IMG/VR virus record: IMGVR_UViG_3300010883_000017
Coordinates: 9,849-73,848 of that record
Origin: a virus
Direction: 5' to 3' (one strand)
Length of the DNA stretch: 64,000 bases
In this document: positions 1 through 64,000 of the stretch, in pieces
Layout of the letters: each line of letters begins with the position of its first letter
Position numbering within the stretch: position 1 is the first letter of the stretch
Translations under genes and position numbers: made by a program
The notes under the pieces: generated by a model
What the model was told of the DNA's origin: nothing
Database searches by the model: none
What the model saw: only the letters and a program-made list of their open reading frames with translations

Positions 1-1
1 T

Positions 2-310
2 CAGGATATTCCAGAATTAGAAGTCTTGGCCATAGTGCCTGTGTGGGGTATTCCACAGGATAAGATGGTTCCGGCCATCTATCTGACTAAAGACGGCACG
101 GGCATGTCACCGCACCAATTGTTAATGACATTTGACCGCTTCTTAGCCGGCATGGAATATAAACTGAACCGGACAAGAGAGCTGCTACAAGCAACAGGTG
201 AAATGTTAAATAAGCAAGCAGGTGAAATAGATGCCAACCAGAAACTTCTCGCGGAGCACGCAGAACTCCTCTCAGAAGCCGAGGAAAGTAAAAAGAGTGA
301 AGAAGAGTAA
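2..310 (+). CDS. hypothetical protein, probably 5'-truncated by the window edge
   Basis: Frame is open from the window start; coiled-coil-like C-terminus. Confidence 0.5.
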   Translation, partial: QDIPELEVLAIVPVWGIPQDKMVPAIYLTKDGTGMSPHQLLMTFDRFLAGMEYKLNRTRELLQATGEMLNKQAGEIDANQKLLAEHAELLSEAEESKKSEEE

Positions 311-902
311 GCGCCCTAAGTCAGCGCGCCTGCATAGCTTGTTACAGGAGTTGGATATCAAATCCTGGGACGTGCTCTTAATAGGGGATGGTTCCGGCAG
401 CGGCTGGGATATCGGGGTTGGTTGGTCGTGCGTAGTGATAGATCGATATACGAAGTCTCGGAAGCTAATACACGGCGGCGGTAGTACAGGAACTGTAAAT
501 ATCGCGGAGCTGATGGCCTACGTGCACGCCATGCTTTGGTACTCTACCCACATAGGCCGTGAGCTGCGCAAGCAATACCCTCGCAAGATTCTCAATATTC
601 ATGTAATCACGGATTCCCGTGTTATTGTGACCCAGGGCAAGAAGGTTGCAGAACGGAACACAGAAGGGCTGGCTAACCGCGCGTTGTGGGCATCCATCAG
701 CGATATCGCCCGCCAGGGTTACACATTCCACTGGCATTGGATCGCGCGGCTCACTAATGAATTGAACTGGGCGGCCGATCAGATGGCAGGCTCAGCCAGA
801 AAAGCTGTAAAAAATTGCATGCTTACTGAGGACGTGCCGGATGAGAACGGCAAGTATACGGGGGTGTCGATATACGACATCAACCCACTAATTAAAAAAT
901 GA
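231..902 (+). CDS. ribonuclease HI-like protein
   Basis: Acidic catalytic set in LIGDGS, NIAEL, ITDS and WAADQMA, plus HWHWI; the true start may be further downstream (~297). Confidence 0.75.
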   Translation: MPTRNFSRSTQNSSQKPRKVKRVKKSKRPKSARLHSLLQELDIKSWDVLLIGDGSGSGWDIGVGWSCVVIDRYTKSRKLIHGGGSTGTVNIAELMAYVHAMLWYSTHIGRELRKQYPRKILNIHVITDSRVIVTQGKKVAERNTEGLANRALWASISDIARQGYTFHWHWIARLTNELNWAADQMAGSARKAVKNCMLTEDVPDENGKYTGVSIYDINPLIKK

Positions 903-906
903 CCAA

Positions 907-1020
907 AGGTTAGCGAAGAATAGCAAAGTGAGGTTGCGGCTAGTTATGCGTGGGTGTGAAATTTCGTGCATTGTTTAGCAAGTGCCCCCGTTATGTAGAA
1001 ATATATACCGGGGGATTTTT
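907..1020 (+). ncRNA. pentamer-periodic guide-like RNA unit U1 (15 pentamers + GAAA hairpin 985-1014)
   Basis: aggtt agcga agaat agcaa agtga ggttg cggct agtta tgcgt gggtg tgaaa tttcg tgcat tgttt agcaa; G at position 2 in 14/15; hairpin followed by ATTTTTAATCCAAG. Confidence 0.8.
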
Positions 1021-1026
1021 AATCCA

Positions 1027-1084
1027 AGTGCAGTGAAGAGAGACTAGAAGTGCAAATCCAAGTAACACAAGGCAAAGTAGGACA
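1027..1084 (+). ncRNA. truncated/degenerate pentamer unit U2 (no terminal hairpin)
   Basis: Follows the ATCCAAG linker; agtgc agtga ... agtaa cacaa ggcaa agtag gacaa with one register slip; runs into the next ATG. Confidence 0.45.
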
Positions 1085-1633
1085 ATGAATATCTGCCATG
1101 AGCACGAGTTCATACTATGGGCACACCCGAGAACCGCAGCGCGTTTTGTATATTCTGCGCTGCGGAACCGCGGAAGCATGGGTCCTCTCACGCATCGAAC
1201 CGGTGTTCCGATAGACGGCGCTGGTTACAGTGTTGTTTGCACGGTGCGCAATCCCTATACGCGAATGCTATCTGCGTGGAAGTGGACGAATGCGGTGGGA
1301 AAGCAGCGGTACTCGCCGGAGAGTTTTACGGAGTTTGTAAGAAAGCACACGCCGTTATGGGGGTTACCGCCGATTTCAAAGGACCTGGGCCACAAGTTGA
1401 AGATGGTCAAATACTTTGTGCGCACAGAGTCGATTGAGAAAGACTTACGCGCACTCCCCTGGGTTCCGGACACACATTCGTTCCCCAAGAATACGTACTG
1501 TAGTAATTATAAGGGCTACACTCCGACCGCTTTGTATGACGAAGAAGCACAAGAGAAAGTTCGCCGGTTGTATTGCGGAGATTTTGCAGAGTTCGGATAC
1601 GATCCAGATGTGATTCCCGCAACGTTTTATTAA
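1085..1633 (+). CDS. sulfotransferase family 2 protein
   Basis: HPRTA (5'PSB-like), VRNPYTRMLSAW (3'PB), C-terminal DFAEFGY. Confidence 0.75.
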   Translation: MNICHEHEFILWAHPRTAARFVYSALRNRGSMGPLTHRTGVPIDGAGYSVVCTVRNPYTRMLSAWKWTNAVGKQRYSPESFTEFVRKHTPLWGLPPISKDLGHKLKMVKYFVRTESIEKDLRALPWVPDTHSFPKNTYCSNYKGYTPTALYDEEAQEKVRRLYCGDFAEFGYDPDVIPATFY

Positions 1634-1646
1634 CGAAAGAAGGACA

Positions 1647-1907
1647 ATGAGAGTAACGGAGATTTCTGTAGAAGTAGGCAGAACTGCCACCATTAATTAC
1701 CAGAGCGCGCGCAACTCAGTTGGTCTTACAGCCACCCTAGCGGCTGATGACCACGCGCCTACCGCGATCCGCTCGTTACAAAAGCAAGCCGTAGATATGC
1801 TTCTAGGTGACAACGAACAATTTCGGGACGCCGAAAATGTGACTTCTGTGGATGCGGAGAGCCTAGATGCGGCTATTCGTGCAGGGGCGGAGTCTCGCGA
1901 ACACTGA
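1647..1907 (+). CDS. hypothetical protein
   Basis: ORF with GAAGGA RBS. Confidence 0.6.
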   Translation: MRVTEISVEVGRTATINYQSARNSVGLTATLAADDHAPTAIRSLQKQAVDMLLGDNEQFRDAENVTSVDAESLDAAIRAGAESREH

Positions 1908-1931
1908 TTTACCGTGGGTAACGGGCAAATA

Positions 1932-2960
1932 CTTTGTTATCCATAACAGGATTTTTGATCTAAGTCGTGCCCCGTAGTGTGGAGAGGATCTAAGAGGACT
2001 ACCGCCGACAACAGGAAGTACGGTATGCATCCTTGGCGTGCAGAAATGTGCGCCAGGGGTTTTTTGATCTAAGGCCAGTCTTGAGGAACGAAGTTCGGGA
2101 AAGTCTCGATGAGTTTACTTGTGTACTGCCAATTTTAGTTCGCAATAGTGATGGAAAGCGGTGCGGATTTTAGCGCGGCGTAGTACAGTGCCCCCGCCAT
2201 GTGGAAACGCGTGGCGGGGGATTTTTGATCCAAGGGAAGAGGCGCAAAGGGGTACCAAGTTGAGCTCCGCATACAAACGCTTAGAACTCGGCAGTACAGC
2301 GAGGGATAGCGCTGCGCAGCGATGCGTAGACTAATGTAAGTAAGCATCCCTGTCGTATGGAAACATGCGCCAGGGATTTTTTGATCTAAGAAATAGCAAA
2401 GCAGCGTACGGGCATGATCACTCATAACAAGTCGAGCGCACTCTAGGTGTGTGCGGTATACAAGAGTAACAGCCCCCGTCATGTAGAAATGTGTGACGGG
2501 GGATTTTTGATCTAAGCCGGGTAGGGTAGAGGGATGCTCGGTAAATACCAGCCGGGACAAGTGTGGCCGTCAAGTGCGGGCTCAGTTAAGTTAGCGCTTC
2601 CGTCGTGCAGAAATGTGTGGCGGGGGATTTTTGATCCTAGGAAAGAGCCGTTGTGGCAAGTGGAGAGGAGCCCAGACCAGCATCGTATAGTAGCGCTCGG
2701 TCAAGCTCGGGATACCTTAGCCCGCGTAATCAGAGATGGTTGCGCGGGTATTTTTGGCCCCGTTCGTCTAGTGGACTAGGACACCGGCTTCTCAAGCCGG
2801 GAACAGGAGTTCAATTCTCCTACGGGGTACATTTTGATCCAAGTGGAGTCGATATTACCGGTGTATAGGGGAGGCTAGTCCTGCAACGAGCAGTTCTGCG
2901 TCGCTCAGATAACCAGACTAGTGGGCCCGGGCGTTCGTTACGGGCGCTCGGGCTCATTTA
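1932..2960 (+). repeat. array of seven pentamer-periodic guide-like RNA units (U3 1963, U4 2072, U5 2233, U6 2389, U7 2515, U8 2639, U9 2842) separated by hairpin + ATTTTTGATCYAAG repeats
   Basis: Hairpins at 2031-2058, 2191-2220, 2348-2375, 2473-2502, 2597-2626 and 2721-2748 (GAAA/GAGA loops) and 2922-2956, with compensatory changes and G-U pairs; intervening tracts have 5-nt periodicity. Not a CRISPR array. Confidence 0.88.
2757..2829 (+). tRNA. tRNA-Glu (anticodon CTC), no encoded CCA
   Basis: Acceptor GCCCCGT/ACGGGGT, anticodon arm CCGGC-TTCTCAA-GCCGG, T arm AGGAG-TTCAATT-CTCCT. Confidence 0.92.
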
Positions 2961-2997
2961 TTACGTGGCAAACTGGGTTCAAATAGGGAATGTAAAT

Positions 2998-4041
2998 ATG
3001 AAAAGCAGGAAGAAAAAAGTTAAGCAAAATACAAAGCGAAACGCGCCGAAAACATCAGTTTTGCGCCGCAAGAATACACGTTTAATGAGCAGGACTTCCG
3101 GAGGACGGCAGTCAGTTGTCGAAGCGCGTCTTGATAAAAAGGCCGATACAATTTTGGCCAAAGCAAAAATCATCAAGATAGCTGCGCAACCAACAAAGGT
3201 GTACCGCACTGTGAAAATTGACGATCTCCAGATCGACAACTCTTATCAGCGTCCGCTGAAAGAAGGTCATATTGCTGACATCATGATGTACTTCAATTGG
3301 GAGGGCTTCGGCACACCAGTTATAGGACGCCGTACTGGTGGCGGGCTATGGTTAATTGACGGGCAGCAGCGGATTACCGCAGCGCAGCGCTTGGGTGCTA
3401 CCAGCGTTGGCGCAGAGATCCGCGATTCTGTAGGGCCCAAATATGAAGCAAGTCTGTTTCATTTGTTGAACTCAACGAGCGTCGTCCCGACGAAGATGCA
3501 GATCTTCCGCGCGGCATTGCGCGCGGGTAATAAGAACGCCGTTGCTATCAATAAAGCAGTTAAAGAGGCGGGATTTCAAATCCATTTGAATGCGGTCAAT
3601 TATAGCGGCAGCGAGTGGCCGTATATTCGAGCACTCAGTCGTTTAGAAAAGCTGTTTAAGTACGGCGGCGTACAATTTCTTACGGAGGTGCTCTCGATAA
3701 TTAGTGAGACGTGGCCGGAAGAAGATGACGCAGTTCGCGAGGACGTTATCGGTGGAATGCACCGGTTTATTCGTTTTACTCGGTACAGTGATCCGCGCCC
3801 CAAGGGCTGGTTGCACGAGCTCATGCCCACAAGGGGGATGACGCGCCGCGATCGTATCGTAGAGGCGATTACGCAGAAGGGTCTGACTGCTGCAGGCTTA
3901 CATAACAAAGCTGCGAACAGCAAGGAATCGGCGTCTGGCTACAGCCGCGCCGAAGCTGTGCAGCGTATCTTGGACGAGACGTGCAGGTTTAATAGCCGCC
4001 GTAGAACGCCTAAAAGTACCGCTGCCGACGACATGGTTTAA
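2998..4041 (+). CDS. ParB/Srx-like N-terminal domain protein (DUF6551-like)
   Basis: LQIDNSYQRPL and LIDGQQR motifs; basic N-terminus. Confidence 0.7.
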   Translation: MKSRKKKVKQNTKRNAPKTSVLRRKNTRLMSRTSGGRQSVVEARLDKKADTILAKAKIIKIAAQPTKVYRTVKIDDLQIDNSYQRPLKEGHIADIMMYFNWEGFGTPVIGRRTGGGLWLIDGQQRITAAQRLGATSVGAEIRDSVGPKYEASLFHLLNSTSVVPTKMQIFRAALRAGNKNAVAINKAVKEAGFQIHLNAVNYSGSEWPYIRALSRLEKLFKYGGVQFLTEVLSIISETWPEEDDAVREDVIGGMHRFIRFTRYSDPRPKGWLHELMPTRGMTRRDRIVEAITQKGLTAAGLHNKAANSKESASGYSRAEAVQRILDETCRFNSRRRTPKSTAADDMV

Positions 4042-4096
4042 TACATGCGTATAAGCCCCCACACACACACTTTGCGTGTGTGCGGGGGTTGTTTAC

Positions 4097-4171
4097 TGCT
4101 CTGTGCTGCTGCGCGATACAAAGCGGAGCTGGGTCAAGCGGAGAAATGCCCGGGCCAGCATAGCAGAGTTT
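4097..4171 (+). ncRNA. pentamer-periodic guide-like RNA unit U10, directly upstream of the Cas7-like gene
   Basis: tgctc tgtgc tgctg cgcga tacaa agcgg agctg ggtca agcgg agaaa tgccc gggcc agcat agcag agttt; G at position 2 in 14/15; preceded by a CCCCC..CGGGGG hairpin (4056-4088). Confidence 0.82.
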
Positions 4172-4203
4172 TTGTTTTTGAAATTAAATGGAGGAATTTG
4201 AGT

Positions 4204-4998
4204 ATGCCAACCACAAAAAAGGCCCCTAAAAAGGCCACTAAAAAGAGAGGCGTTAAAGGAAATATGTCTGCGATGTTAGCAGAGATGCCAGACGACGCGC
4301 TTGCTACCATAGAAAAAGAGGGGGGAGACCTTCTCGACCTGGAGCTTATTGAGTTTCACTGGTTGGAGTGTGAAATCATCGGATCAAGTCCTTTGGTTAC
4401 TAATCGGTTCTCTGATGAGTCTTTGGATGCGATCGAGGGTAATCAGACCCAAGGAGCAACTGGTAAGAAGCTTAAGAAGCCCCCGCGACAACCTGAGAAG
4501 GAGTTTATGCAGGCTGCGCATATATGTAAGGGGAAAGCAGATCCTGCGCACCTTGAGAAGAACATCTATGGATTTCCCGCTGTCGCTTTGAAAAAGGCCA
4601 TGGCTAACGGGAACTACAGATACGGAGGCGCGAAGGATAAGGTGTCGCAGATGGGCGCATTTCATGTGCACGGCCCCTGGCACGGGCTGATCGAGGTGCA
4701 GGGGCTTGATGACAAGCCGTGTATCCCCTCGATGGGACGTGATATGGTCCAGCTTCCTAAGGGGCAGATTGCGTCTATCGCGTATAGACCATACTACTTC
4801 CCGTGGAAGATGAGCGTATTTATCCGGTATTGTCCGACCTTGATGTCCAAGGACGAGCTGATTCACGCCCTGTATATCGCAGGCAATTGCATCGGCATTG
4901 GTTCTTGGCGCACGGAAAAGAGCGGGGACAAGGGCTCGTTCGACGTCGGTGATATCAAGTACCACGGAAAAAACTTCCAAGCACCTCTGTGCTCGTAA
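4204..4998 (+). CDS. stand-alone Cas7/RAMP-like RNA-binding protein (Vipr-like candidate effector)
   Basis: GGAGG RBS; EIIGSSPLV strand, YGFPAVALKKA helix, RPYYFPW, and Gly-rich C-terminal loop AGNCIGIGSWRTEKSGDKGSFDV typical of Cas7-group RAMPs. Confidence 0.75.
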   Translation: MPTTKKAPKKATKKRGVKGNMSAMLAEMPDDALATIEKEGGDLLDLELIEFHWLECEIIGSSPLVTNRFSDESLDAIEGNQTQGATGKKLKKPPRQPEKEFMQAAHICKGKADPAHLEKNIYGFPAVALKKAMANGNYRYGGAKDKVSQMGAFHVHGPWHGLIEVQGLDDKPCIPSMGRDMVQLPKGQIASIAYRPYYFPWKMSVFIRYCPTLMSKDELIHALYIAGNCIGIGSWRTEKSGDKGSFDVGDIKYHGKNFQAPLCS

Positions 4999-5012
4999 AT
5001 AGTTAGTTACGC

Positions 5013-5058
5013 CCCCGGCCTCGTTGATTATGTCAGCGGGGCCGGGGTTATTTTTTTT
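5013..5058 (+). terminator. intrinsic terminator
   Basis: CCCCGGCCTCGTTGA/TCAGCGGGGCCGGGG stem followed by a T8 run. Confidence 0.8.
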
Positions 5059-5077
5059 GGCTTCTGGAGAAACAACA

Positions 5078-5329
5078 ATGTCAGATCCTACTGAAAGCAT
5101 TCGACGAGAAATGGTTGCTCACATTAATAACGAGCCGGCCACACGAGAGCAACTTGAAGAGCAGCACGGACGCGTATGGGATACCGCAGAAATGCAAAAA
5201 GACTTCGAGGTACTTGGTTTCATGGCACCGCTCGTGGTCGTTAAGAGAACCGAAGACGCCGTTCGCGGCGCGTTGGAATTCCAACATGCCCCGCGCTTCT
5301 ATTACGGCTTTACGGAATCACAGGGATAG
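5078..5329 (+). CDS. conserved hypothetical protein
   Basis: GGAG RBS; VWDT..DFEVLGFMAP..LEFQHAPRFYY resembles a small family I recall from Planctomycete genomes. Confidence 0.65.
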   Translation: MSDPTESIRREMVAHINNEPATREQLEEQHGRVWDTAEMQKDFEVLGFMAPLVVVKRTEDAVRGALEFQHAPRFYYGFTESQG

Positions 5330-5332
5330 CCT

Positions 5333-5971
5333 GTGCATATTGTCCACATCATCGCATCTGAAGGAGCAGATGCCGATGATGCCCGCCTGATGGCGGAAAA
5401 CGGGATAGAAGGCTACGGCAACGGAGACGTGTGGGATTGGTACGAGGTTGGAGGTCGCTGGGAGGGCTTTATCGGTGCCACTTATGGTGAAACTGGAGAA
5501 GAGCAAGTCCCGGGGGTAAACCAGCTTTGTTACGCAGAGAATCCCGAGTTATTTAACGAAACCATAGACAACGCGATCAGCGGTCGAAACGCTGAGTTAC
5601 TTGAGGCGTTACACGCCATCCGTGGTGACGTAATTAGTTCTGAGGTAGTTCCTGAGCACTTCATGGGCCTGCCCATAGATAATAAAGAAGCAGTGGCAAA
5701 AAGGGTATCAGAGCAAAATGTTGCACACAGCGCCGAGTGGCAGGCACTACTAGCCTGCAATACAGTGGCCGATCTGGACAAGATAAACGGCCAACACCAC
5801 CTGGTGTTTTACAAGGTTTACAAACTAATGAAGGGGGTGATGGGTCACTATGATTTTGACAGCCGCTTTTACGACGCAGACGCCGGTAGCACGGGCCGCT
5901 CGTACGTAGACGACCGGAAGGGGTGCGACCCGGATAAACAATGGATTACCGTTTTTGACCTACACAATTAA
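5333..5971 (+). CDS. hypothetical phage protein
   Basis: WDWYEVGGRW motif and terminal DLHN, a common phage family pattern. Confidence 0.65.
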   Translation: MHIVHIIASEGADADDARLMAENGIEGYGNGDVWDWYEVGGRWEGFIGATYGETGEEQVPGVNQLCYAENPELFNETIDNAISGRNAELLEALHAIRGDVISSEVVPEHFMGLPIDNKEAVAKRVSEQNVAHSAEWQALLACNTVADLDKINGQHHLVFYKVYKLMKGVMGHYDFDSRFYDADAGSTGRSYVDDRKGCDPDKQWITVFDLHN

Positions 5972-5981
5972 GGAGTTTTAA

Positions 5982-6224
5982 ATGGCAGTACAGGAGACCT
6001 TTAGTCTTACAGACATCTTTGATGAGGCGCAGCTCACCAGATTAATCACTCTTTGGAAGAAACCAGGCACCACCACCGAAGATATATGCACTAAAATAAT
6101 TGAGCCCAATATGGGTCAGATTAATGAAAAACTGAGCATACTTACAGATGGTAGGATGGCTGACAATTACCCACAGTACATTGCGTACTGTTGTGAATTT
6201 GCATTAAGGAAAACAGATAATTGA
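5982..6224 (+). CDS. hypothetical protein
   Basis: AGGAG RBS, operonic spacing. Confidence 0.6.
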   Translation: MAVQETFSLTDIFDEAQLTRLITLWKKPGTTTEDICTKIIEPNMGQINEKLSILTDGRMADNYPQYIAYCCEFALRKTDN

Positions 6225-6237
6225 AGGAGGTAGCTAT

Positions 6238-6834
6238 ATGGCGACCACGGAAACGGCACAAACCCCGGCGCTAGCCACGCCAGTTGAAGTTCGATTTAGA
6301 GCTGCAACAGGTTCGCGCTTTAATAAAGCAGATGCTGAACGAATTGGGCCCGAACTACTGCGGCTGAAGAAGCACCACGGAGTTCTTACCAAGGATCTAC
6401 TTGTACAAAAGGCGCAGAGCGCCCGCTCGATCTTGCATGCTGATTTTAATTGGGATGACGCAACAGCTGCGCATGCCCACCGATTGGAGCAAGCACGTTA
6501 CATACTGCGGTCCATCATGATTGTGTGGGATGAGAGCACACCTGATGGCGGTGTCGAGCAGGTGTCTACGCGCTTGTTCCACAGTGTCCGCGTGAACAGC
6601 GATGATGAGGATGCCCCAACAAACCGCGGTACCCGCAGTCAACGCGTACACGTCACGTTTCGAGATGTGGTTGAGAACCCGGAATACGCTCAACAGGTCA
6701 TCGATTCTATGGAACGAGCAGTAGTGCGGTTGGATGCACGATTTCGGTTTTATTTGGATAAAGTTCCAATGTTTGCCGAAAGGTACCAGGGACTTTTTGA
6801 CGAGATTACCGCCTTGGAAGATAACATAGACTAG
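6238..6834 (+). CDS. hypothetical protein, candidate accessory of the Cas7-like gene
   Basis: AGGAGG RBS; LHADFNWDDATAAHAHRLEQARYILRSI motif. Confidence 0.7.
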   Translation: MATTETAQTPALATPVEVRFRAATGSRFNKADAERIGPELLRLKKHHGVLTKDLLVQKAQSARSILHADFNWDDATAAHAHRLEQARYILRSIMIVWDESTPDGGVEQVSTRLFHSVRVNSDDEDAPTNRGTRSQRVHVTFRDVVENPEYAQQVIDSMERAVVRLDARFRFYLDKVPMFAERYQGLFDEITALEDNID

Positions 6835-6911
6835 TTGTAGACTAGTTATCGGTCGTGGCTACTTGAGGAACTATCGTTGACAGTCCTGCACTGTGCCAGA
6901 CGTTAATCGGC

Positions 6912-6962
6912 CCCGTGAGTGTTATTTTTGTCACTGCGGGTGTCAAATTTGACACTCACGGG
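6912..6962. repeat. imperfect inverted repeat containing the palindrome GTGTCAAATTTGACAC
   Basis: CCCGTGAGTGT ... ACACTCACGGG arms; perfect 16-bp palindrome at 6940-6955. Confidence 0.7.
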
Positions 6963-7277
6963 TACTCGGTGCGTTATTTTCAGTAAAAACTAAGTATTTG
7001 GTCGTACCCAGCTAGCACGTAGATAACATCAATATTCGTTGATACGTGTACTTCTTGTAAATTTCGTCAACAATTATGATTTTGGCTTAAACCATTAGAA
7101 ATAAAGGAGTTACGTGGGGTCTAGAGGCCGACCGCTAGGGAGGCGTCTTTAGACCCACAACACCCCACAGGGTGTTAATAGCATAACTTTTATGCTATTG
7201 CGATTTGACACTTTCGGGCACTTCGCCTGATTTTGCGGGCACTTCGCCCGAAAAGCACTGCAAGGAGGGTTCCCACA

Positions 7278-7628
7278 GTGACACGAGAGACGCAGATTCT
7301 TCGATTAACCGCAGATGAGGTGGCGAGATTAGAGCGCCTATGTACGGCGCCGGACCCTGATGTTGAAAATAACGCAGTTGTTTTCGATCGCAGTGTTTCG
7401 TTTAGTTCCAATTGTGTGGGTTACGTTCAGGTGATTTCTAGCGCTCATCCGGGTAAAAAGCCGTGTTGGACGCAGGCCGTGCTTTTTCAGCAGGGGGTAT
7501 CGGATGAGCTCCTGGAGCTCGTTTGCACGCCGCCGGGCGATACAGTTCTAGGCGAATACAATATGCATCTTGGTGATAGGGAGTACACGATTGACGTAGT
7601 TCTAGACAAGAACGAGGAGTTTGTTTAA
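7278..7628 (+). CDS. hypothetical protein
   Basis: AGGAGG RBS before GTG. Confidence 0.6.
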   Translation: MTRETQILRLTADEVARLERLCTAPDPDVENNAVVFDRSVSFSSNCVGYVQVISSAHPGKKPCWTQAVLFQQGVSDELLELVCTPPGDTVLGEYNMHLGDREYTIDVVLDKNEEFV

Positions 7629-8431
7629 TGGCAACACTGTTATTGGGCCCCCGCGTCCCAAACGTGGCGGCCACGTGGCGTAGCGGTATGAGGGAAGTTT
7701 TGCCCCTTCCTTGCTCAAATTTTCGTGAGTCTGCGCGTGCGCTAGCTCAGGATGATCTTCTTCGCGCGTGTTACCTTATTGAGAAAGTGTGGGAGTTCGA
7801 CGAGATATACCGGGGTGACTACTGGCCACCCAGGTCGGAGCGTGTGGATATTCCGGAAGCTATTTTTGCAGCCACAGCAGTCGACCGGTATCCGGCGAAC
7901 ATATCGCTTATTTGTTGGTGGTCTTTGTGGCGAGATTTTCCAGTCGCGCTTGCCCTATACGAACACGAGCTGCTGATGACGGTAAAAGCCCACAACCAGC
8001 CCGGCCAGACGGGTATTCAAGGCAGGTACTTTCGAGATCTATCAACAGCCGTTTATCGGTGCGGTAGGCGTCTTCGCGAAGCTGACGTACCTCCTGCGTC
8101 TAAATTAGCGCGAAAGATTATAAAGGAGGTTGAATGGCTGGGGGACGAGCGGCTTCACTCGTGTCACCGGAGCTACCTTACGCATTCTAATCGTAAGTGG
8201 TATGGCCAGTACGGCTGGCGAGATCCTAATATCAAGCTGCGGGTTGACCAAACGGTTAAACGGACGACCTTGTTTGATCACGTCGGTGTGGCAATGTGCC
8301 AGACCGACTACGGGCTGCCGATGTTTGCGTATGAGTTTTGGTTTCCGGATAGCGTTGTTGAATTTGCTGAATGCGTTCGGTACGAGCATCCGGGTTTGCT
8401 GCGCGCAGGCGGACTAGCGGTGCCCGTCTAA
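7628..8431 (+). CDS. MSMEG_6728/pyrimidine-dimer glycosylase-like protein, divergent
   Basis: LP..NFRESARAL N-terminus and WLGDERLHSCHRSYL motif; the KQxVE segment is not conserved. Confidence 0.5.
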   Translation: MATLLLGPRVPNVAATWRSGMREVLPLPCSNFRESARALAQDDLLRACYLIEKVWEFDEIYRGDYWPPRSERVDIPEAIFAATAVDRYPANISLICWWSLWRDFPVALALYEHELLMTVKAHNQPGQTGIQGRYFRDLSTAVYRCGRRLREADVPPASKLARKIIKEVEWLGDERLHSCHRSYLTHSNRKWYGQYGWRDPNIKLRVDQTVKRTTLFDHVGVAMCQTDYGLPMFAYEFWFPDSVVEFAECVRYEHPGLLRAGGLAVPV

Positions 8432-8676
8432 TGGCTTGGAAACCTACCAAATTTGATATCATATGGTCAGAAAATCTGATCAGAGTTATGAAGCAGGACG
8501 GTATCTGGTCGACTAAAGATGGCAGGTCTACTTACAAATTCGACCATAAGAATAAGACTCTTGTTACAGTGCTGAACCATAACCCGGAGTTACACGAACG
8601 AATCCGGATCATATTTTCAAAGCTAGGCTGGTCTGTGGATGACAGTGCCCCGACGCTTGACCCGGAGAGAAATTAA
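8431..8676 (+). CDS. hypothetical protein
   Basis: TAATG coupling on both sides. Confidence 0.6.
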   Translation: MAWKPTKFDIIWSENLIRVMKQDGIWSTKDGRSTYKFDHKNKTLVTVLNHNPELHERIRIIFSKLGWSVDDSAPTLDPERN

Positions 8677-8933
8677 TGGCAAAAAAGCGGCAACGAAAGA
8701 AGAAGATACATGTGAATATGCATATTATTAGGAAGAATACTAAGGAGGGCACGGCGGAACCGCCGATTACCGTTAAATGTGGTAGGGAAAACCACTACTG
8801 TAGCGAAGCCGAGATTCTTGGTATTTCCAAGTTGGTATACTCTCCGCATAGTCCGCTACTGAGTTGCGGGGCGCGGCTGGTTTTGGAAACCAAGGCATCT
8901 GTTGTTATGGATAACACAAAGGTTGTTGAGTGA
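8676..8933 (+). CDS. conserved hypothetical phage protein
   Basis: IHVN..IRKN..PPITVK..LSCGAR pattern. Confidence 0.65.
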   Translation: MAKKRQRKKKIHVNMHIIRKNTKEGTAEPPITVKCGRENHYCSEAEILGISKLVYSPHSPLLSCGARLVLETKASVVMDNTKVVE

Positions 8934-9298
8934 ATAGAAATGACGATATTCCGGGCGCCAACTACGTAGAGAAGGGTTGGGGCCACGAGAAGTGGATTGT
9001 GAATACCCCTGAGTATTGCGGGAAGATTCTTCATGTGAAAAAGGGGAAGCGTTGTTCATGGCACTATCACCGGCTTAAAGACGAGACGTTTTATGTCCAG
9101 TCTGGGCGCGTGATGGTGTTCATCGGTGAGGGCAACAACGAGGAACAGGCTGAGATGCTCGTACTAGAGCCCAGCGACTCGTTGCATATCCCGCCAGACA
9201 CGCGGCACTTCTTCTTCGCACTCAGCGATGTGGACATCTTTGAATTCAGCACGCATCATGAGGACAACGATTCGATTCGCATTACTAAAGGAGATTGA
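8930..9298 (+). CDS. cupin (mannose-6-phosphate isomerase-like)
   Basis: VEKGWGHE, SWHYHRLKDETFYV, HIPP..RH. Confidence 0.8.
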   Translation: MNRNDDIPGANYVEKGWGHEKWIVNTPEYCGKILHVKKGKRCSWHYHRLKDETFYVQSGRVMVFIGEGNNEEQAEMLVLEPSDSLHIPPDTRHFFFALSDVDIFEFSTHHEDNDSIRITKGD

Positions 9299-9301
9299 GC
9301 T

Positions 9302-9676
9302 GTGGTTAACCGCGAGCCCACTATTTACGTAGCAGGGCCTATGCGCGGCCATGCGGACTTCAATCATCCAGCTTTTGATCGCCAGTCTAAGGTGTTGCAT
9401 AGCCAGGGCTGGGTAGTGATCAACCCTGCTGATATGGATAGGAGCGTCCCCGGGGCTTTCGCCGTGGGCCTGGATGATCCCGAGTTCTTACGGGACGCGT
9501 TACGCCGTGACATCATAGAGATCTGTAACAAGTGCACGGCAATCTACATGATGAGTGGCTGGGAAAGCAGCAGGGGCGCCAAGGCCGAGTGGGCGATTGC
9601 CAAAGCCCTGGGCCTGGATATTTACTACGAGGCACCACTACCACGAGTGAGAACTGAAGTTGGTCCCAAGCAGTAA
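9302..9676 (+). CDS. DUF4406 / nucleoside 2-deoxyribosyltransferase-like protein
   Basis: IYVAGPMRG..FN, INPA, GWESSRGAKAE. Confidence 0.8.
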   Translation: MVNREPTIYVAGPMRGHADFNHPAFDRQSKVLHSQGWVVINPADMDRSVPGAFAVGLDDPEFLRDALRRDIIEICNKCTAIYMMSGWESSRGAKAEWAIAKALGLDIYYEAPLPRVRTEVGPKQ

Positions 9677-9688
9677 AGGAGTACTGCG

Positions 9689-9901
9689 ATGGCGAAGAAG
9701 AAGAAGAGGAAAGCGCAGGTTGAGACGCGGACGCATTACGCTACGCGTGCACTTTCAGATAATAAAGAGCGAGTTTGTTTACGGTGTAGCAGACTTTTTA
9801 AATCTCTGGGACCGGGTAATCGGGTGTGCCAAGCGTGCACAACTGCTAATAAGACTGTGCAGATAACACAACGTTATACGCATATGCATGAAGAGGAGTA
9901 A
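9689..9901 (+). CDS. small Zn-ribbon protein
   Basis: CLRC..F.S.G.GNR.C..C; paralogue at 19139. Confidence 0.6.
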   Translation: MAKKKKRKAQVETRTHYATRALSDNKERVCLRCSRLFKSLGPGNRVCQACTTANKTVQITQRYTHMHEEE

Positions 9902-9905
9902 GACA

Positions 9906-10088
9906 ATGCGATGGGCGGAAGACGACGAGCGCGTGCGTGATGAGGTTGAGTCCACTGTTGATGAGCTTATCGACGCCGGATTTGCTGAATCGTTTCTTGG
10001 TGAAGATGGGGACGTCAGGTTCCGACTTACTCCTGCGGGAAGAGAGCAGGCTAGGGATATTATAGGGAAAACGGAGGAAGATGAGTGA
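9906..10088 (+). CDS. hypothetical protein (winged-helix-like)
   Basis: GAGGAG RBS; L...G......FRLTPAGR. Confidence 0.5.
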   Translation: MRWAEDDERVRDEVESTVDELIDAGFAESFLGEDGDVRFRLTPAGREQARDIIGKTEEDE

Positions 10089-10858
10089 TTAATTGGTCAG
10101 ACTGGGTGGCGCGGGAGTATAACGTGTATCCCATGGTCACTGGCCAGAAGACGCGTTGGATCGAAGCTCCCAGCGAGGAACTTAAAGAGATACAGCGTTT
10201 GCTGCTGGATACCTTGTTATACAAGCTTGAACCGACAGAGTATGCGCATGGGTTTGTACCCGGCCGCTCGATCGTTACTAACGCCAGCTGTCATGTTGGC
10301 AAGAAGTGGGTACTTACAGCGGATATCAAGAACTTCTTTCCCTCGGTGACGAAAGCCCAGGTTATTGATGTGCTTGCGCCGTTGGAGCTCGCGCCGGAGC
10401 GCCAGGCTATCATCGTGGAGCTAGCGACTCTGCGCGGGCATCTACCGCAAGGAGCCCCGACCAGCCCGCATTTGGCTAACCTGGTTGCAGGGTGGTTGGA
10501 CATTAGATTGGCAGCAATGTGTCGCCGTGACGTTATTACGTATACGCGATACGCTGATGATTTAGCTTTTTCTGGTTATGAGGGTAGCCCACATTGGATG
10601 CTATCCGTTATTGAGCGCACAGTTGCTGAATGCGGCTTTCAGCTGGCTCGTGATAAAACTCATATCATGACTGCTAACCAGCGACAGATGGTTACTGGGT
10701 TAGTTGTTAATGAAAAGGTAGCGCTACCTAAAGGTAAGCGGCGTATACTACGTGCTATGTTGCACAGGTTGCATTGCAGCGAGGTCGTTGACCTGGAGCA
10801 GCTTAAGAAAGTACAGGGCCATGTGGCAATGGCGAGATTGGTTGAAACAGGGGGATGA
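10085..10858 (+). CDS. retron-type reverse transcriptase
   Basis: AHGF, NASCH (NAxxH), DIKNFFPS, LPQGAPTSP, YTRYADD, VTGLVVN. Confidence 0.9.
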   Translation: MINWSDWVAREYNVYPMVTGQKTRWIEAPSEELKEIQRLLLDTLLYKLEPTEYAHGFVPGRSIVTNASCHVGKKWVLTADIKNFFPSVTKAQVIDVLAPLELAPERQAIIVELATLRGHLPQGAPTSPHLANLVAGWLDIRLAAMCRRDVITYTRYADDLAFSGYEGSPHWMLSVIERTVAECGFQLARDKTHIMTANQRQMVTGLVVNEKVALPKGKRRILRAMLHRLHCSEVVDLEQLKKVQGHVAMARLVETGG

Positions 10859-10861
10859 GTA

Positions 10862-11224
10862 ATGGCTAAAGTAAACAAGCTGAAGGGAATGAAGCTGTAT
10901 AACTATTTGTGCACGATCGATCGCGTAATTGATGGCGATACCGTGGACGTGATTGTTGACATGGGCTTTTACTTGAAGCAGACGGTTCGTATTCGTTTAT
11001 TGAATGTGAACACTCCTGAGCGAGGCGAAGATGAGTGGAGCATTGCTACGGAGGCGCTTAAGGATTTGATTAAACAAGGGGAAAAAGTTGATAAGAATTT
11101 TTGGCTTAGTACCCACAAAACCGGTAAATTTGGTAGATGGTTGGGGATGTTGGTTTCTTATGATAAAGAGATCGCTATTAACCTAACCATGGCTGACCGC
11201 TGGCCCTCGAAGTGGGGAGAGTGA
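10862..11224 (+). CDS. thermonuclease (SNase-like)
   Basis: RVIDGDTV, RIRLLNVNTPE, GKFGRWLG. Confidence 0.85.
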   Translation: MAKVNKLKGMKLYNYLCTIDRVIDGDTVDVIVDMGFYLKQTVRIRLLNVNTPERGEDEWSIATEALKDLIKQGEKVDKNFWLSTHKTGKFGRWLGMLVSYDKEIAINLTMADRWPSKWGE

Positions 11225-11382
11225 GGAGTACACGTGATGTGTGATCAGGAAGAGCACAATCAGAAAGATGATGCGCAAAGCAGTTGTTCTGCTGATACCG
11301 GCTGGCAAATACAGGAAGAAGTAATTAGATGGATGACAGAGGGGACAGATCCTCACATGTCACCAAGATCGGATTGTGGATA

Positions 11383-11955
11383 GTGATTGACCTTGTGCTT
11401 ATAGATATGGATGGAGTGCTGGCGGACTTCGCACGGCACGCGCTAGCCAAGTTTGATCGGCTGGACGTTTATGACAACTGGCCTGCGGGCAAGTACGAAA
11501 TTGACGAGATCGTAGGGATTCCGCAGGATGAGTTCTGGGCAGAGCTCGATAAAGAAGGGCCGGAATTCTGGTCTAGTTTGCCGGTGTTGCCGTGGGCCGC
11601 TGAGTTATGCTCACTGGCGCGTGAGAAGGTTGGTAATTTCCACATCTCTACGTCGCCAAGTCGGGCTCCCGCATCCAGCATGGGCAAGGTACACTGGTTG
11701 CAGCAGTTCTTTGATCCGCGCTTTCGTCGGTACATGTTGGGCAGCCACAAGCATTTGATGGCGAAGCCTGGCGTGGTTTTGATTGACGACAGCGATGCAA
11801 AGTGTGAAAAGTTCATTGAGGCAGGCGGTGGCGCTATTTTGTTTCCGCAGCCGTGGAACAGTAACTACGATCAAATCGATGCCCGGAAACCGTACGGTAG
11901 CCGCCTGGCTTTCGTAGAAAACCAGCTCGACGAGATCAGTAATCGAGGGCACTGA
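11383..11955 (+). CDS. 5'(3')-deoxyribonucleotidase (HAD, NT5C-like)
   Basis: DMDGVLADF motif I, VLIDD motif IV, PWN. Confidence 0.8.
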   Translation: MIDLVLIDMDGVLADFARHALAKFDRLDVYDNWPAGKYEIDEIVGIPQDEFWAELDKEGPEFWSSLPVLPWAAELCSLAREKVGNFHISTSPSRAPASSMGKVHWLQQFFDPRFRRYMLGSHKHLMAKPGVVLIDDSDAKCEKFIEAGGGAILFPQPWNSNYDQIDARKPYGSRLAFVENQLDEISNRGH

Positions 11956-11957
11956 CT

Positions 11958-12890
11958 ATGCGTAAGGGCATTATCTTGGCAGGTGGTCGTGGCACACGGT
12001 TGTTTCCCGCAACGATTGCGGTAAGCAAGCAACTGCTGCCCATCTACGATAAGCCCATGGTTTACTACCCGCTTACGACGCTCATGCTTAGCGGCATTAA
12101 AGACGTGCTCATTATTACGACACCTCGTGATCGGGATTCGTATTGGAGTGTGTTGTCAGATGGCGCCGACTGGGGCATCAATATTGAGTACCGGATACAG
12201 GATGCACCGCGCGGTATTGCTGAGGCGTTCATAATCGCTGAAGAGTGGTTGGATGGTGCGTCGTGTAGCTTGATCCTGGGAGACAATATTTTCTACGGAG
12301 ATAAGCTGGCAGATAGATTGCGCACGGTTAGCGAATTGCAGGGGAGCACTATATTTGCGTACAGGGTTCCCGACCCACGTGAATACGGAGTAGTTGAGTG
12401 CGACGAAGCCGGTACGGTAATCTCTATTGAGGAGAAACCAACGGAGCCTAAATCTAATTACGCTGTAACAGGGTTGTATTTTTACGGGCCGGACGTTGTT
12501 GATGTTGCAAAAAGTGTAGCGGCGTCGAAGCGCGGAGAATTAGAAATTACGGATGTGAATCGCGTCTATATGGAGCGCGGGGAGCTTAACGTAGTTAACC
12601 TGGGACGGGGCACCGCCTGGTTTGATACCGGCGCACACGATGCGATGCTTACTGCATCTACGTTTGTTCAACTAATGCAGCAGCAACAAGGAACTTTGAT
12701 TGGATGCCCGGAAGAAGTTGCGTGGAGGATGGGTTGGATCACGGATGAAGCGCTGCTTAAATTATCTCGGGTGTATAGCGCGAGTGGTTACGGTGCTTAT
12801 TTAGCAGCATTATTGGAAGATGAAGCAGGGCCGTCCTCGGGGCCGTTAGCGGATCTTGTTGTTGGGTCGGCACGAGGCCGTGCGTCGTGA
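11958..12890 (+). CDS. rmlA: glucose-1-phosphate thymidylyltransferase
   Basis: GIILAGGRGTRL, SKQLLPIYDKPM, EKP..PKSNYAVTGLYFY, RGELEITD. Confidence 0.95.
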   Translation: MRKGIILAGGRGTRLFPATIAVSKQLLPIYDKPMVYYPLTTLMLSGIKDVLIITTPRDRDSYWSVLSDGADWGINIEYRIQDAPRGIAEAFIIAEEWLDGASCSLILGDNIFYGDKLADRLRTVSELQGSTIFAYRVPDPREYGVVECDEAGTVISIEEKPTEPKSNYAVTGLYFYGPDVVDVAKSVAASKRGELEITDVNRVYMERGELNVVNLGRGTAWFDTGAHDAMLTASTFVQLMQQQQGTLIGCPEEVAWRMGWITDEALLKLSRVYSASGYGAYLAALLEDEAGPSSGPLADLVVGSARGRAS

Positions 12891-13062
12891 GTGCGGTGGG
12901 TGTCCTCCTACTTGCTGTGGTCCCCGGATCACGGTAAGTGACCGAGTACCTCCTTTCCTCGGATAAACTAGGTACGGTCACCGTCCTAGTTTTCGCGTTA
13001 TAATGCCAGGCGCGTCCCTAACCACGACGGCATTTATTTTAAACTCCAGGGAGGGGGATTCG

Positions 13063-13224
13063 ATGGGCGTTATCGCGCTAGTATTCGGGATTCTGCTGTA
13101 TCTCGTTGTAGCTTACGATTTTTATAGCAAAAAGAATTACTCGTTAATGATAGTATTTATTTGCTATGCGTTAGCGAACATTGGATTTATCATGGCTGCA
13201 CTTAAGAGCGGAAAGGATTTATGA
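13063..13224 (+). CDS. small membrane protein
   Basis: Two hydrophobic segments; GGAGG RBS. Confidence 0.55.
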   Translation: MGVIALVFGILLYLVVAYDFYSKKNYSLMIVFICYALANIGFIMAALKSGKDL

Positions 13225-13496
13225 TGAGATATTTTAAAGGTCGAGGAGCAAAAGATACAAAGATTCTTAATGCGTATCTTGATATACGTCATAAAATGAA
13301 AGAAGCGGAGAAGTTGCTGGTTGAGCTGATCGAGCACCCTGGGTTCGATGATGCACTGGCAGCTGGGCCGGGGTTTAAAGCAGTACGCGAAGCGGCGCAG
13401 GACCGCCGGGCTAAGGTAGCTAAACTAGAGCTTGTGTTAGCTAAGCTCGGGTTATCGGACATGGGGTTTAAGTATGTCGACGGAGATAAAAAATGA
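13221..13496 (+). CDS. hypothetical protein
   Basis: ATGA overlap with upstream gene. Confidence 0.55.
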   Translation: MMRYFKGRGAKDTKILNAYLDIRHKMKEAEKLLVELIEHPGFDDALAAGPGFKAVREAAQDRRAKVAKLELVLAKLGLSDMGFKYVDGDKK

Positions 13497-14115
13497 CGAA
13501 TTTTTCTGCACACAATGTGCTGGGTGCTGCCACAAGAAGAACCTAAGGCAGTATAATCTTGAGCATTGGAACATTACGATCGGCGAGGATGGCTATTGTT
13601 CCCACCTTAAGGACAAAGTGTGCACGATCTATGAAGATCGTCCTCTGATCTGTCGTGTCGGTGAGTTGTACGATAGGGTCGACGAGATTAGAGATATTGA
13701 ACCGCAGCTGGTCGCCCTTATTGATAAGGTGAAGAGCATGGTTCCTGATAACCCTAAGTTGGAGTACTTTAAGGTTGCTAATATGGGGTGCAACTACCTG
13801 ATTAAAAGGTTGCACCTTGGATCTGCGTATTTTATTAATGTAGATAAAGTTTACACGGAGGTTGATAAGAAGCCCGCGATGATCGATAAACCAAAGCGCG
13901 AGACAAAAAAAGAGGACCGTATCGATAAGAAAAAGAGTAAGCGGGATTATAGGATTGAGAAGATAAAGGCTGTTACGGCTAAGGCGCTTGCAGTTGCAAA
14001 GAAACGTAAGTGGCTCGTTTTTCTCATTGGTATTGGGATTGCTGCTTACTTCGTTATGTCTAGCGGTAATTTCAGCGGTGTGCTTGAAACGATAAAAGGC
14101 TTATTCGGGAGCTAA
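13474..14115 (+). CDS. YkgJ-like (CxxCxxCC) protein with C-terminal TM segment
   Basis: CTQCAGCC, C..L....CTIYEDRPLICR; hydrophobic C-terminus. Confidence 0.75.
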   Translation: MSTEIKNDEFFCTQCAGCCHKKNLRQYNLEHWNITIGEDGYCSHLKDKVCTIYEDRPLICRVGELYDRVDEIRDIEPQLVALIDKVKSMVPDNPKLEYFKVANMGCNYLIKRLHLGSAYFINVDKVYTEVDKKPAMIDKPKRETKKEDRIDKKKSKRDYRIEKIKAVTAKALAVAKKRKWLVFLIGIGIAAYFVMSSGNFSGVLETIKGLFGS

Positions 14116-14126
14116 CTTGATGACTT

Positions 14127-15434
14127 ATGCGTGATTGGGAAAAACTGCACGCCGAGGCCAAGGTTTTTGATTTGCATGTGCACCCAGGGTTGAAAGCATC
14201 CCTATTCAGTAAAGACCTGGCGAAGAGCCGCTTACCTATACTCAAGATGTTTTCTAAGTCTACGTGGCCAATGACCACCCGCTCTGACTTTCCTAAGATG
14301 GAGGCCGGAGGGCTTGATGCGGCTTTTGAAACCACGTACGCGACAGAGCAAGGGTGGCTTGATGATCTTCCAATTCTTAAGTGGGTGAAGTGGATCAAGC
14401 CGTCCGTTTGGCGGCAGTTCTTTGTGCCCACGTATTTCGACACCACCATGGCCACCATGGACCTGGTGGAAGAGCAGGCGCAGAGTTACACAAATACGAA
14501 CTTTAATGCGTCGCACCACGCGTACGCGAAGTACCGGCGTCCTGTCAGATTTGCTACGGGCGTTTCTGAGCTTAAAGAGTTGCTTAGCACAGACGCTATT
14601 TGTCTTGTTCGCGCCATCGAGGGCGCGCACAGTTTGCAGCATGAGTTTATTGGCAAAGACCCTATTGATGATGCGCGTTGGGCAGACTCGTCCTGGTTGC
14701 AGCAAGCCGAGAACGAACTTCTTACGAGCCTTCAGACATTTTGGGATCGCGGGGTCGCGTCTCTTACTCTTGCCCACTTTTATCCAAATGCGTGTGTTAA
14801 CCCGGTATTTCCATACCCGGAGCATGCGTTTAAGTTTGCTAAGAAAAAGCGAGGGGGCGTAGATTTTCTTGATCGCTGGGATCACAATAAGGGCTTAACG
14901 CCCCTTGGTGAAACCATCGTTGAGAAAATGCTTGAGCTGGGGATGCTTATAGACGTATGTCATTGCACACCAAGAGCACGTGCGCGTATCTATGAGATTG
15001 TCGACCACCACGGCGCTACTTCGTGTGTGCATTGTTCGCACACAGGGGCGCGGGCCATTAACAACGACCCATACAATCTTTCCGATTGGGAAATTCAGTG
15101 GATTGCGAATCACGGCGGTGTTATCGGTATCATCTTTATGAACTACTGGTTGTCACCGGATGAGTCAAATCTTGGGATGAAGTATATACTCAACACGCTT
15201 GAGCATTTACGTCGTATTGGTGGCGAGGATGTTATTGGAATTGGTACTGACTTTGATGGTTTTACAGATCCTCCGGATGAACTAGAGGATATGTCTAAGC
15301 TACCGAGGCTAACCCGGGCGTTGGCAAGCGAATATGCCGGGATTGAGGCAGCGAGTTATTCTGATGATGTCATCAGAAAATTTTTAGGTGGCAATGCTCT
15401 CCGGGTTCTTTTCGAAGGCTGGGGGCGGGCTTAA
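14127..15434 (+). CDS. membrane dipeptidase (peptidase M19, amidohydrolase fold)
   Basis: DLHVH, IEGAH, GLTPLG, IDVCH, SHTG, GIGTDFDG, GGNALRV. Confidence 0.88.
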   Translation: MRDWEKLHAEAKVFDLHVHPGLKASLFSKDLAKSRLPILKMFSKSTWPMTTRSDFPKMEAGGLDAAFETTYATEQGWLDDLPILKWVKWIKPSVWRQFFVPTYFDTTMATMDLVEEQAQSYTNTNFNASHHAYAKYRRPVRFATGVSELKELLSTDAICLVRAIEGAHSLQHEFIGKDPIDDARWADSSWLQQAENELLTSLQTFWDRGVASLTLAHFYPNACVNPVFPYPEHAFKFAKKKRGGVDFLDRWDHNKGLTPLGETIVEKMLELGMLIDVCHCTPRARARIYEIVDHHGATSCVHCSHTGARAINNDPYNLSDWEIQWIANHGGVIGIIFMNYWLSPDESNLGMKYILNTLEHLRRIGGEDVIGIGTDFDGFTDPPDELEDMSKLPRLTRALASEYAGIEAASYSDDVIRKFLGGNALRVLFEGWGRA

Positions 15435-15455
15435 TGATAAAGAAGGGATTCACTA

Positions 15456-16463
15456 ATGAGGATTTTAGTTACTGGAGCCACGGGCTTTATTGGTAGCGCG
15501 TTTGTTCGTAGTTTTTGGAATAGACTGGCTGCTGAGGATAGTGTTGCGAGAGAGCATACGGTTGTGGGCTTTGCGCGCAACACTGTGATGAAGAATCAGC
15601 GGCGGTTACCTAGGCCGGCAGGCCCTGGTGAGCTCCCCGGGGAGAGACCAGTTCCAGATCAATTTGAGTTGATATACGGAGATCTCCTGGGAGATATCTC
15701 CGGCATCTGCGAGAAGGTAGACGCTGTTGTTCATTTTGCAGCGAGAACCTTTGTTGATCACGCGATTAAAGATTCTCAACCGTTTGTTGAGAACAACGTG
15801 ATCGGTACGCTGCGTCTTCTTGAGGATGCGCGCAGAAATGGTGTGAAACGTTGGATTCAAATTAGTACTGATGAAGTGTACGGGTCCATACTGGAAGGGG
15901 CGTATTCGGAGAACTCTCCGGTTAACCCCACTAATCCGTACTCTGCGAGTAAGCTAGGTGCGGATGCCCTGGTTATTTCTTACGCACATACCCATGGGAT
16001 GAACACCAGCGTGATACGGACCGAAAACAATTATGGTCCTTACCAGCACGTTCAAAAAGCGCTTCCGACGTTTACTAAAGCAGCGCTTAGTGACGAAAAA
16101 CTTCCCGTGTATGGGGATGGATTACATGTACGGCAGTGGCTCCATGTAGATGACCACGTACGTGCAATTTGGATGCTATTACACGCTGAGGTTGAGCCTG
16201 GTCAAATTTGGCATGTTGCAGGCTGCCAAGAGCTCACTAATAATGAGCTGGCCGAGATTATTTTGGGCGCGTGTGATAAGCCTGTGGACAGGATCAAATA
16301 TATTGACGACCACGATATACGCCCGGGGCACGATCGCCGTTACGCGCTTGTGTGTGACAAGATGAAGAACGAGATCGGGTGGGAGCCTGAGATCGGACTT
16401 CAAGAGGGTCTTCGTGATACCGTTCATTGGTATCGGGATAATCGTTGGTGGTTAGACTGGTAG
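15456..16463 (+). CDS. rmlB: dTDP-glucose 4,6-dehydratase
   Basis: GATGFIG, ISTDEVYG, PYSASK, NNYGPYQ, RPGHDRRY. Confidence 0.92.
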   Translation: MRILVTGATGFIGSAFVRSFWNRLAAEDSVAREHTVVGFARNTVMKNQRRLPRPAGPGELPGERPVPDQFELIYGDLLGDISGICEKVDAVVHFAARTFVDHAIKDSQPFVENNVIGTLRLLEDARRNGVKRWIQISTDEVYGSILEGAYSENSPVNPTNPYSASKLGADALVISYAHTHGMNTSVIRTENNYGPYQHVQKALPTFTKAALSDEKLPVYGDGLHVRQWLHVDDHVRAIWMLLHAEVEPGQIWHVAGCQELTNNELAEIILGACDKPVDRIKYIDDHDIRPGHDRRYALVCDKMKNEIGWEPEIGLQEGLRDTVHWYRDNRWWLDW

Positions 16464-16470
16464 AAAGAGT

Positions 16471-17475
16471 ATGGCTTATGATGCGGAGTTTAGGGCTGAA
16501 TTTGTTCCGGGGCGGTATCGCGATGTGGTGGCGCGCGAGGCGGTACTGTACCCGGTAGTTAATTTTGATAGGCGTGGTCGCCATACAGATTCTCGGATTA
16601 TTTCCGCTACGAAGACGGCGGTCAGTATGTGGCGCGCTCGCGTCCTGGAACTACGCGATCATGGGTGGATAACTGCGCAAGGTGCCCGCCTACCGGCCAC
16701 GCTGGCGTCGACTGGCGGGGGCCCTGTTGATTACATGCGAAATTGCCGCCCTAATTTCGTTTCTATGTACCCCCGAACGCGCCCCTGTAAGGCTTGGCAC
16801 GCTTGCCCTTTTTGCTGGGCCCGCATGGTACAGGGCATTTATGACAGGGTAGATGCTGCGTTTCCTGACACATCCTTAGTTGTTGATGACGTACCGGGCA
16901 GATCCGGCACGTCTACAGATGGCGAGGTTAACTCCGGAGTACTGGCTGCTGGGGAGCGGAAGCGGCGCTCCATTGTGATGAATATGGACGATGTGCGGGT
17001 TGCTGCTGATGGTAAGCGTCGTCGAATGAGTTCGCTTTCTTCGCGCGATTTCCCGTATCACATGGTTACTGTTTGTATGCGGAGCGCTTACTCCGCGCGG
17101 GAGAGTCTTCCTAACTTGGTTGATAGCTTTTGCAATTCCCGAGGACGTATACGTGCAATCCCGTTTACGGGGGCGTCGGTCCTTACAACCGTGGAATACA
17201 GAACTAATCAGTGGCATTTGTCACATAGGTACTTACTCATGCTTCCGCCGGATGTTGACGTGCCGCTGTCATTTTCAGAGGCACCAGGGTATCGCCGACT
17301 CGAGCAACCTACTCGGCGATTAGTAATGGAAGCTGTTGCACGAACCTGTAAGTATCCTCGTGCTTTGTTGGTAGGGGATCCGCAGTATTACGTTAGAATT
17401 CTTCATGCGATCAATGGCAGGCGTCTTCGTGCGTTGTACGGCTGCTTTAGAAACACGAGGCAATATGGACAATAG
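16471..17475 (+). CDS. hypothetical protein, divergent Rep_1/HUH initiator-like
   Basis: C..CPFC, VEY..WHLSH.YLL, TCKYP, GRRLRALYG. Confidence 0.45.
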   Translation: MAYDAEFRAEFVPGRYRDVVAREAVLYPVVNFDRRGRHTDSRIISATKTAVSMWRARVLELRDHGWITAQGARLPATLASTGGGPVDYMRNCRPNFVSMYPRTRPCKAWHACPFCWARMVQGIYDRVDAAFPDTSLVVDDVPGRSGTSTDGEVNSGVLAAGERKRRSIVMNMDDVRVAADGKRRRMSSLSSRDFPYHMVTVCMRSAYSARESLPNLVDSFCNSRGRIRAIPFTGASVLTTVEYRTNQWHLSHRYLLMLPPDVDVPLSFSEAPGYRRLEQPTRRLVMEAVARTCKYPRALLVGDPQYYVRILHAINGRRLRALYGCFRNTRQYGQ

Positions 17476-18466
17476 GTTTAATACGGCTGGGCTTTCTTTA
17501 AAGCCTTTGTCACAAAGAAAGTCGAAACTCAGTGTTAACGATTTAGTACTTCCAAAGTTTTTGCATCCGTCGGTGGCTGGGGCGGCCGCGGAGTGCGCTG
17601 CTCGCTATCTCGCAGAGAAGATACGCGAGGCAAAAGAGACCGATCGTAAAGTCATACTTTTCATGGGCGCGCATCTAATTAAGCTGGGGCTCACGCGATA
17701 CATCACTGATCTTATCTTGAATGGATATATCGATCACGTGGCTACCAACGGGGCCTGCGCTATTCATGACTTTGAATTGAATACGCACGGAGAGACCAGC
17801 GAGGATGTGCAAACGTACATCGATAATGGTCAGTTTGGTCTCTGGGAAGAGACATCTAATTTGAATGAGGTTGTCGCGGCGGCGTACCAGGGCGGTATTA
17901 ATTGCGCCGAGCCTTATTCGCCCGGAGCGGGCCATTCGATCGGGACGTGGTTATATCACAACGAGGGCGCGAGCCCGGAAACGTCTATTTTTGCTGCGTG
18001 TCATAAAATGAATGTGCCGATAACGGTTCACATTCTTATTGGTGGTGATATAAATCACTCTCATCCCAACTTTGATGCTGCAGCGTGGGGCGTCTGCTCT
18101 TACAATGATTTTCTTATCTTTGCGGAATCCCTTAAAGGACTCCATAAAGGTGGTGTCTTTTTGAATGTGGGGTCGGCAGTACATGGCCCCGAGATATTCT
18201 TGAAAGCATTGAGTATGGTTCGTAATGTCTCTTTATGTGAGCAGTTTACAACAGGGGTTTTTGACTTTGCAGATCTTCCGTCATCCTGGCGAGATTTCGA
18301 ACCACATCCGGCAACCCCGCTATACTATTTTCGCCCATGGAAAACACTGTTGATGCGGACGAGCAAGGGCGGCCATAGCGAGTACGTAGGCGGCAACTTT
18401 ACAAATACGATTCCTTTACTTTGGGGTACGATCAACGGATTAGGAGATTTCGATGGCGACAATTGA
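17465..18466 (+). CDS. deoxyhypusine-synthase-like fold protein
   Basis: MGAHLIKLGL, ATNGA.AIHDFE, TSEDV, GSAVHGPEIFLKAL. Confidence 0.65.
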   Translation: MDNRFNTAGLSLKPLSQRKSKLSVNDLVLPKFLHPSVAGAAAECAARYLAEKIREAKETDRKVILFMGAHLIKLGLTRYITDLILNGYIDHVATNGACAIHDFELNTHGETSEDVQTYIDNGQFGLWEETSNLNEVVAAAYQGGINCAEPYSPGAGHSIGTWLYHNEGASPETSIFAACHKMNVPITVHILIGGDINHSHPNFDAAAWGVCSYNDFLIFAESLKGLHKGGVFLNVGSAVHGPEIFLKALSMVRNVSLCEQFTTGVFDFADLPSSWRDFEPHPATPLYYFRPWKTLLMRTSKGGHSEYVGGNFTNTIPLLWGTINGLGDFDGDN

Positions 18467-19121
18467 CGTTATTAACAAATTGAATCTATCTGACGAGAAG
18501 AAGCTGAAGTTACTGGCGCTGTACGTGGATCTTCCTGGCCTGGATGCCAGCTTCAAAGTGACGAGCCCGAGATCTTGCGATCTCCAGGACTTCATAGACG
18601 ATGTCTTTAACGAGGACGAGCAACCCGCAGGAACCTGTTGTCCTGCGGGACCGCCTGGAGAACGCGGCGAGCCTGGCATACCTGATGAGGAAGATATTAA
18701 GACGCGGTACGACGAGCTCCTAGAGCCACTAGAGGACCTGGGGTTGGAGTTTGGGGTCGGCGAGGTGATTCAAGTTGAATCCGCGACCGAGAAGAGCACG
18801 GTTGTAAGTATTGATGTACCTAGTGTGCATTTAACAGACTGTATAGAGATTATGAAAAAGTCGGGTGACTATGAACTACCGCCGCCTGGTACAACAATTC
18901 AGGGGATTGCACATGCTATTATTGGCGAGCCACCAGCTGCGTTTGCCGCGATGTTGGTTAGCGCAGAAGGCGGCCCGTTTATCGATGCGTACCTTCAGAA
19001 GGATGAGGATATAATTTGTGAGCATAAGCCTATTCGAGATACAGAATTTCTAGAGAGCCGGGTTCGGATAAGCATGCGGTACGAAGATCGTATGTATGAG
19101 TTTGAGCTTACACCAACTTAA
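18453..19121 (+). CDS. hypothetical protein with short collagen-like stretch
   Basis: GPPGERGEPG. Confidence 0.6.
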   Translation: MATIDVINKLNLSDEKKLKLLALYVDLPGLDASFKVTSPRSCDLQDFIDDVFNEDEQPAGTCCPAGPPGERGEPGIPDEEDIKTRYDELLEPLEDLGLEFGVGEVIQVESATEKSTVVSIDVPSVHLTDCIEIMKKSGDYELPPPGTTIQGIAHAIIGEPPAAFAAMLVSAEGGPFIDAYLQKDEDIICEHKPIRDTEFLESRVRISMRYEDRMYEFELTPT

Positions 19122-19138
19122 TAGAAGCAGGGGCACGG

Positions 19139-19363
19139 ATGCCACGGAAACGAAATTTACAGCACTCGAAAAAACCGCCAGCATGTCCGGATGATATGGA
19201 CTCGCGGCGGTGCCTTCGTTGTGATGGCTGGTTTTGTTCGGAAGGCGCTGGTAATCGGCAGTGTTCCAAGTGTTTTGATGACACAATACATGTTAGTAAG
19301 CGTTTGCAAATACCGGGCACCACCATTGTGGGCGGGGATGGAATAAGCAGTGAGGAGTATTAG
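19139..19363 (+). CDS. small Zn-ribbon protein
   Basis: CLRC..F.SEGAGNRQCSKC; paralogue of 9689. Confidence 0.6.
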   Translation: MPRKRNLQHSKKPPACPDDMDSRRCLRCDGWFCSEGAGNRQCSKCFDDTIHVSKRLQIPGTTIVGGDGISSEEY

Positions 19364-20845
19364 ATGACGAAAGCTTTAGTTATTGGTGACATCATGTTGG
19401 ATGCCACAATCGAGTGTGAGGTGTCGCGGGTTTCTCCTGAGGCGCCTGTTGTTATTGGTAGGGAGCGCAACCGAAAAGCGCAGTTGGGCGGGGCGGCTAA
19501 TGTTGCTGCTAACTTAAAAGCTTTGGGTGTTGATGACGTGTATTTGTACGGCGTCACCGGGGATGAGGACGACGCGGCGCATGAGGTCGAAGAGTTGTGT
19601 AAAGATCTTGGGATCTTTCCCCGCTTTGAGTACAGGACAGCGCAGCGCACCACGGTTAAAACCCGGTATGTGGCAGAGGGTCAGCTGATCTTTCGTCACG
19701 ACGCCGAGCGTCATTCCATTTCTAGCAACTACAAACAACACAGCACAGCCAAGATCGATGTGACTGAGTATGACGTAATCGTATTTGTGGATTACGACAA
19801 AGGGGTGGTCGGCGATTACGACACCTTCAAACTTATTGCTCAGGCTACGGCTGCTCAGATTCCTGTCGTTGTTGACTGCAAGCCCTGTAATCTTCCGTTC
19901 TTTACGGGCGCTACGTTTATTACGCCAAATGAAGCGGAGCTTGCGGAGATGTGCTTGCTGTATCTTCCGGCGGTTGAGCGTTCGCTTGAACAGGATACGC
20001 ATGAGCTGGCAGCTGGATTCGGGATTAAATGGGTGGTTTGTACGCGAGGCGGCGCGGGACTTGATGTCTACTTTGTCGCGCGGGATTATATTCGCAACAG
20101 CATAGAACCGCCGACGAGATTTTTGCCGAAGCAAACTCGGCGTGTTTACGATGTGACCGGAGCTGGTGATGTAGTTACAGCTGCTTTGGGTAGTGTTTTA
20201 GCACGCGAGCGGGCCTGGTCGAAGCTACCACTGGCATCCCAGCCAGCCGTCCACGACTCGATGTTTGAGTTTGCAAATACTGCGGCAGGGCTTGCTGTGG
20301 AGCAGCCGGGCACTACGGTGGTTGATCTTGATGCAGTTATCACTGCGCAGACAGAGGATCGCTTAAGCAGTAAGATCCTCCTAGAGGGCGCCGAGACTGC
20401 GGTGGAGGCTCTTCAAGCGGTTGGTAGATGCGTGGTATTTACGAACGGCTGTTTTGATCTCTTGCACCCTGGTCATGTGCACTTGCTACATGCGGCGAAG
20501 AGCGAGGGAGACGCGCTCGTTGTTGCTGTAAACAGTGACGAGTCCGTGCGTGCCTTAAAAGGAGATAAGCGCCCGGTTCTTCCTCTGCATTTAAGGATGG
20601 CCGCATTGGCTTCGTTGGATGTGGTGGATTACGTTGTTCCCTTTGACGAGGAAACACCGGAAGGCCTAATCCGTAAGCTGAAGCCAGATGTGCTTGTAAA
20701 AGGAAAGCACACGACGGATTGTCCACATCAGGATGCTCCTGTGCCAGGCGCAGATTTCATGGCGGCACGGGGGGCCCGGGTCGTGTTTGTTGACACGATA
20801 CCAGGCTACAGTACGACGGCTGTTATTGCCGGCGGCACTAGCTAG
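19364..20845 (+). CDS. hldE: bifunctional ADP-heptose synthase (kinase + adenylyltransferase)
   Basis: VSRVSPEAPV, GGAANVA, DVTGAGD, FTNGCFDLLHPGH, NSDESV..LKG..RP. Confidence 0.92.
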   Translation: MTKALVIGDIMLDATIECEVSRVSPEAPVVIGRERNRKAQLGGAANVAANLKALGVDDVYLYGVTGDEDDAAHEVEELCKDLGIFPRFEYRTAQRTTVKTRYVAEGQLIFRHDAERHSISSNYKQHSTAKIDVTEYDVIVFVDYDKGVVGDYDTFKLIAQATAAQIPVVVDCKPCNLPFFTGATFITPNEAELAEMCLLYLPAVERSLEQDTHELAAGFGIKWVVCTRGGAGLDVYFVARDYIRNSIEPPTRFLPKQTRRVYDVTGAGDVVTAALGSVLARERAWSKLPLASQPAVHDSMFEFANTAAGLAVEQPGTTVVDLDAVITAQTEDRLSSKILLEGAETAVEALQAVGRCVVFTNGCFDLLHPGHVHLLHAAKSEGDALVVAVNSDESVRALKGDKRPVLPLHLRMAALASLDVVDYVVPFDEETPEGLIRKLKPDVLVKGKHTTDCPHQDAPVPGADFMAARGARVVFVDTIPGYSTTAVIAGGTS

Positions 20846-21026
20846 CGTCTTCTTCGGCATCTACATTTTTTGGACCACGTTCTTGGGCGTTGTCTCTCAA
20901 AATGTGGGTGCCGTGCGGTGCTTCGATGCCCAGGCGTACCTTATTACCATTGGTGTGTACAATGGTAATTGTTACGTCATCTCCAATGTGCACCGTTTCG
21001 CTTTGTCTTCGTGTGATAACTAGCAT
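20838..21026 (-). CDS. csrA: carbon storage regulator
   Basis: MLVITRR..ETVHIGDDVTITIV...VRLGIEAP....ILR; AAGGAA RBS. Confidence 0.88.
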   Translation of the reverse strand: MLVITRRQSETVHIGDDVTITIVHTNGNKVRLGIEAPHGTHILRDNAQERGPKNVDAEEDAS

Positions 21027-21172
21027 TTTTTTCCTTAGGGATAACTGGGCTAGGCGAAGCTGGGCGCTCAGTTTGTTAGAATAGTGGGTCAGTCCCTATG
21101 TTGGGAAATTGTAGCACAGTCGCGGTGCGCGTGGAAGAATTCAGTAATAAAATTTGATGAAAAGGAGGGTTG

Positions 21173-22372
21173 ATGTCCGGATTTGTATTTTCAGCTGATT
21201 GGCATTTAAGTTACGGAACCTGGGCCGGCAAGCCGGCTCTCGTGGGTGACTCATACTACTCGCTTAGGCAGCTTATTGATTATTGTATTGAGCATGATTG
21301 TCCGCTTATTGCGGGCGGGGACCTTTTCGACAAGCCGGTTCCGGATCCCGTTAGCGTGAGCGTCATGTGCCGCGAGATGGACAGGATGCAGGCGGAGGGG
21401 CTGCCGGTTTACTTTATTCAGGGCCAGCACGAACGCGTAAAGCGCTCGGCGCTTGGGTCGGCGGGGCTTGGCGGGGCTTCGGAGTGGATGAATGTTCACG
21501 CGTGGCCGACGCATGTCCATAAGAAAACATTCTCCATTGAGAACAAGCAGTTCTATGGGTTGGATTGGACGCCCCCGGATCGTATTGAAGAAGAACTGGC
21601 AGCAATCCCTGAGGACACCTATTTCCTGGTTTGTCATCAGGTTTGGCGTGAGTTCATGGGTGATACGGTTTGCCAGCCGGAGTGTAACTTGAGCATGGTA
21701 CCAGTGGTGCGGGAAGTTTTGACTGGAGATTTCCACGAGACGACGAACGCACACAATGGCGCATATACTGTCATGCATTCTCCGGGGTCTATTAGCATGC
21801 GAAGCATGGGCGAGCCAGCGGAGAAGTACTTCTTTCATTTCTTAGGTTGGAACGAAGTGGAAGAGGTCGAGCATCCGGATGTAGGTGAGAGTTTACATCC
21901 AATGGAAACCCTTAAATTACGAACACGGGTAATGGCGGAAGTAACTATCGATACAGAAGAAGCGCTTGATGCGTTTGTTCAACGAGAGTTAGCTGAGCAT
22001 TTAGACCTGATACCTTTGGTGCCCAGCATGATAAGCGTTTCCCGGGGGCTTCCAGAAGAACTGGAAAAGCCGATGTTACGTGTCAATTATCACGACGATA
22101 TCCCGGAGGTTTACGATCGAATTGTTGCGGCCGTTGGGGATACGGCGCATCTGTTTTTATATCCGCAGAGAGTTCGTGATGATGTCGTTGAAGTAGACGA
22201 GGATCTTCGCGAACGAATACGTGGGCAGGGTTTGTTGGGCTGTTTGTCCCAGGTTGAAGATGAAGATTCACCTGTGTACAGAACGACGGCGCGTCTACTG
22301 CAAAGTAGTGATCCGGCAACGGAGCTTGAGGAGATGCACGCCGAGTATTTAGAAGAGGATGTAACTGAATGA
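21173..22372 (+). CDS. SbcD/Mre11-like nuclease
   Basis: ADWH, GGDLFD, GQHE, GDFH, PGS; adjacent to SbcC. Confidence 0.88.
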   Translation: MSGFVFSADWHLSYGTWAGKPALVGDSYYSLRQLIDYCIEHDCPLIAGGDLFDKPVPDPVSVSVMCREMDRMQAEGLPVYFIQGQHERVKRSALGSAGLGGASEWMNVHAWPTHVHKKTFSIENKQFYGLDWTPPDRIEEELAAIPEDTYFLVCHQVWREFMGDTVCQPECNLSMVPVVREVLTGDFHETTNAHNGAYTVMHSPGSISMRSMGEPAEKYFFHFLGWNEVEEVEHPDVGESLHPMETLKLRTRVMAEVTIDTEEALDAFVQRELAEHLDLIPLVPSMISVSRGLPEELEKPMLRVNYHDDIPEVYDRIVAAVGDTAHLFLYPQRVRDDVVEVDEDLRERIRGQGLLGCLSQVEDEDSPVYRTTARLLQSSDPATELEEMHAEYLEEDVTE

Positions 22373-24504
22373 AATTAATTCGATTGGAGGTCCAGAATTT
22401 TTGCCAACATCGGCATAAGGTTGTGGAATTTAGTCCACGGCTTACTGCTTTTTTGGGGCAAAACGGTTCTGGTAAATCAAATTTGCTTACAGCTGCACTT
22501 GGTGCGCTGACTAACGATTTTAGTAGAACACACGGTAATAAAGCCGAGAATATATGTCAGACCGCGCCGGCATCTGAGCCGGCCTACGTCAGGTTACTCA
22601 TTGAGCATGAAGGTTCGCAGGTAGAGATTCAACGAGGATTTCGTAAATCACGATCTTACTGGCAGCAAGGCGACGACATCATTCGTGGTGATGCGCCCGT
22701 TACTGCTCGTGTCTTAGAGTTTTTGGGAACTACTAAGCGCATAATCAATGACTATCTCTTTGTAGATCAGGGTGAGATTTTTACTCCGCTTGTTTGTAAA
22801 GAGGCCGATCGTGCACGTGCGTTTCAGCAATTGTTTGGGACAGGGCACGCAGAGAGTTGCTGGAAAGCCCTTGGCGACTATATGTCGTCCATTCCTACGG
22901 CTGTTAGTGCGTTGGATATGGATACGCTTCGCCAGGAGTTGGAAGACGCTCAAGGTCGTGTAGTAGCTCTCACAACTGAGTTAGCTTCTATTTCTCTTCC
23001 GGAGGACTATGTCCCTGCTGAGGATCCCGCACGGAAAATTATCATTAATTGGGATGCGTTACAGGGGGCTATTGCAGCGGCAGAAGCTGCGCAACCGGAG
23101 CTGAAACGATCGGGATTGGGATTAGCGGTGCTTAACGGCGAACTTACTATTTTAGAGGAAGAGGGCGCAGCGCTACACGACGCGATTAAAAACTCTGCTG
23201 TGGACCATAAGAAGGCAGAAGCTGCGTTACAGACGTGGGATTTACGGGAGCAATCTGCAGCCCGCGTTAAGAAAATGCAGCAAGATCTGCTGACTCTTCG
23301 TGAAGAGGAGCGTACTAAGCCGATAGCGCCAGACCCAGGTGTATCTGATATTCCTGCGTGGCAACGGCAGACTGGTGCACTGGAAGCCAAGCGCGCTAAG
23401 TATTTAGCCATGGTTTCTGCACTGGATGCTAATAGTGGTGTGGTCGAGTGCCCTACTTGTGGTACGTCCGTAGCTGATTTGGAAATGGACATCGAATACT
23501 CACGAGTTGAGGCAGATAAGCTCACTCAAGAGGTTATTGAAAGAAATGGTGTTCAGCAGCAGTCGGTGACGTACAACATCGAGAATGCGAAGTGGGATTC
23601 GTGGCACGAGGCTTGGCAAGCTCGCGTGGCAGCCATTGAAGAGGCCGTTGCGGTAGAGCCCGCTTCTGATCAAGCGGGTGCGCTTAGCGAGGAGCAGCAT
23701 GCGAAGTACAAGAAAACTCAATCGAATACGATTGAGTGGGGGGCTGCTCGCGCGGACGTCTTGGAAGAAATTCAAGCCAAGTCGGCTGCGATTCTTGCCA
23801 AGGAGTACCAGGTGAACGCGTGCCAGGTTGGTTTGGACGGTTTCAATGAACGGATAGCCGTGTTGCAACCTGGTTTGGACGCGGAAGCTGTTGAGGCGGC
23901 GCAGGCTTTGATTGCGGCTAATCAGCTGGCTTACTCTTCCCGTATACGGCTCCAGGGCCAACGAGACGAGGCCGGCGTTTCTGCAGCAGCAGCACAGGAC
24001 CGCTTAAATCGGGCGGAAGAAACTGCCCGGCAGGCGTCTCGTAACGTCGAGTTTTCTTCGCATCTTGGCGCCGTTCGCGATATTTTGCACCGGGATAATC
24101 TTCCAAAGTTGGTTGCGCAGAATTATCTTGAATTGCTAGAAGCGGACATTAACGAGATACTGGAGGTGTTTGGGACGGATTTCAGGGTCTCTGCTCGTGA
24201 CGGGCTCGGGTTTATTGCGGACTTCCCGGATGGGAGATCCCAGCCAGTTCCGAGGCTGTCCGGGGGTCAAAAAGTTGTACTAGCGCTCGCGTTTAGGATT
24301 TCGGTGAACTCTTTGTTTGCTGCGGATCTTGGCGTGATTACGCTAGACGAGCCCACTGCTTACTTAGATGATGAAAATATCAATTGTTTAGATTTGGCTT
24401 TAGCCCGCTTACGGAGTCTTTCCGAGGCCCGCGGGTTGCAGTGTATATTGATTACGCATGAAAAGGGGTTGGGGCATCTCTTTGATCATGTCGTGCAACT
24501 GTGA
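22369..24504 (+). CDS. SbcC/Rad50-like SMC ATPase
   Basis: GQNGSGKS, CPTCG zinc hook, LSGGQ, LDEPT, ITH. Confidence 0.92.
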   Translation: MKLIRLEVQNFCQHRHKVVEFSPRLTAFLGQNGSGKSNLLTAALGALTNDFSRTHGNKAENICQTAPASEPAYVRLLIEHEGSQVEIQRGFRKSRSYWQQGDDIIRGDAPVTARVLEFLGTTKRIINDYLFVDQGEIFTPLVCKEADRARAFQQLFGTGHAESCWKALGDYMSSIPTAVSALDMDTLRQELEDAQGRVVALTTELASISLPEDYVPAEDPARKIIINWDALQGAIAAAEAAQPELKRSGLGLAVLNGELTILEEEGAALHDAIKNSAVDHKKAEAALQTWDLREQSAARVKKMQQDLLTLREEERTKPIAPDPGVSDIPAWQRQTGALEAKRAKYLAMVSALDANSGVVECPTCGTSVADLEMDIEYSRVEADKLTQEVIERNGVQQQSVTYNIENAKWDSWHEAWQARVAAIEEAVAVEPASDQAGALSEEQHAKYKKTQSNTIEWGAARADVLEEIQAKSAAILAKEYQVNACQVGLDGFNERIAVLQPGLDAEAVEAAQALIAANQLAYSSRIRLQGQRDEAGVSAAAAQDRLNRAEETARQASRNVEFSSHLGAVRDILHRDNLPKLVAQNYLELLEADINEILEVFGTDFRVSARDGLGFIADFPDGRSQPVPRLSGGQKVVLALAFRISVNSLFAADLGVITLDEPTAYLDDENINCLDLALARLRSLSEARGLQCILITHEKGLGHLFDHVVQL

Positions 24505-25569
24505 GTGACAAGGACGCGCTTAATGCACAAAACAGAAGTAAAAGAACTTCGTTTACAAGTGGCCGATACCGGTGATATCTGGGCTACGTCTTGGTTGGAA
24601 TCGCACCCGCGCTGCGTGGCCAGCGGTATCGAGGATCTAATAGCGTCTAAGCTGTTTTTAGCGTCTACATCTGTAGCGATAGTGGCATTTCCGACAAATG
24701 TGAAATTGATTACAGAAATTTACTTACGGAAACACAAGGACGCTGACTATTCGATTTGGGTAGCGTCGCCTCTATTAGTGGGGGCGACGAAGCCTGATCG
24801 GATAGATCCTGTTTCTGTTTTAGAGGCGTCTCACGCCTTGGATCCACACCTATCGCCGAGCCTGGGAGGGTGGCATCAGTTTGGTAAGGCGGATTATCCT
24901 GCGTATGCTTTGGCAGAAATAGTTTCTCAGAACAGTAGCATTTCTGACCAGGCAATACAGCTGTTAGAAGCGCATCCGGTGTGGCCTGCGCTGTCGTTCA
25001 TCTCCGGGTTAAATAAGAAGATGTGTTGTCGTCTTCTCGCTACTGTGTTGGACCCGCGGTGGTATATAGATTTGAAGCAACCTGCGCGCACTTCACGGCT
25101 TGAATCTTATTTAGGTCTTACCTTGCGGGTGCAGCGGACGGCGTTAAACATGTTGACCGACGTAGATCCAACAAATAAGAACAGCCGTGAAAAGATTGAT
25201 AAAGTGTTGACGGGTATGACCGAGTACGAAGCGAGGATGGTTGAGCGGTGTACCGCAGTTCAATACTGTTGGTGGCGTGATCCGGCGGTTCTGACTTGTC
25301 CTGATAGCGGAGCTACTCCTGGCCAACCGCTCCTGGAGGCGCCTGGCGGGTTTTTATGGCGTGTCTGGTTTTCTCACGGAAAATCACCGAAAGGGTACCT
25401 ACGTGCATCTCAGCAATTTGTTAGGTTTTTACGTGATTCGTGGTTGGATGCGTTATATTCAAAAACCGTTGGAGATGGTTTGTTTATTCCGGACTACTTT
25501 TTCAAGCATAACTACGAGCAGCTGTCTTTCATGCAGCACATGGCTAGGTTTGAAAGCGATCGAGGTTAG
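24505..25569 (+). CDS. hypothetical protein with IS110/Nop-like C-terminal region
   Basis: HPVWPALSFISGL...LLATVLDPRWY...RLESYLGL and RASQQFVRFLRDSW. Confidence 0.5.
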   Translation: MTRTRLMHKTEVKELRLQVADTGDIWATSWLESHPRCVASGIEDLIASKLFLASTSVAIVAFPTNVKLITEIYLRKHKDADYSIWVASPLLVGATKPDRIDPVSVLEASHALDPHLSPSLGGWHQFGKADYPAYALAEIVSQNSSISDQAIQLLEAHPVWPALSFISGLNKKMCCRLLATVLDPRWYIDLKQPARTSRLESYLGLTLRVQRTALNMLTDVDPTNKNSREKIDKVLTGMTEYEARMVERCTAVQYCWWRDPAVLTCPDSGATPGQPLLEAPGGFLWRVWFSHGKSPKGYLRASQQFVRFLRDSWLDALYSKTVGDGLFIPDYFFKHNYEQLSFMQHMARFESDRG

Positions 25570-25571
25570 CG

Positions 25572-26108
25572 GTGCAAGAAATAACAATCAGGTTGCGATT
25601 TAATCAACCGTGTCCCGGCTCTGTACGAACGCAAGACGGTAAAAATGTTCTTCATGTTCATCAGCGGGATCCGGAGGGGCGCATTATGTTCCTCCCCAGC
25701 TGGTGGTCGGCGCTGATACGGTATGCCGCTAAGGTTTTGAATAGGCACCAGTCTGAGGCCAAAAAGATTAGCTGGGACCCCGTAATTGACGGCGTGCCGC
25801 GGAAGTGGAAGCGCTACCTTCCGACACCTGCAGGTAAATCATCTGCGCGTGCGCGGTACGCTCTGCATGAGGCGTTTCTTCCGGGCAGCGTTATTGGTGT
25901 AAACTGTGTGCTTCCGCGGGCTATATCTACTGATGACATGTGGCAACTATTGGATATTGCTGGAAGTTACAAGGGCATTAGCCCATACAAGCCAAATGAA
26001 GGCTATGGTACGTTTTGTGTAGTCTCTCTTCATAGAAGGAGGCGTTCTTTAGAAAAGCCGGAGGTCTCATTAGAGGAGCCAACGCCCGAGGCAAAGACAG
26101 AAGATTAA
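25572..26108 (+). CDS. second, minimal RAMP/Cas7-like protein
   Basis: ITIRLRFNQPCPG, RDPEGRIMF, HEAFLPG, LLDIAGSYKGISPYKPNEGYGTFCV. Confidence 0.55.
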   Translation: MQEITIRLRFNQPCPGSVRTQDGKNVLHVHQRDPEGRIMFLPSWWSALIRYAAKVLNRHQSEAKKISWDPVIDGVPRKWKRYLPTPAGKSSARARYALHEAFLPGSVIGVNCVLPRAISTDDMWQLLDIAGSYKGISPYKPNEGYGTFCVVSLHRRRRSLEKPEVSLEEPTPEAKTED

Positions 26109-26117
26109 GGGGGTAAT

Positions 26118-27626
26118 ATGGCACAGCCATCACTTTTACTTCGAAAGTTCGGAGTCATGATTGATCTGGGGCTGGCCAATGGCGAGCCCCTTCCTGAAGA
26201 TATTCGCATAGCGTTTACGTCTCAAATGGCGTACACACATGTGCAGCATCTACACGGCGCGGACAAGTGGGATCCCGTTACCGGTATACAAAGAAATATC
26301 CAGACCACGCGAGTCTTACTTCATAAGATCGTAGATGGTCGGATTACTACTTGTTGTGGTTACATTCCGCGCATTCTTAGAACGGCGCAGGAATTAGGCT
26401 GCACAGTAGATATTCAAGACCTTACTCCGGAAGACTCTAACACTCCGGGAGCTTACGAGACTGATTGGGAGAACGTGCATGACCGGGTACAGTTTCGTGT
26501 CCGGCAAGAGGAGTGCCTGCGTGCTGTTGCAGACAATCCTGGCGGGATCATTAAAGCACCGCCGGCGTTTGGAAAATCTCACTTAATCGCAGCTATTGCG
26601 ATTCTGTACCCCCGCGCAAAAATACACGTTGTTATTAAGCGGCGGGATCTGGTCGAGAGCACGGTTCGTACACTGCGTGGCGTACTGCCCCAAGTTGGTG
26701 TCGTACGCGGCGGCGAGTACAAGCCTAGTCGTGTTACGGTGTTTACGGCGGCGTCCTTGCACCGTAGTGAAGGGGATGCTGATATCCTCATATGCGACGA
26801 GGTACATGAGTTGATGAGCCCGAGTTATTCTGAAGCCCTTGCGAGAACCTATAAATTTTCTAGGAACTTTGGGCTCAGCGCTACTCCGGAAGGGCGTGCA
26901 GATAATGCCGACGCAAAGTTGGAGTATTTGTTTGGTCCGCTCATCTTTGATATGCCCTGGCAAGAAGCGACGGAGCTCGGGTTGATTGTGCCGATCGAAG
27001 CGCGGTGGGTTCCTATTCAGATGGCTCGTAATCCTGCGCAAGGTAGGAAAGATGTGGCCAAAAAACGGTGGGGAATCTGGCGAAATGAATATCGGAATGC
27101 TGTAATTGGGCATACGGTACGACAGCATGGAGATGACGACCAAGTTTTAATCTTGGTCGAAACCATCGAACACGCAGTTAATCTTTGGCAGCGGTTGCCT
27201 GAGTATGAACTGTGTTACGCTGAAATGGAGATGGAGGACCTAGAGCGCTATAAGCGTAACGGGTTGCTACCGGAATCCTACGAACCCATGACAGGGGAAA
27301 AAAGATCTGCGCTGCGTGTTGCATTTGAGAACCACGAGGTTAAAAAAGTAATTGCAACTGATGTGTGGAGTACCGGAGTTAGTTTTGAACGGTTAGCTGT
27401 TCTTGTTCGCGCAGACGCCCGTGGTAGTGAGATCATGGATACGCAGGCGCCAGGAAGAGTTGCAAGAATTCATGAGGCTTCTGGGAAGGCCAAGGGGATT
27501 GTGTATGACTTCTATGACCACTTTGATCGCGGATTTAAAAGCAAGAGCCGCACTCGAAGAAAAAACTACGCCAACAAGGGTTGGGAGCAGGTCGACTTTC
27601 CGGCACCGGAGATCCTCGATGCTTGA
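26118..27626 (+). CDS. superfamily 2 helicase (UvsW-like)
   Basis: PPAFGKS, DEVH, SAT, QAPGRVAR. Confidence 0.88.
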   Translation: MAQPSLLLRKFGVMIDLGLANGEPLPEDIRIAFTSQMAYTHVQHLHGADKWDPVTGIQRNIQTTRVLLHKIVDGRITTCCGYIPRILRTAQELGCTVDIQDLTPEDSNTPGAYETDWENVHDRVQFRVRQEECLRAVADNPGGIIKAPPAFGKSHLIAAIAILYPRAKIHVVIKRRDLVESTVRTLRGVLPQVGVVRGGEYKPSRVTVFTAASLHRSEGDADILICDEVHELMSPSYSEALARTYKFSRNFGLSATPEGRADNADAKLEYLFGPLIFDMPWQEATELGLIVPIEARWVPIQMARNPAQGRKDVAKKRWGIWRNEYRNAVIGHTVRQHGDDDQVLILVETIEHAVNLWQRLPEYELCYAEMEMEDLERYKRNGLLPESYEPMTGEKRSALRVAFENHEVKKVIATDVWSTGVSFERLAVLVRADARGSEIMDTQAPGRVARIHEASGKAKGIVYDFYDHFDRGFKSKSRTRRKNYANKGWEQVDFPAPEILDA

Positions 27627-28302
27627 TTCTCCTGGTTCTTTGCAAAATCTGGCGGGCCTCATTCGCTCCACGTGGATTAGGGAGCGGCGCGCACACGAGG
27701 AGCAGTTAACCGGTAAAGATTCTCGATATGCGCAGGGAGATTATCTTCCACGGTATGACGGTGGCGAAGACGGAGCTGGGCGCACGCACAAGCCTTTTTG
27801 GCCGAAAGCTGCTCAATACTCTGTTATGCATAACTTAAACCCGCGTCGTTGGATTCGGTTTGCGCTTGAGACTTTTCAAGCACAGGGGCGGCGGGACACG
27901 CGGCGATTCGCAACCCCGCATACGCTCATTTCTGAATCCCTGCGCAAGAAGTACGAGTTGTACATTCAAGAATTGCCGGAAAGATTTCGTACCGAACTTG
28001 ATTCGCAGAGTTCTACTGCTATGCTCAGATTCCGACAGCGAGCACGGTCTGCTTCTCTGGGTTACACAGAAGACCAGGCGCTTAGATCGGTATTGCTCGA
28101 TCTGTCTTTGCCCCTTTCAGCGTTGTTTCGTTATTCAGCAGCTGAAGAGGGCGGGTTGTCCGACGTGGCTGAGCGGTTTTTTGAGTCTGCGTTGATGCAA
28201 TATTATTTTGAGCGGACCCTGTACGACGCTGCTTGGGCAGGGTACATTCCCGACTCATTACGCCGGGCTGCTGTCGCAGCTCAACAATCGTTTACAGCCT
28301 AA
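27619..28302 (+). CDS. hypothetical protein
   Basis: Overlaps the helicase stop; inside the replication block. Confidence 0.6.
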   Translation: MLDSPGSLQNLAGLIRSTWIRERRAHEEQLTGKDSRYAQGDYLPRYDGGEDGAGRTHKPFWPKAAQYSVMHNLNPRRWIRFALETFQAQGRRDTRRFATPHTLISESLRKKYELYIQELPERFRTELDSQSSTAMLRFRQRARSASLGYTEDQALRSVLLDLSLPLSALFRYSAAEEGGLSDVAERFFESALMQYYFERTLYDAAWAGYIPDSLRRAAVAAQQSFTA

Positions 28303-28320
28303 CTGGGAAGGGAGTACCAT

Positions 28321-29997
28321 ATGGCCAACAGTCGAGGTATCGACGGACAGAATAGCTTTGCCTTTACGAAAGGGCGCATGAGTCCGTCGTTAGTCGAGTC
28401 TATGCTGATTCGACTCTTATCACATCCAGGTTTATTTCAAGAAGCTAAGGGTATTCTCTTACCAACTCATTTTGAGAGCACTGAGTCTCGGTTTTCTGCT
28501 ATTTGGGCGGCGGCCATTCAGTGTGATGATGAGTTTGCTCGGTTGACCTTTGAGACGATGTCAGACCGGGTTGAAGAGTTACTTGCTGATGCAGGAGAAG
28601 ATGTTTCTTCGCAACAGGGAGAGGCGATTTTTGGAACGGACCCAGACCGCCCGGGGATTCTTTACTGGGCGTTATCGCAAGTAGATCCCGCCGATGTCGA
28701 CCTTGATCAAGGGCGCCATCTTCTACGTCGTTTTTTAGAAGAGCGGGTACTTGCTGACGAGCTGCGAAGTGCGCTTGAATTTGCTCCCGGCGGCGTCCCG
28801 TCTAATCTTCCCGCCATTATTGAGCGGGCTAACCAGGCGCGGGAGCGCATCACCAATATTCAAGATGATCCTGTAGAGCTGGGGATCCCTGATAATTGGG
28901 AACCAGAATCGCTCGACATCTGGCCAACATGCTTACCCTTTTTAGACACACCTATGGACGGTGGTCACGCGCGTGGCGAGGTGTACGGGATCTTGGGGCC
29001 GTTTGGCGTTGGGAAAACTACTCTTGGTATTCAACTGTGCGTGGAGCAATGTCGTTACTGGCACGACCGCGAGGTTGAGTATGGAGAAGAGGGTGGGCAG
29101 GTTTTTTTCTTCAGTTATGAGCAATCGGCTACGGAAGTTCGTAGGAAGGCTGTTGCCTGCGCTGCGCGTATTCACATGTCGACGATGAATACTATTACGG
29201 GAGAAGACAGTTTTAGCACTCGGGGTTCTCTTAAGGACTATGAGACGGAGATGTTCAGGCAATCTGGCCTACTGTCTAACGGTGCTCCGCCTCCGCCAGG
29301 AGAGCTAGAGCGGTACGAGGATATTAAGGAGATGCTGCGCACACACTTACGTATTGTTGATCTCTCTGGCGGCGCTAAGAAGCGTACCGGTGATGGGTAT
29401 GTAGGCGAGATCGCAGCAATTCTTGAAAATAGCGTAAGGAAGCACAATTCTAAGCCTCGCATGGTTTGTATAGATCATGTGTGGCTTGCGGCGTACCGGC
29501 ATCTATCGTCACAGGGAATGGATGAGCGGCGATTGCGGCACTTCATTACCATGTTTGGTGACGATATGAAGACTAAAGTTGCTGAGCGGTACGAGATTCC
29601 TTGTTGGTTGTTGCATCAATATAACGGTGATGCGAATAAGGCCTCTCCGGCTAAGCTTCTTCATCATACCCAGGCGGCAGAGTCTTCTAGCTTTGCTATG
29701 CCTTTATCTTTTTGCTTTTGCATTGGAAATAAAGATCAGCAGTCTAATACTGCGCAGATGGTCTGCACCAAGCGACGGCGATCGGGAAATCCATTACCGC
29801 CCTCAATACTTGAAATTGAGGGGCAGTTTTCGACATTGCTTGATAGAACTGACGCCTTTGTTGTCCAGCATGATAAGATTCTCCCCCGAGAGTTAGCTGA
29901 GCAGTTTGGCGGTTCAGCAGAGGAGGTAAATTATGTTCCACGTCCACAGCAGGGTGGTGGTTTGGATGGTGCGGGAGTCTGGGGCCCGGGAGTATGA
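28321..29997 (+). CDS. DnaB-like replicative helicase
   Basis: GPFGVGKT, FSYE, CIDH, LHQ; upstream of primase. Confidence 0.8.
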   Translation: MANSRGIDGQNSFAFTKGRMSPSLVESMLIRLLSHPGLFQEAKGILLPTHFESTESRFSAIWAAAIQCDDEFARLTFETMSDRVEELLADAGEDVSSQQGEAIFGTDPDRPGILYWALSQVDPADVDLDQGRHLLRRFLEERVLADELRSALEFAPGGVPSNLPAIIERANQARERITNIQDDPVELGIPDNWEPESLDIWPTCLPFLDTPMDGGHARGEVYGILGPFGVGKTTLGIQLCVEQCRYWHDREVEYGEEGGQVFFFSYEQSATEVRRKAVACAARIHMSTMNTITGEDSFSTRGSLKDYETEMFRQSGLLSNGAPPPPGELERYEDIKEMLRTHLRIVDLSGGAKKRTGDGYVGEIAAILENSVRKHNSKPRMVCIDHVWLAAYRHLSSQGMDERRLRHFITMFGDDMKTKVAERYEIPCWLLHQYNGDANKASPAKLLHHTQAAESSSFAMPLSFCFCIGNKDQQSNTAQMVCTKRRRSGNPLPPSILEIEGQFSTLLDRTDAFVVQHDKILPRELAEQFGGSAEEVNYVPRPQQGGGLDGAGVWGPGV

Positions 29998-31079
29998 TGA
30001 GTAGCGGTGCACAGGTACTTAATCCTGAGTTGTACCGGCGTCTTCAGAAAAACTTTGGTAATGTATTGATTGCGAATCCCGGCGAGGGATTTGTGGCAAC
30101 TGTACGCCGAGGGTTGGACGGGCGCCCTAAGCAGCAGATAGCGCACTCTGGGGAGTACTACAGAGTGTGCTGTCCTTATTGTAAAGACACCCGTAACCGA
30201 TTATGGGTGAACCATAAATTCGGGGCCTTTGATGAAAATACACGCAGTAAAAATACGCACTTGGCTATTTGCTACAACGAGAACTGCCTAACCCACCCGG
30301 CACAGCGGCAGCGTTTTGAAAACGCGATATTCCTCGGAATGAACTGGTCTCAACGTAAAGCCGTGGTTGTTCAGCGGGGCAGTACGCACGACGATACGCT
30401 TCGTGTTGTAAGTCCACCGGGCACGCTTGTTCCTGTTAATCAGCTCGCAGATGGCCATAAGGTTTCAGCATATTTGCGTAGTCGTGGCTACTCTCCGGAG
30501 GAGCTCGGGACGTCTTTTCATGTTGATTATTGTGAGTTCGCCGAGCCTAAGTACCCTGCAGCCGCCGATCGTATTGTGGCGTCTGTTGTAATGGACGGGC
30601 AGCTTGTTGGTTGGCAGTGTCGTTTTATTGGTGACATTGACTGGAAGCGTGCGGGGATGGCTAAGTACTATACCCGGCCGGGTATGCCTAAGAGGTTGAT
30701 GTTTTACAACTATGATCAGGCTAAGAATTATCCATTGGTGGTTCTTACTGAGGGTATCTCAGATGTTTGGGCTGTCGGTCCGCAAGCAGTTGCCATGCTT
30801 GGTAAAAAGTTGCACGCCTCTCAAGAGCGCCTCTTGTGCGACACATGGGGCGAAGGTGTGCTGGTCGTAATGCTGGACCCCGACGCACGAGATGAAACTG
30901 ATAAGTTGGTTCAGCGGTTAGAGTCTAAATTTGCAGGTGGTGTGGTTCCTGTTTACTTAGATGAGCAGGACCCCGGCGATCTTGATCGGGATGTTATCTG
31001 GTCAATTATTTCTGAAGAGTTAAAATCACGTAATTACCAAATGTATTCACTAGAAGAAAAAGAAGGAGATATATCATGA
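29994..31079 (+). CDS. DNA primase
   Basis: CPYC..C zinc finger, GWQCR, TEGISD, DPD, DPGD. Confidence 0.85.
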   Translation: MMSSGAQVLNPELYRRLQKNFGNVLIANPGEGFVATVRRGLDGRPKQQIAHSGEYYRVCCPYCKDTRNRLWVNHKFGAFDENTRSKNTHLAICYNENCLTHPAQRQRFENAIFLGMNWSQRKAVVVQRGSTHDDTLRVVSPPGTLVPVNQLADGHKVSAYLRSRGYSPEELGTSFHVDYCEFAEPKYPAAADRIVASVVMDGQLVGWQCRFIGDIDWKRAGMAKYYTRPGMPKRLMFYNYDQAKNYPLVVLTEGISDVWAVGPQAVAMLGKKLHASQERLLCDTWGEGVLVVMLDPDARDETDKLVQRLESKFAGGVVPVYLDEQDPGDLDRDVIWSIISEELKSRNYQMYSLEEKEGDIS

Positions 31080-31282
31080 CGCTGTCGCCAGGAGAACTAT
31101 TGAAAGAGGCTACTGTTGCTCATTTTCAAGCTGAGAAGCGGAAGTCGCAGGCTGTACTTGCCGTTTATTTTGAGAACCCGGTTGGAATTGGAGAACATTC
31201 TGATTTGTTGGAAGAGACTGTGAAGCACGTGGAAGCCTTGGCTAACGCGACGGACTGCTTGGAAGCGTTGGAGCAGCTCTAA
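31076..31282 (+). CDS. conserved hypothetical phage protein
   Basis: NPVGIGEHSDL motif. Confidence 0.65.
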   Translation: MTLSPGELLKEATVAHFQAEKRKSQAVLAVYFENPVGIGEHSDLLEETVKHVEALANATDCLEALEQL

Positions 31283-31284
31283 TC

Positions 31285-34200
31285 GTGCCTGCGCAATTTC
31301 CTATGGACGATAGGCAGTTTCAGTCGTTTTTATACGGCGACGACTGCGAGGAGCTGCTTGATGCATATCCTTTTTACCCGTTGAATAGTCCTGGGATTCC
31401 GCTTCCTGGTTCAGACTTTATTGAAGAGGCACGCCGGCTTGGGGACGCTGCTCCGGAGACGGAGGGGCGCGGTAGCGCGGAGCGTCTTCTAGCCTCTGGT
31501 AAGTATTTGGACTATCTCTACTTGCGCGCCCTTTACGACGCGGACTTTAGTATGTCTGTCGATGTAAAAGGTGTGCCGCGGCAAGCTAGCTTTGTGACGG
31601 GCCATCTATGGGGTGGCGCACCTGAGGAGGCTGGCCCGCGCGCGGCACGGGCGATGGTCATTGGGAAAATGGCTCCGAGTGACTGGGGGTCTTCGCGGAT
31701 CACCGGCGATACTGAGCGTGGTCCGCGTTTTCTTGTTGGTAACGCTGGGTGTCTCATAGAAGATCGGATGAAAGCGCTCGGGGTACCAGAAAGCGAGTAT
31801 CTTACTTGGTACGTTACTGCGCTGGTCAAGCATCAGAACTTGAACACTACTGGTAACTCCCTTCCGCAGGCGTGGATTAGAAATTGTGCGCCAATACTTG
31901 CTCAAGAGCTTCGACTAGTTAAGCCTGACTATATTCTCTGTTTTGGGACAGAGGCGAGTAAGCATCTTTTGGGCCCCAAAGGCGGCGTCGACCAGATGCG
32001 CGGTCGAATTGCTGAGTATAAGTTCGCGTGCCACGAACTCAACGAAGAGCCGGATTACCACACGGCAAAAGTTGTTACGGTTATTAATCCGGCGGCGGTG
32101 CTGCGTACTCCTGAGCGGCAGGACGAATTTGATATGGGGCTGCGGCGGTTCGGTGAGCTCGTAGCGGGTAATATCGTCGACGACCACGAGCACGATATTG
32201 ATCATCGCATCGTTTACAAACAGCGGGAGCTTAAAAAGATTGTCGACGAGATCCTCGCTGAAGATGGTGATGATTTAATCATTGCCGTGGATGCGGAGTG
32301 GCACGGGGGCAATCCCTGGGAGCCGGGGTCTTATCTGCGTACGGTACAGTTTTCCCATAAGGCTAAATTTGCTTGTTGTGTTGTGCTTAATGAGCAAGGC
32401 GGGCTTCCCGCATTTGTACCCTCTAAGGAAGCTGCAGTTAGCGAACTGCGGCGTTTGTTTGATGCGGACGGCAGTGGGAAGAACGTCCAAGTTGGCGGCC
32501 ACTTCTTTCGTTCAGATATTCCTTGGATACATGAGAAGCTTGGGATAGATCTGCGCGAGCTTTATAGGCGTGGTTTTGATACTGCGCTCATGTGCCACGC
32601 CGTTAACGAGACAGCTCGGTTTAAGTTAGAGGATATCGCCGTCCGTTATACGACGTGCCCGCGCTGGGATGTGGAGTTACAAACGTGGAAGAAGGACTAC
32701 TGCACCGAGAATAAATTGAAGGACAAAGACCTGGAAGGTTACGGTGAGTGTCCTGATGCTGTTCTGTACCCTTATGGCGCGTATGATGCCGACGCTACCC
32801 GTCGCTTGGTTGACGTTTTTAACGAGCTGATGGAGCGCGACGTACATGGTAATAACTGTGTAGCTGCGTATGAGATTAGTCATAACGCATCGCTGGGAGT
32901 TCTAGAGATGGAGCTCGCGGGTCTTGGTGTAGACATGGAGCGCGCAGAGGCGCTTATTAGTACGTTTTCAGAAGCGCGCACCGAGTTGCTAGAGCAGCTG
33001 CGTGTAGAGATTCACTGGCCTGATTTTAATCCTGCTTCTTCGCCACAGTGTCGGGCGTTGTTATTTGGTGATAAGTATGCCAAGAAAGTTTCTGGTGATG
33101 GGTACGTTAATGTGCGTCCAGAGGGCGCATTGACCCTTGAACTGGAGCCGATTACTAGCACAGGGCAGCGCCCTCGTGCGTGGTCTGATGTGCTAACGAG
33201 TAACGATGCGGCGTTGTATACGCCCTCTACGAACGGCGAAACATTAGGAATTTTGGGACAACAACATCCTATTGCAGGCCGCGTTCGGGATATTAGGTTC
33301 TTAGAGCAGGTGTTGAAAACGGCGCTACGCCCCGCTGACGAGGCGGTTGATGGGGCAGCTCCTCAGTATTCTTCTGGTCTGTTGTCGCACGTTGGCGCAG
33401 ACGGGCGGATTCGTACCCACTTGTTACAGACAATGGAGACGGGTCGGTTCAGCTCTAGTCGGCCGAACTTGCAAAACATAAGCAAGCGGCGAGAAGATGA
33501 CTACCGTAGAATTTTAGGCGACAGTTACCTGTACCCGATCCGCACCGTGTTTACCGCTAAGCCGGGTCATGTGTTTATAGAGGCGGATTACACAGGAGCG
33601 GAGCTTGCTGGGATTATGTGGATGTCGGGAGATCCTACGGGTATAGAACATGTTCGTCGAAACATGCTTCCCGAGGATCATGAAGATTACTATGACATAC
33701 ACAGTCAAGCAGCTGTGCGGGCGTTTAACCTAACCTGCGAACCGACTAAGCATGGTTTGTACTCTGCGGGTCGTCCGGGTCTTCGTGTTGCCGCAAAAAA
33801 TGTAAATTTCGGTATTCCTTATGGGCGAGGGCCGGCGGCTATCGCACGGCAATGTCGAGAAGAGGGCGTGGACCTCGGAGAGGTAGAGGCGCAGCTTCTT
33901 ATTGACAACTACTTTGAAACGTATCCAAAGACGAAAACGTTTTTGGCGGATTGCCGTGCGCGGGTGTCTGACCCTGGTTGGATGTGTAATACGTTTGGTA
34001 GGTACCGTCGTTTCCATAAATCTGAAGAGCGATCGGTGGTTGCCGACCAAGAGCGACAAGCGCAGAATTTTCCTATTCAATCACTTGTTGCTGATGCTAC
34101 GAGCATAGCTATCGCTAATTTGTACGAGTATCGCGAGCAAAATCCTCGCGTTGCATACGATATTGTATTGCAGATACATGACGCGGTGCTTTTAGAGGTG

Positions 34201-34416
34201 CCGGTAGAGTGGGTGGAGGTAGTCTGTGATGAGGTGTTGCCTTATTGCATGACAGAATTAATTCCTGTGACTCCGTCTGATTTATCTGGCGCCCCCCTGA
34301 GTGGTGAGCAGCAAACTTATAGACTCGTGGGAGACCACGATATCTCTGTTCATTGGGGTATTTCATTGACAGCAGAAACGGCACGGGAGTTAGGTATTCC
34401 GCCTCGTCTTCTTTAG
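31285..34416 (+). CDS. polA: family A DNA polymerase with N-terminal uracil-DNA-glycosylase-like domain and 3'-5' exonuclease
   Basis: UDG-like ELRLVKPDYILCFG..NPAAVLR; exonuclease DAE, YGAYDAD; polymerase TGRFSS..PNLQN, ADYTGAEL, AKNVNFGIPYG, QIHDAV. Confidence 0.92.
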   Translation: MPAQFPMDDRQFQSFLYGDDCEELLDAYPFYPLNSPGIPLPGSDFIEEARRLGDAAPETEGRGSAERLLASGKYLDYLYLRALYDADFSMSVDVKGVPRQASFVTGHLWGGAPEEAGPRAARAMVIGKMAPSDWGSSRITGDTERGPRFLVGNAGCLIEDRMKALGVPESEYLTWYVTALVKHQNLNTTGNSLPQAWIRNCAPILAQELRLVKPDYILCFGTEASKHLLGPKGGVDQMRGRIAEYKFACHELNEEPDYHTAKVVTVINPAAVLRTPERQDEFDMGLRRFGELVAGNIVDDHEHDIDHRIVYKQRELKKIVDEILAEDGDDLIIAVDAEWHGGNPWEPGSYLRTVQFSHKAKFACCVVLNEQGGLPAFVPSKEAAVSELRRLFDADGSGKNVQVGGHFFRSDIPWIHEKLGIDLRELYRRGFDTALMCHAVNETARFKLEDIAVRYTTCPRWDVELQTWKKDYCTENKLKDKDLEGYGECPDAVLYPYGAYDADATRRLVDVFNELMERDVHGNNCVAAYEISHNASLGVLEMELAGLGVDMERAEALISTFSEARTELLEQLRVEIHWPDFNPASSPQCRALLFGDKYAKKVSGDGYVNVRPEGALTLELEPITSTGQRPRAWSDVLTSNDAALYTPSTNGETLGILGQQHPIAGRVRDIRFLEQVLKTALRPADEAVDGAAPQYSSGLLSHVGADGRIRTHLLQTMETGRFSSSRPNLQNISKRREDDYRRILGDSYLYPIRTVFTAKPGHVFIEADYTGAELAGIMWMSGDPTGIEHVRRNMLPEDHEDYYDIHSQAAVRAFNLTCEPTKHGLYSAGRPGLRVAAKNVNFGIPYGRGPAAIARQCREEGVDLGEVEAQLLIDNYFETYPKTKTFLADCRARVSDPGWMCNTFGRYRRFHKSEERSVVADQERQAQNFPIQSLVADATSIAIANLYEYREQNPRVAYDIVLQIHDAVLLEVPVEWVEVVCDEVLPYCMTELIPVTPSDLSGAPLSGEQQTYRLVGDHDISVHWGISLTAETARELGIPPRLL

Positions 34417-34532
34417 TATTTTTTGCTGTGATTACTGACCCACATATGCTTGTGGTCCTGCAATTCTGTGTTAGAATTGCATTGACCAATAACCGACTTT
34501 GTTTTAACCAATTTGTGAAAGTGAGGCTGAAG

Positions 34533-35816
34533 ATGGCACATAGTGCACGTAGAGGAACGACTAGTTCGAGGTATTCTTTTAAGGCGCATGGAAGTGCATC
34601 AAGGAAGCAAGGGCGCCTTGGTGATTACGTTCTGAAACCTAACAACGGAACGGAAGCCTGGTCGCCGTCGTGGAACCATACCACGACTGTCTTTCGACCC
34701 TTCCCAGTACCGTCTGCGGAAGATCCCGCACAGTTGTGTGGGTTTAAGTTGTCTGATGATCCTGATGATTGGGATGATTGGATTCGCGGATACCCTGCGG
34801 CACGTAACTGGGGCGACCCCGGTATTACTTTTCTTTTGTACGATCCTACAGAGGACATTAACCCCGAAGAGCACCCTGCGTGGGTTCTTTTTCGTTGTGT
34901 AGATGGCCGTGTGTCAGCGGGACAAGCTCCAGCACACTGGCAATCACTTTTGCAAGGCGGTCAAGGTCGCAGCGCGATGTTGCGAGCCCCGCAAGACTTG
35001 TATGTGATGCAAGGTGCGTTGCTAGAGCAGCGAAGTAAGCCGTATGATCCGCCACGTGGTGGGTCTCCCGACGATGATTTGCTCATCTTGGAGTGTACCC
35101 GTTCCGTTATTCAAGAGATGGCTCCGCAGCTTAACGAGATCGATTTTGATCTTGTTTCTCTTGAAGCAGGCAGTGGCGGGCTGCTTCAGATTTATCAGGT
35201 GGGCGGCGCAGCAGATCCTGCTCAGGCGTCTGCTAGTGGTTTTGGCGGCCGACGCGCTGGCCTCTCTAGCCGTAGTGAAGATCGCAAGATTGGCTACGGT
35301 GTGCAGGTTATTCGTGAATGGAACGGCGTGTCGGGTGATCTTTCCGGCGTTGCTGATATGGTGCAGGCTAAGGTGAAACCGTGGGAAGAGGTTCTGCGTA
35401 TTCTTCCTATTGAAGAGCAGGCGCATCTTCTGGCTAAGCACTTTCCTGCCGATGTTATCTGGGAAGCGTTTGCTGACCATCGGTATGAGGGTTGGATTCC
35501 GGAGCACGTTGAGCGGGCTATTAATCAGCCGGTTAGTGTGGCGTCTCCAGGTGTTCCGCCAGAGACTCCTTCGCAAGCACCTCCGGCTCCCGCTGCGGGT
35601 CTCGCCTCTGGTTGGGGCGCAGAACGCGCGGACGCAGGCGCTGGGGCTGCTGTTGATCCGTTGGCACGGCCTACAGGCCCTGCAGAGGTGGATCCTACCG
35701 TTCCTGAGGGGCTTCCAGTGGATGATATTGCTTCGGCAATGGCAACCCCCACGGAAGAGTCCCGGACCCGTGCCGATATTGTGGCGGAGGCGCGCAAGGC
35801 CGTTAGTGACGAGTAA
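34533..35816 (+). CDS. hypothetical protein, possible single-stranded DNA-binding protein
   Basis: Position between polA and recA plus a low-complexity acidic tail; function inferred from context only. Confidence 0.5.
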   Translation: MAHSARRGTTSSRYSFKAHGSASRKQGRLGDYVLKPNNGTEAWSPSWNHTTTVFRPFPVPSAEDPAQLCGFKLSDDPDDWDDWIRGYPAARNWGDPGITFLLYDPTEDINPEEHPAWVLFRCVDGRVSAGQAPAHWQSLLQGGQGRSAMLRAPQDLYVMQGALLEQRSKPYDPPRGGSPDDDLLILECTRSVIQEMAPQLNEIDFDLVSLEAGSGGLLQIYQVGGAADPAQASASGFGGRRAGLSSRSEDRKIGYGVQVIREWNGVSGDLSGVADMVQAKVKPWEEVLRILPIEEQAHLLAKHFPADVIWEAFADHRYEGWIPEHVERAINQPVSVASPGVPPETPSQAPPAPAAGLASGWGAERADAGAGAAVDPLARPTGPAEVDPTVPEGLPVDDIASAMATPTEESRTRADIVAEARKAVSDE

Positions 35817-35830
35817 GTAGTGTTGTGTAG

Positions 35831-35901
35831 TCGGCGGGGGGAGGGTGTTGGCCACCTGTCTAGGTGTGGCCCCGCTTAATCCCCCCTGCCGATTTTTTTT
35901 T
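35831..35901 (+). terminator. intrinsic terminator
   Basis: TCGGCGGGGGGA/TCCCCCCTGCCGA stem + T9. Confidence 0.7.
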
Positions 35902-35917
35902 AGGAGTGTGATTGGAA

Positions 35918-37306
35918 ATGGCAAAGAAGAAGGTACGACCGAGTTCAGAAGAAACGCATGGTGCTACAGTTGATGCCATGATGGAGGGGTTGCACGAGTC
36001 TCTTGCAAAAGAACTCGGCAGCGACCGCGTACGAAGTCAGGACGAGATTACACGGAGGATGATTGGTATTCCGCTGCCGGCGTTGGCCTTTCGGTATCTC
36101 ATACAGCAGGACGTGTTGCCGCTAGGTAGGATTATCACGATTAATGGTTTGGAGAGCTCATGTAAGAGCTCGTTGATGTATGAGATCATGCGTTGGCACA
36201 TGGTGTACGGCGGTATGTCATTGCTGCTGGAGAATGAGTCTAAAGACTCTCCTGATATCCGTCAGGGTGTTTGGGATCATAACGACGATTTTCTTAATAA
36301 GAAGTCTCGTGTTGTTCAGACGCTCTACTTAGATGATTGGCAGAACGGACTAACGCGGGGGCTCTCTGCTTGTCAGGATATGATGACAGCGCGAGGCGGC
36401 CCTGGGCGGAGTGTTCCTGTTGTATTCGGCGTGGATAGTCTTACATCTAAGATGTCTGAAGAGGGCGCAAAGAAGGTTGTTAAGACCGGGCACACCGAGC
36501 GAGGAGAGGGCCGTACTGTTGCGCTGAAGCTTACGGAGTATTTTCAGTGGCTTCCTAGTCAGCTTATTGACTGGCCATTTAGCGTTGTATGTATCCAGCA
36601 CTTGAAGAAGACTAAGGATCCGCGAACAGGGATGCTGATTCGTAATAAGCCGGGCGGGGCTCATGTAGCTTTCATGGAGACGTTCGAGTTTGAGATGGCG
36701 CGCGGCCGAGACATCCAGCACGTGGATGATGGCGGTGTGAATCTTACTATAGAGACTCGTAAGAACTCCCTCGGCCCTGCACGGATTAAGATCGACGTGA
36801 TCTTCAGGTGGTGGTGGGAAGACGACCCTGTTACTGGTGTGCGCACTCAAAAGCATGTCTTTGATTGGGACGATGCGTCTATGAATATGCTTATCAAACT
36901 TGCAAAGGATAAGAAGACGATCTGGAAGCGGGTCATTGAAGTAGTTGATCTGCACCCAAAGATTTCTTTACGGCAAGTGTGGTCGCGGGAGCTGGGCATT
37001 CCAGAGGACTCACCGTTGTCTTACGCTGAAGCCTATAGGATTATCGAGCGCGATCGTCCAGATATTCTTCTGGAGTTGTACAGGATCTTAGGGATCAGGC
37101 AACGTAGGCAGCTTAGTTATGGGCAAGATTACTTGAGCCTTGTTAATTCTGAAGATGCTAGTCCTATGGGCGGTATGCCAGCACCCACGCTTTACCTTCC
37201 ACCGCGGGTTGACTCAGGGGCGGTTGCCGCAGAGCTTACTGATAAAGTATTGCCTGACGAGCCCGAGGTTGTGTACGAAGCGGAGGAGGATATCGGGCCT
37301 GTATGA
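35918..37306 (+). CDS. RecA/UvsX-like recombinase
   Basis: PLGRIITINGLESSCKS, VDSLT, PGG, KN. Confidence 0.85.
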   Translation: MAKKKVRPSSEETHGATVDAMMEGLHESLAKELGSDRVRSQDEITRRMIGIPLPALAFRYLIQQDVLPLGRIITINGLESSCKSSLMYEIMRWHMVYGGMSLLLENESKDSPDIRQGVWDHNDDFLNKKSRVVQTLYLDDWQNGLTRGLSACQDMMTARGGPGRSVPVVFGVDSLTSKMSEEGAKKVVKTGHTERGEGRTVALKLTEYFQWLPSQLIDWPFSVVCIQHLKKTKDPRTGMLIRNKPGGAHVAFMETFEFEMARGRDIQHVDDGGVNLTIETRKNSLGPARIKIDVIFRWWWEDDPVTGVRTQKHVFDWDDASMNMLIKLAKDKKTIWKRVIEVVDLHPKISLRQVWSRELGIPEDSPLSYAEAYRIIERDRPDILLELYRILGIRQRRQLSYGQDYLSLVNSEDASPMGGMPAPTLYLPPRVDSGAVAAELTDKVLPDEPEVVYEAEEDIGPV

Positions 37307-37845
37307 GTACGTTTAGCTGGGATGATACGGGATTTGAAGAGGACCCGGACGCGCCTTTCGCACAAGCTGAGGACACTGCTGTACGTAAAGTTCTCCGTAA
37401 AATGGGGAATGAGTCAGCAATTCAGAGTTTGCGCCATAGATGTAGAGAAGTCACGGGGAGCGATCTTTTGACCTTCCCGTGGTTTCACGAAGAGTATCCT
37501 ACGTGGCCTATCCTTTTGGGTGTTGCTCGTGTTAGGCATATCCGTCCCATCCCGTGGGGACAGGTAATGAAGAACTTCACGAAAACACCAATGTTCAAGG
37601 CCTTTGAAAACTTTACTGAGGATGTGGGGGTCAACGTCCGTGAAGAGAGCGCGGGTGTTATTTTTATGAGTCCTGGGCACACTACTATGGTGCTTCACAA
37701 TTACCCGCGCGATGATGAATATGTGGCGCGAGGTAAAGAATGGACTAGAATTACGAGACCCATGGGGAACATGACTCCTCGTGTTATTTATACGTTAGAG
37801 CCGTTGGACGCGCTCTTATACTTCGTCGACAAGGAGTTTGAGTGA
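37303..37845 (+). CDS. hypothetical protein
   Basis: ATGA coupling. Confidence 0.6.
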   Translation: MSTFSWDDTGFEEDPDAPFAQAEDTAVRKVLRKMGNESAIQSLRHRCREVTGSDLLTFPWFHEEYPTWPILLGVARVRHIRPIPWGQVMKNFTKTPMFKAFENFTEDVGVNVREESAGVIFMSPGHTTMVLHNYPRDDEYVARGKEWTRITRPMGNMTPRVIYTLEPLDALLYFVDKEFE

Positions 37846-38990
37846 CTTTGATTGATGTGCCCAAGTTATACGTGCCTCCAGCGCTCTGTGAGTTTTCAGA
37901 CAAGCAGCGCCTGGACAAGCGCCTCAGGGAGGTTGATGAGAACACTTTAGTTCGCCCTCCGATATCTCCCGACGAAATCACGCTTGATGCTGATGGGCGT
38001 ACTATTGCGGGCGGGTACCGGTACACTGTCAATGCTTTTGATACTGTGGCGCGAACTCTGGCGCCTGGGCTTTCCACGCTGGTTCCCAATCTAGCAGGTG
38101 AGAATCAGCGGTCTCGGCGCAAGGAAGAGCAGAAGTCTTTTTCAGAAGCGCTATCCGTTTTTAATGCTGTAGCGGTGGCGCGGTTTGATGCGGAGATTTC
38201 CCAGTGCCAGTTCGTTTTCAATGAAGGAGAGAAGCTTATCGAGGGGGTCCTGGGCCCAAAGACAAAGTATCTTGATAACTCTCTCTTTTTTCAGTTAATA
38301 GATGAAACGCTGGTAGCAACGTTCGGGGACGAGGTTGAATTTTATTGCGCGCACGTAGCGGGGCGCAGGTTGCTACTACGTTATTGTAGATCTGCTGCCT
38401 TGTGTACGCTTGGCCCAGAGAATGATCAAACACATTTCATTCATAGGGGTTATCATTTTAGTAATTCAGAGAGTGGTGACGCCAGCGTGCGCGCGGCTCC
38501 GTTGTATGTAAACCCAGAGAGCGGGCATGCTTGCCTGGGGCGTTTTGCTAAGGCTAAGACGCGTATGATTCACGCAGGAAGGGAATTTCGAGCACGGCTT
38601 AACAGCTTGTTATCTGCCGCCATCACCAATGACGGGGATGACACAGTTTTTGTTAATAAACTGCGCGAGTTGCAAGGCTATTCGTTAGAATTGCCTTCTC
38701 CTGCGCATGAGTCGTTTGATGATTGTTTGGTGCAATTGGTTGGCGTTGTTTCCAAGTATGGAACAATAACAAATAGTCTTGCGCAAAAAATAGTAGAGCA
38801 CGCGGTATACACAGGAGCGTTCCCGACGGGGGATTCCCAGTACCGTGCGCTTCGAGATTCACAGGTAACAAAGAGAACTGAGTATGACGTTTACTGTGCG
38901 GTGACCGCTGAAGCAAAAAAGCTACCAATTCGTCAAAGGGAATCGGTGGAACAAGCTGCATTTGATTATTTATTTGATGACAATCGTTAA
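37842..38990 (+). CDS. hypothetical protein, DUF932-like
   Basis: GYHFSNSESGDASV motif. Confidence 0.5.
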   Translation: MTLIDVPKLYVPPALCEFSDKQRLDKRLREVDENTLVRPPISPDEITLDADGRTIAGGYRYTVNAFDTVARTLAPGLSTLVPNLAGENQRSRRKEEQKSFSEALSVFNAVAVARFDAEISQCQFVFNEGEKLIEGVLGPKTKYLDNSLFFQLIDETLVATFGDEVEFYCAHVAGRRLLLRYCRSAALCTLGPENDQTHFIHRGYHFSNSESGDASVRAAPLYVNPESGHACLGRFAKAKTRMIHAGREFRARLNSLLSAAITNDGDDTVFVNKLRELQGYSLELPSPAHESFDDCLVQLVGVVSKYGTITNSLAQKIVEHAVYTGAFPTGDSQYRALRDSQVTKRTEYDVYCAVTAEAKKLPIRQRESVEQAAFDYLFDDNR

Positions 38991-39000
38991 GGAGAGATGC

Positions 39001-39912
39001 ATGTCTACAGCACTATCAGACCCGAAGAGGGCCAAGGAAGCCAAAAAAGCACTTATTACTCGTAATAAAATTGTGTCGGATATGAATTCGGCATTGAACG
39101 ATAAATACTGTGAGATGACTGCTCGTCTAGATGCAGTGATGGCTAGCGGTTTACGTTTTTATCATTGGTTGGGAGGCGAGGTTAATGACGTAGTTAAGAA
39201 CGTCGGTAATGTGTACGGGGCGGGCGCTATGAAAAAGATTGCGGAGGCCTGGACAATGCATCCCAGCATGTTATACAAGTCTAAGGCTTTTAATGACGCT
39301 TACTCTGAAGAAGCGCTTGAACGTTTGTGTAATCTTAAGACCGAAGCTGGGACCTTGATTGGCTGGGCGCATGTCATTCAGCTCATCGGTATTCCTGAGA
39401 AGGCACGACCGCGGATACAGGATAAGGTTATCGATGAGGCTATGACTGCTAAGGAGCTAGCCGCGCTTGTTAAAAAGCTCTACGGGCAGCGGGCATCTGG
39501 CGGCAGGCCACTCATGCGACCTAAAACTGTAAAGGCCGGCTTAGTGCAGTTGCGTACTGTATCGGCACAGTGGTTAAATCGTAACTCGGATATATGGAAC
39601 AACCAGGACCACTCCTTATTTCAAGAATTGGAGGAAATGCCACCGGAAGAGCTCACACACGAGCTAGTTGATGAGTTGGAGCAGATTGCAGCGGGGCAAA
39701 GTTCTATGTCTAGCGCATGTGCTAGCAACGCAGAATCTGCAGCGCGCTTGATGGATCAAGTTAAATCTGTGCTCCGAGAGCGAGATCAGGCGATTGCCGC
39801 GGTCATTAGGGAAGAACGGAGTCCATCCGAAGCTGCTGCACCTCCTGCCACGGGAACAAGCCCTCGCGCCACCGGGCGCGGCATGGCGAGCGGGAAGGCA
39901 CCGCGTAGATGA
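39001..39912 (+). CDS. YhcG/DUF1016 N-terminal-like domain protein
   Basis: YHWLG..YG...MKKIA..F...Y..GWAHVIQL; no PD-(D/E)XK domain apparent. Confidence 0.5.
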   Translation: MSTALSDPKRAKEAKKALITRNKIVSDMNSALNDKYCEMTARLDAVMASGLRFYHWLGGEVNDVVKNVGNVYGAGAMKKIAEAWTMHPSMLYKSKAFNDAYSEEALERLCNLKTEAGTLIGWAHVIQLIGIPEKARPRIQDKVIDEAMTAKELAALVKKLYGQRASGGRPLMRPKTVKAGLVQLRTVSAQWLNRNSDIWNNQDHSLFQELEEMPPEELTHELVDELEQIAAGQSSMSSACASNAESAARLMDQVKSVLRERDQAIAAVIREERSPSEAAAPPATGTSPRATGRGMASGKAPRR

Positions 39913-39952
39913 TTTTTTGTTTTTGTTTCACGTTTAAAAGGGAAGAAGGAAT

Positions 39953-40353
39953 ATGACTAATAGCATTACAAGTTGCCAAGCGAATGCACTGTTGGCTTTG
40001 CAGCGTGATCTTATGGGGTCGGGTCTTACAGTGACCGTAGGCGAGTGTGAGACCTCTTGCACAACCCCTGCGGCCGCTACAAGGGTCGGCACTCGTACTA
40101 GGAAGGCGGCTACGCGGGCTACTACGGCGGACACGACGCCAAGAAGCGTCGCGGACGACCGCCGAAGGACGCAACTACGACCACGCCTACCGCGTCCGGG
40201 GCGCGGAAGATGAGTAGCGCGGGCCGTCAGGCAATTGCCGAGTCGTCTGGAGCGTATCACGCTCGCATTAAAGAGCTGCGCGATGCCGAGCACCTTACGC
40301 TGAAACAGGCCCGGGCGCGGTACCAGGAATTGAAAGAGGACGGCACTCTCTAG
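39953..40353 (+). pseudogene. histone-like/AT-hook protein split by a -1 frameshift near 40139
   Basis: Frame 2 reads ...TTADTTP; frame 1 continues KKRRGRPPK...RKMSSAGRQAIA...TAG 40353 and has no start upstream of the AT-hook. Confidence 0.6.
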
Positions 40354-40438
40354 CGTTTTGTGTTCAAGGTTGAGGCGTATACGGCTGCCGGGGCGAATGG
40401 AGTCGCCCCTGGTGGTCGTTTTATTTTTGGGGCGTCCT

Positions 40439-41251
40439 ATGGAATATACAGTTTTTGCGCTTTTCTACGGTGATTACCCTGAGCTAGCTTCCCGGTGCTT
40501 GAATTCTTTGAAACTGCTTCCGCACGGCTGTGCCGAGCTGCGCGTTGGACTTAACGCGGTGCCGGAGAGCAGCGAAACGCAGCGCATTGTTCGCGCTATG
40601 GTAGATGAGCGGCACCTTGTGGAGAGCAACATCTACGAGTCTTCAGAAAATATTCATAAGTACCCACTGATGCGCCGTATGTTTCACGACCCGGATAACC
40701 CGGTTGATACACCATACATTATGTGGTTTGACGACGACTCGTTTCTACGAACAGATGAATGCAGTAATTTTGAAGCGTGGTCTACGGAGTTGGCGGGATA
40801 CTTGTGTGACTTTGCAATGCTTGGCGCTGTTTATAAGCTGGGGCTTGCGGGGAAGCAGAAGGAGTACGTTGAAGATCAATCGTGGTACAATGGTAAGCCA
40901 GTTGGGAAGAACTTTACGTTCATAACTGGTGGTTGGTGGTGCCTTCGCGCGGAGGTTGTGTCTGCGTTTGATTGGCCGCCCCCTGATTTAGATCATCGCG
41001 GGGGAGATGCATTGCTAGGGGAGTTACTGCGTCAGCATGACTACTCGATAAAGCACTTTACTCGGCATGTAGCAATTAATGCCGACGAGGACGGGCGCCA
41101 GTGCAAGGCCAAACGCCGGGGTTACGATTCTCGGCCTATAGGGCACGATTACGAGCCCGGGGTTACTAAGCAGATCTCTGCGGTAATGCCGCGCCTGGCT
41201 AGGACAGAATTACCTTATGAAAAATTGATGGAGGAACTTGATAATGAGTGA
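40439..41251 (+). CDS. GT-A fold glycosyltransferase-like protein
   Basis: MWFDDDS (DxD), GGWW, GGD. Confidence 0.6.
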   Translation: MEYTVFALFYGDYPELASRCLNSLKLLPHGCAELRVGLNAVPESSETQRIVRAMVDERHLVESNIYESSENIHKYPLMRRMFHDPDNPVDTPYIMWFDDDSFLRTDECSNFEAWSTELAGYLCDFAMLGAVYKLGLAGKQKEYVEDQSWYNGKPVGKNFTFITGGWWCLRAEVVSAFDWPPPDLDHRGGDALLGELLRQHDYSIKHFTRHVAINADEDGRQCKAKRRGYDSRPIGHDYEPGVTKQISAVMPRLARTELPYEKLMEELDNE

Positions 41252-41594
41252 TGGCGAAGAAAGAAAGGCGCGACTAGAAGAGATTCTAGACGGGCTTGAA
41301 GCAACTATGGATCGTGTACGTGGTGAGATGGCTGAGTTTAAGACTATTCGACAGGTGGCGCGGGGCGACGGTGATAGTCTTGAGAATGCCAGGTTTTACG
41401 TCGACATTGGCGCCGGAGCGGTGGAGATTCCAGCACCAGCATCCCTTTCTGAAGAAGCGTTGTCGGGATTGATGGATCAACAGGGAAGCAAGGTTGCTGC
41501 TACATGGACTGAGGAGATCAAGCCCCTCGTTGACGAGGCGGTGGGCATTTGTCAGCAGGCCTCTGATAGGGGCCAGGAGGGGGACGAAGGATGA
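41244..41594 (+). CDS. hypothetical protein
   Basis: GGAGG RBS. Confidence 0.6.
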   Translation: MSDGEERKARLEEILDGLEATMDRVRGEMAEFKTIRQVARGDGDSLENARFYVDIGAGAVEIPAPASLSEEALSGLMDQQGSKVAATWTEEIKPLVDEAVGICQQASDRGQEGDEG

Positions 41595-42166
41595 GCATTG
41601 AGCTAGTGGAGGGGGTTGAAGTTGAATTAACCAAGCACTGCGCAGGAGTTGTGGGTGTTGATAGTGGGCAGGCGATGATCTGCGACCCGACTAATATCGG
41701 GCAATGGAAGGGCAATGATCTTGACCCTAGTTTTATAGAGCGGAAATTAGAGGATACAGTGAGTGGTATCATCTATACGTGGCCGACAGACTTCAAGAGC
41801 TATGAGTGGTGTTTTGATGAGTTTGCAGAGGTCGTCTTTGTTTCTAAGGACGAGGTAGATCCATCCTGCGACAAACCTACTGTAAATGAGCTTGTCGAGT
41901 CTGGTAGGTTCGAACATGTTGTTAGCGATAACAAAAAGCCTAACGGTGAGTTCTCGTACGACGGCTGTTGCCGCGCTACTCTTGCAGAGAGTTTTGGCCA
42001 GTTGAAGTACGAGAGGGGGCACGACGGCGCAGGTGTTGTATTCAACACAGGCTGCGGCGATGGCGTGTACCCTGTTTACGTGTATACAGCGGATGTTCCT
42101 GGTTGGGGTAACCGCGTTGTTAAGGTTGAGATTTGTTTCTTTGAAGAGGAGGACGTGGATGAGTGA
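41591..42166 (+). CDS. DUF4241-like protein
   Basis: VGVDSGQ..ICDP and TGCGDGVYPVY. Confidence 0.65.
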   Translation: MSIELVEGVEVELTKHCAGVVGVDSGQAMICDPTNIGQWKGNDLDPSFIERKLEDTVSGIIYTWPTDFKSYEWCFDEFAEVVFVSKDEVDPSCDKPTVNELVESGRFEHVVSDNKKPNGEFSYDGCCRATLAESFGQLKYERGHDGAGVVFNTGCGDGVYPVYVYTADVPGWGNRVVKVEICFFEEEDVDE

Positions 42167-42283
42167 TGCTGAAGTAGTAGCTGAAGACCAAGACTTGGTA
42201 GATCATTTGGACCCGAGCCACCCTTTCGAGTTGGATATTGGTGTTGCCGGGGCCCTTCCGCGGGTATTGCTAAGGAGGTCGGC

Positions 42284-42730
42284 GTGCCTTTAAGTAATAC
42301 GTCTGGCTGTCCGCATTTGGACGGATTCCGCGCAGATATTGTGGAAGTAGATGAAAAAGTTGGGGTAGATCTACTGCTGTACCAAAACGGGGAAGAATCT
42401 AGTAGATGGCGCCTAGCGGAATTCGACACCGTCGAGTACGCTGCGGCCCGCCGATTCTGGCAGCTCCTGGCGGCAGTAGCCAGGTTTGTAACGTTGGGCG
42501 GGGATACAGATACTATATATGCTGTTTGGGATAACTGGCCTGACGTTGCCGTATCTCCTGTGCTTCCGCTTCTTTCGGTGGAGTCGGAAGAGTCTTACGT
42601 GCATACGTACCAGCTTCCGGACGGCAAATTTTTGCGAGTATACGAGGATGAAACTTATGAGGAATTAGATAGAATGGATTTTCACGATTTGCTTGAAGAC
42701 CTGGTTGCTGATGAACCAGGCGCTGAATAG
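42284..42730 (+). CDS. hypothetical protein
   Basis: AGGAGG RBS before GTG. Confidence 0.55.
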   Translation: MPLSNTSGCPHLDGFRADIVEVDEKVGVDLLLYQNGEESSRWRLAEFDTVEYAAARRFWQLLAAVARFVTLGGDTDTIYAVWDNWPDVAVSPVLPLLSVESEESYVHTYQLPDGKFLRVYEDETYEELDRMDFHDLLEDLVADEPGAE

Positions 42731-42745
42731 TGTGGCAAGGAAGTT

Positions 42746-43606
42746 ATGTCAAATTTACAAGTCTATAATTTGCAAAGTACATTTCGGCTTCGCAATCGCT
42801 TAATTCAGGATACTTGTTCTCCGTATTACTGCTGCACACCTGAGGGAGACGATTTCCAGGCATTCGCTGAGGATGTTTGGCGGGCACTTCCTGCTGGTAC
42901 AAACCTGAGTGCGGTCTTTGAGTCTCTTCGTGGAGCTGCCGGCCGCGAGCTGGCGTTACCGCTCGTTGAAGAGATCATGTGGCGGCTGGCGGGTAACTTG
43001 GATTTATTAAAGGCTGGGCGTGCCGTGTGTCCGTGGACAGCGCAGCGGACGGAAGAGTGGATGCCCGTGCAGGCGGTGCGCGCTGTTCCCCGCTTGAATC
43101 GTAAGAAGCAGCCTGGTTATCTGTTCACGTTTAGGGTGTTAGCTGGTACTGCTTGTCCTTTGCTCATTCATAAGCATTGGACGCGACCTGCGTGCGCGGT
43201 TGCGGCTAAGCATGTAGGCCATACTAGACGGAATGGTAAGTACCCGTACAAGCATCCGCAGCAACTAGTTGGGTTGCGGATGTATTGCCTAGTTACGCCG
43301 AAGCTTAGTCAGCAGGGGCATCCTGGTTTTTTTAAGACGGAGTGCCCCCCTTCTTGTGTTCGGTATAATCGCGAGATCCTGACCACCCGGCTGGGCGAGC
43401 GGCCTAGTTCTTGCCCGCGAGGGTATACTCATGAGTGCCATAAATGTACCGTCGGGTATATTGATTGTATTGGCGGTACGCATAGAGAGAATTACGTTAA
43501 ATCGTTTTGTAGCCACTGTGGGCAGTTATCTGTCTTTGATCCGGAGAATGTGTCGGATAAGTGCGTACCCTGTGCGGAACATATACAATTAAGGGGGGAT
43601 TCTTGA
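42746..43606 (+). CDS. hypothetical Cys-rich protein
   Basis: Multiple CxxC pairs at the C-terminus. Confidence 0.65.
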   Translation: MSNLQVYNLQSTFRLRNRLIQDTCSPYYCCTPEGDDFQAFAEDVWRALPAGTNLSAVFESLRGAAGRELALPLVEEIMWRLAGNLDLLKAGRAVCPWTAQRTEEWMPVQAVRAVPRLNRKKQPGYLFTFRVLAGTACPLLIHKHWTRPACAVAAKHVGHTRRNGKYPYKHPQQLVGLRMYCLVTPKLSQQGHPGFFKTECPPSCVRYNREILTTRLGERPSSCPRGYTHECHKCTVGYIDCIGGTHRENYVKSFCSHCGQLSVFDPENVSDKCVPCAEHIQLRGDS

Positions 43607-43788
43607 TGGGCAGTCCACCGAAACCTCGGCAGTTGTTTTTACATTTTGGCGACAGTACGGAGTGTTGTGGGGGCGGGTGTGAAAAGGAAGAAGAGGCGCA
43701 GAAGGCCCCCGATCAAACGCAAGTTAAGCAATCGTATGCGAAAGCTTGCGAGGAGTTACTAGAAGAGGATGAATAGAAGGAGCTCTAC

Positions 43789-44268
43789 GTGAATAATCCC
43801 CATGAACACCTACTGCAGTACTCGCAACGTGATGGAGACAGTAGAAAGTATTCCCCTAATCGGGATATTGCATATGTCTTTCCACAGCTTATTAAAGAAG
43901 CCATCCGCGGCCTAGATGATGAGACCCTTTGGCAGGGCGGGATCAAGGATTACCTGAAATTCCGCAATATTACTGTTGAAGATATCGGTAAGGCGGAGGA
44001 GACGTTTGCACAGGGTATCGTACTCTTTACTAAGTACGGATGCGGTTCTCCCAAAGAGGCGCTTGGGCAGGCGGGCTTCTTCGATGTGCCTGAAGCAGCC
44101 CAGGATGCTATCATGATGCGCATTGGGCAGGTGATGGCGGGGGCTTTCTTTGTCGCTATCCGCGACGTTACGCCGATGGGTGCGCAGCCACCTGTCATGC
44201 GGGATATTGAGTCCACGGTACGCTCGGCCGGGGTGTTTGCGCGGGAGTTATTGAAGAAGAAGAGTTAG
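43789..44268 (+). CDS. hypothetical protein
   Basis: AAGGAG RBS. Confidence 0.6.
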   Translation: MNNPHEHLLQYSQRDGDSRKYSPNRDIAYVFPQLIKEAIRGLDDETLWQGGIKDYLKFRNITVEDIGKAEETFAQGIVLFTKYGCGSPKEALGQAGFFDVPEAAQDAIMMRIGQVMAGAFFVAIRDVTPMGAQPPVMRDIESTVRSAGVFARELLKKKS

Positions 44269-44300
44269 GTTACGTTAGTTTCCCATGGAAGGGGCGGCAT

Positions 44301-45134
44301 ATGACACCAGGACAATGGCTTGTAGAACTACAATCTCGTTTAGGCTATAGCATTTTTCCTGATGATTATATCGTTGTAGATGTAGAAACTACCGGACGTG
44401 TTTTTTACGGCGCCAACGGAAGTTACACGCCTGGCAATCATGGCTACCATGACTTAATTACTCAGATGGGGCACTGCATTGTCCGTGGTGGTGAGGTGAA
44501 GCATAGTGCCGGCGTAGTTTTGGATTGGTCCCGAGAAGATGCACGCGAGCTACACGAGTTTGAGGCAATGCATGATCCGCGCTGGCTTGCGGATCAGTTG
44601 GATTTTCTGGAGCGGGTGTTTGCGGAGAAAGGGCGCACTTACCAGGTACCGCTTTCAAAGATGAAAGATGAAGGCGAACCCCCGGTAAAGATTTTACAAG
44701 GGTATTACGACCTCTTCATTGAGTCACGAGAAAAGGGGTTAAAGTTTGTTGGGCATAATGCGTGGGGATTTGATGCGAAGATGATCATGTATCATTTTCG
44801 GCATTATTTGGGTAAGAGCTTTAAGTGGAAGGCGGATGAGATTATAGATACGGGCATGATTGAGAAGGCTATTCAAGATGCCGACAATGAAAATATTAGC
44901 CTTCCGTGGCCTACAGAAAATTTGAAGACCTGGTCTCGGCGGATTGCTAATAGTCCTCGCGCGGGCATTCGTTGGAATTTAGATCAACATGTGGTAAACA
45001 AATACAACTTGGTGGAGCGCTTCGACCTGAACATGGAGGAGGCGCATGATGCCGGGTTTGATTGCTACCTCACTCATTTGCTTTTACGCACGTTTAAAGC
45101 TGTATACGAGGCTGAGGTTGGTCTTGAGCAGTAG
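44301..45134 (+). CDS. DnaQ-like DEDDh 3'-5' exonuclease
   Basis: DVETTG, GHNAWGFD, IDT, AHDAGFD. Confidence 0.85.
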   Translation: MTPGQWLVELQSRLGYSIFPDDYIVVDVETTGRVFYGANGSYTPGNHGYHDLITQMGHCIVRGGEVKHSAGVVLDWSREDARELHEFEAMHDPRWLADQLDFLERVFAEKGRTYQVPLSKMKDEGEPPVKILQGYYDLFIESREKGLKFVGHNAWGFDAKMIMYHFRHYLGKSFKWKADEIIDTGMIEKAIQDADNENISLPWPTENLKTWSRRIANSPRAGIRWNLDQHVVNKYNLVERFDLNMEEAHDAGFDCYLTHLLLRTFKAVYEAEVGLEQ

Positions 45135-45166
45135 GTGGTTATTCACGTTAAAGATGTAAAACGACC

Positions 45167-45502
45167 ATGATCCGCAATCGAGGCAATACGAAGGTGAAGA
45201 AGGTATCCGGAAGTCCCTTGACACGGTGGAGCAAGGCAAACGAAGTTGTTGCAGCTGCATTGCGCTCGGTGAAAATAGGTACGGACGCGGGCGAACGACC
45301 GCTCCCGCCCGATGTAGCTAGGCGTATTCTAAATGACGTGAAGAACGGGACCGTTCCGATAGCCATTGCGGATTTGTGTACACTGTCATGTGCATTGGAA
45401 GCGCATGGAGTTAGTACGTCAGATGTAGACGCGATTTATCAAGCAGCGAGTGGCGCGTGGCAAATGCGAATACTGGCGGCAGCAGCGGGTAAAGGAAATT
45501 GA
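45167..45502 (+). CDS. hypothetical protein
   Basis: ORF fills the gap on the coding strand. Confidence 0.45.
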   Translation: MIRNRGNTKVKKVSGSPLTRWSKANEVVAAALRSVKIGTDAGERPLPPDVARRILNDVKNGTVPIAIADLCTLSCALEAHGVSTSDVDAIYQAASGAWQMRILAAAAGKGN

Positions 45503-45517
45503 TTAAAGAAGGGAAAT

Positions 45518-45958
45518 ATGGGAACTAGTATTGTTATTGGAATAGACCCGGGACGATCTGGCGGGCTTGCGTGTATTGGTCCTGGCGATCAAGACGTGCA
45601 GACGTACAAGCTTGATAACACGGACAGGGACGTTTACGAGAAGTTGAAAGAGTTTGTTGAGGTAGCGGATTTCGCATTTCTCGAGAAGGTTCATTCGATG
45701 CCGAAGCAGGGCGTCGCGTCTACGTTTAAGTTTGGTCAATCATTTGGTTTCCTGCAGGGAATTCTTATTGCCTCCGGCGTTCCATTTGAACTGGTAACGC
45801 CGCAGAAGTGGCAGGGCTATCTGAGCTGCCGCACGCGAGGCGACAAAAATATAACCAAATCACGCGCACAGGAATTGTTTCCGGATGTTAAATGCACCCA
45901 TGCGATTTCTGATGCTTTACTGATAGCCGAGTATGGTCGGCGAGTACGGGGAGAATAA
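45518..45958 (+). CDS. RuvC-like Holliday junction resolvase
   Basis: IGIDPG.SGG, LEKV, FKFG, PQKW, DALLIA. Confidence 0.85.
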   Translation: MGTSIVIGIDPGRSGGLACIGPGDQDVQTYKLDNTDRDVYEKLKEFVEVADFAFLEKVHSMPKQGVASTFKFGQSFGFLQGILIASGVPFELVTPQKWQGYLSCRTRGDKNITKSRAQELFPDVKCTHAISDALLIAEYGRRVRGE

Positions 45959-45963
45959 GCACG

Positions 45964-46335
45964 ATGGCTGAAGAAAAAGGACAGATGGATGAAGAAAAAG
46001 TACAAGAGCTAACAGAGCACGCACGAAAACTGGTGGCTGACAGTAAGACTATTCAAATTGCTACGGTCGTGATGCTTAATGCCTGGCGGTTGTATTATTG
46101 TTCAAGAGCAGTGCTGGACAATTACGTTGAGGAAGATGAGAACCTTACAACTGATGAAGAACGTGACGTTGTTAAGAATCTCATAGGCAATTCAATGAAC
46201 ACCGAGGCATTAAAGCCTTATAAGATTGATGAATTAGTAGCCTGCCTTAGCGGGATCTGCATACCCTTCTTGCTAGCGCAGGAAGGTAACATTAGTGAGG
46301 AACTTGAAGAAGAAGGTGATGAAGATGACAGTTAA
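45964..46335 (+). CDS. hypothetical protein
   Basis: Acidic ORF with RBS. Confidence 0.55.
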   Translation: MAEEKGQMDEEKVQELTEHARKLVADSKTIQIATVVMLNAWRLYYCSRAVLDNYVEEDENLTTDEERDVVKNLIGNSMNTEALKPYKIDELVACLSGICIPFLLAQEGNISEELEEEGDEDDS

Positions 46336-47005
46336 TTATTATGTTGGTTGGACGGGGATGCCGTGGAAGACTGATTTGATGCCGGAGCCGACGGCCCCGA
46401 GTAACTACAAGGATCCTGAAAAGATTGCCGCAGCTGTAGCAGAGAAGCGCGCAAAGCAACAAGAGACTGCGGGCAGCGTTCCTATCTATGGAAAATTGGA
46501 GGCAGTCACTGTGCTTGATGAAGCTGGTGAGGTGCTGTTTGGGCATACCTCTGGTGACACGCTCGACGGCGTTGACGATGTGGCGGCCGCGACGGCCTTT
46601 GTCGATTTTCTGCTTGATACGTTTATCTTCCCGACCGAAGATGCGGATTACGAGCTTCGCGTTGCCAGCGAGCCCGCGCGGCTTATCGGGCTTGAAGTTA
46701 AGACGTCTTTGAAGATGGCTGCTATGGAGGTGTTCTCCCGCGAAGGACGTGCCGGCATTCCTATGCGTATGTGGTATCGCCGCACGTTCTGTGTGGACCC
46801 ATTTGAGATGCTGCGCGCTGGTGTGCCGGATCTGACGCTGGACGCTGCCCTATCGTTTGTTGGTAGTACGGCTACTCCAGCTGAGTACCAGCAGGGCGCG
46901 GTCTCGCAGTCGCATGCCACGGCGTGGGCAGCACGCGAGCTTGCAACGCGCATTGGTATCGCGCAGGCCGTTGCAACGGCGCAAACAGAGGCGGCCTCTC
47001 TCTAA
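46325..47005 (+). CDS. hypothetical protein, possibly an inactive exonuclease derivative
   Basis: APSNYKDPEKIA motif as seen in phage PolB-type exonucleases; catalytic DxE absent. Confidence 0.5.
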   Translation: MTVNYYVGWTGMPWKTDLMPEPTAPSNYKDPEKIAAAVAEKRAKQQETAGSVPIYGKLEAVTVLDEAGEVLFGHTSGDTLDGVDDVAAATAFVDFLLDTFIFPTEDADYELRVASEPARLIGLEVKTSLKMAAMEVFSREGRAGIPMRMWYRRTFCVDPFEMLRAGVPDLTLDAALSFVGSTATPAEYQQGAVSQSHATAWAARELATRIGIAQAVATAQTEAASL

Positions 47006-47014
47006 GGAAGTAGT

Positions 47015-47674
47015 ATGAGTACAGAAGGACCCCGTGGTGACGATTCACTAAAACCTGAGGGTTTTAGTGGGCATGACAAATACGAGAAAGGCTTGGCCCC
47101 GATAAGACCTCTCAAGCTAACGCCTGGGATGACACTGTCGACCCTTTCTGAAGAGTATGTTTTCTTTAACCACGGGGTCCTTTTTTCTTATGCCGCGCTA
47201 CCTATCGATCCGGCTGAACAGTATGTAGAAGAGCATGGCTCGCTGATTCGGTTGGTGGTTTCTCCTAGTGTCTTGTTTGATGGTCTGTCTGGTGGAAATC
47301 CTTTATTTTTGGCGTGGGAGCACGCGCTTGTCTTAATCCCACGAGAAGATTGGGAGGGGTTTGCTAATGCAATTTTGCAGACAGCTATTGTGAATAAGGA
47401 AGCGAATTCTTTTTTCCGGCCGTACGTGCGTGAGCTCACCGTTCACGATTGGTTGCAAACGCCGATCGCGTCAAATAGCAGTCAAATTTCGGCTGCCTTG
47501 TTTGGGTTGGATGGGAATAAGGCGTTCATCGGGTTTGCGGAGGCCGGTGGTCGTATACGTGTGCGAGAGGGCGCTCCGCGCCCCGACACGGTTCAGTTTG
47601 GTAAGCAGCTTTTAGCCGGACAGAATCCTTACGATATGTCTGGAGATAATGGGAGAGATTACGATGAAGATTAA
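47015..47674 (+). CDS. hypothetical protein
   Basis: AAGGA RBS. Confidence 0.6.
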   Translation: MSTEGPRGDDSLKPEGFSGHDKYEKGLAPIRPLKLTPGMTLSTLSEEYVFFNHGVLFSYAALPIDPAEQYVEEHGSLIRLVVSPSVLFDGLSGGNPLFLAWEHALVLIPREDWEGFANAILQTAIVNKEANSFFRPYVRELTVHDWLQTPIASNSSQISAALFGLDGNKAFIGFAEAGGRIRVREGAPRPDTVQFGKQLLAGQNPYDMSGDNGRDYDED

Positions 47675-47975
47675 AATCAAGGTTCCGGCCGATTCGGAAG
47701 TAACGTTTGACGAGGTTTCTCGTGAGTTGACGGTCGAGCCCTTTTTCACAAAGAGTGAAGGGCGCGCTACGTGGGCGTGTGTTTCTGTTTGCGGCGATGG
47801 CGGCGCTGAACGACGTACGACACTTCAATGTAGTGGTAAATCTGGGCAGTTGTTTGTGCTGAGCGCAGCGGGTAAAAATACTACAACTGGTTTTGATAAG
47901 TTGGCAGACTATCAGGGCGTACAGAAGAAAAGCGGGATAGACGACGCGGACGATGGTGAGGGGTCTATTCTGTGA
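47664..47975 (+). CDS. hypothetical protein
   Basis: GGAG RBS, overlap. Confidence 0.55.
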   Translation: MKIKIKVPADSEVTFDEVSRELTVEPFFTKSEGRATWACVSVCGDGGAERRTTLQCSGKSGQLFVLSAAGKNTTTGFDKLADYQGVQKKSGIDDADDGEGSIL

Positions 47976-48232
47976 AAACTTACACTAAGACATTTGTAGA
48001 AAGCCGCTATGAGAAGCGGAAGAAGGGCGCGGCTCCTGACGATTGGGAGCACGTTAGTCATACTGAACCAGTAGACGAGCAAGTACGAACTTGGGTAGAT
48101 GCTAGTAGTGCTAATATCATCACTGTGTCTGCTCCGGGGATTGAACATGTGTGGGCAAACAAGGAAATGACACTTAAGTGCATCCTGTTAGCTTACGTGG
48201 TCATTTATGTGCCGGGAAATAATAGCTCATGA
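47972..48232 (+). CDS. hypothetical protein
   Basis: GTGA coupling. Confidence 0.5.
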   Translation: MKTYTKTFVESRYEKRKKGAAPDDWEHVSHTEPVDEQVRTWVDASSANIITVSAPGIEHVWANKEMTLKCILLAYVVIYVPGNNSS

Positions 48233-48618
48233 TAGATGAAATGGACGGTGTGGAAGTTGCGGTGGACGAGCGTCCGCTTTACTACTTAGTGGTGTGTCCG
48301 GACACGGGGTCTCCAAGCGTAGAATTTTACGAAACACTAGACGGGCTAGCTACTAAGTTGATTGAGCTCCAAGATACTGAAGTTACCGTGATGCCTTTCT
48401 GCGGGCGGCGTTTGTATGTGTCAGAAGGTGAGCTGCGGTATCTATTGGACGATGGGCACGCAGATCCTATTCCTTTGTTTACAGTCCCGACGCCCAGCGA
48501 CGGCGACTGGAAGGGGACGGTCCGGTTTGGCGCAGACACGCCCGATCCAGGAATCGCACTAGGAACCCCCGCGGATATTGTTGAAGAAGAGTCCGAGGAA
48601 GAGGAAGAAGAGGACTAA
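48229..48618 (+). CDS. hypothetical acidic protein
   Basis: ATGA coupling; poly-Glu tail. Confidence 0.6.
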   Translation: MIDEMDGVEVAVDERPLYYLVVCPDTGSPSVEFYETLDGLATKLIELQDTEVTVMPFCGRRLYVSEGELRYLLDDGHADPIPLFTVPTPSDGDWKGTVRFGADTPDPGIALGTPADIVEEESEEEEEED

Positions 48619-48672
48619 CTTGCGCCCCTAAACAACGGGCGTAAATGCGTCACTATTACATAGAAGAATAAT

Positions 48673-48708
48673 AGCCCACAGCTGCATATCGCAGTTGTGG
48701 GCTTTTTT
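48673..48708 (+). terminator. intrinsic terminator
   Basis: AGCCCACAGCTGC/GCAGTTGTGGGCT + T run. Confidence 0.75.
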
Positions 48709-48782
48709 ATGTAAGTGGGGCGCGGGGCTGCCTGACGAGGCGGCCCCGCCCCTGTGTTTATTCATTTCACGGAGGAAACGAT

Positions 48783-49019
48783 ATGGACTGTGAACTATGC
48801 GGAAACGAAAAAGCTACCCAATACACAGCGACGGATTGGGGAGAAAGACATATTTGTGACAACTGCGCACCACAGGTGCAGTTAACGATTCCACGGGAAA
48901 GTCCCGGGTTATCCGAAAGTCCTGTGGAAGAGGATCGCTTTAAGACGGCCGCGGAGCGATTCTTGCAAGACTTGGGAATCCCCAGGAATGGAGAGCGGCC
49001 CCCCAATAACCCCAAGTAG
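48783..49019 (+). CDS. small Zn-finger protein
   Basis: GGAGG RBS; CELC..CDNC. Confidence 0.6.
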   Translation: MDCELCGNEKATQYTATDWGERHICDNCAPQVQLTIPRESPGLSESPVEEDRFKTAAERFLQDLGIPRNGERPPNNPK

Positions 49020-49032
49020 AAAAGGAGTGAAC

Positions 49033-49245
49033 ATGCGGGTACTCGGTTTCGACGCTAACGGTAGCGTCATGCCAGTAGATGAACCTGGTGTGGTTCATCA
49101 TTACCGCAACATCCGGCGTGTGCATCCGAACGGGAAGCATGCAAAGGTTGTTCTCGAGACCGAGCCGGGCGAATCCGGCGAGATCATTGAGATTAAGTGG
49201 ACTGTCTTCCGGCGCTGTGTCAGGCGGGCAGAAGAAGTGAATTGA
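49033..49245 (+). CDS. hypothetical protein
   Basis: AAGGAG RBS. Confidence 0.55.
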   Translation: MRVLGFDANGSVMPVDEPGVVHHYRNIRRVHPNGKHAKVVLETEPGESGEIIEIKWTVFRRCVRRAEEVN

Positions 49246-49324
49246 CGTTTTTTAATTTTGAGGAGCCGCATTTTGGCGGGCCTCGTAGGAACCTTAAACC
49301 ATTGACCAATAGAAGGACCAAGTT

Positions 49325-50776
49325 ATGAACATTATCAACACTATTGAAGAACGCTACGAGCACGTGTTGCAGAGCTGTCGCGAAAACATGGCTACCCTTA
49401 CGGGTAAGACCGTTTTTACAGTTCGACAGAACAGACGCGAAGGTACCCCGACCCTTTTTGAAAAGGCCGCCATTCCCATTGAGCACCTCCATGTCCTGGA
49501 TCTGTCTGTGAAGCAGATGCCGAATGGCGATCCAGGCCTGCTCTTTCGGCTGAACAACGCCAAGCCTCCCACTACGCAATACGCGGATACGGTGGGAGTG
49601 GGCGGCCAGGGTCCGCAGCAGGCGTTGGCGATGTGGCTCAATAAGGAGCCCACCAGTGACGGCCGGGGTTCTTGTTTCGGCTGGGGCGATGAGCTCCTCG
49701 CCGTCGCCTTGACTATGGCGGAAGTGCTGGTTAGTAGTCCTGTTAACGGCCCCGTGCAATTGCCGCGGGTCCTTGGGACGAAGCCATCGCAGACGTTGTT
49801 GGAGTCTTTGCAGGCAGCTGCAGAAACTCCGGGAGACTACAGTGTTCTGCGGGCGCAGTGCAGCGGAGAGGTGACCTTTGTCTGTGAAGCGGAGCAGGGT
49901 CTTCCGGGCTATGTGCGCATAGTTCAGCAGTCGGATAGTTCCTCGCCGCTGTCACAGGAGTCTGTTCGGGCGGTTGCACTACCGGAAACTTCCGGCGCGG
50001 TGCAGGATGTTCCGGAGAGTGTGCCCCAGGGTTTCCAACCGCTTGTTGCGGAGGAAAATGTTCCCACCTGTGACGAGGTGGTGATCTTGCCCGGTACGCT
50101 CGCTGTTGTTACGGTTGGTCAGGTGGTCGAGATGGGTGACCCTATTTTGGAGCTGGACCCTGAAGCTGTGGGTCGTCTTTCAGAATCCCAAGTGACTGAC
50201 TTGGCTGCGGTCGTAGAGTTTGCGGCACAATCGGGGCATTGTGCTGCCCTGGCTGTGGACACGCCGGTTATGCATATCGGCACGATGCCTCTATTCGCTG
50301 GTGTCGGTGCTACTATTCCTGCCGGGAAGCTTTACTTTGACATAGTCCAGATGGTTGGTGTCGATGGCGCCCCGGTTTACCAGGTTGTCGACACTGGCCG
50401 TGGGATTATGTCGTCGAGCAACTTGCGGGTTGATCTTCGACCAACCGCCATCTCATGGCCGCGTCAGTCGGATTTTGTCCGGCCGTCAGCAGCGACGATC
50501 CGGCAGCAGGAAACCCGGCAGCGGACTCGAAAGTTACGCGGACTTGGTGAAGAGGCTGCCCTTGCGCAGCTCGTTACCGAGGCCATCGAGTTGCCCAGTC
50601 GTGATTATGATCTAAAACTAGATCATCTCTCGTCGGGACCTTTCCCCTTGGGAGTGGATATGGCGAAAGAGGTCCATACCTTCTCTATGCATATCCGAAT
50701 GGGGGATCACGCTGCGCGTACGCCGGCTGAAAAAGCAGTACTCATTAATGAGTACCTGCAGGGATTTTGGCAGTAG
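49325..50776 (+). CDS. hypothetical protein
   Basis: 483-aa ORF with RBS and downstream terminator. Confidence 0.7.
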   Translation: MNIINTIEERYEHVLQSCRENMATLTGKTVFTVRQNRREGTPTLFEKAAIPIEHLHVLDLSVKQMPNGDPGLLFRLNNAKPPTTQYADTVGVGGQGPQQALAMWLNKEPTSDGRGSCFGWGDELLAVALTMAEVLVSSPVNGPVQLPRVLGTKPSQTLLESLQAAAETPGDYSVLRAQCSGEVTFVCEAEQGLPGYVRIVQQSDSSSPLSQESVRAVALPETSGAVQDVPESVPQGFQPLVAEENVPTCDEVVILPGTLAVVTVGQVVEMGDPILELDPEAVGRLSESQVTDLAAVVEFAAQSGHCAALAVDTPVMHIGTMPLFAGVGATIPAGKLYFDIVQMVGVDGAPVYQVVDTGRGIMSSSNLRVDLRPTAISWPRQSDFVRPSAATIRQQETRQRTRKLRGLGEEAALAQLVTEAIELPSRDYDLKLDHLSSGPFPLGVDMAKEVHTFSMHIRMGDHAARTPAEKAVLINEYLQGFWQ

Positions 50777-50783
50777 TTACTGT

Positions 50784-50825
50784 GAGAGCACCCGGAGCCA
50801 TCACTTCGGGTGCTTTCTTCTTTTT
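50784..50825 (+). terminator. intrinsic terminator
   Basis: GAGAGCACCCGGAG/CTTCGGGTGCTTTC + T run. Confidence 0.7.
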
Positions 50826-50879
50826 GTACTGCGGACAGCTGTGATGGTAGTTGTCCGAAAATTAAGGAAGAGGTGAAAC

Positions 50880-51383
50880 ATGAAGTGGATCCTATGTGCG
50901 GTCTTAACCGCAGTGACTGCGGGTTGTGTTTGCGTACCGTGCGAGGGGGCAGAGTTGTTTGCAAGCCCGCCCGCGCGCATCGTGAAGGTCCATGGCCCGT
51001 GGATGTTAGTGCAACGCGGCGGCGAAAGCTGCTGGATGTACGACCCGTGTTACGCGACAAGAAAGTTGCAAGACTCGGGTAAGAAGGTGTTGAAAGACAC
51101 CGTGAATGTTATTGGCTGTACAGTTGAGACAGCTGGTGACATCGTTGTTGGGGCTGGCGCCCTGGTGGTAGGGACGGGGCACGAGATTCTTCAGCGCACT
51201 CATTGCGCAGTGAAGTGTCTGGTGTGCCCTAAACGTCCGTGCAAACCTGCGCCGAAGCCCAGACCTCCGGAAGTACGGAAGAAGGACCTACGTCCTCCGA
51301 CCATCCTTATTCCGGAGGATGACGGGAAGAAAGACTCGCCTGCCGCGCAAGCGACCAGGCGCTGGATATTAACAGTGAGGTAG
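50880..51383 (+). CDS. putative secreted protein/lipoprotein
   Basis: GAGGTG RBS; MKWILCAVLTAVTAGC signal/lipobox-like start. Confidence 0.55.
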   Translation: MKWILCAVLTAVTAGCVCVPCEGAELFASPPARIVKVHGPWMLVQRGGESCWMYDPCYATRKLQDSGKKVLKDTVNVIGCTVETAGDIVVGAGALVVGTGHEILQRTHCAVKCLVCPKRPCKPAPKPRPPEVRKKDLRPPTILIPEDDGKKDSPAAQATRRWILTVR

Positions 51384-52130
51384 CTCCTTGCTGAAGGGTG
51401 GTGGTGGGGAATCGGAAACCCGTACCCCTCGCCATCACCCACTTTTATACAACTGGCCTCGGAGGGTGTTTCGCCCTCCACGTGAAGAGGTAGTCGGACC
51501 AGGTCCTCACACGACCTCGCTCCGCGACGCCGCGCAGGACTTGGTCCTACGATCGGCATATTGAAAGCATGGAGGCGCCCTGATTCACCTAACAGTGATG
51601 AAGGGCGTCCCTGGTGCTTTCCACCCTACAAGCCCCGGAGAGGTCGCTCCTCCCACGCTCCGAAAGGCGGGCGTCCGGGCAAAGGCCGAGTGGCGGAACT
51701 GGCAGACGCTCAGGACTTAAAATCCTGTGTCCTCACGGACGTGCGGGTTCGAGTCCCGCCTCGGCTACCATAAACCTCCGGAGAGTGTTTCGCTCTCCAC
51801 GTGATGGGGGTTTCCCCGGGCCATCCGCTGGTTTCGCTACGCGAAAACGCAGCTACTGGCCCCGGGGACCAGGTGCGATTGGAGCATAAGGGGTGACGAG
51901 CCACAGCTATCGGGACATTAGTCCCGGGACGCCTAGGGTTCGTTGCCCCTAAATTGCTCCCTCCCATCACACACGAGGTTTCTGCGCAGCTTGTTCGCTG
52001 CGCTCACTGCGCTGCGACGCTGCAGCCGGAGCTGCCGGCCTTCCGCGGCATTCTAAGCATAAGGGACGGCGGAGTGCCGGGGACAGTCTCCTCGCGCATA
52101 AACCGCCGTCCCGGATTGCTTTCTTTCAAT
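51384..52130 (+). ncRNA. candidate large structured ncRNA surrounding tRNA-Leu
   Basis: Continuous succession of long stems, duplicated covarying hairpin, no convincing ORF. Confidence 0.55.
51684..51770 (+). tRNA. tRNA-Leu (anticodon TAA) with encoded CCA
   Basis: GGCCGAG/CTCGGCT acceptor, CAGGA-CTTAAAA-TCCTG, long variable arm, GCGGG-TTCGAGT-CCCGC. Confidence 0.95.
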
Positions 52131-52279
52131 TTTCCCGTTATGGGGTATTCTGTTATGGATAACACAGAGTCATGGTTTAGTACTGTTTGTGTGTGGGTGG
52201 TATCACTTGGTTTTTTTAGTCTGATTTGGAAAGTGGCGGCTCATTTTTTTGAATAATTCAATCCGCCAGTATGGCGGAC

Positions 52280-52300
52280 AGGGCTTCGGCCCTTTTTTTT
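52280..52300 (+). terminator. intrinsic terminator
   Basis: AGGGC-TTCG-GCCCT + T run. Confidence 0.75.
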
Positions 52301-52380
52301 AGCTACCAGGGTTTAAGTACCGTGGCTGCCTTGGCCGCGCTAAGCTACACTTACGTGTGTATTATTGTGGGAGAAGGTTT

Positions 52381-53196
52381 ATGGCGAAGAAGATCGTGGT
52401 GGATCCGTTTTTTGATGGGGTTGCGGTCCCGCCAACAGACGGCGAGGTAGAGTATGCTCCGGTTGAGGATACAGATATTGCTCGGATGTTGCCTCCAGGA
52501 CCTAGCGGGTTACGCGGAACAGTTGTTCCAAAAGCCGCGGCTGACAATTTTGGCGCAACTACTGGTTGGCAGGCTGTAGCTCCTGTTAGAGCTGAGATGC
52601 ATGTGGACCCAGATATACCAGGACAATCTACAGTTGTACGTTTAGATGAGATGGGTGCCGAGCAAATAGCGGCGGCGTTAGCGGCAACTGACGGCGTCGA
52701 TCCCCGCGTTCGGGTGTCCGCAGTCTATAATGCTCTTTCAGAGGGTTCTGTAGCGCCTACCGCGCAGGAGCAGGTTGTCTCCGCGGATATGTCACCACGG
52801 GAGGCTGCGGTGGGACCTTTGCAGGTTTTTAACTCGTCTAAGTCAGCGCCGCCACATAATGAAGTAGTTCAGGCGCCTGATAAAATGCAAACAAGGCCGC
52901 CTACTACGTGGGTTACATTTGAGATTGACGGGTTTGGCGAGCATCGCGCACCGTATCACCGTGTTATACATAGCAACAGCGCCCTTGTGTTAGTGTATGA
53001 TACTAGCTGTGAGGGGGCGCAGCGGTTTTTTCCGCGGACTACGGATCAGCCTCTGGGTGTACATATTGCGGGGGAGTCTGTGGCTTACTATGCGCACACC
53101 ACCGGCATCGAATTTTCTGATGCTGGTGTTGACTATTGCGTACTGTTAGTGGAGCGCGAGGCTCCGTTATCTGCGGATTCCGATGACATGGAGTAA
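52381..53196 (+). CDS. hypothetical protein
   Basis: 271-aa ORF starting the putative late block. Confidence 0.65.
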   Translation: MAKKIVVDPFFDGVAVPPTDGEVEYAPVEDTDIARMLPPGPSGLRGTVVPKAAADNFGATTGWQAVAPVRAEMHVDPDIPGQSTVVRLDEMGAEQIAAALAATDGVDPRVRVSAVYNALSEGSVAPTAQEQVVSADMSPREAAVGPLQVFNSSKSAPPHNEVVQAPDKMQTRPPTTWVTFEIDGFGEHRAPYHRVIHSNSALVLVYDTSCEGAQRFFPRTTDQPLGVHIAGESVAYYAHTTGIEFSDAGVDYCVLLVEREAPLSADSDDME

Positions 53197-53202
53197 TTAA
53201 TT

Positions 53203-53385
53203 ATGCTGGAAAAGAATGGAGAAATTCGTGAGGGGCTTACTCCTCCGGAAGAGTGTAAGGATAAGAAGGTCTCATTACCTGAAGCCGCAGAGGATCTTCT
53301 TAAAGAAGCTGAAGTACGCTTCAAAAGATTGGAAGATCATATGACTACGCGGTCGCATACGCGCGTGACTGAGAATCTTCGCTAG
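53203..53385 (+). CDS. hypothetical protein
   Basis: GGAG RBS. Confidence 0.55.
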   Translation: MLEKNGEIREGLTPPEECKDKKVSLPEAAEDLLKEAEVRFKRLEDHMTTRSHTRVTENLR

Positions 53386-53412
53386 TACGGTCACCAAGGA
53401 TGGAATGCGCTC

Positions 53413-55380
53413 ATGGGCAGTCTCAACTCATTCGGTAACAACTCAACAATGTCTGGAAGAGGTTCGGAAGCATTTCCGGACCCTTTCTGTGATGTTTCAT
53501 CGTTGTACATGCCGGAGACGATGACAGATGCGCTCAGGTGGTGTGAGTACATCTTCATGGCAAACGGCGTTTATCGTCAGGCGTGTGATCGTATTGTTTC
53601 CTACTTCATTACGGAGATAGAAGTAGTTGGCGACGATAGAGAAGAGAAGAATAAGTTTAAGGATTTTCTTTACAACCATGTAGGTATTCAAAACCTACTG
53701 CACACCATTGGCATGGATTACTTGTGCTACGGTAATTCCTTTACTAGTACGATTGTTCCGATTCGCCGGTATCTATCTTGCCCTAAGTGTGGATTAGAGC
53801 TGCCACTAGGAAAGGTCTTTAACGAGCCCGCCTTTAAATTTCAGTGGAAGGGCTTTGAGTTCATGGCTCACTGTCCCAAGTGTAAGCACAGCGGTGCTTG
53901 GAAGCACGTAGATAGGCGCGCACTTGAAGAAGAGAATCTGATTGTCAAGCGCTGGTCGCCGCATGAGATGGAGCTGCTGTACGACCCGTTGACTGATGAT
54001 ACTTCTTATATCTGGAAGATTCCGGAGGATTATAAGAAGCAGGTTAGAGAGGGAACTCTTTACCACCTAGAGCGCGCAAACTGGGAGATTATCCAAGCGG
54101 TTAAAAACGACCAGCATCTTCGTTTTGATAAAGACGTTATTTACCATATGAAAGAGGATGCGCTGGCTGGCGTGGAGAACCGTGGCTGGGGTATTAGTCG
54201 TGTGCTCTCTAACTTTAGGCAGGCTTGGTATGTTCAAGTTTTACATAGATATAACGAAGCAATCGCGCTCGACTACGTGGTCCCATTCCGCGTCCTCACT
54301 CCGATGCCAAGAGGAGGCCCAGGTGAGTTCGGCGATCCTGCCCTCACCCAGGACCTTGGAGGGTTTGCGGCCCGAGTCAATGGTATGCTCAAGAAAAGGC
54401 GCAAAGATCCTGCCGGATGGAACGTACTGCCTTTCCCAATCCAATATCAAGCATTGGGAGGTGACGCCTCTGAGTTGGCTCCTTACCAGCTCATCGAGAT
54501 GGGACGTGACGACCTGCTGAATGCTGTTGGCGTTCCTGTTGAGATGTATAAGGGTACTTTGTCACTGACGACAGCTCCCGCAGCGCTGCGGCTGTTTGAA
54601 TCGAGCTGGAGCCACCTCGTACACAACCTCAATTCGTTTTTAGGTGATCTAGTTAACAAGATTTCTCGCGCATTGTCTTGGGACGATGTGGAAGTGAAAC
54701 TCTCGCGTGTTACACATGCCGACGACCTGAACCGACAGATGGCCAAGCTGCAGCTCATGATGGGACAGCAGATCAGCCAGACGACGGGGCTCAAGTCCGT
54801 GGGCATGGAGTTCGAGGAAGAGACGCGGCGCAAGATGGAAGAGGAGCAGTTTATCGCCGAAGAGACCGCCAAGATGCAGAAACAGATGGAGCAGATGTCT
54901 CAGATGGAAGAGATGGCTCCTCCTGGTGGCGCAGCTGGCGGCGGAATGCCCCCCGGTGGCGATCCTATGGCGGCTGGCGGTGCTCCTCCTCCAGGTGGCG
55001 ATCCTATGGCGGCAGGCGGCGCACCTCCAGCAGGCGGCGCACCTCCAATGGGCGGCGCACCTCCAGCTGGTCCTATGGGAGAAGCTGCCACGCAGTTTAA
55101 TGCGCAACAGCCGTTGCAGCCGCATCAGCCTATCACGCCAGAAGAAATGATGGCAAAGGCCAACGAGCTTGCGCAGCAGTTCATGGGTATGCCAGAGACT
55201 CAGCGGAAGTCTGAGTTGATCAAGCTGAAGCGTACAGATCCTACGTTACATAGTCTTGTGACTAGTGTGATGGATGATATTCGTCAGCAGGCTCGCACAC
55301 AGGGACAGCAACAAGTCCTTGATCAACAGTATGGCGGTGGCCAGGGCGGCGGTGGGATGCCGCCCGGCGGTGCTATGTAA
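53413..55380 (+). CDS. putative portal protein with Zn-ribbon insertion and Pro/Gly/Met-rich tail
   Basis: DYLCYGNSF, IYHMK..GWGIS, LLNAVGVPVE, ISQTTGL resemble portal segments; CPKC x2. Confidence 0.6.
   Translation: MGSLNSFGNNSTMSGRGSEAFPDPFCDVSSLYMPETMTDALRWCEYIFMANGVYRQACDRIVSYFITEIEVVGDDREEKNKFKDFLYNHVGIQNLLHTIGMDYLCYGNSFTSTIVPIRRYLSCPKCGLELPLGKVFNEPAFKFQWKGFEFMAHCPKCKHSGAWKHVDRRALEEENLIVKRWSPHEMELLYDPLTDDTSYIWKIPEDYKKQVREGTLYHLERANWEIIQAVKNDQHLRFDKDVIYHMKEDALAGVENRGWGISRVLSNFRQAWYVQVLHRYNEAIALDYVVPFRVLTPMPRGGPGEFGDPALTQDLGGFAARVNGMLKKRRKDPAGWNVLPFPIQYQALGGDASELAPYQLIEMGRDDLLNAVGVPVEMYKGTLSLTTAPAALRLFESSWSHLVHNLNSFLGDLVNKISRALSWDDVEVKLSRVTHADDLNRQMAKLQLMMGQQISQTTGLKSVGMEFEEETRRKMEEEQFIAEETAKMQKQMEQMSQMEEMAPPGGAAGGGMPPGGDPMAAGGAPPPGGDPMAAGGAPPAGGAPPMGGAPPAGPMGEAATQFNAQQPLQPHQPITPEEMMAKANELAQQFMGMPETQRKSELIKLKRTDPTLHSLVTSVMDDIRQQARTQGQQQVLDQQYGGGQGGGGMPPGGAM
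54919..55075 (+). repeat. coding repeats (GGDPMAAGGAPP / GGAPP)
   Basis: GGTGGCGATCCTATGGCGGC x2; GGCGGCGCACCTCCA x3. Confidence 0.8.
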
Positions 55381-55382
55381 CT

Positions 55383-56354
55383 ATGGCGAATGATGCGCTT
55401 GTTGTAACAGGGGGTGGCGTTGGCAATCTTATCCAAGCTACTCCTCTGCTTGTTGCCGCGGCACATTTGCATAACAGTCCTGTTGACGTCTGGCTAGCAG
55501 GTGACGCTCCCTGGCTGGCAGACATAGTACGCGGCCACGAGTCAGTCCGGCGCGTATCCCACGTCCGCGAGGAGGCGATGGGGCCCGTAACAAAGTACAC
55601 GGATGTGTACTACACCTTCCTTAGAAAAGGCGCAGAAGCGCGGAAGGTTCCTGCCACAAATTATCACGCAAGTTGGCACCCGCACTACCCGCGTCACGAG
55701 GCGGAGTGCGCAATGTCCGCTGTACGCGGCGCGGGTTATCACGGAGTTACGCCGCCGACATTTTGTTGTCACGATCTGTTTCCACGTGAGGTCCCCGCGG
55801 GAGTACTTGTGGGGCTTTCTACGGGGAGTAAGGTTGGAGAGCGGTGGAAGATAAAGCGTTATCCACCTGCGCGATATGCTGCTGTGTGCACGCTCATCCA
55901 CCAAGAATTTCCCTTTGTGAAGTTCGTACACGCAGGGGTTTCATCGGACGGGGCGATAGTTCACCCAGAGGTTACGGACTTTCGCGGGGTTGGTACTATA
56001 CGTGAGCAGTTTGGTTTGGTGCGGATGTGCACAGCGTTTATTAGTAATGATTCCGGACTTATGCATGCAGCAGCAGCGCAAGGCATCAAAACATTTGGTA
56101 TATTTGGTCCGACAAATCTATGGAAGAACCTTCCCGCGGAGAATACAACTCCAATTTGCTTAGCAGAGGGTGTTCTTTCGTGTATGCCTTGCCAGAAAGC
56201 GTCAGGGGGGCACGGGTTGGGTCTAAGGACGGACGGGAGCAAGTGCGCGCACGAGTGCATGGAGTTGCTTGCTCCGGAAGTTGTGGCGGCTCCAGTTATC
56301 TCTTTTTTGCGTGGTATATTTCATGAAGTTCACGATAGTGATGACAGTGTATGA
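55383..56354 (+). CDS. GT9 heptosyltransferase-like glycosyltransferase
   Basis: GVGNLIQATP, KRYP, SNDSGLMHAAAA, IFGPT. Confidence 0.85.
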   Translation: MANDALVVTGGGVGNLIQATPLLVAAAHLHNSPVDVWLAGDAPWLADIVRGHESVRRVSHVREEAMGPVTKYTDVYYTFLRKGAEARKVPATNYHASWHPHYPRHEAECAMSAVRGAGYHGVTPPTFCCHDLFPREVPAGVLVGLSTGSKVGERWKIKRYPPARYAAVCTLIHQEFPFVKFVHAGVSSDGAIVHPEVTDFRGVGTIREQFGLVRMCTAFISNDSGLMHAAAAQGIKTFGIFGPTNLWKNLPAENTTPICLAEGVLSCMPCQKASGGHGLGLRTDGSKCAHECMELLAPEVVAAPVISFLRGIFHEVHDSDDSV

Positions 56355-57027
56355 GCGGGAAGAACTTTTTTTACACGCGTTATACACTGTTATTCAACAA
56401 GACTATTCTAACTGGGAACTAATCGTTATTGCGGATGGGCCGCATCCCAATATTGAGCGTGCGGTGGGCCTGGTCAAGCAAGATACATACCAGGCTTTTT
56501 GGGACCGCGCTAACCTTTGTGATCGCATCTCTTATCACGAAGTTCATAAAAGCCCAGCTGGTACAGTTGGTAATCCCTTGCGCCGGCTCGGCCTGGAGTT
56601 AGCTACGGGTGACTATATTTGTTTCGTAGGTCATGATTGTTTAATTGACAACAATTATTTGAGTACGCACAAAGAGTTGATAGACAACAAGAAAGAAGTC
56701 TGTGTCTCTGTTGTGTCTGTGTTGTATTGGACGATCTGGCCTAATAAGCAAGTTATGTACGCTGATGCCCCTAACTGCTCGCCGGAGATTCCTGAATTTG
56801 TCGGGCGTATACCTTGGAGTTTCACCGGTAAGATAGATATGGATACCGCAGAGTCCGGGGAGGCGGATCTTACCTGTTTTTGTTTTCCTGTTGTAGAAGC
56901 ACGTCAAGTAGGTGTGTTCTCTCCTGATTTAGATGAAAAATATGATGCAGATTTTCGATCGTTTTCTAAGCTACGCGCCATAATGCCTGTGGTATTTACA
57001 TCCAAGCCAGTGGCTGGGCATTTTTAG
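56323..57027 (+). CDS. GT2 glycosyltransferase
   Basis: TIVMTVYER, QDYSNWELIVIADG, GLELATGDYI. Confidence 0.8.
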   Translation: MKFTIVMTVYEREELFLHALYTVIQQDYSNWELIVIADGPHPNIERAVGLVKQDTYQAFWDRANLCDRISYHEVHKSPAGTVGNPLRRLGLELATGDYICFVGHDCLIDNNYLSTHKELIDNKKEVCVSVVSVLYWTIWPNKQVMYADAPNCSPEIPEFVGRIPWSFTGKIDMDTAESGEADLTCFCFPVVEARQVGVFSPDLDEKYDADFRSFSKLRAIMPVVFTSKPVAGHF

Positions 57028-57038
57028 GAAATTGGTTC

Positions 57039-58574
57039 ATGACTAAGGTTTTTTGTATTGGTTTGTACAAGACTGGCACCAAGACAATTGCGCAGTGTCT
57101 TCAACAGTTAGGGTTTAATCACCATAAACCAGATAAGGATTTTGCGCACGCGCTCTCTCGTAAGATTTTGAACGGAGACTATGCGGCGGCATTTAAACTT
57201 GTTGAAGAGTACGATGCATTCGGCGATTGGCCTTGGCCGCTTATTTATCCGCAATTAGCGCGCAAGTTTCCTGAAGCCAAGTTTATATTGACGCTCAGAG
57301 AAAGTGAAATTGCGTGGCTGCGCAGTTCTATTCGACATGCATATAGCGCATGGAAAGACGGGAGCTTGGTGGAGCATCTTGAGTTTATTGATTCTGTAAT
57401 AGGTGCAGATGCTGTTAGGAGCCAGGACCGTTTTCTGCATTACTACAGAATGCATGCATGGGCGGTTCGGCATTTTTTTGAGAACTCATTGCAGGAGCCA
57501 AATCGTTTACTCGTTATGAATTGGGGGAACAAAGCTAGCGAGTGGGGCGCATTAGCTGAGTTTCTTGGGAAACCTATACCAGATCCGGATGTTCCGTTTC
57601 CACATGAGAATAAAAGTGCGTCAAATTTATTAGCAGATAACGAGGCGAAGCTAGCCGAATTAAGGGATGTCATTGGATTAAGTGCTGCAGTATCTGCAGA
57701 GGAGTGCCACGTTCCTTTGATGTCGCCGGGTATTTCATGGCCTGCCGTTGAAGTAGGCGAGCTGGAAGTAACTCTTCTTGATTCTACGGGTGTGCTTATT
57801 CTTAGAAATGTTGTTCCGCCAGAAGTTGTTGCGCAGGCTAATGAAGTAATAGACGCGCACTTTGAGGAAGATTCCGCTGCGTGGTCTGATAAACCGTTAG
57901 ACACGGGGTGCCCAAGCAAGTTTAGGTTTATGGAACTTGACCCTGTTTTTCTTGATTTAATGGAAGCTCCGTGCTTCCTTGAGCTGGCTACCTACTTTTT
58001 AGGAACGGGGTTTCGATTTGACCACGCCCTGGGGCAGCAAATGGTCCCTAAATTGGACGCTTACGCAAATCTACACGGCGGCCCACAGCCACGACGGAAC
58101 GCGATAATTTTTTATGTACCAGGGTTACCGCTTGATCGCGGAGTTGTACGAACATCGCAGCTTAAGATGTCCGTGCAGCTTACTAGACAAGGGCCCGATA
58201 CCGGTGGTTTCTGTTATATCCCGGGGTCGCACACCAGTGCCGATTACAAGGATGTTACTACGTTGGCTAATAGCTTCGGTAAGTTGCAGTCTACTGGTGA
58301 TGTTGTTGTACCTGAGTTGAATCCAGGGGATGTGTTTATATTTCCTGAATCTTTAGTGCATGGGCGCACTAAGCAAAAAGGATTACGAAGAACACTACAC
58401 TACTCTTACACATCTGGGTTTTCTTCTTTTATGGCGTACGAGGAAGTGGCTCGTCCGTTGCTTTCCTGTGCGCGCACAGAGGTGCAACAAAGTTTATTGC
58501 GGGCACCCTATACGATGGTAGAAGACCCGGTGACACACGCAGGCGCCGCACGAACGCCAACGGTAATAAGTTAA
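57039..58574 (+). CDS. sulfotransferase fused to phytanoyl-CoA-dioxygenase-like 2OG-Fe(II) domain
   Basis: KVFCIGLYKTGT, AKFILTLR, FPHEN; then LHGG, GGFCYIPGSH, PGDVFIF..LVHG, RR. Confidence 0.8.
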   Translation: MTKVFCIGLYKTGTKTIAQCLQQLGFNHHKPDKDFAHALSRKILNGDYAAAFKLVEEYDAFGDWPWPLIYPQLARKFPEAKFILTLRESEIAWLRSSIRHAYSAWKDGSLVEHLEFIDSVIGADAVRSQDRFLHYYRMHAWAVRHFFENSLQEPNRLLVMNWGNKASEWGALAEFLGKPIPDPDVPFPHENKSASNLLADNEAKLAELRDVIGLSAAVSAEECHVPLMSPGISWPAVEVGELEVTLLDSTGVLILRNVVPPEVVAQANEVIDAHFEEDSAAWSDKPLDTGCPSKFRFMELDPVFLDLMEAPCFLELATYFLGTGFRFDHALGQQMVPKLDAYANLHGGPQPRRNAIIFYVPGLPLDRGVVRTSQLKMSVQLTRQGPDTGGFCYIPGSHTSADYKDVTTLANSFGKLQSTGDVVVPELNPGDVFIFPESLVHGRTKQKGLRRTLHYSYTSGFSSFMAYEEVARPLLSCARTEVQQSLLRAPYTMVEDPVTHAGAARTPTVIS

Positions 58575-59362
58575 TGCTTTACTTTATCGTGCCTACCAAG
58601 ATAGGCTCCGCAGAGGGCGTACGCGGTGCTAATATCTTGTCTTGTCTTTCAGCGACGGCAGCTGTTATTGGAGATATTTCTGTTAATGTATTTGACGTTA
58701 ACTCTGATGTATTTTGGAGGGATGCTCGTTTTACAGCACTTCCAGCGGAACTAAACCTGTGTCCGTTTGTGCATTGGAATAAGAGCCGGGTTTTGAACTA
58801 CGCGTTAAACGTGTTGCCTCCGGATGCTATTGTGTTCGTGCTAGACGCTGATGTGGTGGTACCAGAGAACTTAGCTGACATTATTCTTAATGTTGTTAGG
58901 CCCGGGATTTTAATCTTTCCGGTGTGCTATTCTTTACACAAGGATGTGCTTCTACCACAGAAGAAGTACAAAACTGCCTCGGCGGTAACTACCGACCTCG
59001 GCGATTGCGCTAATCCACAAGGGGATGCGCAGGGGTGGTGGAGGTATACAGGAACAGGTCTTGTGGGCGGGTACATCTCTGATTTTAAAAAGTTGGGGGG
59101 CTACTCTACTGAGCTCGGCGTATGCTGGGGCGGGGAGGACACGCTTCTATTTGCGCGGGCCTCTGCCCGGGCTAGCGTTGTACGTGTTTGTATTCCGGGC
59201 CTTTACCACCAGTGGCACCCGCCGAGCGCGGGCGCTTCGTTGCTTGAAAAGAAGAAAGAGGTGGCACCAGAGTTAAAAGATGAAATAGACGCGCTGCTTG
59301 CTGGCGGTTTTTCTACTAAATTAACAACGACAAGCGAGCTGCCGGCCAGGTTATTTTCGTAA
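58574..59362 (+). CDS. GT-A glycosyltransferase (GT7/chondroitin-synthase-like C-terminus)
   Basis: LDADV, LGGY, WGGED, LYHQWH. Confidence 0.75.
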   Translation: MLYFIVPTKIGSAEGVRGANILSCLSATAAVIGDISVNVFDVNSDVFWRDARFTALPAELNLCPFVHWNKSRVLNYALNVLPPDAIVFVLDADVVVPENLADIILNVVRPGILIFPVCYSLHKDVLLPQKKYKTASAVTTDLGDCANPQGDAQGWWRYTGTGLVGGYISDFKKLGGYSTELGVCWGGEDTLLFARASARASVVRVCIPGLYHQWHPPSAGASLLEKKKEVAPELKDEIDALLAGGFSTKLTTTSELPARLFS

Positions 59363-59457
59363 ACGGTAAATAAGGCTTCTTCTTTGCTCTCGGTCACTGC
59401 TATGCTAAACTTATCTAAGTTAGCTACTGACCCATTTTATGTTGAAAGGATTCAATC

Positions 59458-59712
59458 ATGATTAAAGGCGAACGCGTTCCGAACCGCTCTGACCACGAAG
59501 CCGCTTGTCCCCAGGTTTTCAAGGAAACACCTAAGCCTGTTAAGGCAGCTGCTGCTCCCAAGAAGTCCAAGAAAAAGGTAGATGTCGAAGAAGTAGTTGC
59601 TGAGGAAGTAGTTGCTGAGGAAGTAGTCGATGCGGAAATAATTGAAGATGCGGATTCCGACGATTCCGACGATTCCGACGATTCCGACGGCGACGACGGC
59701 GACGAGTTTTGA
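59458..59712 (+). CDS. small protein with acidic tandem repeats
   Basis: AAAGGA RBS; GAAGTAGTTGCTGAG x~3, GATTCCGAC x4. Confidence 0.65.
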   Translation: MIKGERVPNRSDHEAACPQVFKETPKPVKAAAAPKKSKKKVDVEEVVAEEVVAEEVVDAEIIEDADSDDSDDSDDSDGDDGDEF

Positions 59713-59736
59713 AGAGATATTAACAGGAGAAAACTG

Positions 59737-60942
59737 ATGGCAGATGATTTGAATGAAGGTGTTAACGAGGAGCCGGCCCCAGCGCCGGAAGCTCCTTCGG
59801 ATGATCTTGGTGCGGACCTTGGTGACCTGGGTCTTGAGGATCTGGACATCCCGATTCCGCCAGAGACAGCATCTTCAGATGAGATTGAGGACACGTTCGA
59901 TTTTGATACGGCGTTCAAGTTCTCGTTTGTTGGCGTAGGTCAGGGCGGCTCTCGCTTAGCTGAGTCTTTTTATAAGATCGGCTATCGTCGTGTGGCGGCT
60001 ATCAATACTACGCTGCAGGATCTCACAGCTATCTCTATCCCTGATAAAAACAAGTTGGACATCGGGGGTGGCGGGGCTGGTAAGGATCCTGCTGTTGCAG
60101 CTGCTGCAATTGCTGATAAGGACGAAGACGTTTATGACGTATTGAAGCGGTCTTGGGGCCGGGATACAGACTATGCAGTCGTTTGCTTGGGTGCTGGTGG
60201 CGGCACTGGTGCGGGCGCTACTGAAAAGGTTGTCGAAGTTGCTCGCCGGCTCATGGATGAAAATGGGCGGCCCGTTCGTGTCGGGGTGATTGTAGCTCTA
60301 CCCAAGAATAGTGAAGGGCAGAAGCCCGCTAAGAATGCGCTGTACACGATTGAGAAACTGTCGGCGATGGGCGTGAGTCCTGCTGTGATTCTTGATAACG
60401 AGCGCATTCGTGAGTTGTATGATCCGGTTCCTGCTAAAGAGTTTCCGCTGGCTAACAGCTCGATTGCTAAGTACCTACACTTGTTCAATCGATTGGCGGC
60501 TCAAGATTCTGAGCACACAACGTTTGATCGCGCAGATCTGTCTACGTTGCTTGACAGTGGTGTGGTGGCGTTTGGTGCGCAAAAGATCTCGGAGTGGGGC
60601 GATGCCCCTGCTATCTCTGCGGCTATCCGTCAACAGTTGAGGAAGAACATTCTCGCGTCTGTTGACTTGACCCAGGGTCGTAAGGCCGGTCTTTTGTTTG
60701 TTATGGGCCGTGAGGTTTACGATCAGATTAAGTCATCCACTTTGGATCATGGCTTTGAGATGCTTAATCGTATCCTGGGAGAGGACTCGATAGTGTATCG
60801 AGGAGTATATCCTGGCGGTGCCGCAGGCCTGACAGCGCTTACTATGATCGGTGAGTTGAAGTGGCCGCGCGAGCGCCTGCTTGAACTAGCTAAGATTGCT
60901 GGCGTTGATAAGGGTGAAATTGAAAACTGGCTTGGCGTATAA
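59737..60942 (+). CDS. tubulin/FtsZ-family GTPase (PhuZ/TubZ/CetZ-like)
   Basis: GVGQGGSRLA, GAGKDP, GGGTGAG signature, DNE, FDRAD. Confidence 0.88.
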   Translation: MADDLNEGVNEEPAPAPEAPSDDLGADLGDLGLEDLDIPIPPETASSDEIEDTFDFDTAFKFSFVGVGQGGSRLAESFYKIGYRRVAAINTTLQDLTAISIPDKNKLDIGGGGAGKDPAVAAAAIADKDEDVYDVLKRSWGRDTDYAVVCLGAGGGTGAGATEKVVEVARRLMDENGRPVRVGVIVALPKNSEGQKPAKNALYTIEKLSAMGVSPAVILDNERIRELYDPVPAKEFPLANSSIAKYLHLFNRLAAQDSEHTTFDRADLSTLLDSGVVAFGAQKISEWGDAPAISAAIRQQLRKNILASVDLTQGRKAGLLFVMGREVYDQIKSSTLDHGFEMLNRILGEDSIVYRGVYPGGAAGLTALTMIGELKWPRERLLELAKIAGVDKGEIENWLGV

Positions 60943-60952
60943 GGAGCATTAC

Positions 60953-61330
60953 GTGGACAATCAAGATCTTTTCGAGTATCTCTACGATACTTATATGCAG
61001 GAGCTATCGGGTGACAGTGGCGCAGTATCTGAGGGTTCTTTTTCTATGGCAGATGATGCTGCCGTTAAAAAGTTCTGTGAGTTTGCGCGAGCGCACTTAG
61101 AGGTCAACGCGCCTATAAGTATGGGGTTCGAGGACACGGGCGTGGGCTTTCAGTTGCAGGACGGAACTCACCTTGTGTTTGTGGAGCAGCGCTCGAACCA
61201 GCCCGACACCCCCGACGGGTCAATTCCCGTTACTATGGCGACTACATCAAATCGCGGCATGTCTAGTATGCGCTCAGGGGACGACTCAGTAGCTATTACT
61301 GAAGGAAAAGAAGGAAACGATAAAAAATGA
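60953..61330 (+). CDS. hypothetical protein
   Basis: AAGGAG RBS before GTG. Confidence 0.55.
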   Translation: MDNQDLFEYLYDTYMQELSGDSGAVSEGSFSMADDAAVKKFCEFARAHLEVNAPISMGFEDTGVGFQLQDGTHLVFVEQRSNQPDTPDGSIPVTMATTSNRGMSSMRSGDDSVAITEGKEGNDKK

Positions 61331-62595
61331 CGGCGAAAGCGTCGCTTCCTTCAGAGTTGCTGGCAACCAGTAAATTAAAGCTCGTACATCTGGAAGTTAC
61401 TTCTAAGTGTAACCTCCGCTGTACGTACTGTGCGGTTAGCCAGCCTGAGTACAAAGGGTACGATTTAAACGTATCCAATTTGCCTGGCATCGTCGCTGAC
61501 CTCAAGCGGCTGGGCGCCGAGACTATTAGTCTTAACGGTCATGGGGAGACCACCTTTCATAACGATTGGAAAGATGTCTTTGAGGCAATAGTCGGTAATT
61601 TTCCCAGGACAGAGATTACTACTAATTTAGCACGTAATTATTCTGATGAAGAGATAGAGCTGTTATCTCGTGTAGATGTTATCACGGTCAGCTTAGACAC
61701 CCCCGACCCGGTATTACTGAAAGACACGCGCAGACATGTGGATCTCGGCGTGGTCTTGACCAATATAGCTAGGATTCGAGGGGCCGCGCGACATCGCCCT
61801 GCCGCAAAATCTGAAACCGATCATAGGCCGGGTTATATGAAATTACTCGGGGTTGATCCTGCTGTTGCTCCGGATGTTATTAGTGCTACGGGCACAGATC
61901 CCTACTGGGCTCATAACGCTTACAGGATTACTCCTCGGTTTATGTTTAGTTGTGTCGTTCACGATAAGAATGTGCTGACACTTCCAGCGCTCGCACATCT
62001 TGCCGTGGCTGTTAATGTTTCACACGTCATATTTTGCAATATGACAAAATACAAGGATCTCCCGGGGGTCGTGAATGTTCAACCTGTGAGTTCTTTGTCG
62101 GACACTGATGCGCTCATAGCTGCGCGGGAGTCTTTGAAGCTGGCAGAAGGAATCCTTCTTAGGAATGGATTACATCCTGATGTTCAGGACAGTCTGCCAG
62201 CGTCTATTGATGAGGCTATCGCTAATAGTTGGCGCAAAAAGGCGGCTCCGCGCCCTTTAACAATTGCCACCGTTAAACAACCACATGCTGCACTGTTATC
62301 TGCGCAACGTAATTTCAGGATGCCTGAAAAAGGAGAGACCCGGGATTGCTTAGATCCGTGGAACTTTTCAATTATATATGCAACTGGAAAGGTTGCTCCT
62401 TGTTGCTGGCATGACTCGATGTATACGCTTGGTAAGGACGGATCTCTTTTAGATATCCTCTCAGCCGAAAAAACCGTTAAACTAAGGAAGCAGTTACTAA
62501 CAGGGCGGCTTAATAAGTTTTGTAAGACGTGCCCTGCGCGTGGACTAACTACCACGGACGACCTGCGAGAAAAAGTTGCTGCGCGGGACGACTAG
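61327..62595 (+). CDS. radical SAM protein with SPASM/twitch domain
   Basis: CNLRCTYC, GHGET, C..PW..GKVAPCC..CKTC. Confidence 0.88.
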   Translation: MTAKASLPSELLATSKLKLVHLEVTSKCNLRCTYCAVSQPEYKGYDLNVSNLPGIVADLKRLGAETISLNGHGETTFHNDWKDVFEAIVGNFPRTEITTNLARNYSDEEIELLSRVDVITVSLDTPDPVLLKDTRRHVDLGVVLTNIARIRGAARHRPAAKSETDHRPGYMKLLGVDPAVAPDVISATGTDPYWAHNAYRITPRFMFSCVVHDKNVLTLPALAHLAVAVNVSHVIFCNMTKYKDLPGVVNVQPVSSLSDTDALIAARESLKLAEGILLRNGLHPDVQDSLPASIDEAIANSWRKKAAPRPLTIATVKQPHAALLSAQRNFRMPEKGETRDCLDPWNFSIIYATGKVAPCCWHDSMYTLGKDGSLLDILSAEKTVKLRKQLLTGRLNKFCKTCPARGLTTTDDLREKVAARDD

Positions 62596-62607
62596 TAGGA
62601 GTCAAGG

Positions 62608-63207
62608 ATGATTATTGCTTTTGGTCACCGGCGTAGAGTCGGTAAGGATGTAGCCACGCGTGCGATGATTGACATGCTTGCCGCGCGGAACATACCTGCG
62701 CTGCGTGTTTCCTTTGCCGATGGCCTTAAGGAAAGCTGCGCAGATATATTTGGGTGGGCCGGGTTACAGGGGCCGGGGTTTTACGAGGAGTACCCGGTAG
62801 AGAAGGAGGAGGTGTTACCTGACCTGGGGTTATCCCCGCGGACCATCTGGATAGATGTGGGTAATAAGTTACGGGAAGTATATACGGATGTGTGGATTGA
62901 CTTGGCGTTACGCCAATCAGAGGGCCGTGAGGCTGTTATAATCATTTCTGATTTACGCTATCCCAATGAAGCTGCTAAAGTTCGTGCTATGGGTGGGGTT
63001 CTTGTTAAAGTTACTAGGGACGTAGCGCCTGTCAGCAATGATGTGGCTGATGTAGCGTTGGCCGACTACACTGAGTGGGATATGACATTGACTAACAACG
63101 GCACTAGAGAAGAGCTGCAGAGCCAGCTGGTGTCTTTAGTAAATATAGTGGAGACATTGCATGGCCTTCCTACGACTAAAAAACAGCCCAAAACGGGTGA
63201 AGATTGA
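62608..63207 (+). CDS. deoxynucleoside monophosphate kinase
   Basis: GHRRRVGKD, SFADGLK, ISDLRYPNE, NNGT. Confidence 0.85.
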   Translation: MIIAFGHRRRVGKDVATRAMIDMLAARNIPALRVSFADGLKESCADIFGWAGLQGPGFYEEYPVEKEEVLPDLGLSPRTIWIDVGNKLREVYTDVWIDLALRQSEGREAVIIISDLRYPNEAAKVRAMGGVLVKVTRDVAPVSNDVADVALADYTEWDMTLTNNGTREELQSQLVSLVNIVETLHGLPTTKKQPKTGED

Positions 63208-63460
63208 TGCCCCCGTGGATGGGCTTAGAGCCCGTGCATGGGAGATTCATAGCAATGGCTACGTGGTCTGTAGGGAGACTATTCGTGTAGGAACCACGTC
63301 CGCTCGGCGTAGCACTTACCTCCATCGGTTAATAATGCAACCAGGGCGGGAACAAAGGGTTCGATTTAAGAATGGAAATCCGTTAGATTGTAGGGAAGAG
63401 AACCTATACGTGGTGGGGCCGCCTGACGAGCCACCTGCGGACGCGCCTTCTTTCGATTAA
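63161..63460 (+). CDS. HNH endonuclease-like protein
   Basis: YLHRLIM...NGNPLDCREENL; catalytic DH replaced by RF. Confidence 0.65.
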   Translation: MAFLRLKNSPKRVKIDAPVDGLRARAWEIHSNGYVVCRETIRVGTTSARRSTYLHRLIMQPGREQRVRFKNGNPLDCREENLYVVGPPDEPPADAPSFD

Positions 63461-63487
63461 CTACGTGCCGGGCGTAGGAGAGCATGG

Positions 63488-64000
63488 ATGCCATATAAGT
63501 CTGATGCGCAACGTCGTTACTTCAATGCCAATCGCGATGAGCTCGAAGCTCAGGACGTTGACGTAGACGAATGGAATGATTCCAGCCGGGGCAAGAAGCT
63601 TCCCGAGCGCGCAAAGAAGAAGAAGCGCAAGAAGGAGGCTGCCGACAAGTTAACCGAGCAGCAGGTGCGGCAAAATATTGCTAACGCCACTACCCAGGAG
63701 GAATTGCTGGGCGCACATAAGCCAGTAGATCCTCTGCATGTGCCCAAGACTGTTGCTAACTCAGCACTCACGTTTGGGAAAAATGTGGGGAAGCATGGTT
63801 GGCTAAATGCTCTGGGGCTTCGTAACGTGAAAAAGCAGGAGATACCGCCCACGGCAGAAATGGCTAAGGCTGCTTCCATCAAGCTAGCCACGTCCCGAGT
63901 TCACGGGACAGGCCTGTTTACTAATGTAGACATTAAGCAAGGTACAAAGTTTGCCCGCGCCATGGTGAGGATGCGAGGCAAGGACGCTCAATCGCGTTAC
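63488..64000 (+). CDS. 3'-truncated protein containing the start of a SET-like domain
   Basis: My translation: MPYKSDAQRRYF...SRVHGTGLFTNVDIKQG, open to the window end (absent from the ORF track). Confidence 0.6.
   Translation, partial: MPYKSDAQRRYFNANRDELEAQDVDVDEWNDSSRGKKLPERAKKKKRKKEAADKLTEQQVRQNIANATTQEELLGAHKPVDPLHVPKTVANSALTFGKNVGKHGWLNALGLRNVKKQEIPPTAEMAKAASIKLATSRVHGTGLFTNVDIKQGTKFARAMVRMRGKDAQSRY

Follow-up and report, generated by a model that had tools for sequence, protein, structure and literature searches.

A Vipr-like gene with a pentamer guide array in an uncultured marine phage, and a guide unit predicted to target a GHKL ATPase gene of defence loci

The pentamer array and its neighbouring genes

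The stretch of DNA analysed here (64,000 nucleotides, hereafter the window) belongs to a virus record of 73.8 kb, which is estimated to be 35% complete. It contains an array of units built from tandem five-base repeats, together with a tRNA gene and several protein-coding genes (Table 1). When G residues recurring in phase every five bases were counted, at least 12 of 15 were found almost only at 894-914, 2089-2260, 2596-2661, 2834-2859, and 4074-4119, all of them on the plus strand, and the count on the minus strand never exceeded 11 of 15 in the window. A phase HMM marked four segments only in the 64 kb, namely 907-1077, 1963-2720, 2842-2912, and 4098-4168. The consensus over 150 pentamers was Y(69%)-N-N-A(57%)-G(83%), in which positions 4-5 had been seeded by the HMM and positions 1-3 had not; the two free bases (NN) were unbiased.

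The units are delimited by the motif T(4-6)[GA]ATCYWAG, eight copies of which are present at 1016-2843 and nowhere else in the window. Most copies are preceded by a shared terminator-like GC hairpin, and U3-U7 have a hairpin of 13-14 bp with a U-run in common. Pentamer tracts are also located in the leaders of two genes (1029-1084 and 4098-4168). A sigma-70-like promoter was not found in 850-4250. Metatranscriptome contigs from two runs cover parts of 3151-4870, which takes in vipr and its leader, and not 1900-3000, and such contigs, coming from standard libraries, cannot show small RNAs.

Table 1. Array units, RNA elements, and adjacent genes, with positions in the window
Feature	Position	Strand	Basis or remark
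U1-U8, other vrRNA units	907-2750	+	Interrupted by ORFs 1085-1633 and 1647-1907
tRNA-Glu(CTC)	2757-2830	+	ARAGORN; Rfam tRNA, 59.1 bits; directly 5' of U9
U-run and GATCCAAG, candidate 5' handle or processing site	2831-2843	+	Conserved before every tract
13 guide pentamers of U9	2844-2908	+	NN at 2845-46 ... 2905-06, corresponding to codon positions 1-2 of GRFGMGLPNASVS
14th pentamer and degenerate linker	2909-2919	+	NN is TA; targets have CA (Gln)
17-bp GC-rich hairpin, then U-rich stretch; putative 3' tail/terminator of U9	2920-2958	+	RNA fold
DUF6551/ParB-like gene between U9 and U10	2965-4041	+	Syntenic only in close relatives
U10, pentamer tract in the leader of vipr	4098-4168	+	In-phase G scan, HMM, decoding
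vipr, RAMP (Cas7-like) protein, 264 aa, presumed partner of U9	4204-4998	+	Match to 36pp_D; fold
Candidate vap, 198 aa	6238-6834	+	Homologues directly 3' of vipr in at least 12 distant loci; phrog_15946

The best PDB sequence match of the vipr ORF was 36pp_D, annotated as 'SUSP1 Vipr protein' (E 3e-4), with an alignment spanning the G-loop. An AF2 model of the protein, built from 15 sequences (pLDDT 73), gave Cmr4, Csm3, and Cas7-11 as top fold matches (E 3.5e-6 and weaker). Homologues were found at 34 loci in viral and metagenome collections, and nearly all of these have pentamer tracts beside the gene.

The VIPR system, reported for the first time in 2026, binds DNA under the guidance of RNA. 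It is composed of Vipr, a minimal RAMP protein, and of vrRNAs that carry 9-16 YNNGG repeats and end in a structured tail; dsDNA is recognised through the NN pairs, and one base is skipped at each repeat (10.64898/2026.04.26.720920). Its natural targets were mostly coding DNA on both strands, the skipped base being the wobble base, and silencing was obtained from either strand (10.64898/2026.04.26.720920). According to the cryo-EM study of the SUSP1 complex, one protomer is bound per repeat, GGY is sequestered, and a gapped R-loop is formed with five RNA bases to three DNA bases (10.64898/2026.04.26.720927). The reference systems are the type II VIPR of Escherichia phage SUSP1 (Vipr, vap1, and vrRNA1-4) and a P. 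fulva prophage system (10.64898/2026.04.26.720920, 10.64898/2026.04.26.720927, 10.64898/2026.10.15.759431).

In SUSP1 Vipr, the first G is read by D177, whereas W178 and R179 bind the second G and the pyrimidine (10.64898/2026.04.26.720927). The G-loop reads GIGSWR here versus GVGDWR in SUSP1; W235 and R236 correspond to the W and R of SUSP1, and S234 takes the place of the D. From these residues we infer that the D to S change fits a scaffold in which the second base is G and the first base is mostly A.

The present system resembles that of SUSP1 in being phage-borne, in having a small stand-alone RAMP protein, and in its 9-16 or more pentamers of three scaffold bases and two free bases, as well as in the one-base skip at the wobble position, the predicted coding-DNA targets on either strand, and the lack of a self-target; a structured 3' tail is probably a further common feature. 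It differs in the scaffold, which is A-G-Y (Y-NN-A-G) instead of G-G-Y, and in the predicted tail, apparently a plain hairpin with a U-run instead of a pseudoknot. Unlike in SUSP1, a tRNA gene lies inside the array before U9, and the predicted target is an ATPase of defence loci rather than a satellite or prophage regulator.

Scaffold variants such as YNNNG have been accepted in the VIPR papers. A genomic language model has also been reported to recover 21 clusters of non-canonical VIPR arrays, with WGT/NN, TGH/NN, GAC/NN, and other patterns, for which the accessible portion of that report gives no targets (10.64898/2026.10.21.760802). These arrays share with ours the five-base period, a scaffold other than GGY, and an adjoining protein of Vipr-like fold. 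The Vipr model also has the RAMP fold in common with Cas7/Csm3/Cmr4 of class 1 CRISPR, where one protomer is likewise bound per guide repeat and a thumb breaks the duplex. However, class 1 CRISPR has a period of six with five paired bases, contiguous spacers, and Cas1/Cas2 adaptation, whereas two of five guide bases would be read against two of three target bases here, and no cas genes are present.

For the candidate vap, no PDB sequence match and no significant fold match were obtained, and Atlas gave unnamed viral clusters only. This 198-aa gene is nevertheless a likelier accessory gene than the DUF6551/ParB-like gene; synteny of the latter is confined to close relatives, so it is probably not the conserved vap.

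Unit U9 and its matches in bacterial and archaeal genomes

The tRNA-Glu gene holds the slot before U9 (2842-2921) that the GC hairpin holds before other units, and in repeat family D3 the segment 2821-2849 aligns to the 3' arm of that hairpin, the T-run, and the GATCYAAG of the other units. The element between the tRNA gene and the pentamers (2832-2843) reads TTTTGATCCAAG. It is followed at 2844-2913 by 14 tandem Y-NN-A-G pentamers on the plus strand, most of which end with G, often as AG; the scaffold G is present in 11 of the 14, being absent from pentamers 2 and 3 and lost at the 14th. Two degenerate pentamers come after the 14th, and then the 17-bp GC hairpin and its U-rich stretch, whose sequence is unlike the hairpin common to U3-U7. 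The RNA fold of 2836-2965 has a predicted energy of -51.6 kcal/mol (z = -2.95). An Rfam search of 800-3100 returned the tRNA as the sole match, and so did a comparison with a phage genome collection.

The NN pairs of U9, which are bases 2-3 of each pentamer (2845-46, 2850-51 ... 2910-11), reproduce exactly the dinucleotide string read in the first-pass annotation, though at a period of five rather than three. As a period-3 gapped pattern, the string had 0 matches in the 64-kb window even with three mismatches, and no self-target was found in the 73.8-kb contig, where the best site matched 6 of 14 NN. When the NN are taken as codon positions 1-2 in the sense orientation, U9 decodes to G-R-[F/L]-G-[I/M]-G-L-P-[K/N]-A-S-V-S-[Y/stop]. 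Other units of the array also decode to protein motifs: U8 and U10 are antisense to a C5-methyltransferase motif (GGPPCQ / GGFPCQPFS), U4 is antisense to VTANPPFS (the NPPF methyltransferase motif), and U1 spells an integrase motif. Relative to the coding strands, U9 is sense and four other units of the array are antisense; for U4, U8, and U10, this difference from U9 had been proposed previously and was confirmed by the decoding.

The first 11 NN at period 3 were searched in 596 Gb of bacterial and archaeal DNA (one genome per species), and 46 matches were found, against a chance expectation of 2 x 596e9 / 4^22 = 0.07 for equiprobable bases; the reversed U9 pattern, used as a control, had no match in 818 genomes. 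At all 46 sites, the guide has the sequence of the coding strand, its NN correspond to codon positions 1-2, and the frame is the same. The peptide GRFG(M/I)GLPNAS(I/V/L)S is encoded at every site, with Q as the next residue of the targets; the complete genes specify proteins of about 530-690 aa, and the wobble bases vary freely. The first-pass annotation had read the GxxGxG motif of a GHKL ATPase from U9 and looked to a genome search for GHKL hits, and these were indeed recovered, the 46 of 46 in-frame matches agreeing with the domain assignment and structural alignment given in the next section.

The best matches, with 13 of 14 NN (93%), were those of a Bryobacterales MAG (L004) and an Elusimicrobiota MAG (L041), which are not obviously marine hosts. 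At least 12 of 14 NN (at least 86%) agree in 39 of the 46 loci, and the match strings stop after NN 13; no match to all 14 was present in the genomes searched. Natural targets of VIPR guides have been defined by an NN match of at least 80%, a level which these 39 loci exceed, all in frame. With 13 NN and up to three mismatches, the site was found in three further genomes of a set of 400 from one class and in none of 400 from one phylum; the U9 target gene is sporadic.

The remaining units of the array have no match in the 46 GHKL loci, and the patterns of U8 and U10 have none within three mismatches in five GHKL-bearing genomes; no candidate host emerged from these comparisons. Among viral contigs, the 11-NN pattern gave 0 matches and the 9-NN pattern gave three, one of which is a chance match in a 48-aa ORF. 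When the guides of the 34 other Vipr loci were compared with the GHKL/Ssp loci, none matched except that of locus L069.

L069 is a short metagenome contig with a Vipr fragment 60% identical to the one described here, and the first unit after its vipr gene opens with GATCCAAG. The NN of this unit spell G-R-F-G-M-G-L-P-N-A-S-V-S-Q in the same sense orientation as U9. Three NN differ between the two guides, from CG to AG (both Arg), from TC to AG (both Ser), and from TA to CA, the last giving the Gln of the targets. The two units are identical at 24 of 28 NN bases but at only 17 of 42 scaffold bases (Fisher p = 2e-4), and their tails are unrelated. A GHKL gene with AGR for the Arg in question exists in contig L087, where the L069 guide matches 12 of 14 NN. 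Counterparts of other array units were not found in the sampled loci. The conservation of the NN through synonymous switches of codon family indicates that selection acts on the peptide-level meaning of the code, and it is hard to explain unless the GHKL motif is the target.

The matched gene and its surroundings

Five of the U9 targets match Pfam HATPase_c_3 (PF13589), with E values of about 4e-23 to 4e-17. In an alignment of the L004 protein with the ATPase of human MORC4 (7k7t), DNGEGM is placed over DDGCGM and IGRFGMGLPNAS over IGVFGNGFKSGS; the latter corresponds to the GxxGxG (G2) box, which follows the DxGxG box and closes the ATP lid. As judged from these matches, the target gene encodes a MORC-like GHKL ATPase of the HATPase_c_3 family. 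Identity with MzaB was rejected, since only the N-terminal ATPase domain agrees (50-79 bits against a cutoff of 850); resemblance to MzaB or MutL is confined to that domain.

Clustering of the ORFs around the 46 loci revealed a recurrent operon, which comprises genes for a protein of about 1130 aa, a protein of about 280 aa, a helicase of about 550 aa, the GHKL protein, and a protein of about 305 aa. The helicase is of the ResIII/DEAD type and the last gene product is PLD-like, and the two genes flank the GHKL gene. With PADLOC models, the protein of about 1130 aa was identified as SspC (E 0) and that of about 280 aa as SspD (E 1e-133), with SspB (E 3e-103) upstream. Within 8-kb windows of the 46 loci, the helicase was present in 37, PLD in 28, and SspD in 21, while in four loci the GHKL gene is accompanied by a gene for a DruA-like protein instead. 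Cultured carriers of the operon include Nitrococcus mobilis (L012) and Sinirhodobacter populi (L006). The suggestion made earlier that such ATPases often belong to restriction or defence loci is therefore borne out for these targets by the accompanying SspB/SspC/SspD, ResIII helicase, PLD, and DruA genes.

The sspBCD genes are those of DNA phosphorothioation. In Vibrio, the SspFGH proteins encoded beside sspBCD are SspF with a Walker A motif, SspG, and SspH with an FtsK-like C-terminus (PMC8092258). The label SspFGH was rejected for the loci found here, whose module combines the GHKL ATPase with a ResIII helicase and a PLD nuclease. By its gene content, this trio is an uncharacterised companion of sspBCD and a putative restriction module. 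The module is also carried by two IMG/VR contigs classed as viral, L089 (SspC-SspD-helicase-GHKL-PLD) and L087 (helicase-GHKL-PLD), a class in which contigs can take in host flanks.

Proposed action of U9 and alternative explanations

We consider it probable (about 85%) that U9 is a vrRNA of a VIPR system in an uncultured marine phage and that it silences the GHKL gene of a defence module. The analysis itself established the five-base periodicity of the units, the relation of the encoded protein to Vipr, the family of in-frame targets with its defence context, and the NN conservation in L069; filament formation, dsDNA binding, and silencing by U9-Vipr are proposed by analogy with SUSP1. U9 would be read from the plus strand, with its 5' end after tRNA-Glu and the GAUCCAAG element, and would consist of 13-14 Y-NN-A-G pentamers followed by its own hairpin tail. 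According to the homology with SUSP1, one Vipr protomer would bind each pentamer, hiding A-G-Y and exposing NN. The NN may then pair with the template strand of dsDNA, two bases on and one skipped, so that codon positions 1-2 would be read by the guide and the wobble base disregarded. The first 13 NN of U9 spell GRFGMGLPNASVS, the GxxGxG (G2/ATP-lid) box of the MORC-like GHKL ATPase.

The U9 site is located about 107 codons, or about 320 bp, into the target gene (4869 to 5190 in L004) and in the middle of the operon. A protein-RNA filament that locks about 320 bp into the GHKL coding region would be expected to stop transcription of the GHKL gene and of the downstream PLD nuclease gene. We infer that the purpose is to disarm the defence module of a host or of a rival element. 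Silencing would leave defence proteins that have already been made in place, which counts against a clear benefit to a lytic phage.

An alternative, which we regard as a real though somewhat doubtful possibility, retains the same molecule and mechanism and takes the true target to be a rival mobile element (prophage, satellite, or island) carrying the Ssp-helicase-GHKL-PLD genes, rather than host chromosomal immunity. Published VIPR targets are satellites and prophages, and the system has been presented as one with which phages, satellites, and prophages fight each other. The viral-classed contigs L089 and L087 carry the module, U1 of the array spells an integrase motif, and the target is distributed patchily, as mobile defence islands typically are. 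However, most matches are in megabase chromosomes or large contigs, no mobile-element marker was present in the 8-kb windows, and the viral-classed IMG/VR contigs may hold host flanks. This alternative differs from the best explanation ecologically and not mechanistically.

That U9 instead acts on RNA, by pairing with the transcript of the GHKL locus and blocking or destabilising it, appears very improbable. With ssRNA in vitro, the SUSP1 VIPR does form a guide-RNA duplex, but the filament mostly stalls and completion is poor (10.64898/2026.04.26.720927); silencing, moreover, has been described from either DNA strand. The four other units of the array are antisense to coding strands, as an action on mRNA would demand, whereas U9 and its L069 counterpart have the opposite polarity. 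The tracts, the T-run hairpins, and the scaffold G are all on the plus strand, so that the U9 RNA is sense and cannot pair with the GHKL mRNA. The orientation argument for DNA over mRNA that was put forward in the first-pass annotation is thus sound, and the L069 guide has the same polarity. Taken together, the sense guide, its antisense siblings, and the published dsDNA binding and silencing support dsDNA as the target of the U9 complex, in which the template strand would be paired.

It is still less credible that U9 is decayed or idle, as part of a terminator region after the tRNA, and that the GHKL reading is a coincidence. Two scaffold positions without G, a tail unlike the shared hairpin, and the mismatched last NN could point to decay; against this stand the 46 in-frame matches where 0.07 were expected, the reversed control with 0, and the independent L069 locus, which keeps the NN code through synonymous codon-family switches.

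The least probable of these explanations takes the tracts as sponges or leaders to which a TRAP-like ring protein would bind at xAG, with NN as spacers; TRAP does bind (G/U)AG triplets with 2-nt spacers, and the tracts have this spacing and sit in two gene leaders (1029-1084 and 4098-4168), but the explanation was rejected, as the NN carry information, in the form of protein motifs in four units and genome matches, and the neighbouring gene encodes a Vipr-related RAMP, which is not TRAP-like.

A VIPR guide against the GHKL gene thus remains the preferred explanation of U9. The kind of system is already published, and methyltransferase, restriction-modification, phosphorothioate, and anti-defence were not found as targets in the VIPR papers searched; a defence-gene target is the point absent from the literature searched. 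What is distinctive here, as far as can be read from the sequence, is the AGY scaffold and the G-loop change that matches it, the presence of a tRNA before U9, and the predicted defence-locus target. If U9 works like the SUSP1 guides, the gapped code would silence a whole family of immune genes despite synonymous drift, and a phage may aim RNA guidance at an immune gene of its host or of a rival element. The result also draws attention to the helicase-GHKL-PLD trio linked with sspBCD as a putative restriction module worth targeting by a phage.

More generally, and with a likelihood that we place a little below even, phages may use VIPR as a broad-spectrum RNA-guided counter-defence, with guides directed against invariant catalytic motifs (the GHKL G2 box and the PCQ and NPPF motifs of methyltransferases). 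One guide could then cover a gene family across phyla because the wobble base is skipped, and guide variants would track the CGN/AGR codons for Arg and TCN/AGY codons for Ser of different hosts. A phage-carried RNA-guided system with guides to a host-protecting element is already known from Vibrio phage ICP1, whose CRISPR-Cas is aimed at PLE, a host anti-phage island, and cuts DNA with contiguous spacers to that one island. Unlike the ICP1 spacers, the gapped guide described here appears to be written against an invariant protein motif and fits a gene family across phyla. The DNA of U9 itself was found unchanged in independent seawater and marine metagenomes from several studies.

The gene downstream of vipr and the Vipr G-loop

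A 198-aa protein, phrog_15946, is encoded downstream of the Cas7-like RAMP gene vipr, and it is likely an accessory (vap) protein of this VIPR family, because its gene has homologues directly 3' of vipr in no fewer than 12 loci that are distant from this one. A PDB fold search with the AF2 model of this protein (pLDDT 83) returned no significant match. The G-loop of Vipr, in the region of residue 234, reads GIGSWR, whereas that of the reference phage SUSP1 reads GVGDWR; residue 234 is Ser here as well as in most homologues, while its SUSP1 counterpart is Asp, the residue by which SUSP1 Vipr recognises the first G of the scaffold. The change from Asp to Ser would be in step with the A-G-Y scaffold of the guide units.

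Features in and around the guide array (window coordinates)
Feature	Position	Remark
U2, pentamer tract	1029-1084	leader of ORF 1085-1633
Sulfotransferase-like ORF	1085-1633	Pfam Sulfotransfer_2, E 5e-4, below cutoff
86-aa ORF	1647-1907	syntenic in L052
U3, U5, U6, U7	1965-2027, 2235-2344, 2391-2470, 2517-2594
tRNA-Glu(CTC)	2757-2830 (with T-run/GATCCAAG element to 2843)	precedes U9
vipr	4204-4995
Candidate vap gene, 198 aa	6238-6834	synteny with vipr

Guide units, embedded ORFs and the predicted U9 target

The tRNA-Glu(CTC) preceding the guide unit U9 stands where a shared hairpin precedes the T-run/GATCCAAG element elsewhere, so tRNA 3' processing could release the 5' end of U9, which is comparable to reported VIPR arrays with interspersed ribozymes. 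Both ORFs inside the array keep their synteny in L052, a close relative, and no family assignment was found for the 86-aa one. The proximity of a sulfur-transfer-like enzyme to a guide that matches a phosphorothioate defence locus could be mere coincidence. In four genomes (L007, L011, L022, and L026), a GHKL ATPase of the family predicted as the U9 target is not set in the Ssp-helicase-PLD operon; there, the next gene encodes a DruA-like DUF4338 protein (PADLOC DruA, E 2e-155). U3, U5, U6, and U7 spelled no recognisable peptide when read in both orientations. The distant Vipr locus L067 carries pentamer-periodic tracts at 1193-1804 (0.6 kb) and 2426-3602 (1.2 kb), which greatly exceed the array in the window in length.

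Metatranscriptome contigs

Contigs from two seawater metatranscriptome runs, which may include DNA carry-over, span portions of 3151-4870, with partial coverage of vipr, of the U10 leader, and of the DUF6551 gene. Two metatranscriptome contigs differ at 4059-4060 by two bases (CA) in the length of the (CA)n run in the hairpin upstream of U10.

What the first reader, a model, noticed from the sequence alone, without database searches (positions are those of the whole stretch)
1932..2960. Covarying GNRA hairpin + ATTTTTGATCYAAG delimiter between guides
Seven 12-13 bp stems with GAAA/GAGA loops (985, 2031, 2191, 2348, 2473, 2597, 2721) differ in sequence but keep pairing through compensatory changes and many G-U pairs, which work only as + strand RNA. 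Each is followed by a U-tract and, except at 2721 where the tRNA intervenes, by GATCYAAG (variants AATCCAAG, GATCCTAG), whose final AG is the first scaffold triplet and sets the register. They could be leaky terminators, 3' caps limiting filament length, or processing sites; no Cas6-like enzyme is evident nearby.
Basis: partly seen in the sequence, partly recalled or inferred. Interest (0 to 1): 0.7.

Follow-up and report, generated by a model that had tools for sequence, protein, structure and literature searches.

The report
Hairpin tails separating phage VIPR guide RNAs
The repeated hairpins and the GATCYAAG motif are real and mark the end and the start of each guide RNA in a phage VIPR array (a CRISPR-like system described in 2026); the system is known, but this way of punctuating the guides, with a tRNA gene inside the array, has not been described.

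Summary
Seven + strand hairpins (13 bp, GAAA or GAGA loop, U5-6 tract) lie at 985-2749. They keep pairing through compensatory changes, and RAUCNWAG follows them.

The element belongs to a VIPR system (bioRxiv 10.64898/2026.04.26.720920):
- The 264-aa protein at 4204-4998 matches the solved SUSP1 Vipr by sequence and has a Cas7 fold.
- The stretches between hairpins are 5-nt periodic (A-G-Y-N-N).
- Unit U8 decodes by the published 1-nt-skip rule to motif IV of C5 DNA methyltransferases.

My reading is that the hairpin plus U-tract is the structured 3' tail of each vrRNA. Here the tail has the form of an intrinsic terminator, not the SUSP1 pseudoknot. RAUCNWAG is the 5' boundary, and its final AG is in phase with the pentamers in 7 of 9 units.

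The motif also occurs without a hairpin: over ORF stop codons, after a conserved tRNA-Glu, and once 9 nt beyond a U-tract. An RNA-level 5' handle or processing signal is therefore more likely than a promoter.

Metagenomic relatives (Vipr 60-77% identical) keep the module while their guides differ. RNA ends could not be mapped, so the mechanism is inferred.

The scan has already found VIPR arrays with hairpin tails on other DNA. Verdict: a new variant of a known kind.

The parts
899..908 (+). Delimiter-like start of unit U1 (ATGACCAAAG). The TGA stop of the upstream RNase H-like ORF (231-902) lies inside it.
   Evidence: same arrangement in relative L044
907..984 (+). U1 guide, about 15 pentamers; G at pentamer position 2 in 88%
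985..1020 (+). Hairpin 1 (13 bp, GAAA loop) plus ATTTTT
1021..1028 (+). Delimiter variant AATCCAAG. Two DNA runs read G at 1021, which gives GATCCAAG.
1934..1964 (+). Small leader hairpin, ATTTTT and the first GATCTAAG of the main array. The leader hairpin is conserved in L044.
2030..2073 (+). Hairpin 2, TTTTTT, GATCTAAG
2191..2234 (+). Hairpin 3, ATTTTT, GATCCAAG
2347..2390 (+). Hairpin 4, TTTTTT, GATCTAAG. Its counterpart in L048 differs by compensatory stem changes.
2473..2516 (+). Hairpin 5, ATTTTT, GATCTAAG
2597..2640 (+). Hairpin 6, ATTTTT, GATCCTAG
2639..2719 (+). U8 guide, 16 pentamers. Its NN pairs decode by the 1-nt-skip rule to ..DLIIGGPPCQAF, with the first pentamer included.
2720..2756 (+). 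Hairpin 7 (GAGA loop) plus ATTTTTG, abutting the tRNA
2757..2830 (+). tRNA-Glu(CUC) inside the array; same place and nearly identical sequence in L048
2831..2843 (+). ATTTT plus GATCCAAG directly after the tRNA; start of U9
2925..2964 (+). Last hairpin of the array, after U9: 12 bp, non-GNRA loop, weaker U-rich tail
2965..4041 (+). ParB-like / DUF6551 gene next to vipr. Its position is conserved in L044 and L046. Candidate accessory (vap) gene.
4115..4176 (+). U10: delimiter-like GATACAAAG plus about 11 pentamers in the vipr 5' leader, with no hairpin
   Evidence: RNA contigs span it
4204..4998 (+). vipr, a 264-aa Cas7-like RAMP protein

Best explanation
The array 899-2964, together with U10 at 4115-4176, encodes about nine VIPR guide RNAs (vrRNAs) for the Vipr protein at 4204-4998.

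Each unit reads, 5' to 3':
- RAUCNW, then AG;
- 11-23 pentamers of A-G-Y-N-N;
- a short, loosely conserved stretch (consensus about UAAGUAAGYR);
- a 13-bp GNRA hairpin;
- AUUUUU.

The hairpin with its U-tract is the structured 3' tail of the vrRNA. By analogy with the SUSP1 pseudoknot tail, it ends and caps the Vipr filament. In this clade it has the build of a Rho-independent terminator, so it probably also forms or protects the RNA 3' end.

RAUCNWAG marks the 5' end of the next guide. Its last five bases can be read as one constant first repeat, and its AG sets the pentamer phase.

The only sequence shared upstream of the motif is 0-3 U residues. The contexts there are a U-tract, an ORF stop codon, a tRNA 3' end, or unrelated spacer. 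I therefore read the motif as an RNA-level 5' handle or processing signal acting on read-through precursors, and not as a promoter.

At the embedded tRNA-Glu, RNase P and the host's tRNA 3'-end processing would release U8 and U9 with the same kinds of ends.

Shown here: the anatomy, strand, covariation, register, Vipr homology, conservation in relatives, and one decoded target. Inferred: termination, capping, and cleavage with its enzyme.
For: Vipr identity:
- Sequence match to the solved 'SUSP1 Vipr protein' 36pp_D, E = 3e-4 with the single protein and 1.1e-8 with a 14-sequence profile, across the G-loop region.
- The AF2 model (pLDDT 76) has Cas7-family proteins (Csm3/Cmr4 subunits, Cas7-11, type VII) among all listed top Foldseek hits.
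- Homologues in Gordonia phages ODay and Pipp, and in 10 or more metagenomic loci, sit beside long pentamer arrays.

Guides:
- Position 2 of the pentamer is G in 74% of 131 pentamers and position 1 is A in 53%. Per-unit G fractions are 0.71-0.94, against a background 95th percentile of 0.56.
- The 12-codon pattern decoded from U8 has 4 exact matches in IMG/VR, all at motif IV of C5 methyltransferases.

Tail:
- Covariation as given under the observation check, and + strand specificity.
- The terminator scan ranks these hairpins at the top.
- The model finds the module only here in the 73.8-kb record. It also finds it beside vipr relatives L048, L057, L044 and L046, where the guides differ.
- Published vrRNAs carry a structured 3' tail that caps the filament. 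[quoted passage not shown]

Delimiter:
- It is in phase with the pentamers in 7 of 9 units.
- It occurs without a hairpin at L044:7726 and 9826, where the ORF's TGA lies inside it, and at L046:1641, L048:322 and L057:223.
- It occurs after tRNA-Glu in the window and in L048.
- It occurs 9 nt beyond the U-tract in L044.
- No sigma-70-like promoter is found in 1-6000.
Against: - No RNA 5' or 3' ends are available. The two metatranscriptome runs gave contigs only over 3151-4870 and none on the array.
- Seven strong terminators in series would starve distal units and the tRNA unless read-through is substantial or each unit has its own promoter. In SUSP1 each vrRNA is preceded by a conserved leader of about 35 nt that looks like a promoter.
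- The tail is not uniform. U9 and copies in L046 and L057 have non-GNRA loops, U10 has no hairpin, and the hairpin is not at a fixed pentamer phase (4 of 7 share a phase). This argues against sequence-specific recognition of the tail by Vipr.
- GGY-to-AGY substitutions were among the GGY-motif perturbations that abolished silencing in SUSP1, so this Vipr must read a different scaffold.
- The VIPR type (I-VII) could not be assigned.
Confidence: 0.72

Rival explanations
1. Each unit is an independent small-RNA gene. The hairpins are efficient terminators, and the U-tract with GATCYA is, or overlaps, a compact promoter whose start site is at the AAG. Every vrRNA would then be a primary transcript, and no processing would be needed.
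For: - The hairpins meet the sequence definition of strong intrinsic terminators, and the U-tract is nearly invariant.
- SUSP1 vrRNAs each have a conserved upstream leader that looks like a promoter.
- (G/T)ATTTTTG resembles the Bacteroidota -7 element TAnnTTTG (own knowledge). The copy after the tRNA in L048 matches it exactly, which would put the start at the AAG.
- Protein genes directly follow hairpin plus delimiter in the window (1085) and in L048 (about 877), so something must drive them.
Against: - Upstream of the motif nothing is shared across contexts (hairpin, ORF end, tRNA end, spacer) beyond 0-3 U.
- No sigma-70-type promoter is found in 1-6000.
- TAnnTTTG and TTGATC show no use at other intergenic sites of the window.
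- vipr has a GGAGG ribosome-binding site, which is not typical of Bacteroidota (own knowledge).
- The sigma-like gene next to the array in L044 and L048 is absent from this record.
Confidence: 0.18
2. The hairpin, U-tract and RAUCNW together act as a CRISPR-repeat-like signal. A dedicated endonuclease cuts it just 3' of the stem, as Cas6 does. The enzyme would be Vipr itself or a neighbouring protein such as the RNase H-like ORF at 231-902. The cut leaves a hairpin tail on one guide and a short 5' handle on the next.
For: - The geometry matches a Cas6 product: a hairpin at the 3' end and a handle of about 6-8 nt at the 5' end.
- Vipr is a RAMP, related to Cas6.
- Processed arrays (staggered, or interspersed with ribozymes) are reported for other VIPR types.
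- The RNase H-like gene directly precedes U1, and that arrangement is conserved in L044.
Against: - The motif works as a unit start with no hairpin upstream.
- The repeats are not identical (74% mean column identity).
- No Cas6 or other cas family is detected among the neighbours.
- The papers read here do not report nuclease activity for Vipr.
Confidence: 0.08
3. The hairpins are DNA-level elements, such as attC-like recombination sites or cruciforms, or they are ordinary terminators of unrelated small RNAs with no link to Vipr.
For: Hairpins conserved in structure but variable in sequence and lying between cassettes recall integron attC sites (own knowledge). The same phage uses similar GC-clamped terminators after protein genes at 4055 and 5013.
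Against: - 22% G-U pairs and a much weaker minus-strand fold.
- The obligatory U-tract.
- No integrase nearby.
- The module occurs only beside vipr in five independent loci.
- The flanked segments are pentamer guides, one with a decoded target.
Confidence: 0.02

Closest known systems
vrRNA 3' tail of type II VIPR systems (Escherichia phage SUSP1; bioRxiv 10.64898/2026.04.26.720920 and 10.64898/2026.04.26.720927)
   Same: - A structured element of about 40 nt directly 3' of a pentamer guide tract, repeated at the end of every guide.
- It lies beside a Vipr RAMP gene that is detectably homologous.
- The guides follow the 1-nt-skip code.
- One guide lies upstream of vipr.
   Different: - Here the tail is a plain 13-bp GNRA hairpin with a U-tract, the build of an intrinsic terminator. 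It is not an H-type pseudoknot.
- The copies covary, whereas the SUSP1 tail is described as invariable.
- The covariance model of this module has no hit in the SUSP1 locus.
- The scaffold is A-G-Y, not G-G-Y.
- The units are preceded by an 8-nt motif and not by a leader of about 35 nt.
- A tRNA lies within the array.
- Nine or ten guides against four.
Other VIPR array architectures: staggered arrays and hammerhead-interspersed arrays (same preprint, figs S18-S20), and non-canonical repeats such as WGT/NN (bioRxiv 10.64898/2026.10.21.760802)
   Same: Multi-guide arrays in which an element between guides defines the ends of the vrRNAs. Scaffolds other than GGY are already reported.
   Different: No hammerhead or other Rfam family is found between the units. 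The separator here is a terminator-like hairpin, an 8-nt motif and, once, a genuine tRNA. The words terminator and tRNA occur nowhere in the main text or supplement of the discovery preprint.
Rho-independent (intrinsic) transcription terminators
   Same: A GC-rich stem, a stable tetraloop and a U5-6 tract. GNRA and UUCG loops are common in E. coli terminators (own knowledge: d'Aubenton Carafa et al. 1990). The same phage uses similar hairpins after protein genes.
   Different: Seven stand in series on one strand, each immediately followed by a conserved motif and a guide. The family is conserved only beside vipr. Activity was not tested.
CRISPR repeats with Cas6 processing, and engineered tRNA-gRNA arrays
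   Same: Hairpin-containing separators between variable guides, and a RAMP-family effector. The tRNA between guides mirrors the engineered polycistronic tRNA-gRNA design, in which RNase P and RNase Z release the guides (own knowledge).
   Different: The separators are not identical repeats. There is no Cas6, Cas1 or Cas2. The guides are gapped pentamer codes and not contiguous spacers.

Membership tests
VIPR system (Vipr + vrRNA) | A Vipr RAMP protein (RRM core, G-loop, thumb) encoded next to the RNA genes | tested here: met
   Window 4204-4998 matches PDB 36pp_D 'SUSP1 Vipr protein' at E = 3e-4 (single protein) and 1.1e-8 (profile). The AF2 model has a Cas7-type fold.
VIPR system (Vipr + vrRNA) | Tandem 5-nt repeats with a fixed trinucleotide and a variable NN, at least 4 and typically 9-30 units | tested here: met
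   11-23 pentamers per unit. Position 2 is G in 74% and position 1 is A in 53%. The scaffold is A-G-Y, a non-canonical consensus of a kind already reported.
VIPR system (Vipr + vrRNA) | NN pairs specify a target by the 1-nt-skip rule, with the skipped base at the codon wobble position | tested here: met
   Tested for U8 only. The 12-codon pattern has 4 exact IMG/VR matches, all in frame at motif IV of C5 methyltransferases. The outer 3' pentamers did not match these particular hits.
VIPR system (Vipr + vrRNA) | A conserved structured 3' tail after the repeat tract | tested here: met
   A 13-bp hairpin with strong covariation. It is a hairpin and not the SUSP1 pseudoknot.
VIPR system (Vipr + vrRNA) | An accessory vap gene of one of the classes vap1-6, and assignment to a type I-VII | tested here: inconclusive
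   A ParB-like/DUF6551 gene is conserved next to vipr. No vap reference sequences or type tree were available.
VIPR system (Vipr + vrRNA) | vrRNAs are expressed and co-purify with Vipr | not testable with these tools
   Only contigs of two metatranscriptomes were available. They cover 3151-4870 and not the array.
Rho-independent terminator | A GC-rich stem-loop directly followed by a U-tract on the transcribed strand | tested here: met
   These are the top-ranked terminator-like sites in 1-6000. Stabilities are -13.8 to -28 kcal/mol.
Rho-independent terminator | Transcripts end in the U-tract | not testable with these tools
   No raw RNA reads were available.
CRISPR array with Cas6 processing | Near-identical direct repeats together with Cas6 or other cas genes | tested here: not met
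   The separators have 74% mean column identity and covary. No cas family is found among the neighbouring ORFs in Pfam, PHROGs or PADLOC.
Rfam RNA families (ribozymes, known sRNAs) | A match to a curated covariance model | tested here: not met
   Only the tRNA passes threshold in 1-6000.

The most novel reading that the evidence does not exclude
The hairpin, U-tract and RAUCNW module is a true processing repeat. A precursor spanning the whole array would be cut at each module, by Vipr itself or by a partner nuclease, and at the embedded tRNA by RNase P and RNase Z. This clade would then be a living intermediate between solitary tailed vrRNAs and CRISPR-type repeat-spacer arrays, and a natural counterpart of engineered tRNA-gRNA arrays.
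Probability: 0.12. Interest if true: 0.8.

Novelty: new variant of a known kind. Interest (0 to 1): 0.45.

Why it matters
VIPR was described only in 2026. The papers read here do not say how multi-guide arrays are transcribed, separated and loaded, beyond sRNA-seq of a few systems and predicted hammerhead separators.

This clade offers a simple module that can be tested: a terminator-like hairpin tail, an 8-nt 5' motif that fixes the pentamer phase, and a conserved tRNA inside the array.

- If the hairpin is sufficient as a tail, it would simplify the design of programmable vrRNAs.
- It would also show that filament capping needs only a stable stem and not a pseudoknot.
- If the motif is a cleavage signal, it bears on how CRISPR-style repeat processing arose.

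The locus also extends VIPR to a large uncultured marine phage whose guides aim at catalytic motifs of DNA-modification enzymes.

Tried and rejected
- RNA-end mapping. One search for sequencing runs found two marine metatranscriptomes with small shares. When laid on 1-8000 they gave only Logan contigs over 3151-3366, 3761-4358 and 4608-4870, and nothing on the array. This says nothing about array expression.
Relatives were obtained through the search for related loci instead.
- Exact-motif scans of IMG/VR gave no contig with more than one copy apart from the source record. The 32 single hits look like chance.
- No cultured phage is close. The DNA polymerase is about 27% identical to T5-like phages, and only the tRNA matches at DNA level.
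- The ParB-like protein alone found no IMG/VR relative.
- Promoter ideas were examined by eye and by pattern counts. They covered sigma-70 -10/-35, extended -10, an ECF-type -35 'GGAAAC' in the loop with a -10 'TCNAA', and the Bacteroidota TAnnTTTG. None is shared across the different upstream contexts or used elsewhere in the window. The ECF-like sigma gene next to the array in L044 and L048 is absent from this record.
- The GATC core as a Dam-type DNA signal. GATC is neither depleted nor enriched (272 observed against 244 expected), and relatives use GATT or AATC.
- Base pairing between the 5' motif and the stretch before the hairpin: no complementarity was seen.
- A fixed pentamer phase for the hairpin: only 4 of 7 share a phase, which is not significant.
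- The 3' limit of the U8 guide could not be set, because the four IMG/VR targets mismatch at the 13th pentamer.
- The genome-contig scan gave only a 31% identical relative in an Acidobacteriota MAG, so it gives no clue to the host.

Full report
**What is there**

The window is a fragment of an uncultured viral record of 73.8 kb. CheckV puts it at about 35% complete, and marine metagenomes hold it. All large ORFs lie on the + strand, and a replication module lies downstream.

Between an RNase H-like ORF (231-902) and a ParB-like/DUF6551 ORF (2965-4041), the sequence is punctuated by a repeated module.

- TTTTGATCYWAG, allowing one mismatch, occurs eight times. All copies are on the + strand within 1017-2843, against 1.1 expected by chance.
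- tRNA-Glu(CUC) at 2757-2830 lies between the U-tract of the seventh hairpin and ATTTTGATCCAAG.

**Structure and strand**

On the seven copies the 13-bp helix is 97.8% paired, and 10 of 13 pairs change on both sides. No shuffle reaches this, and slid registers give 33-58% paired.

Seven more copies from four metagenomic relatives were then added. The figures hold: 97.8% paired, 11 of 13 pairs and 41 cells with compensatory changes. RNAalifold predicts the same helix without guidance.

Likely counterparts differ by compensatory or wobble-preserving changes. Examples are window 2347 against L048:706, and window 2030 against L057:408. So the covariation is not only a product of paralogous copying.

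About a fifth of the pairs are G-U. Each hairpin loses 3-11 kcal/mol when the opposite strand is folded. The element is a + strand RNA.

A covariance model of the module finds only these seven copies in the source record.

**What it belongs to**

I checked that lead independently.

Protein:
- The 264-aa protein at 4204-4998 has a GGAGG ribosome-binding site.
- It matches the solved SUSP1 Vipr chain by sequence, E = 3e-4 alone and 1.1e-8 as a profile of 14 homologues, across the G-loop region.
- Its AF2 model (pLDDT 76) retrieves Cas7-family proteins (Csm3/Cmr4 subunits, Cas7-11, type VII) in every listed top hit.
- Homologues in Gordonia phages ODay and Pipp, and in many metagenomic loci, lie beside long GGYNN or AGCNN arrays.

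RNA:
- The stretches between the hairpins are 5-nt periodic. Position 2 is G in 74% of pentamers and position 1 is A in 53%.
- Read with the published 1-nt-skip rule, U8 gives ..DLIIGGPPCQAF.
- The corresponding 12-codon DNA pattern has four exact matches in IMG/VR, all in frame at motif IV of C5 DNA methyltransferases.

The units are therefore vrRNAs with a non-canonical A-G-Y scaffold. That kind of deviation is already reported.

**Role of the hairpin**

Published vrRNAs end in a conserved structured tail of about 40 nt. [quoted passage not shown]

The form is different, however. I read the SUSP1 locus itself. Its tails have no GNRA hairpin or clean U-tract, and the model of the present module does not hit it.

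Here the tail meets the sequence definition of an intrinsic terminator, and the phage uses similar GC-clamped terminators after protein genes (4055, 5013).

The U-tract is nearly invariant, but the loop is not obligatory:
- U9 ends in a non-GNRA hairpin.
- Copies in L046 and L057 have 6-7-nt loops.
- One L044 unit ends in a weak stem with U9.
- U10, in the vipr leader, has no hairpin at all.

This pattern fits generic roles: forming the 3' end, protecting it from exonucleases, and acting as a steric cap. It fits base-specific recognition less well.

**Role of GATCYAAG**

Its final AG is in phase with the pentamers in U1, U4, U5, U7, U8, U9 and U10. U6 is shifted by 1 nt and U3 is mixed. The first pentamer of U8 continues the decoded motif. 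Read in the published YNNGG frame, the last five bases of the motif form one constant first repeat.

The comparison with relatives is the most informative part. The motif (RAUCNWAG) starts guide tracts in very different upstream contexts:
- after a hairpin and U-tract;
- directly over the TGA stop of an ORF (window 900-902, and L044 at 7725-7727 and 9825-9827), and directly after an ORF in L046 and L048;
- after the tRNA, in both the window and L048;
- once 9 nt beyond the U-tract, in L044.

Nothing of promoter length is shared upstream. No sigma-70-like promoter is found in 1-6000. The promoter-like readings I tried are not used elsewhere in the window.

I therefore favour an RNA-level 5' handle or processing signal acting on read-through transcripts. 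The embedded tRNA would supply RNase P and tRNA 3'-end processing cuts that give equivalent ends.

The tRNA is nearly identical in L048 while the flanking guides differ. It is thus a conserved part of the array.

The alternative of a compact promoter for each unit remains open. Seven strong terminators in series would otherwise throttle the distal units, and SUSP1 units do have promoter-like leaders.

**What could not be done**

No RNA ends could be mapped. The VIPR type and the identity of the accessory gene could not be assigned.

**Verdict**

The element is the tail and boundary module of a VIPR vrRNA array. The system is known, and this scan has met VIPR arrays with hairpin or tRNA-like tails on other DNA. 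This form of punctuation is not mentioned in the VIPR papers read here:
- a terminator-like, covarying GNRA hairpin;
- an 8-nt motif that sets the register;
- a tRNA inside the array.

It is a new variant of a known kind, of moderate interest.

Noticed in passing
window 2757-2830; L048 423-495: A genuine tRNA-Glu(CUC) sits inside the vrRNA array at the same junction in two diverged phages. The tRNA is nearly identical while the neighbouring guides differ. An X2 DNA contig carries the same tRNA in a different context, followed by another tRNA.
   Followed up: partly
window 900-902; L044 7725-7727 and 9825-9827: The TGA stop codon of the upstream ORF lies inside the delimiter (A/U-UGA-UC/CC). 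Guides therefore start within a few bases of the end of a coding region.
   Followed up: partly
window 4115-4203: U10, a guide of about 11 pentamers with a delimiter-like start and no hairpin, lies in the vipr 5' leader. Two metatranscriptome contigs (3761-4249 and 4048-4358) run from upstream of it, across the terminator-like hairpin at 4055-4089, into vipr.
   Followed up: partly
window 4055-4089: The terminator after the ParB-like gene has a (CA)n stem. The two RNA-library contigs differ there by one CA unit, inserted in one run and deleted in the other.
   Followed up: no
L044 9288-9827; L048 from about 877: Relatives carry a small protein with sigma-70 region 4 / ECF-like features next to the array or to vipr. 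No homologue is found in this 73.8-kb record.
   Followed up: partly
window 2639-2719; L070-L073: Guide U8 matches the catalytic motif IV (GGPPCQAF) of C5 DNA methyltransferases in four IMG/VR contigs. This suggests the system targets DNA-modification genes of competitors or hosts.
   Followed up: partly
L041 3581-3850 (Gordonia phage Pipp gene 43); L040 3573-3794 (phage ODay): An annotated 'hypothetical protein' CDS in Pipp starts with GGYNN pentamers and overlaps a pentamer array downstream of a Vipr homologue. It is probably a vrRNA array and not a gene. ODay has about 38 GGYNN repeats in the matching intergenic gap, ending in a small hairpin.
   Followed up: partly
window 1021 and 2462: Two DNA runs read G instead of A at both positions. 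The change at 1021 turns AATCCAAG into the consensus GATCCAAG.
   Followed up: no
window 1957-1994: GATCTAAG occurs twice, 30 nt apart and in the same pentamer phase, at the start of U3. This may be a short aborted or duplicated unit.
   Followed up: no
L059 3300-3700; L053 4690-6010: More distant VIPR loci (Vipr 31-35% identical) also end their guides in plain hairpins, for example with a UUCG loop, and use AGC/GGC scaffolds. Plain hairpin tails may be widespread outside the SUSP1 clade.
   Followed up: no

What the first reader, a model, noticed from the sequence alone, without database searches (positions are those of the whole stretch)
4097..4171. Unit U10 independently decodes to GGFPCQPFS, a second C5-MTase variant; NN conserved with U8 while the scaffold diverges
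NN: TC GC TG GA AA GG TG CA GG AA CC CC AT AG TT. Reverse complement: AA CT AT GG GG TT CC TG CA CC TT TC CA GC GA = xL(I/M)GG(F/L)P(C/W)(Q/H)P(F/L)S(Q/H)A. Over ten aligned pentamers U8 and U10 share 16/20 NN bases but only 16/30 scaffold bases, and the NN differences correspond to natural motif variants (GGPPCQAF vs GGFPCQPF). This is internal evidence that the information is in the NN, and it ties the array physically to the Cas7-like gene.
Basis: partly seen in the sequence, partly recalled or inferred. Interest (0 to 1): 0.92.

Follow-up and report, generated by a model that had tools for sequence, protein, structure and literature searches.

The report
VIPR guide tract against cytosine methyltransferases
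U10 is a 15-unit pentamer guide tract of a phage VIPR system (a recently described RNA-guided, wobble-skipping DNA-silencing system), lying just upstream of its Cas7-like gene, and its variable dinucleotides spell the catalytic motif of C5 DNA methyltransferase genes.

Summary
Positions 4097-4171 are 15 pentamers of the form N-G-Y-N-N (G 14/15, Y 13/15). The reverse-complemented NN read x-L-I-G-G-F-P-C-Q-P-F-S-Q-A. The U8/U10 counts (NN 16/20, scaffold 16/30) reproduce.

In VIPR, a stand-alone RAMP protein (Vipr) polymerises on GGY/NN pentamer RNAs. The NN pair with DNA under a one-nucleotide-skip rule aligned to codon wobble positions.

Support found here:
- Its homologues in independent metagenome contigs sit next to pentamer arrays.
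- U10's nine-dinucleotide core with one-base gaps hits at least 113 viral contigs. All hits are in-frame GGFPCQPFS sites of C5-MTases.
- The same dinucleotides with two-base gaps hit once.
- Two bacterial MAGs match 13 of 13 internal units.

Caveats: U10 lacks the 3' tail hairpin of the other units and lies in the vipr leader, so it may also be, or only be, an autoregulatory site. Expression and binding are untested.

Verdict: new member of a known kind, with methyltransferase motifs as a new target class. This scan's own earlier notes on the same genome had already flagged the array.

The parts
4097..4171 (+). U10: 15 N-G-Y-N-N pentamers (vrRNA-type guide tract). The NN specify C5-MTase motif IV under the 1-nt-skip rule.
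   Evidence: periodicity and decode. (in-frame target hits and the 2-nt-skip control). (no special fold, z = -0.02).
4056..4089 (+). 13-bp hairpin (CA/TG-rich stem) followed by a T-rich run. It is the terminator-like end of the ParB-like gene, just 5' of U10. It does not belong to the array's tail family.
   Evidence: CA-repeat length polymorphism and 4083 C>T in other samples. Not matched by tail model R1.
4172..4203 (+). T-rich spacer and ribosome-binding site (GGAGG at 4190-4194) between U10 and the vipr start codon. There is no tail hairpin here.
   Evidence: A homologous tail-less arrangement occurs in L004 7857-7934.
4204..4998 (+). vipr: stand-alone Cas7-like RAMP protein of 264 aa, with a Lys-rich disordered N-terminus and the G-loop GIGSWR.
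2998..4041 (+). ParB-like DUF6551 protein (alternative start at 2965). It is a candidate VIPR accessory (vap) gene between the array and U10.
   Evidence: Pfam DUF6551, E = 1e-10, plus a weak GmrSD_N hit. It is also adjacent to vipr in L006/L007.
2639..2723 (+). U8: 17 pentamers decoding G-N-I-D-[C/W]-D-L-I-I-G-G-P-P-C-Q-A-F, the other C5-MTase motif IV variant.
   Evidence: Its 12-dinucleotide core hits 4 viral contigs, all VDLI[IM]GGPPCQAFS.
907..2950 (+). The vrRNA array. Units are pentamer tracts, each closed by a 13-bp GAAA-loop hairpin, a T-run and GATCYAAG. Two small ORFs (1085-1907) interrupt it.
   Evidence: Tail covariance model R1 finds six tails here and none elsewhere in the window.
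2757..2830 (+). tRNA-Glu(CUC) embedded between U8 and U9. It is followed by the same TTTTGATCCAAG junction as the array units.

Best explanation
U10 is a guide tract of a phage-encoded VIPR system. Vipr (4204-4998) is a Cas7-like RAMP. It is inferred to polymerise one protomer per pentamer along the RNA, holding the conserved G and pyrimidine of each unit and exposing the two variable bases.

The 15 NN dinucleotides pair with DNA in which every third base is skipped. The recognised site is therefore codon positions 1-2 of ...L-I-G-G-F-P-C-Q-P-F-S-Q-A..., the catalytic motif IV of C5 cytosine DNA methyltransferases. Synonymous changes do not affect recognition, and a gene could escape only by altering its active site.

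Binding is expected to block transcription of such methyltransferase genes. The likely targets are the orphan methyltransferases of competing phages, or methyltransferase-led restriction operons.

U8 covers the GGPPCQAF variant and U10 the GGFPCQPF variant of the same motif. Unlike U1-U9, U10 has no 3' tail hairpin and sits in the vipr leader, apparently on the same transcript as vipr.

Shown here: the periodic scaffold, the fold and homology of Vipr, the conserved gene-array association, and the in-frame target matches. Inferred only: expression as a guide, Vipr loading without a tail, DNA binding, silencing, and which methyltransferases are the natural targets.
For: (1) Scaffold. G is at position 2 in 14/15 units and Y at position 3 in 13/15, while positions 4-5 carry about 0 bits. 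Period-5 G enrichment occurs only in the array units and U10.

(3) Natural association. Homologues in independent metagenome and virus contigs lie beside pentamer arrays: L003, L013-L016, L018-L020, L004, L006, L008, L010.

(4) Protein-RNA covariation. Loci with D/E at the residue equivalent to published D177 (the residue that reads G1) have GG scaffolds. Loci with S/A there, this one included, have A/T at that scaffold position.

(5) Targets. All 113 scorable sites are in-frame GGFPCQPFS, with 95 distinct wobble strings, and 63 sites reach at least 80% NN match to the full guide. The same dinucleotides with 2-nt gaps give 1 hit. The 12-dinucleotide core gives 6 hits in 185,579 species genomes, all in motif IV. 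Two MAGs match internal units 2-14 perfectly, and the best match is 28/30.

(6) No self-target. The best 1-nt-skip match in the whole 73.8-kb record is 19/30.

(7) Position. L004/L005 (75% identical Vipr) carry a tail-less 10-pentamer tract with different NN at the same place upstream of vipr.

(8) Transcription hint. Contigs from two metatranscriptome runs of different studies bridge the hairpin, U10 and the start of vipr.

(9) Published mechanism and thresholds.
Against: U10 has no tail. The covariance model of the array's tail finds six tails in the window and five in relatives but nothing at 4000-4300, even at E <= 1. In the SUSP1 clade the tail is treated as needed for Vipr complex formation.

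The closer relatives L006/L007 and L008 have no clear tract at this position.

The two terminal dinucleotides (AA and GA) match no natural site found, and no 15/15 target was seen. The 13-dinucleotide core gave 0 hits in viral contigs. Only the seed genome matched at 3 or fewer mismatches among 401 genomes of its class.

Because motif IV is so conserved, hits to it do not identify the natural target or host.

The RNA evidence comes from assembled contigs that could contain DNA. It shows no processing and no small RNA.
Confidence: 0.72

Rival explanations
1. U10 is mainly a cis-acting Vipr-binding site in the 5' leader of the vipr mRNA. It would serve for autoregulation, or act as an assembly or decoy site, rather than as a trans-acting guide. 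On this view its methyltransferase-like NN are a relic of an old U8-like guide. This reading can coexist with a guide role.
For: There is no tail. The tract ends 33 nt before the start codon, next to the RBS. RNA-library contigs join U10 to vipr. L004/L005 have a tail-less tract at the same place.
Against: Scaffold positions 1 and 3 are randomised relative to U8 (7/20), yet the NN still spell an intact, different, naturally occurring motif variant in frame. That requires selection on the NN, and a mere protein-binding site would not impose such selection. L004's tract has quite different NN. There is no match to the phage's own DNA.
Confidence: 0.2
2. U10 is ordinary intergenic sequence, such as a second terminator, an attenuator or an untranslated leader. 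On this view the motif reading is a coincidence of a flexible decoding scheme.
For: It lies between a terminator hairpin and an RBS and ends in a T-run.
Against: The fold energy equals that of shuffles (z = -0.02). G periodicity has P = 3.6e-7. The 24 specified bases of the 12-dinucleotide core match six genomes where about 0.004 chance hits are expected for the stated 596 Gb, and all six lie in motif IV. The 2-nt-skip control gives 1 hit against at least 114. The same architecture recurs beside homologous genes in unrelated samples.
Confidence: 0.03
3. The region is coding, as an N-terminal extension of the protein from the ATG at 4045, which is in frame with 4204-4998.
For: the ORF listing reports an open frame at 4045-4998.
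Against: All homologues begin at the methionine aligned with 4204, which is preceded by GGAGG. Contigs from other samples carry +2 and -2 nt changes in the CA repeat at 4059/4060, which would break that frame. The 5-nt periodicity is incompatible with coding.
Confidence: 0.01

Closest known systems
VIPR systems, type II (Escherichia phage SUSP1, Pseudomonas fulva prophage): bioRxiv 10.64898/2026.04.26.720920, structures in 10.64898/2026.04.26.720927
   Same: Both are phage-encoded. Both have a stand-alone RAMP protein with pentamer-repeat RNAs in the flanking intergenic regions, including one upstream of vipr. The NN carry the specificity, the 1-nt skip is aligned to wobble positions, and there is no self-targeting. 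The residues equivalent to R138/W178/R179 are conserved.
   Different: The scaffold here is W-G-Y, not G-G-Y. The G1-reading Asp is replaced by Ser. The tails are simple 13-bp GAAA-loop terminator-like hairpins, whereas the paper reports a pseudoknot tail for SUSP1. The array lies upstream and includes a tRNA. The neighbouring gene is ParB-like. U10 itself has no tail. Sequence similarity to the SUSP1 clade is limited to the C-terminal 58 residues.
Alternative-scaffold VIPR types (YNNNG, NNNGG, NNNNG repeats) listed in the same preprint
   Same: The repeat has one conserved G followed by a pyrimidine and variable NN. This is the YNNNG form.
   Different: I could not assign this locus to one of the seven published types, because the type tables and figures are not held. 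No methyltransferase target, ParB-like accessory gene or tRNA-containing array is mentioned in the texts.
SUSP1 vrRNA4 against the satellite recombinase catalytic core (bioRxiv 10.64898/2026.10.15.759431)
   Same: The guide is wobble-aligned and covers active-site codons, so escape would require loss of enzyme function.
   Different: That guide targets one gene of one satellite family. U10, U8 and U4 address motifs shared by whole enzyme superfamilies. The 113 scored viral sites carry 95 different wobble strings.
Cas7 backbone of class 1 CRISPR effectors (Csm3, Cmr4, type VII Cas7, Cas7-11)
   Different: Cas7 uses a 6-nt period with five contiguous pairs, whereas VIPR uses a 5-nt period with two. 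No CRISPR repeats were seen here. None of the nine neighbouring ORFs scanned against Pfam, nor Vipr and the ParB-like protein scanned against PADLOC, matched a Cas family. In VIPR the guide scaffold is read sequence-specifically.

Membership tests
VIPR (Vipr protein + vrRNA) | Sequence homology to a characterised Vipr clade. | tested here: met
   hhalign of A1 against Felixounavirus dune gp67, which is flanked by canonical GGT-NN arrays, gives prob 95.9%, E = 5.7e-9, but only over 58 C-terminal residues. tblastn gives E = 5e-16 to Gordonia phage ODay gp19, which has an NNGGY array.
VIPR (Vipr protein + vrRNA) | Tandem 5-nt repeats (typically 9-16) with a conserved GGY or related consensus and hypervariable NN. 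| tested here: met
   U10 has 15 units, with G at position 2 in 14/15 and Y at position 3 in 13/15. Across six tracts position 2 is G in 82/90 and positions 4-5 carry about 0 bits. This is the YNNNG-type variant.
VIPR (Vipr protein + vrRNA) | A conserved structured 3' tail directly after the repeat tract. | tested here: not met
   This result is for U10 itself. Tail model R1 finds nothing at 4000-4300 and the fold shows no 3' hairpin. The other units of the array do have a conserved tail. The locus therefore qualifies, but U10 is atypical.
VIPR (Vipr protein + vrRNA) | The NN match natural DNA under the 1-nt skip rule at >= 80% NN identity, with skip bases on wobble positions. | tested here: met
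   63 of 113 viral sites reach >= 24/30, all in frame. The best matches are 28/30 overall and 13/13 for the internal units. The 2-nt-skip control gives 1 hit.
VIPR (Vipr protein + vrRNA) | No self-targeting at >= 80% NN match. | tested here: met
   The best 1-nt-skip score in the 73.8-kb record is 19/30 for U10 and 21/34 for U8. The record is only about 35% complete.
VIPR (Vipr protein + vrRNA) | The vrRNA is expressed as a small RNA of about 100 nt that co-purifies with Vipr. The RNP binds dsDNA and represses transcription. | not testable with these tools
   Only assembled metatranscriptome contigs span U10 and vipr. No read-level, RIP or binding data exist.
Target family: C5 cytosine DNA methyltransferase (Pfam PF00145), motif IV | The decoded sites lie in genes that are bona fide C5-MTases, in frame at the catalytic P-C-Q motif. 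| tested here: met
   All 113 viral and 6 genomic sites translate to ...GGFPCQPFS.AG.... The L138 gene scores PF00145 at E = 2e-95.
CRISPR-Cas class 1 | CRISPR repeat-spacer array, several cas genes, 6-nt guide periodicity. | tested here: not met
   Only pentamer tracts with hairpin tails are present. The neighbouring ORFs have no Cas families in Pfam or PADLOC. The period is 5, not 6.

The most novel reading that the evidence does not exclude
This marine phage may use VIPR for family-level silencing of DNA-modification enzymes rather than of one rival's gene. Three guides address invariant catalytic motifs: U8 and U10 cover two variants of the C5-MTase P-C-Q motif, and U4 covers the N6-MTase N-P-P-F motif.

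Any incoming phage, prophage or restriction-modification operon carrying such an enzyme would be shut off whatever its codon usage. That would be an epigenetic form of inter-element warfare or anti-restriction.

U10 would in addition be a new guide format: tail-less, embedded in the vipr leader, and so coupling guide supply to Vipr synthesis.
Probability: 0.35. Interest if true: 0.75.

Novelty: new member of a known kind. Interest (0 to 1): 0.55.

Why it matters
VIPR was described only in 2026, and its known natural targets are particular genes of satellites, prophages and rival VIPR loci.

This locus extends the family to an uncultured marine phage with a one-G scaffold. It also shows a matching change in the residue that reads the first G in the published structure, which is an internal check on the published structural code.

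Its guides point at the catalytic motifs of DNA methyltransferases, a target class not mentioned in the three VIPR preprints. This suggests VIPR is also used to disarm DNA-modification or restriction functions across whole enzyme families.

The tail-less tract in the vipr leader raises a testable question: is the tail really needed for loading, or does such a tract serve for autoregulation?

For tool building, natural guides against conserved protein motifs illustrate codon-usage-independent targeting.

Tried and rejected
The contigs of the closest Vipr homologues (P0001-P0004, 94-80% identical) could therefore not be fetched, and no orthologous U10 was available for a substitution analysis of NN against scaffold.

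These searches for relatives found nothing:
- megablast of 900-5100 against phages
- an exact U10 45-mer in viral contigs
- a single-protein locus search
- a tail-motif scan of viral contigs

Target searches that added little:
- The 13-dinucleotide U10 core gave no hit in viral contigs.
- A scan with up to 3 mismatches over 401 genomes of the Marinicella MAG's class hit only the seed genome, with controls at 0.

Ideas considered and dropped:
- A binding site for a TRAP-like ring protein (NAG every 5 nt). I dropped this once the RAMP fold and the VIPR literature were found.
- A synthetic or planted feature. I dropped this because independent metagenome contigs share the architecture and runs from 13 studies hold the stretch.
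- A terminator or attenuator.
- An N-terminal coding extension.

Other negatives and limits:
- No sigma-70-like promoter was found at 800-5200.
- Rfam finds only the two tRNAs.
- PADLOC has no model matching Vipr.
- No C5-MTase gene is present in the phage record.
- Read laying showed no sequence variation inside U10.
- The RNA runs gave no cover over the array at 800-3100. That cannot be interpreted, because standard libraries lose small RNAs.

Full report
**Observation**

Positions 4097-4171 lie in the 162-nt gap between a ParB-like gene (to 4041) and a 264-aa gene (4204-4998). Cut into pentamers from 4097, the stretch gives 15 units of the form N-G-Y-N-N:
- G is at position 2 in 14/15 units (P = 3.6e-7).
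- A pyrimidine is at position 3 in 13/15.
- Positions 4 and 5 have even composition.

The comparison with U8 (2639-2723) also reproduces. NN agree at 16/20 and the scaffold at 16/30. Nine of the scaffold matches are the invariant G, and positions 1 and 3 agree at only 7/20, which is what composition alone predicts. The two tracts therefore share information in the NN and nothing beyond the common scaffold elsewhere.

A scan of the whole window at periods 3-8 on both strands for P-C-Q with four flanking motif criteria returned only U10 and U8 at period 5. Period-5 G enrichment is confined to the array units at 893-2937 and to U10.

**Is it natural?**

The window is part of a 73.8-kb IMG/VR virus record. 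Seawater metagenomes from 13 studies hold near-identical sequence.

The 264-aa protein has homologues down to 33% identity. Independent metagenome and virus contigs carrying these homologues have pentamer arrays next to the gene. The scaffolds vary: TGC-NN, A/T-GC-NN or GG-type. The association of this protein family with 5-nt-periodic tracts is therefore conserved and not an artefact.

**What it is**

A literature search found that this kind of system was described in 2026 as VIPR. In the published account:
- Vipr is a stand-alone RAMP.
- vrRNAs are 9-16 GGY/NN pentamers followed by a structured tail.
- The NN pair with double-stranded DNA under a one-nucleotide-skip rule, and the skipped bases fall on codon wobble positions.
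- Natural targets are called at 80% or more NN match.
- Alternative scaffolds (YNNNG, NNNGG, NNNNG) exist.
- Cryo-EM shows one protomer per repeat. G1 is read by H17/D177, G2 by R138/W178, and Y3 sits in a pocket that includes R179.
- A third preprint shows a guide aligned to the codons of a recombinase active site, which blocks escape by mutation. It treats the tail as what makes a vrRNA competent for Vipr complex formation.

**Membership of this locus**

- The family profile aligns with gp67 of Felixounavirus phage dune at 95.9% probability. That gene is flanked by canonical GGT-NN arrays, as in the SUSP1 locus.
- In that alignment R195, W235 and R236 correspond to R138, W178 and R179. D177 corresponds to S234.
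- Across 14 loci, those with D or E at this residue have GG scaffolds. Those with S or A have A or T at the first scaffold position. This fits the published role of D177 in reading G1.
- Gordonia phage ODay gp19 (tblastn E = 5e-16) is followed by an NNGGY array.

**Targets of U10**

All 113 scorable sites translate in frame to GGFPCQPFS inside C5-methyltransferase motif IV.
- These sites carry 95 different wobble strings, so they are different genes that share only codon positions 1-2. 63 of them reach at least 24/30 against the full guide, and the best reach 27/30.
- The same dinucleotides joined by two wildcards gave one hit.
- In one genome per species, the 12-dinucleotide core gave six hits where about 0.004 are expected by chance. 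All six are in motif IV. A Marinicella MAG and a Burkholderiales MAG match units 2-14 perfectly.
- In the Marinicella contig the methyltransferase (PF00145, E = 2e-95) heads an apparent operon with a DUF2357/PD-(D/E)XK nuclease gene. A block in the first gene could also silence a restriction function.
- U8's 12-dinucleotide core hits four viral contigs, all VDLI[IM]GGPPCQAFS.
- Neither guide matches the phage's own record; the best scores are 19/30 and 21/34. No C5-MTase gene is present in that record.

**What is unusual about U10**

Units U1-U7 end in a conserved 13-bp GAAA-loop hairpin, a T-run and GATCYAAG. U8 and U9 end in other hairpins.

A covariance model of the conserved tail recovers the six window tails and five in relatives, but finds nothing near U10. 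U10 runs straight into a T-rich spacer and the vipr ribosome-binding site. Its predicted fold is no more stable than that of shuffles.

L004/L005 (75% identical Vipr) have a tail-less 10-pentamer tract with different NN at the same place. L006/L007 and L008 do not.

Contigs from two metatranscriptome runs of different studies span the hairpin, U10 and the start of vipr. This is compatible with co-transcription, but the contigs prove neither transcription nor processing. The same contigs carry +2/-2 nt changes in the CA repeat at 4059/4060. That excludes the in-frame ORF from 4045 as coding.

**Interpretation**

I think the most likely reading (about 0.7) is that U10 is a functional VIPR guide tract directed at C5-methyltransferase genes of the GGFPCQPF type and complementing U8.

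The main rival (about 0.2, and not exclusive) is that a tail-less tract in the leader serves mainly as a Vipr-binding autoregulatory site. The intact, distinct, in-frame motif variant, combined with randomised scaffold positions, argues that the NN themselves are under selection.

Chance and coding explanations are excluded by the controls above.

**Context in the array**

- U4 gives A-V-T-A-N-P-P-F-S-I-D-K-W, the N6-methyltransferase catalytic motif.
- U1 gives F-H-T-Y-R-H-S-F, resembling tyrosine-recombinase box II.

I did not run database searches for these. If they hold, the array addresses catalytic motifs of DNA-modification and recombination enzymes in general.

**Novelty**

The kind of system and the wobble-skipping logic are published, so this is a new member of a known kind. 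Not found in the three preprints' texts are:
- methyltransferase motifs as targets;
- paired guides for two variants of one motif;
- a tail-less tract in the vipr leader;
- a ParB-like neighbouring gene;
- a tRNA inside the array;
- the D177-to-Ser/Ala covariation with the scaffold.

**Limits**

No experiment on expression, binding or silencing was possible.

Noticed in passing
window 2757-2830 and 2831-2845: A tRNA-Glu(CUC) gene sits inside the vrRNA array between U8 and U9. It is followed by the same TTTTGATCCAAG junction that follows the tail hairpins. This suggests shared 3'-end formation or processing, possibly by RNase P/Z, of tRNA and guides.
   Followed up: partly
window 2072-2191 (U4): The reverse-complemented NN read A-V-T-A-N-P-P-F-S-I-D-K-W. 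This is the N-P-P-F catalytic motif typical of N6-adenine DNA methyltransferases such as type I HsdM. G is at position 2 in 19/24 units. I reproduced the decode but ran no database search.
   Followed up: partly
window 907-981 (U1) and 2842-2921 (U9): U1 decodes antisense to F-N-I-R-F-H-T-Y-R-H-S-F-I-S-N, which resembles tyrosine-recombinase box II. U9 decodes in the sense direction to G-R-F-G-[I/M]-G-L-P-N-A-S. Only the decodes were reproduced.
   Followed up: partly
Vipr residue S234 (window about 4903-4905); loci L003-L020, L135, L136: The G-loop residue aligned with published D177, which reads G1, is D/E in loci with GG scaffolds and S/A in loci whose scaffold has A/T at that position. This is a protein-RNA covariation across 14 loci.
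   Followed up: partly
window 4056-4089: In other seawater samples the hairpin before U10 shows a CA-dinucleotide repeat length polymorphism (+2/-2 nt at 4059/4060) and a 4083 C>T change. U10 itself is invariant in those samples.
   Followed up: no
L138 578-6500 (uncultured Marinicella MAG): The best cellular match to U10 is a C5-methyltransferase. It is the first gene of an apparent operon with a 756-aa protein (PADLOC PDC-M26A) and a DUF2357 + PD-(D/E)XK nuclease, which looks like a restriction or defence module.
   Followed up: partly
L136 (Gordonia phage ODay 10343-11185) and mycobacteriophages Brocalys, Zizzle and others: Cultured actinophages carry Vipr homologues annotated only as hypothetical proteins. 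ODay gp19 is followed by a canonical NNGGY array of about 200 nt.
   Followed up: partly
window 27992 onward, + strand: At period 7, dinucleotides read V-I-x-G-F-P-C-Q-L-Y-S. This is a third motif-IV-like string and may be chance. No periodic scaffold was checked there.
   Followed up: no
window 51475-51564, - strand: This stretch has G at every fifth base on the minus strand (11 of 12), about 120 nt from tRNA-Leu(UAA) at 51684-51770. No tail-model hit lies there.
   Followed up: no
window 1085-1907: Two small ORFs interrupt the vrRNA array between U1 and the later units. One is weakly sulfotransferase-like (182 aa) and the other is 86 aa.
   Followed up: no
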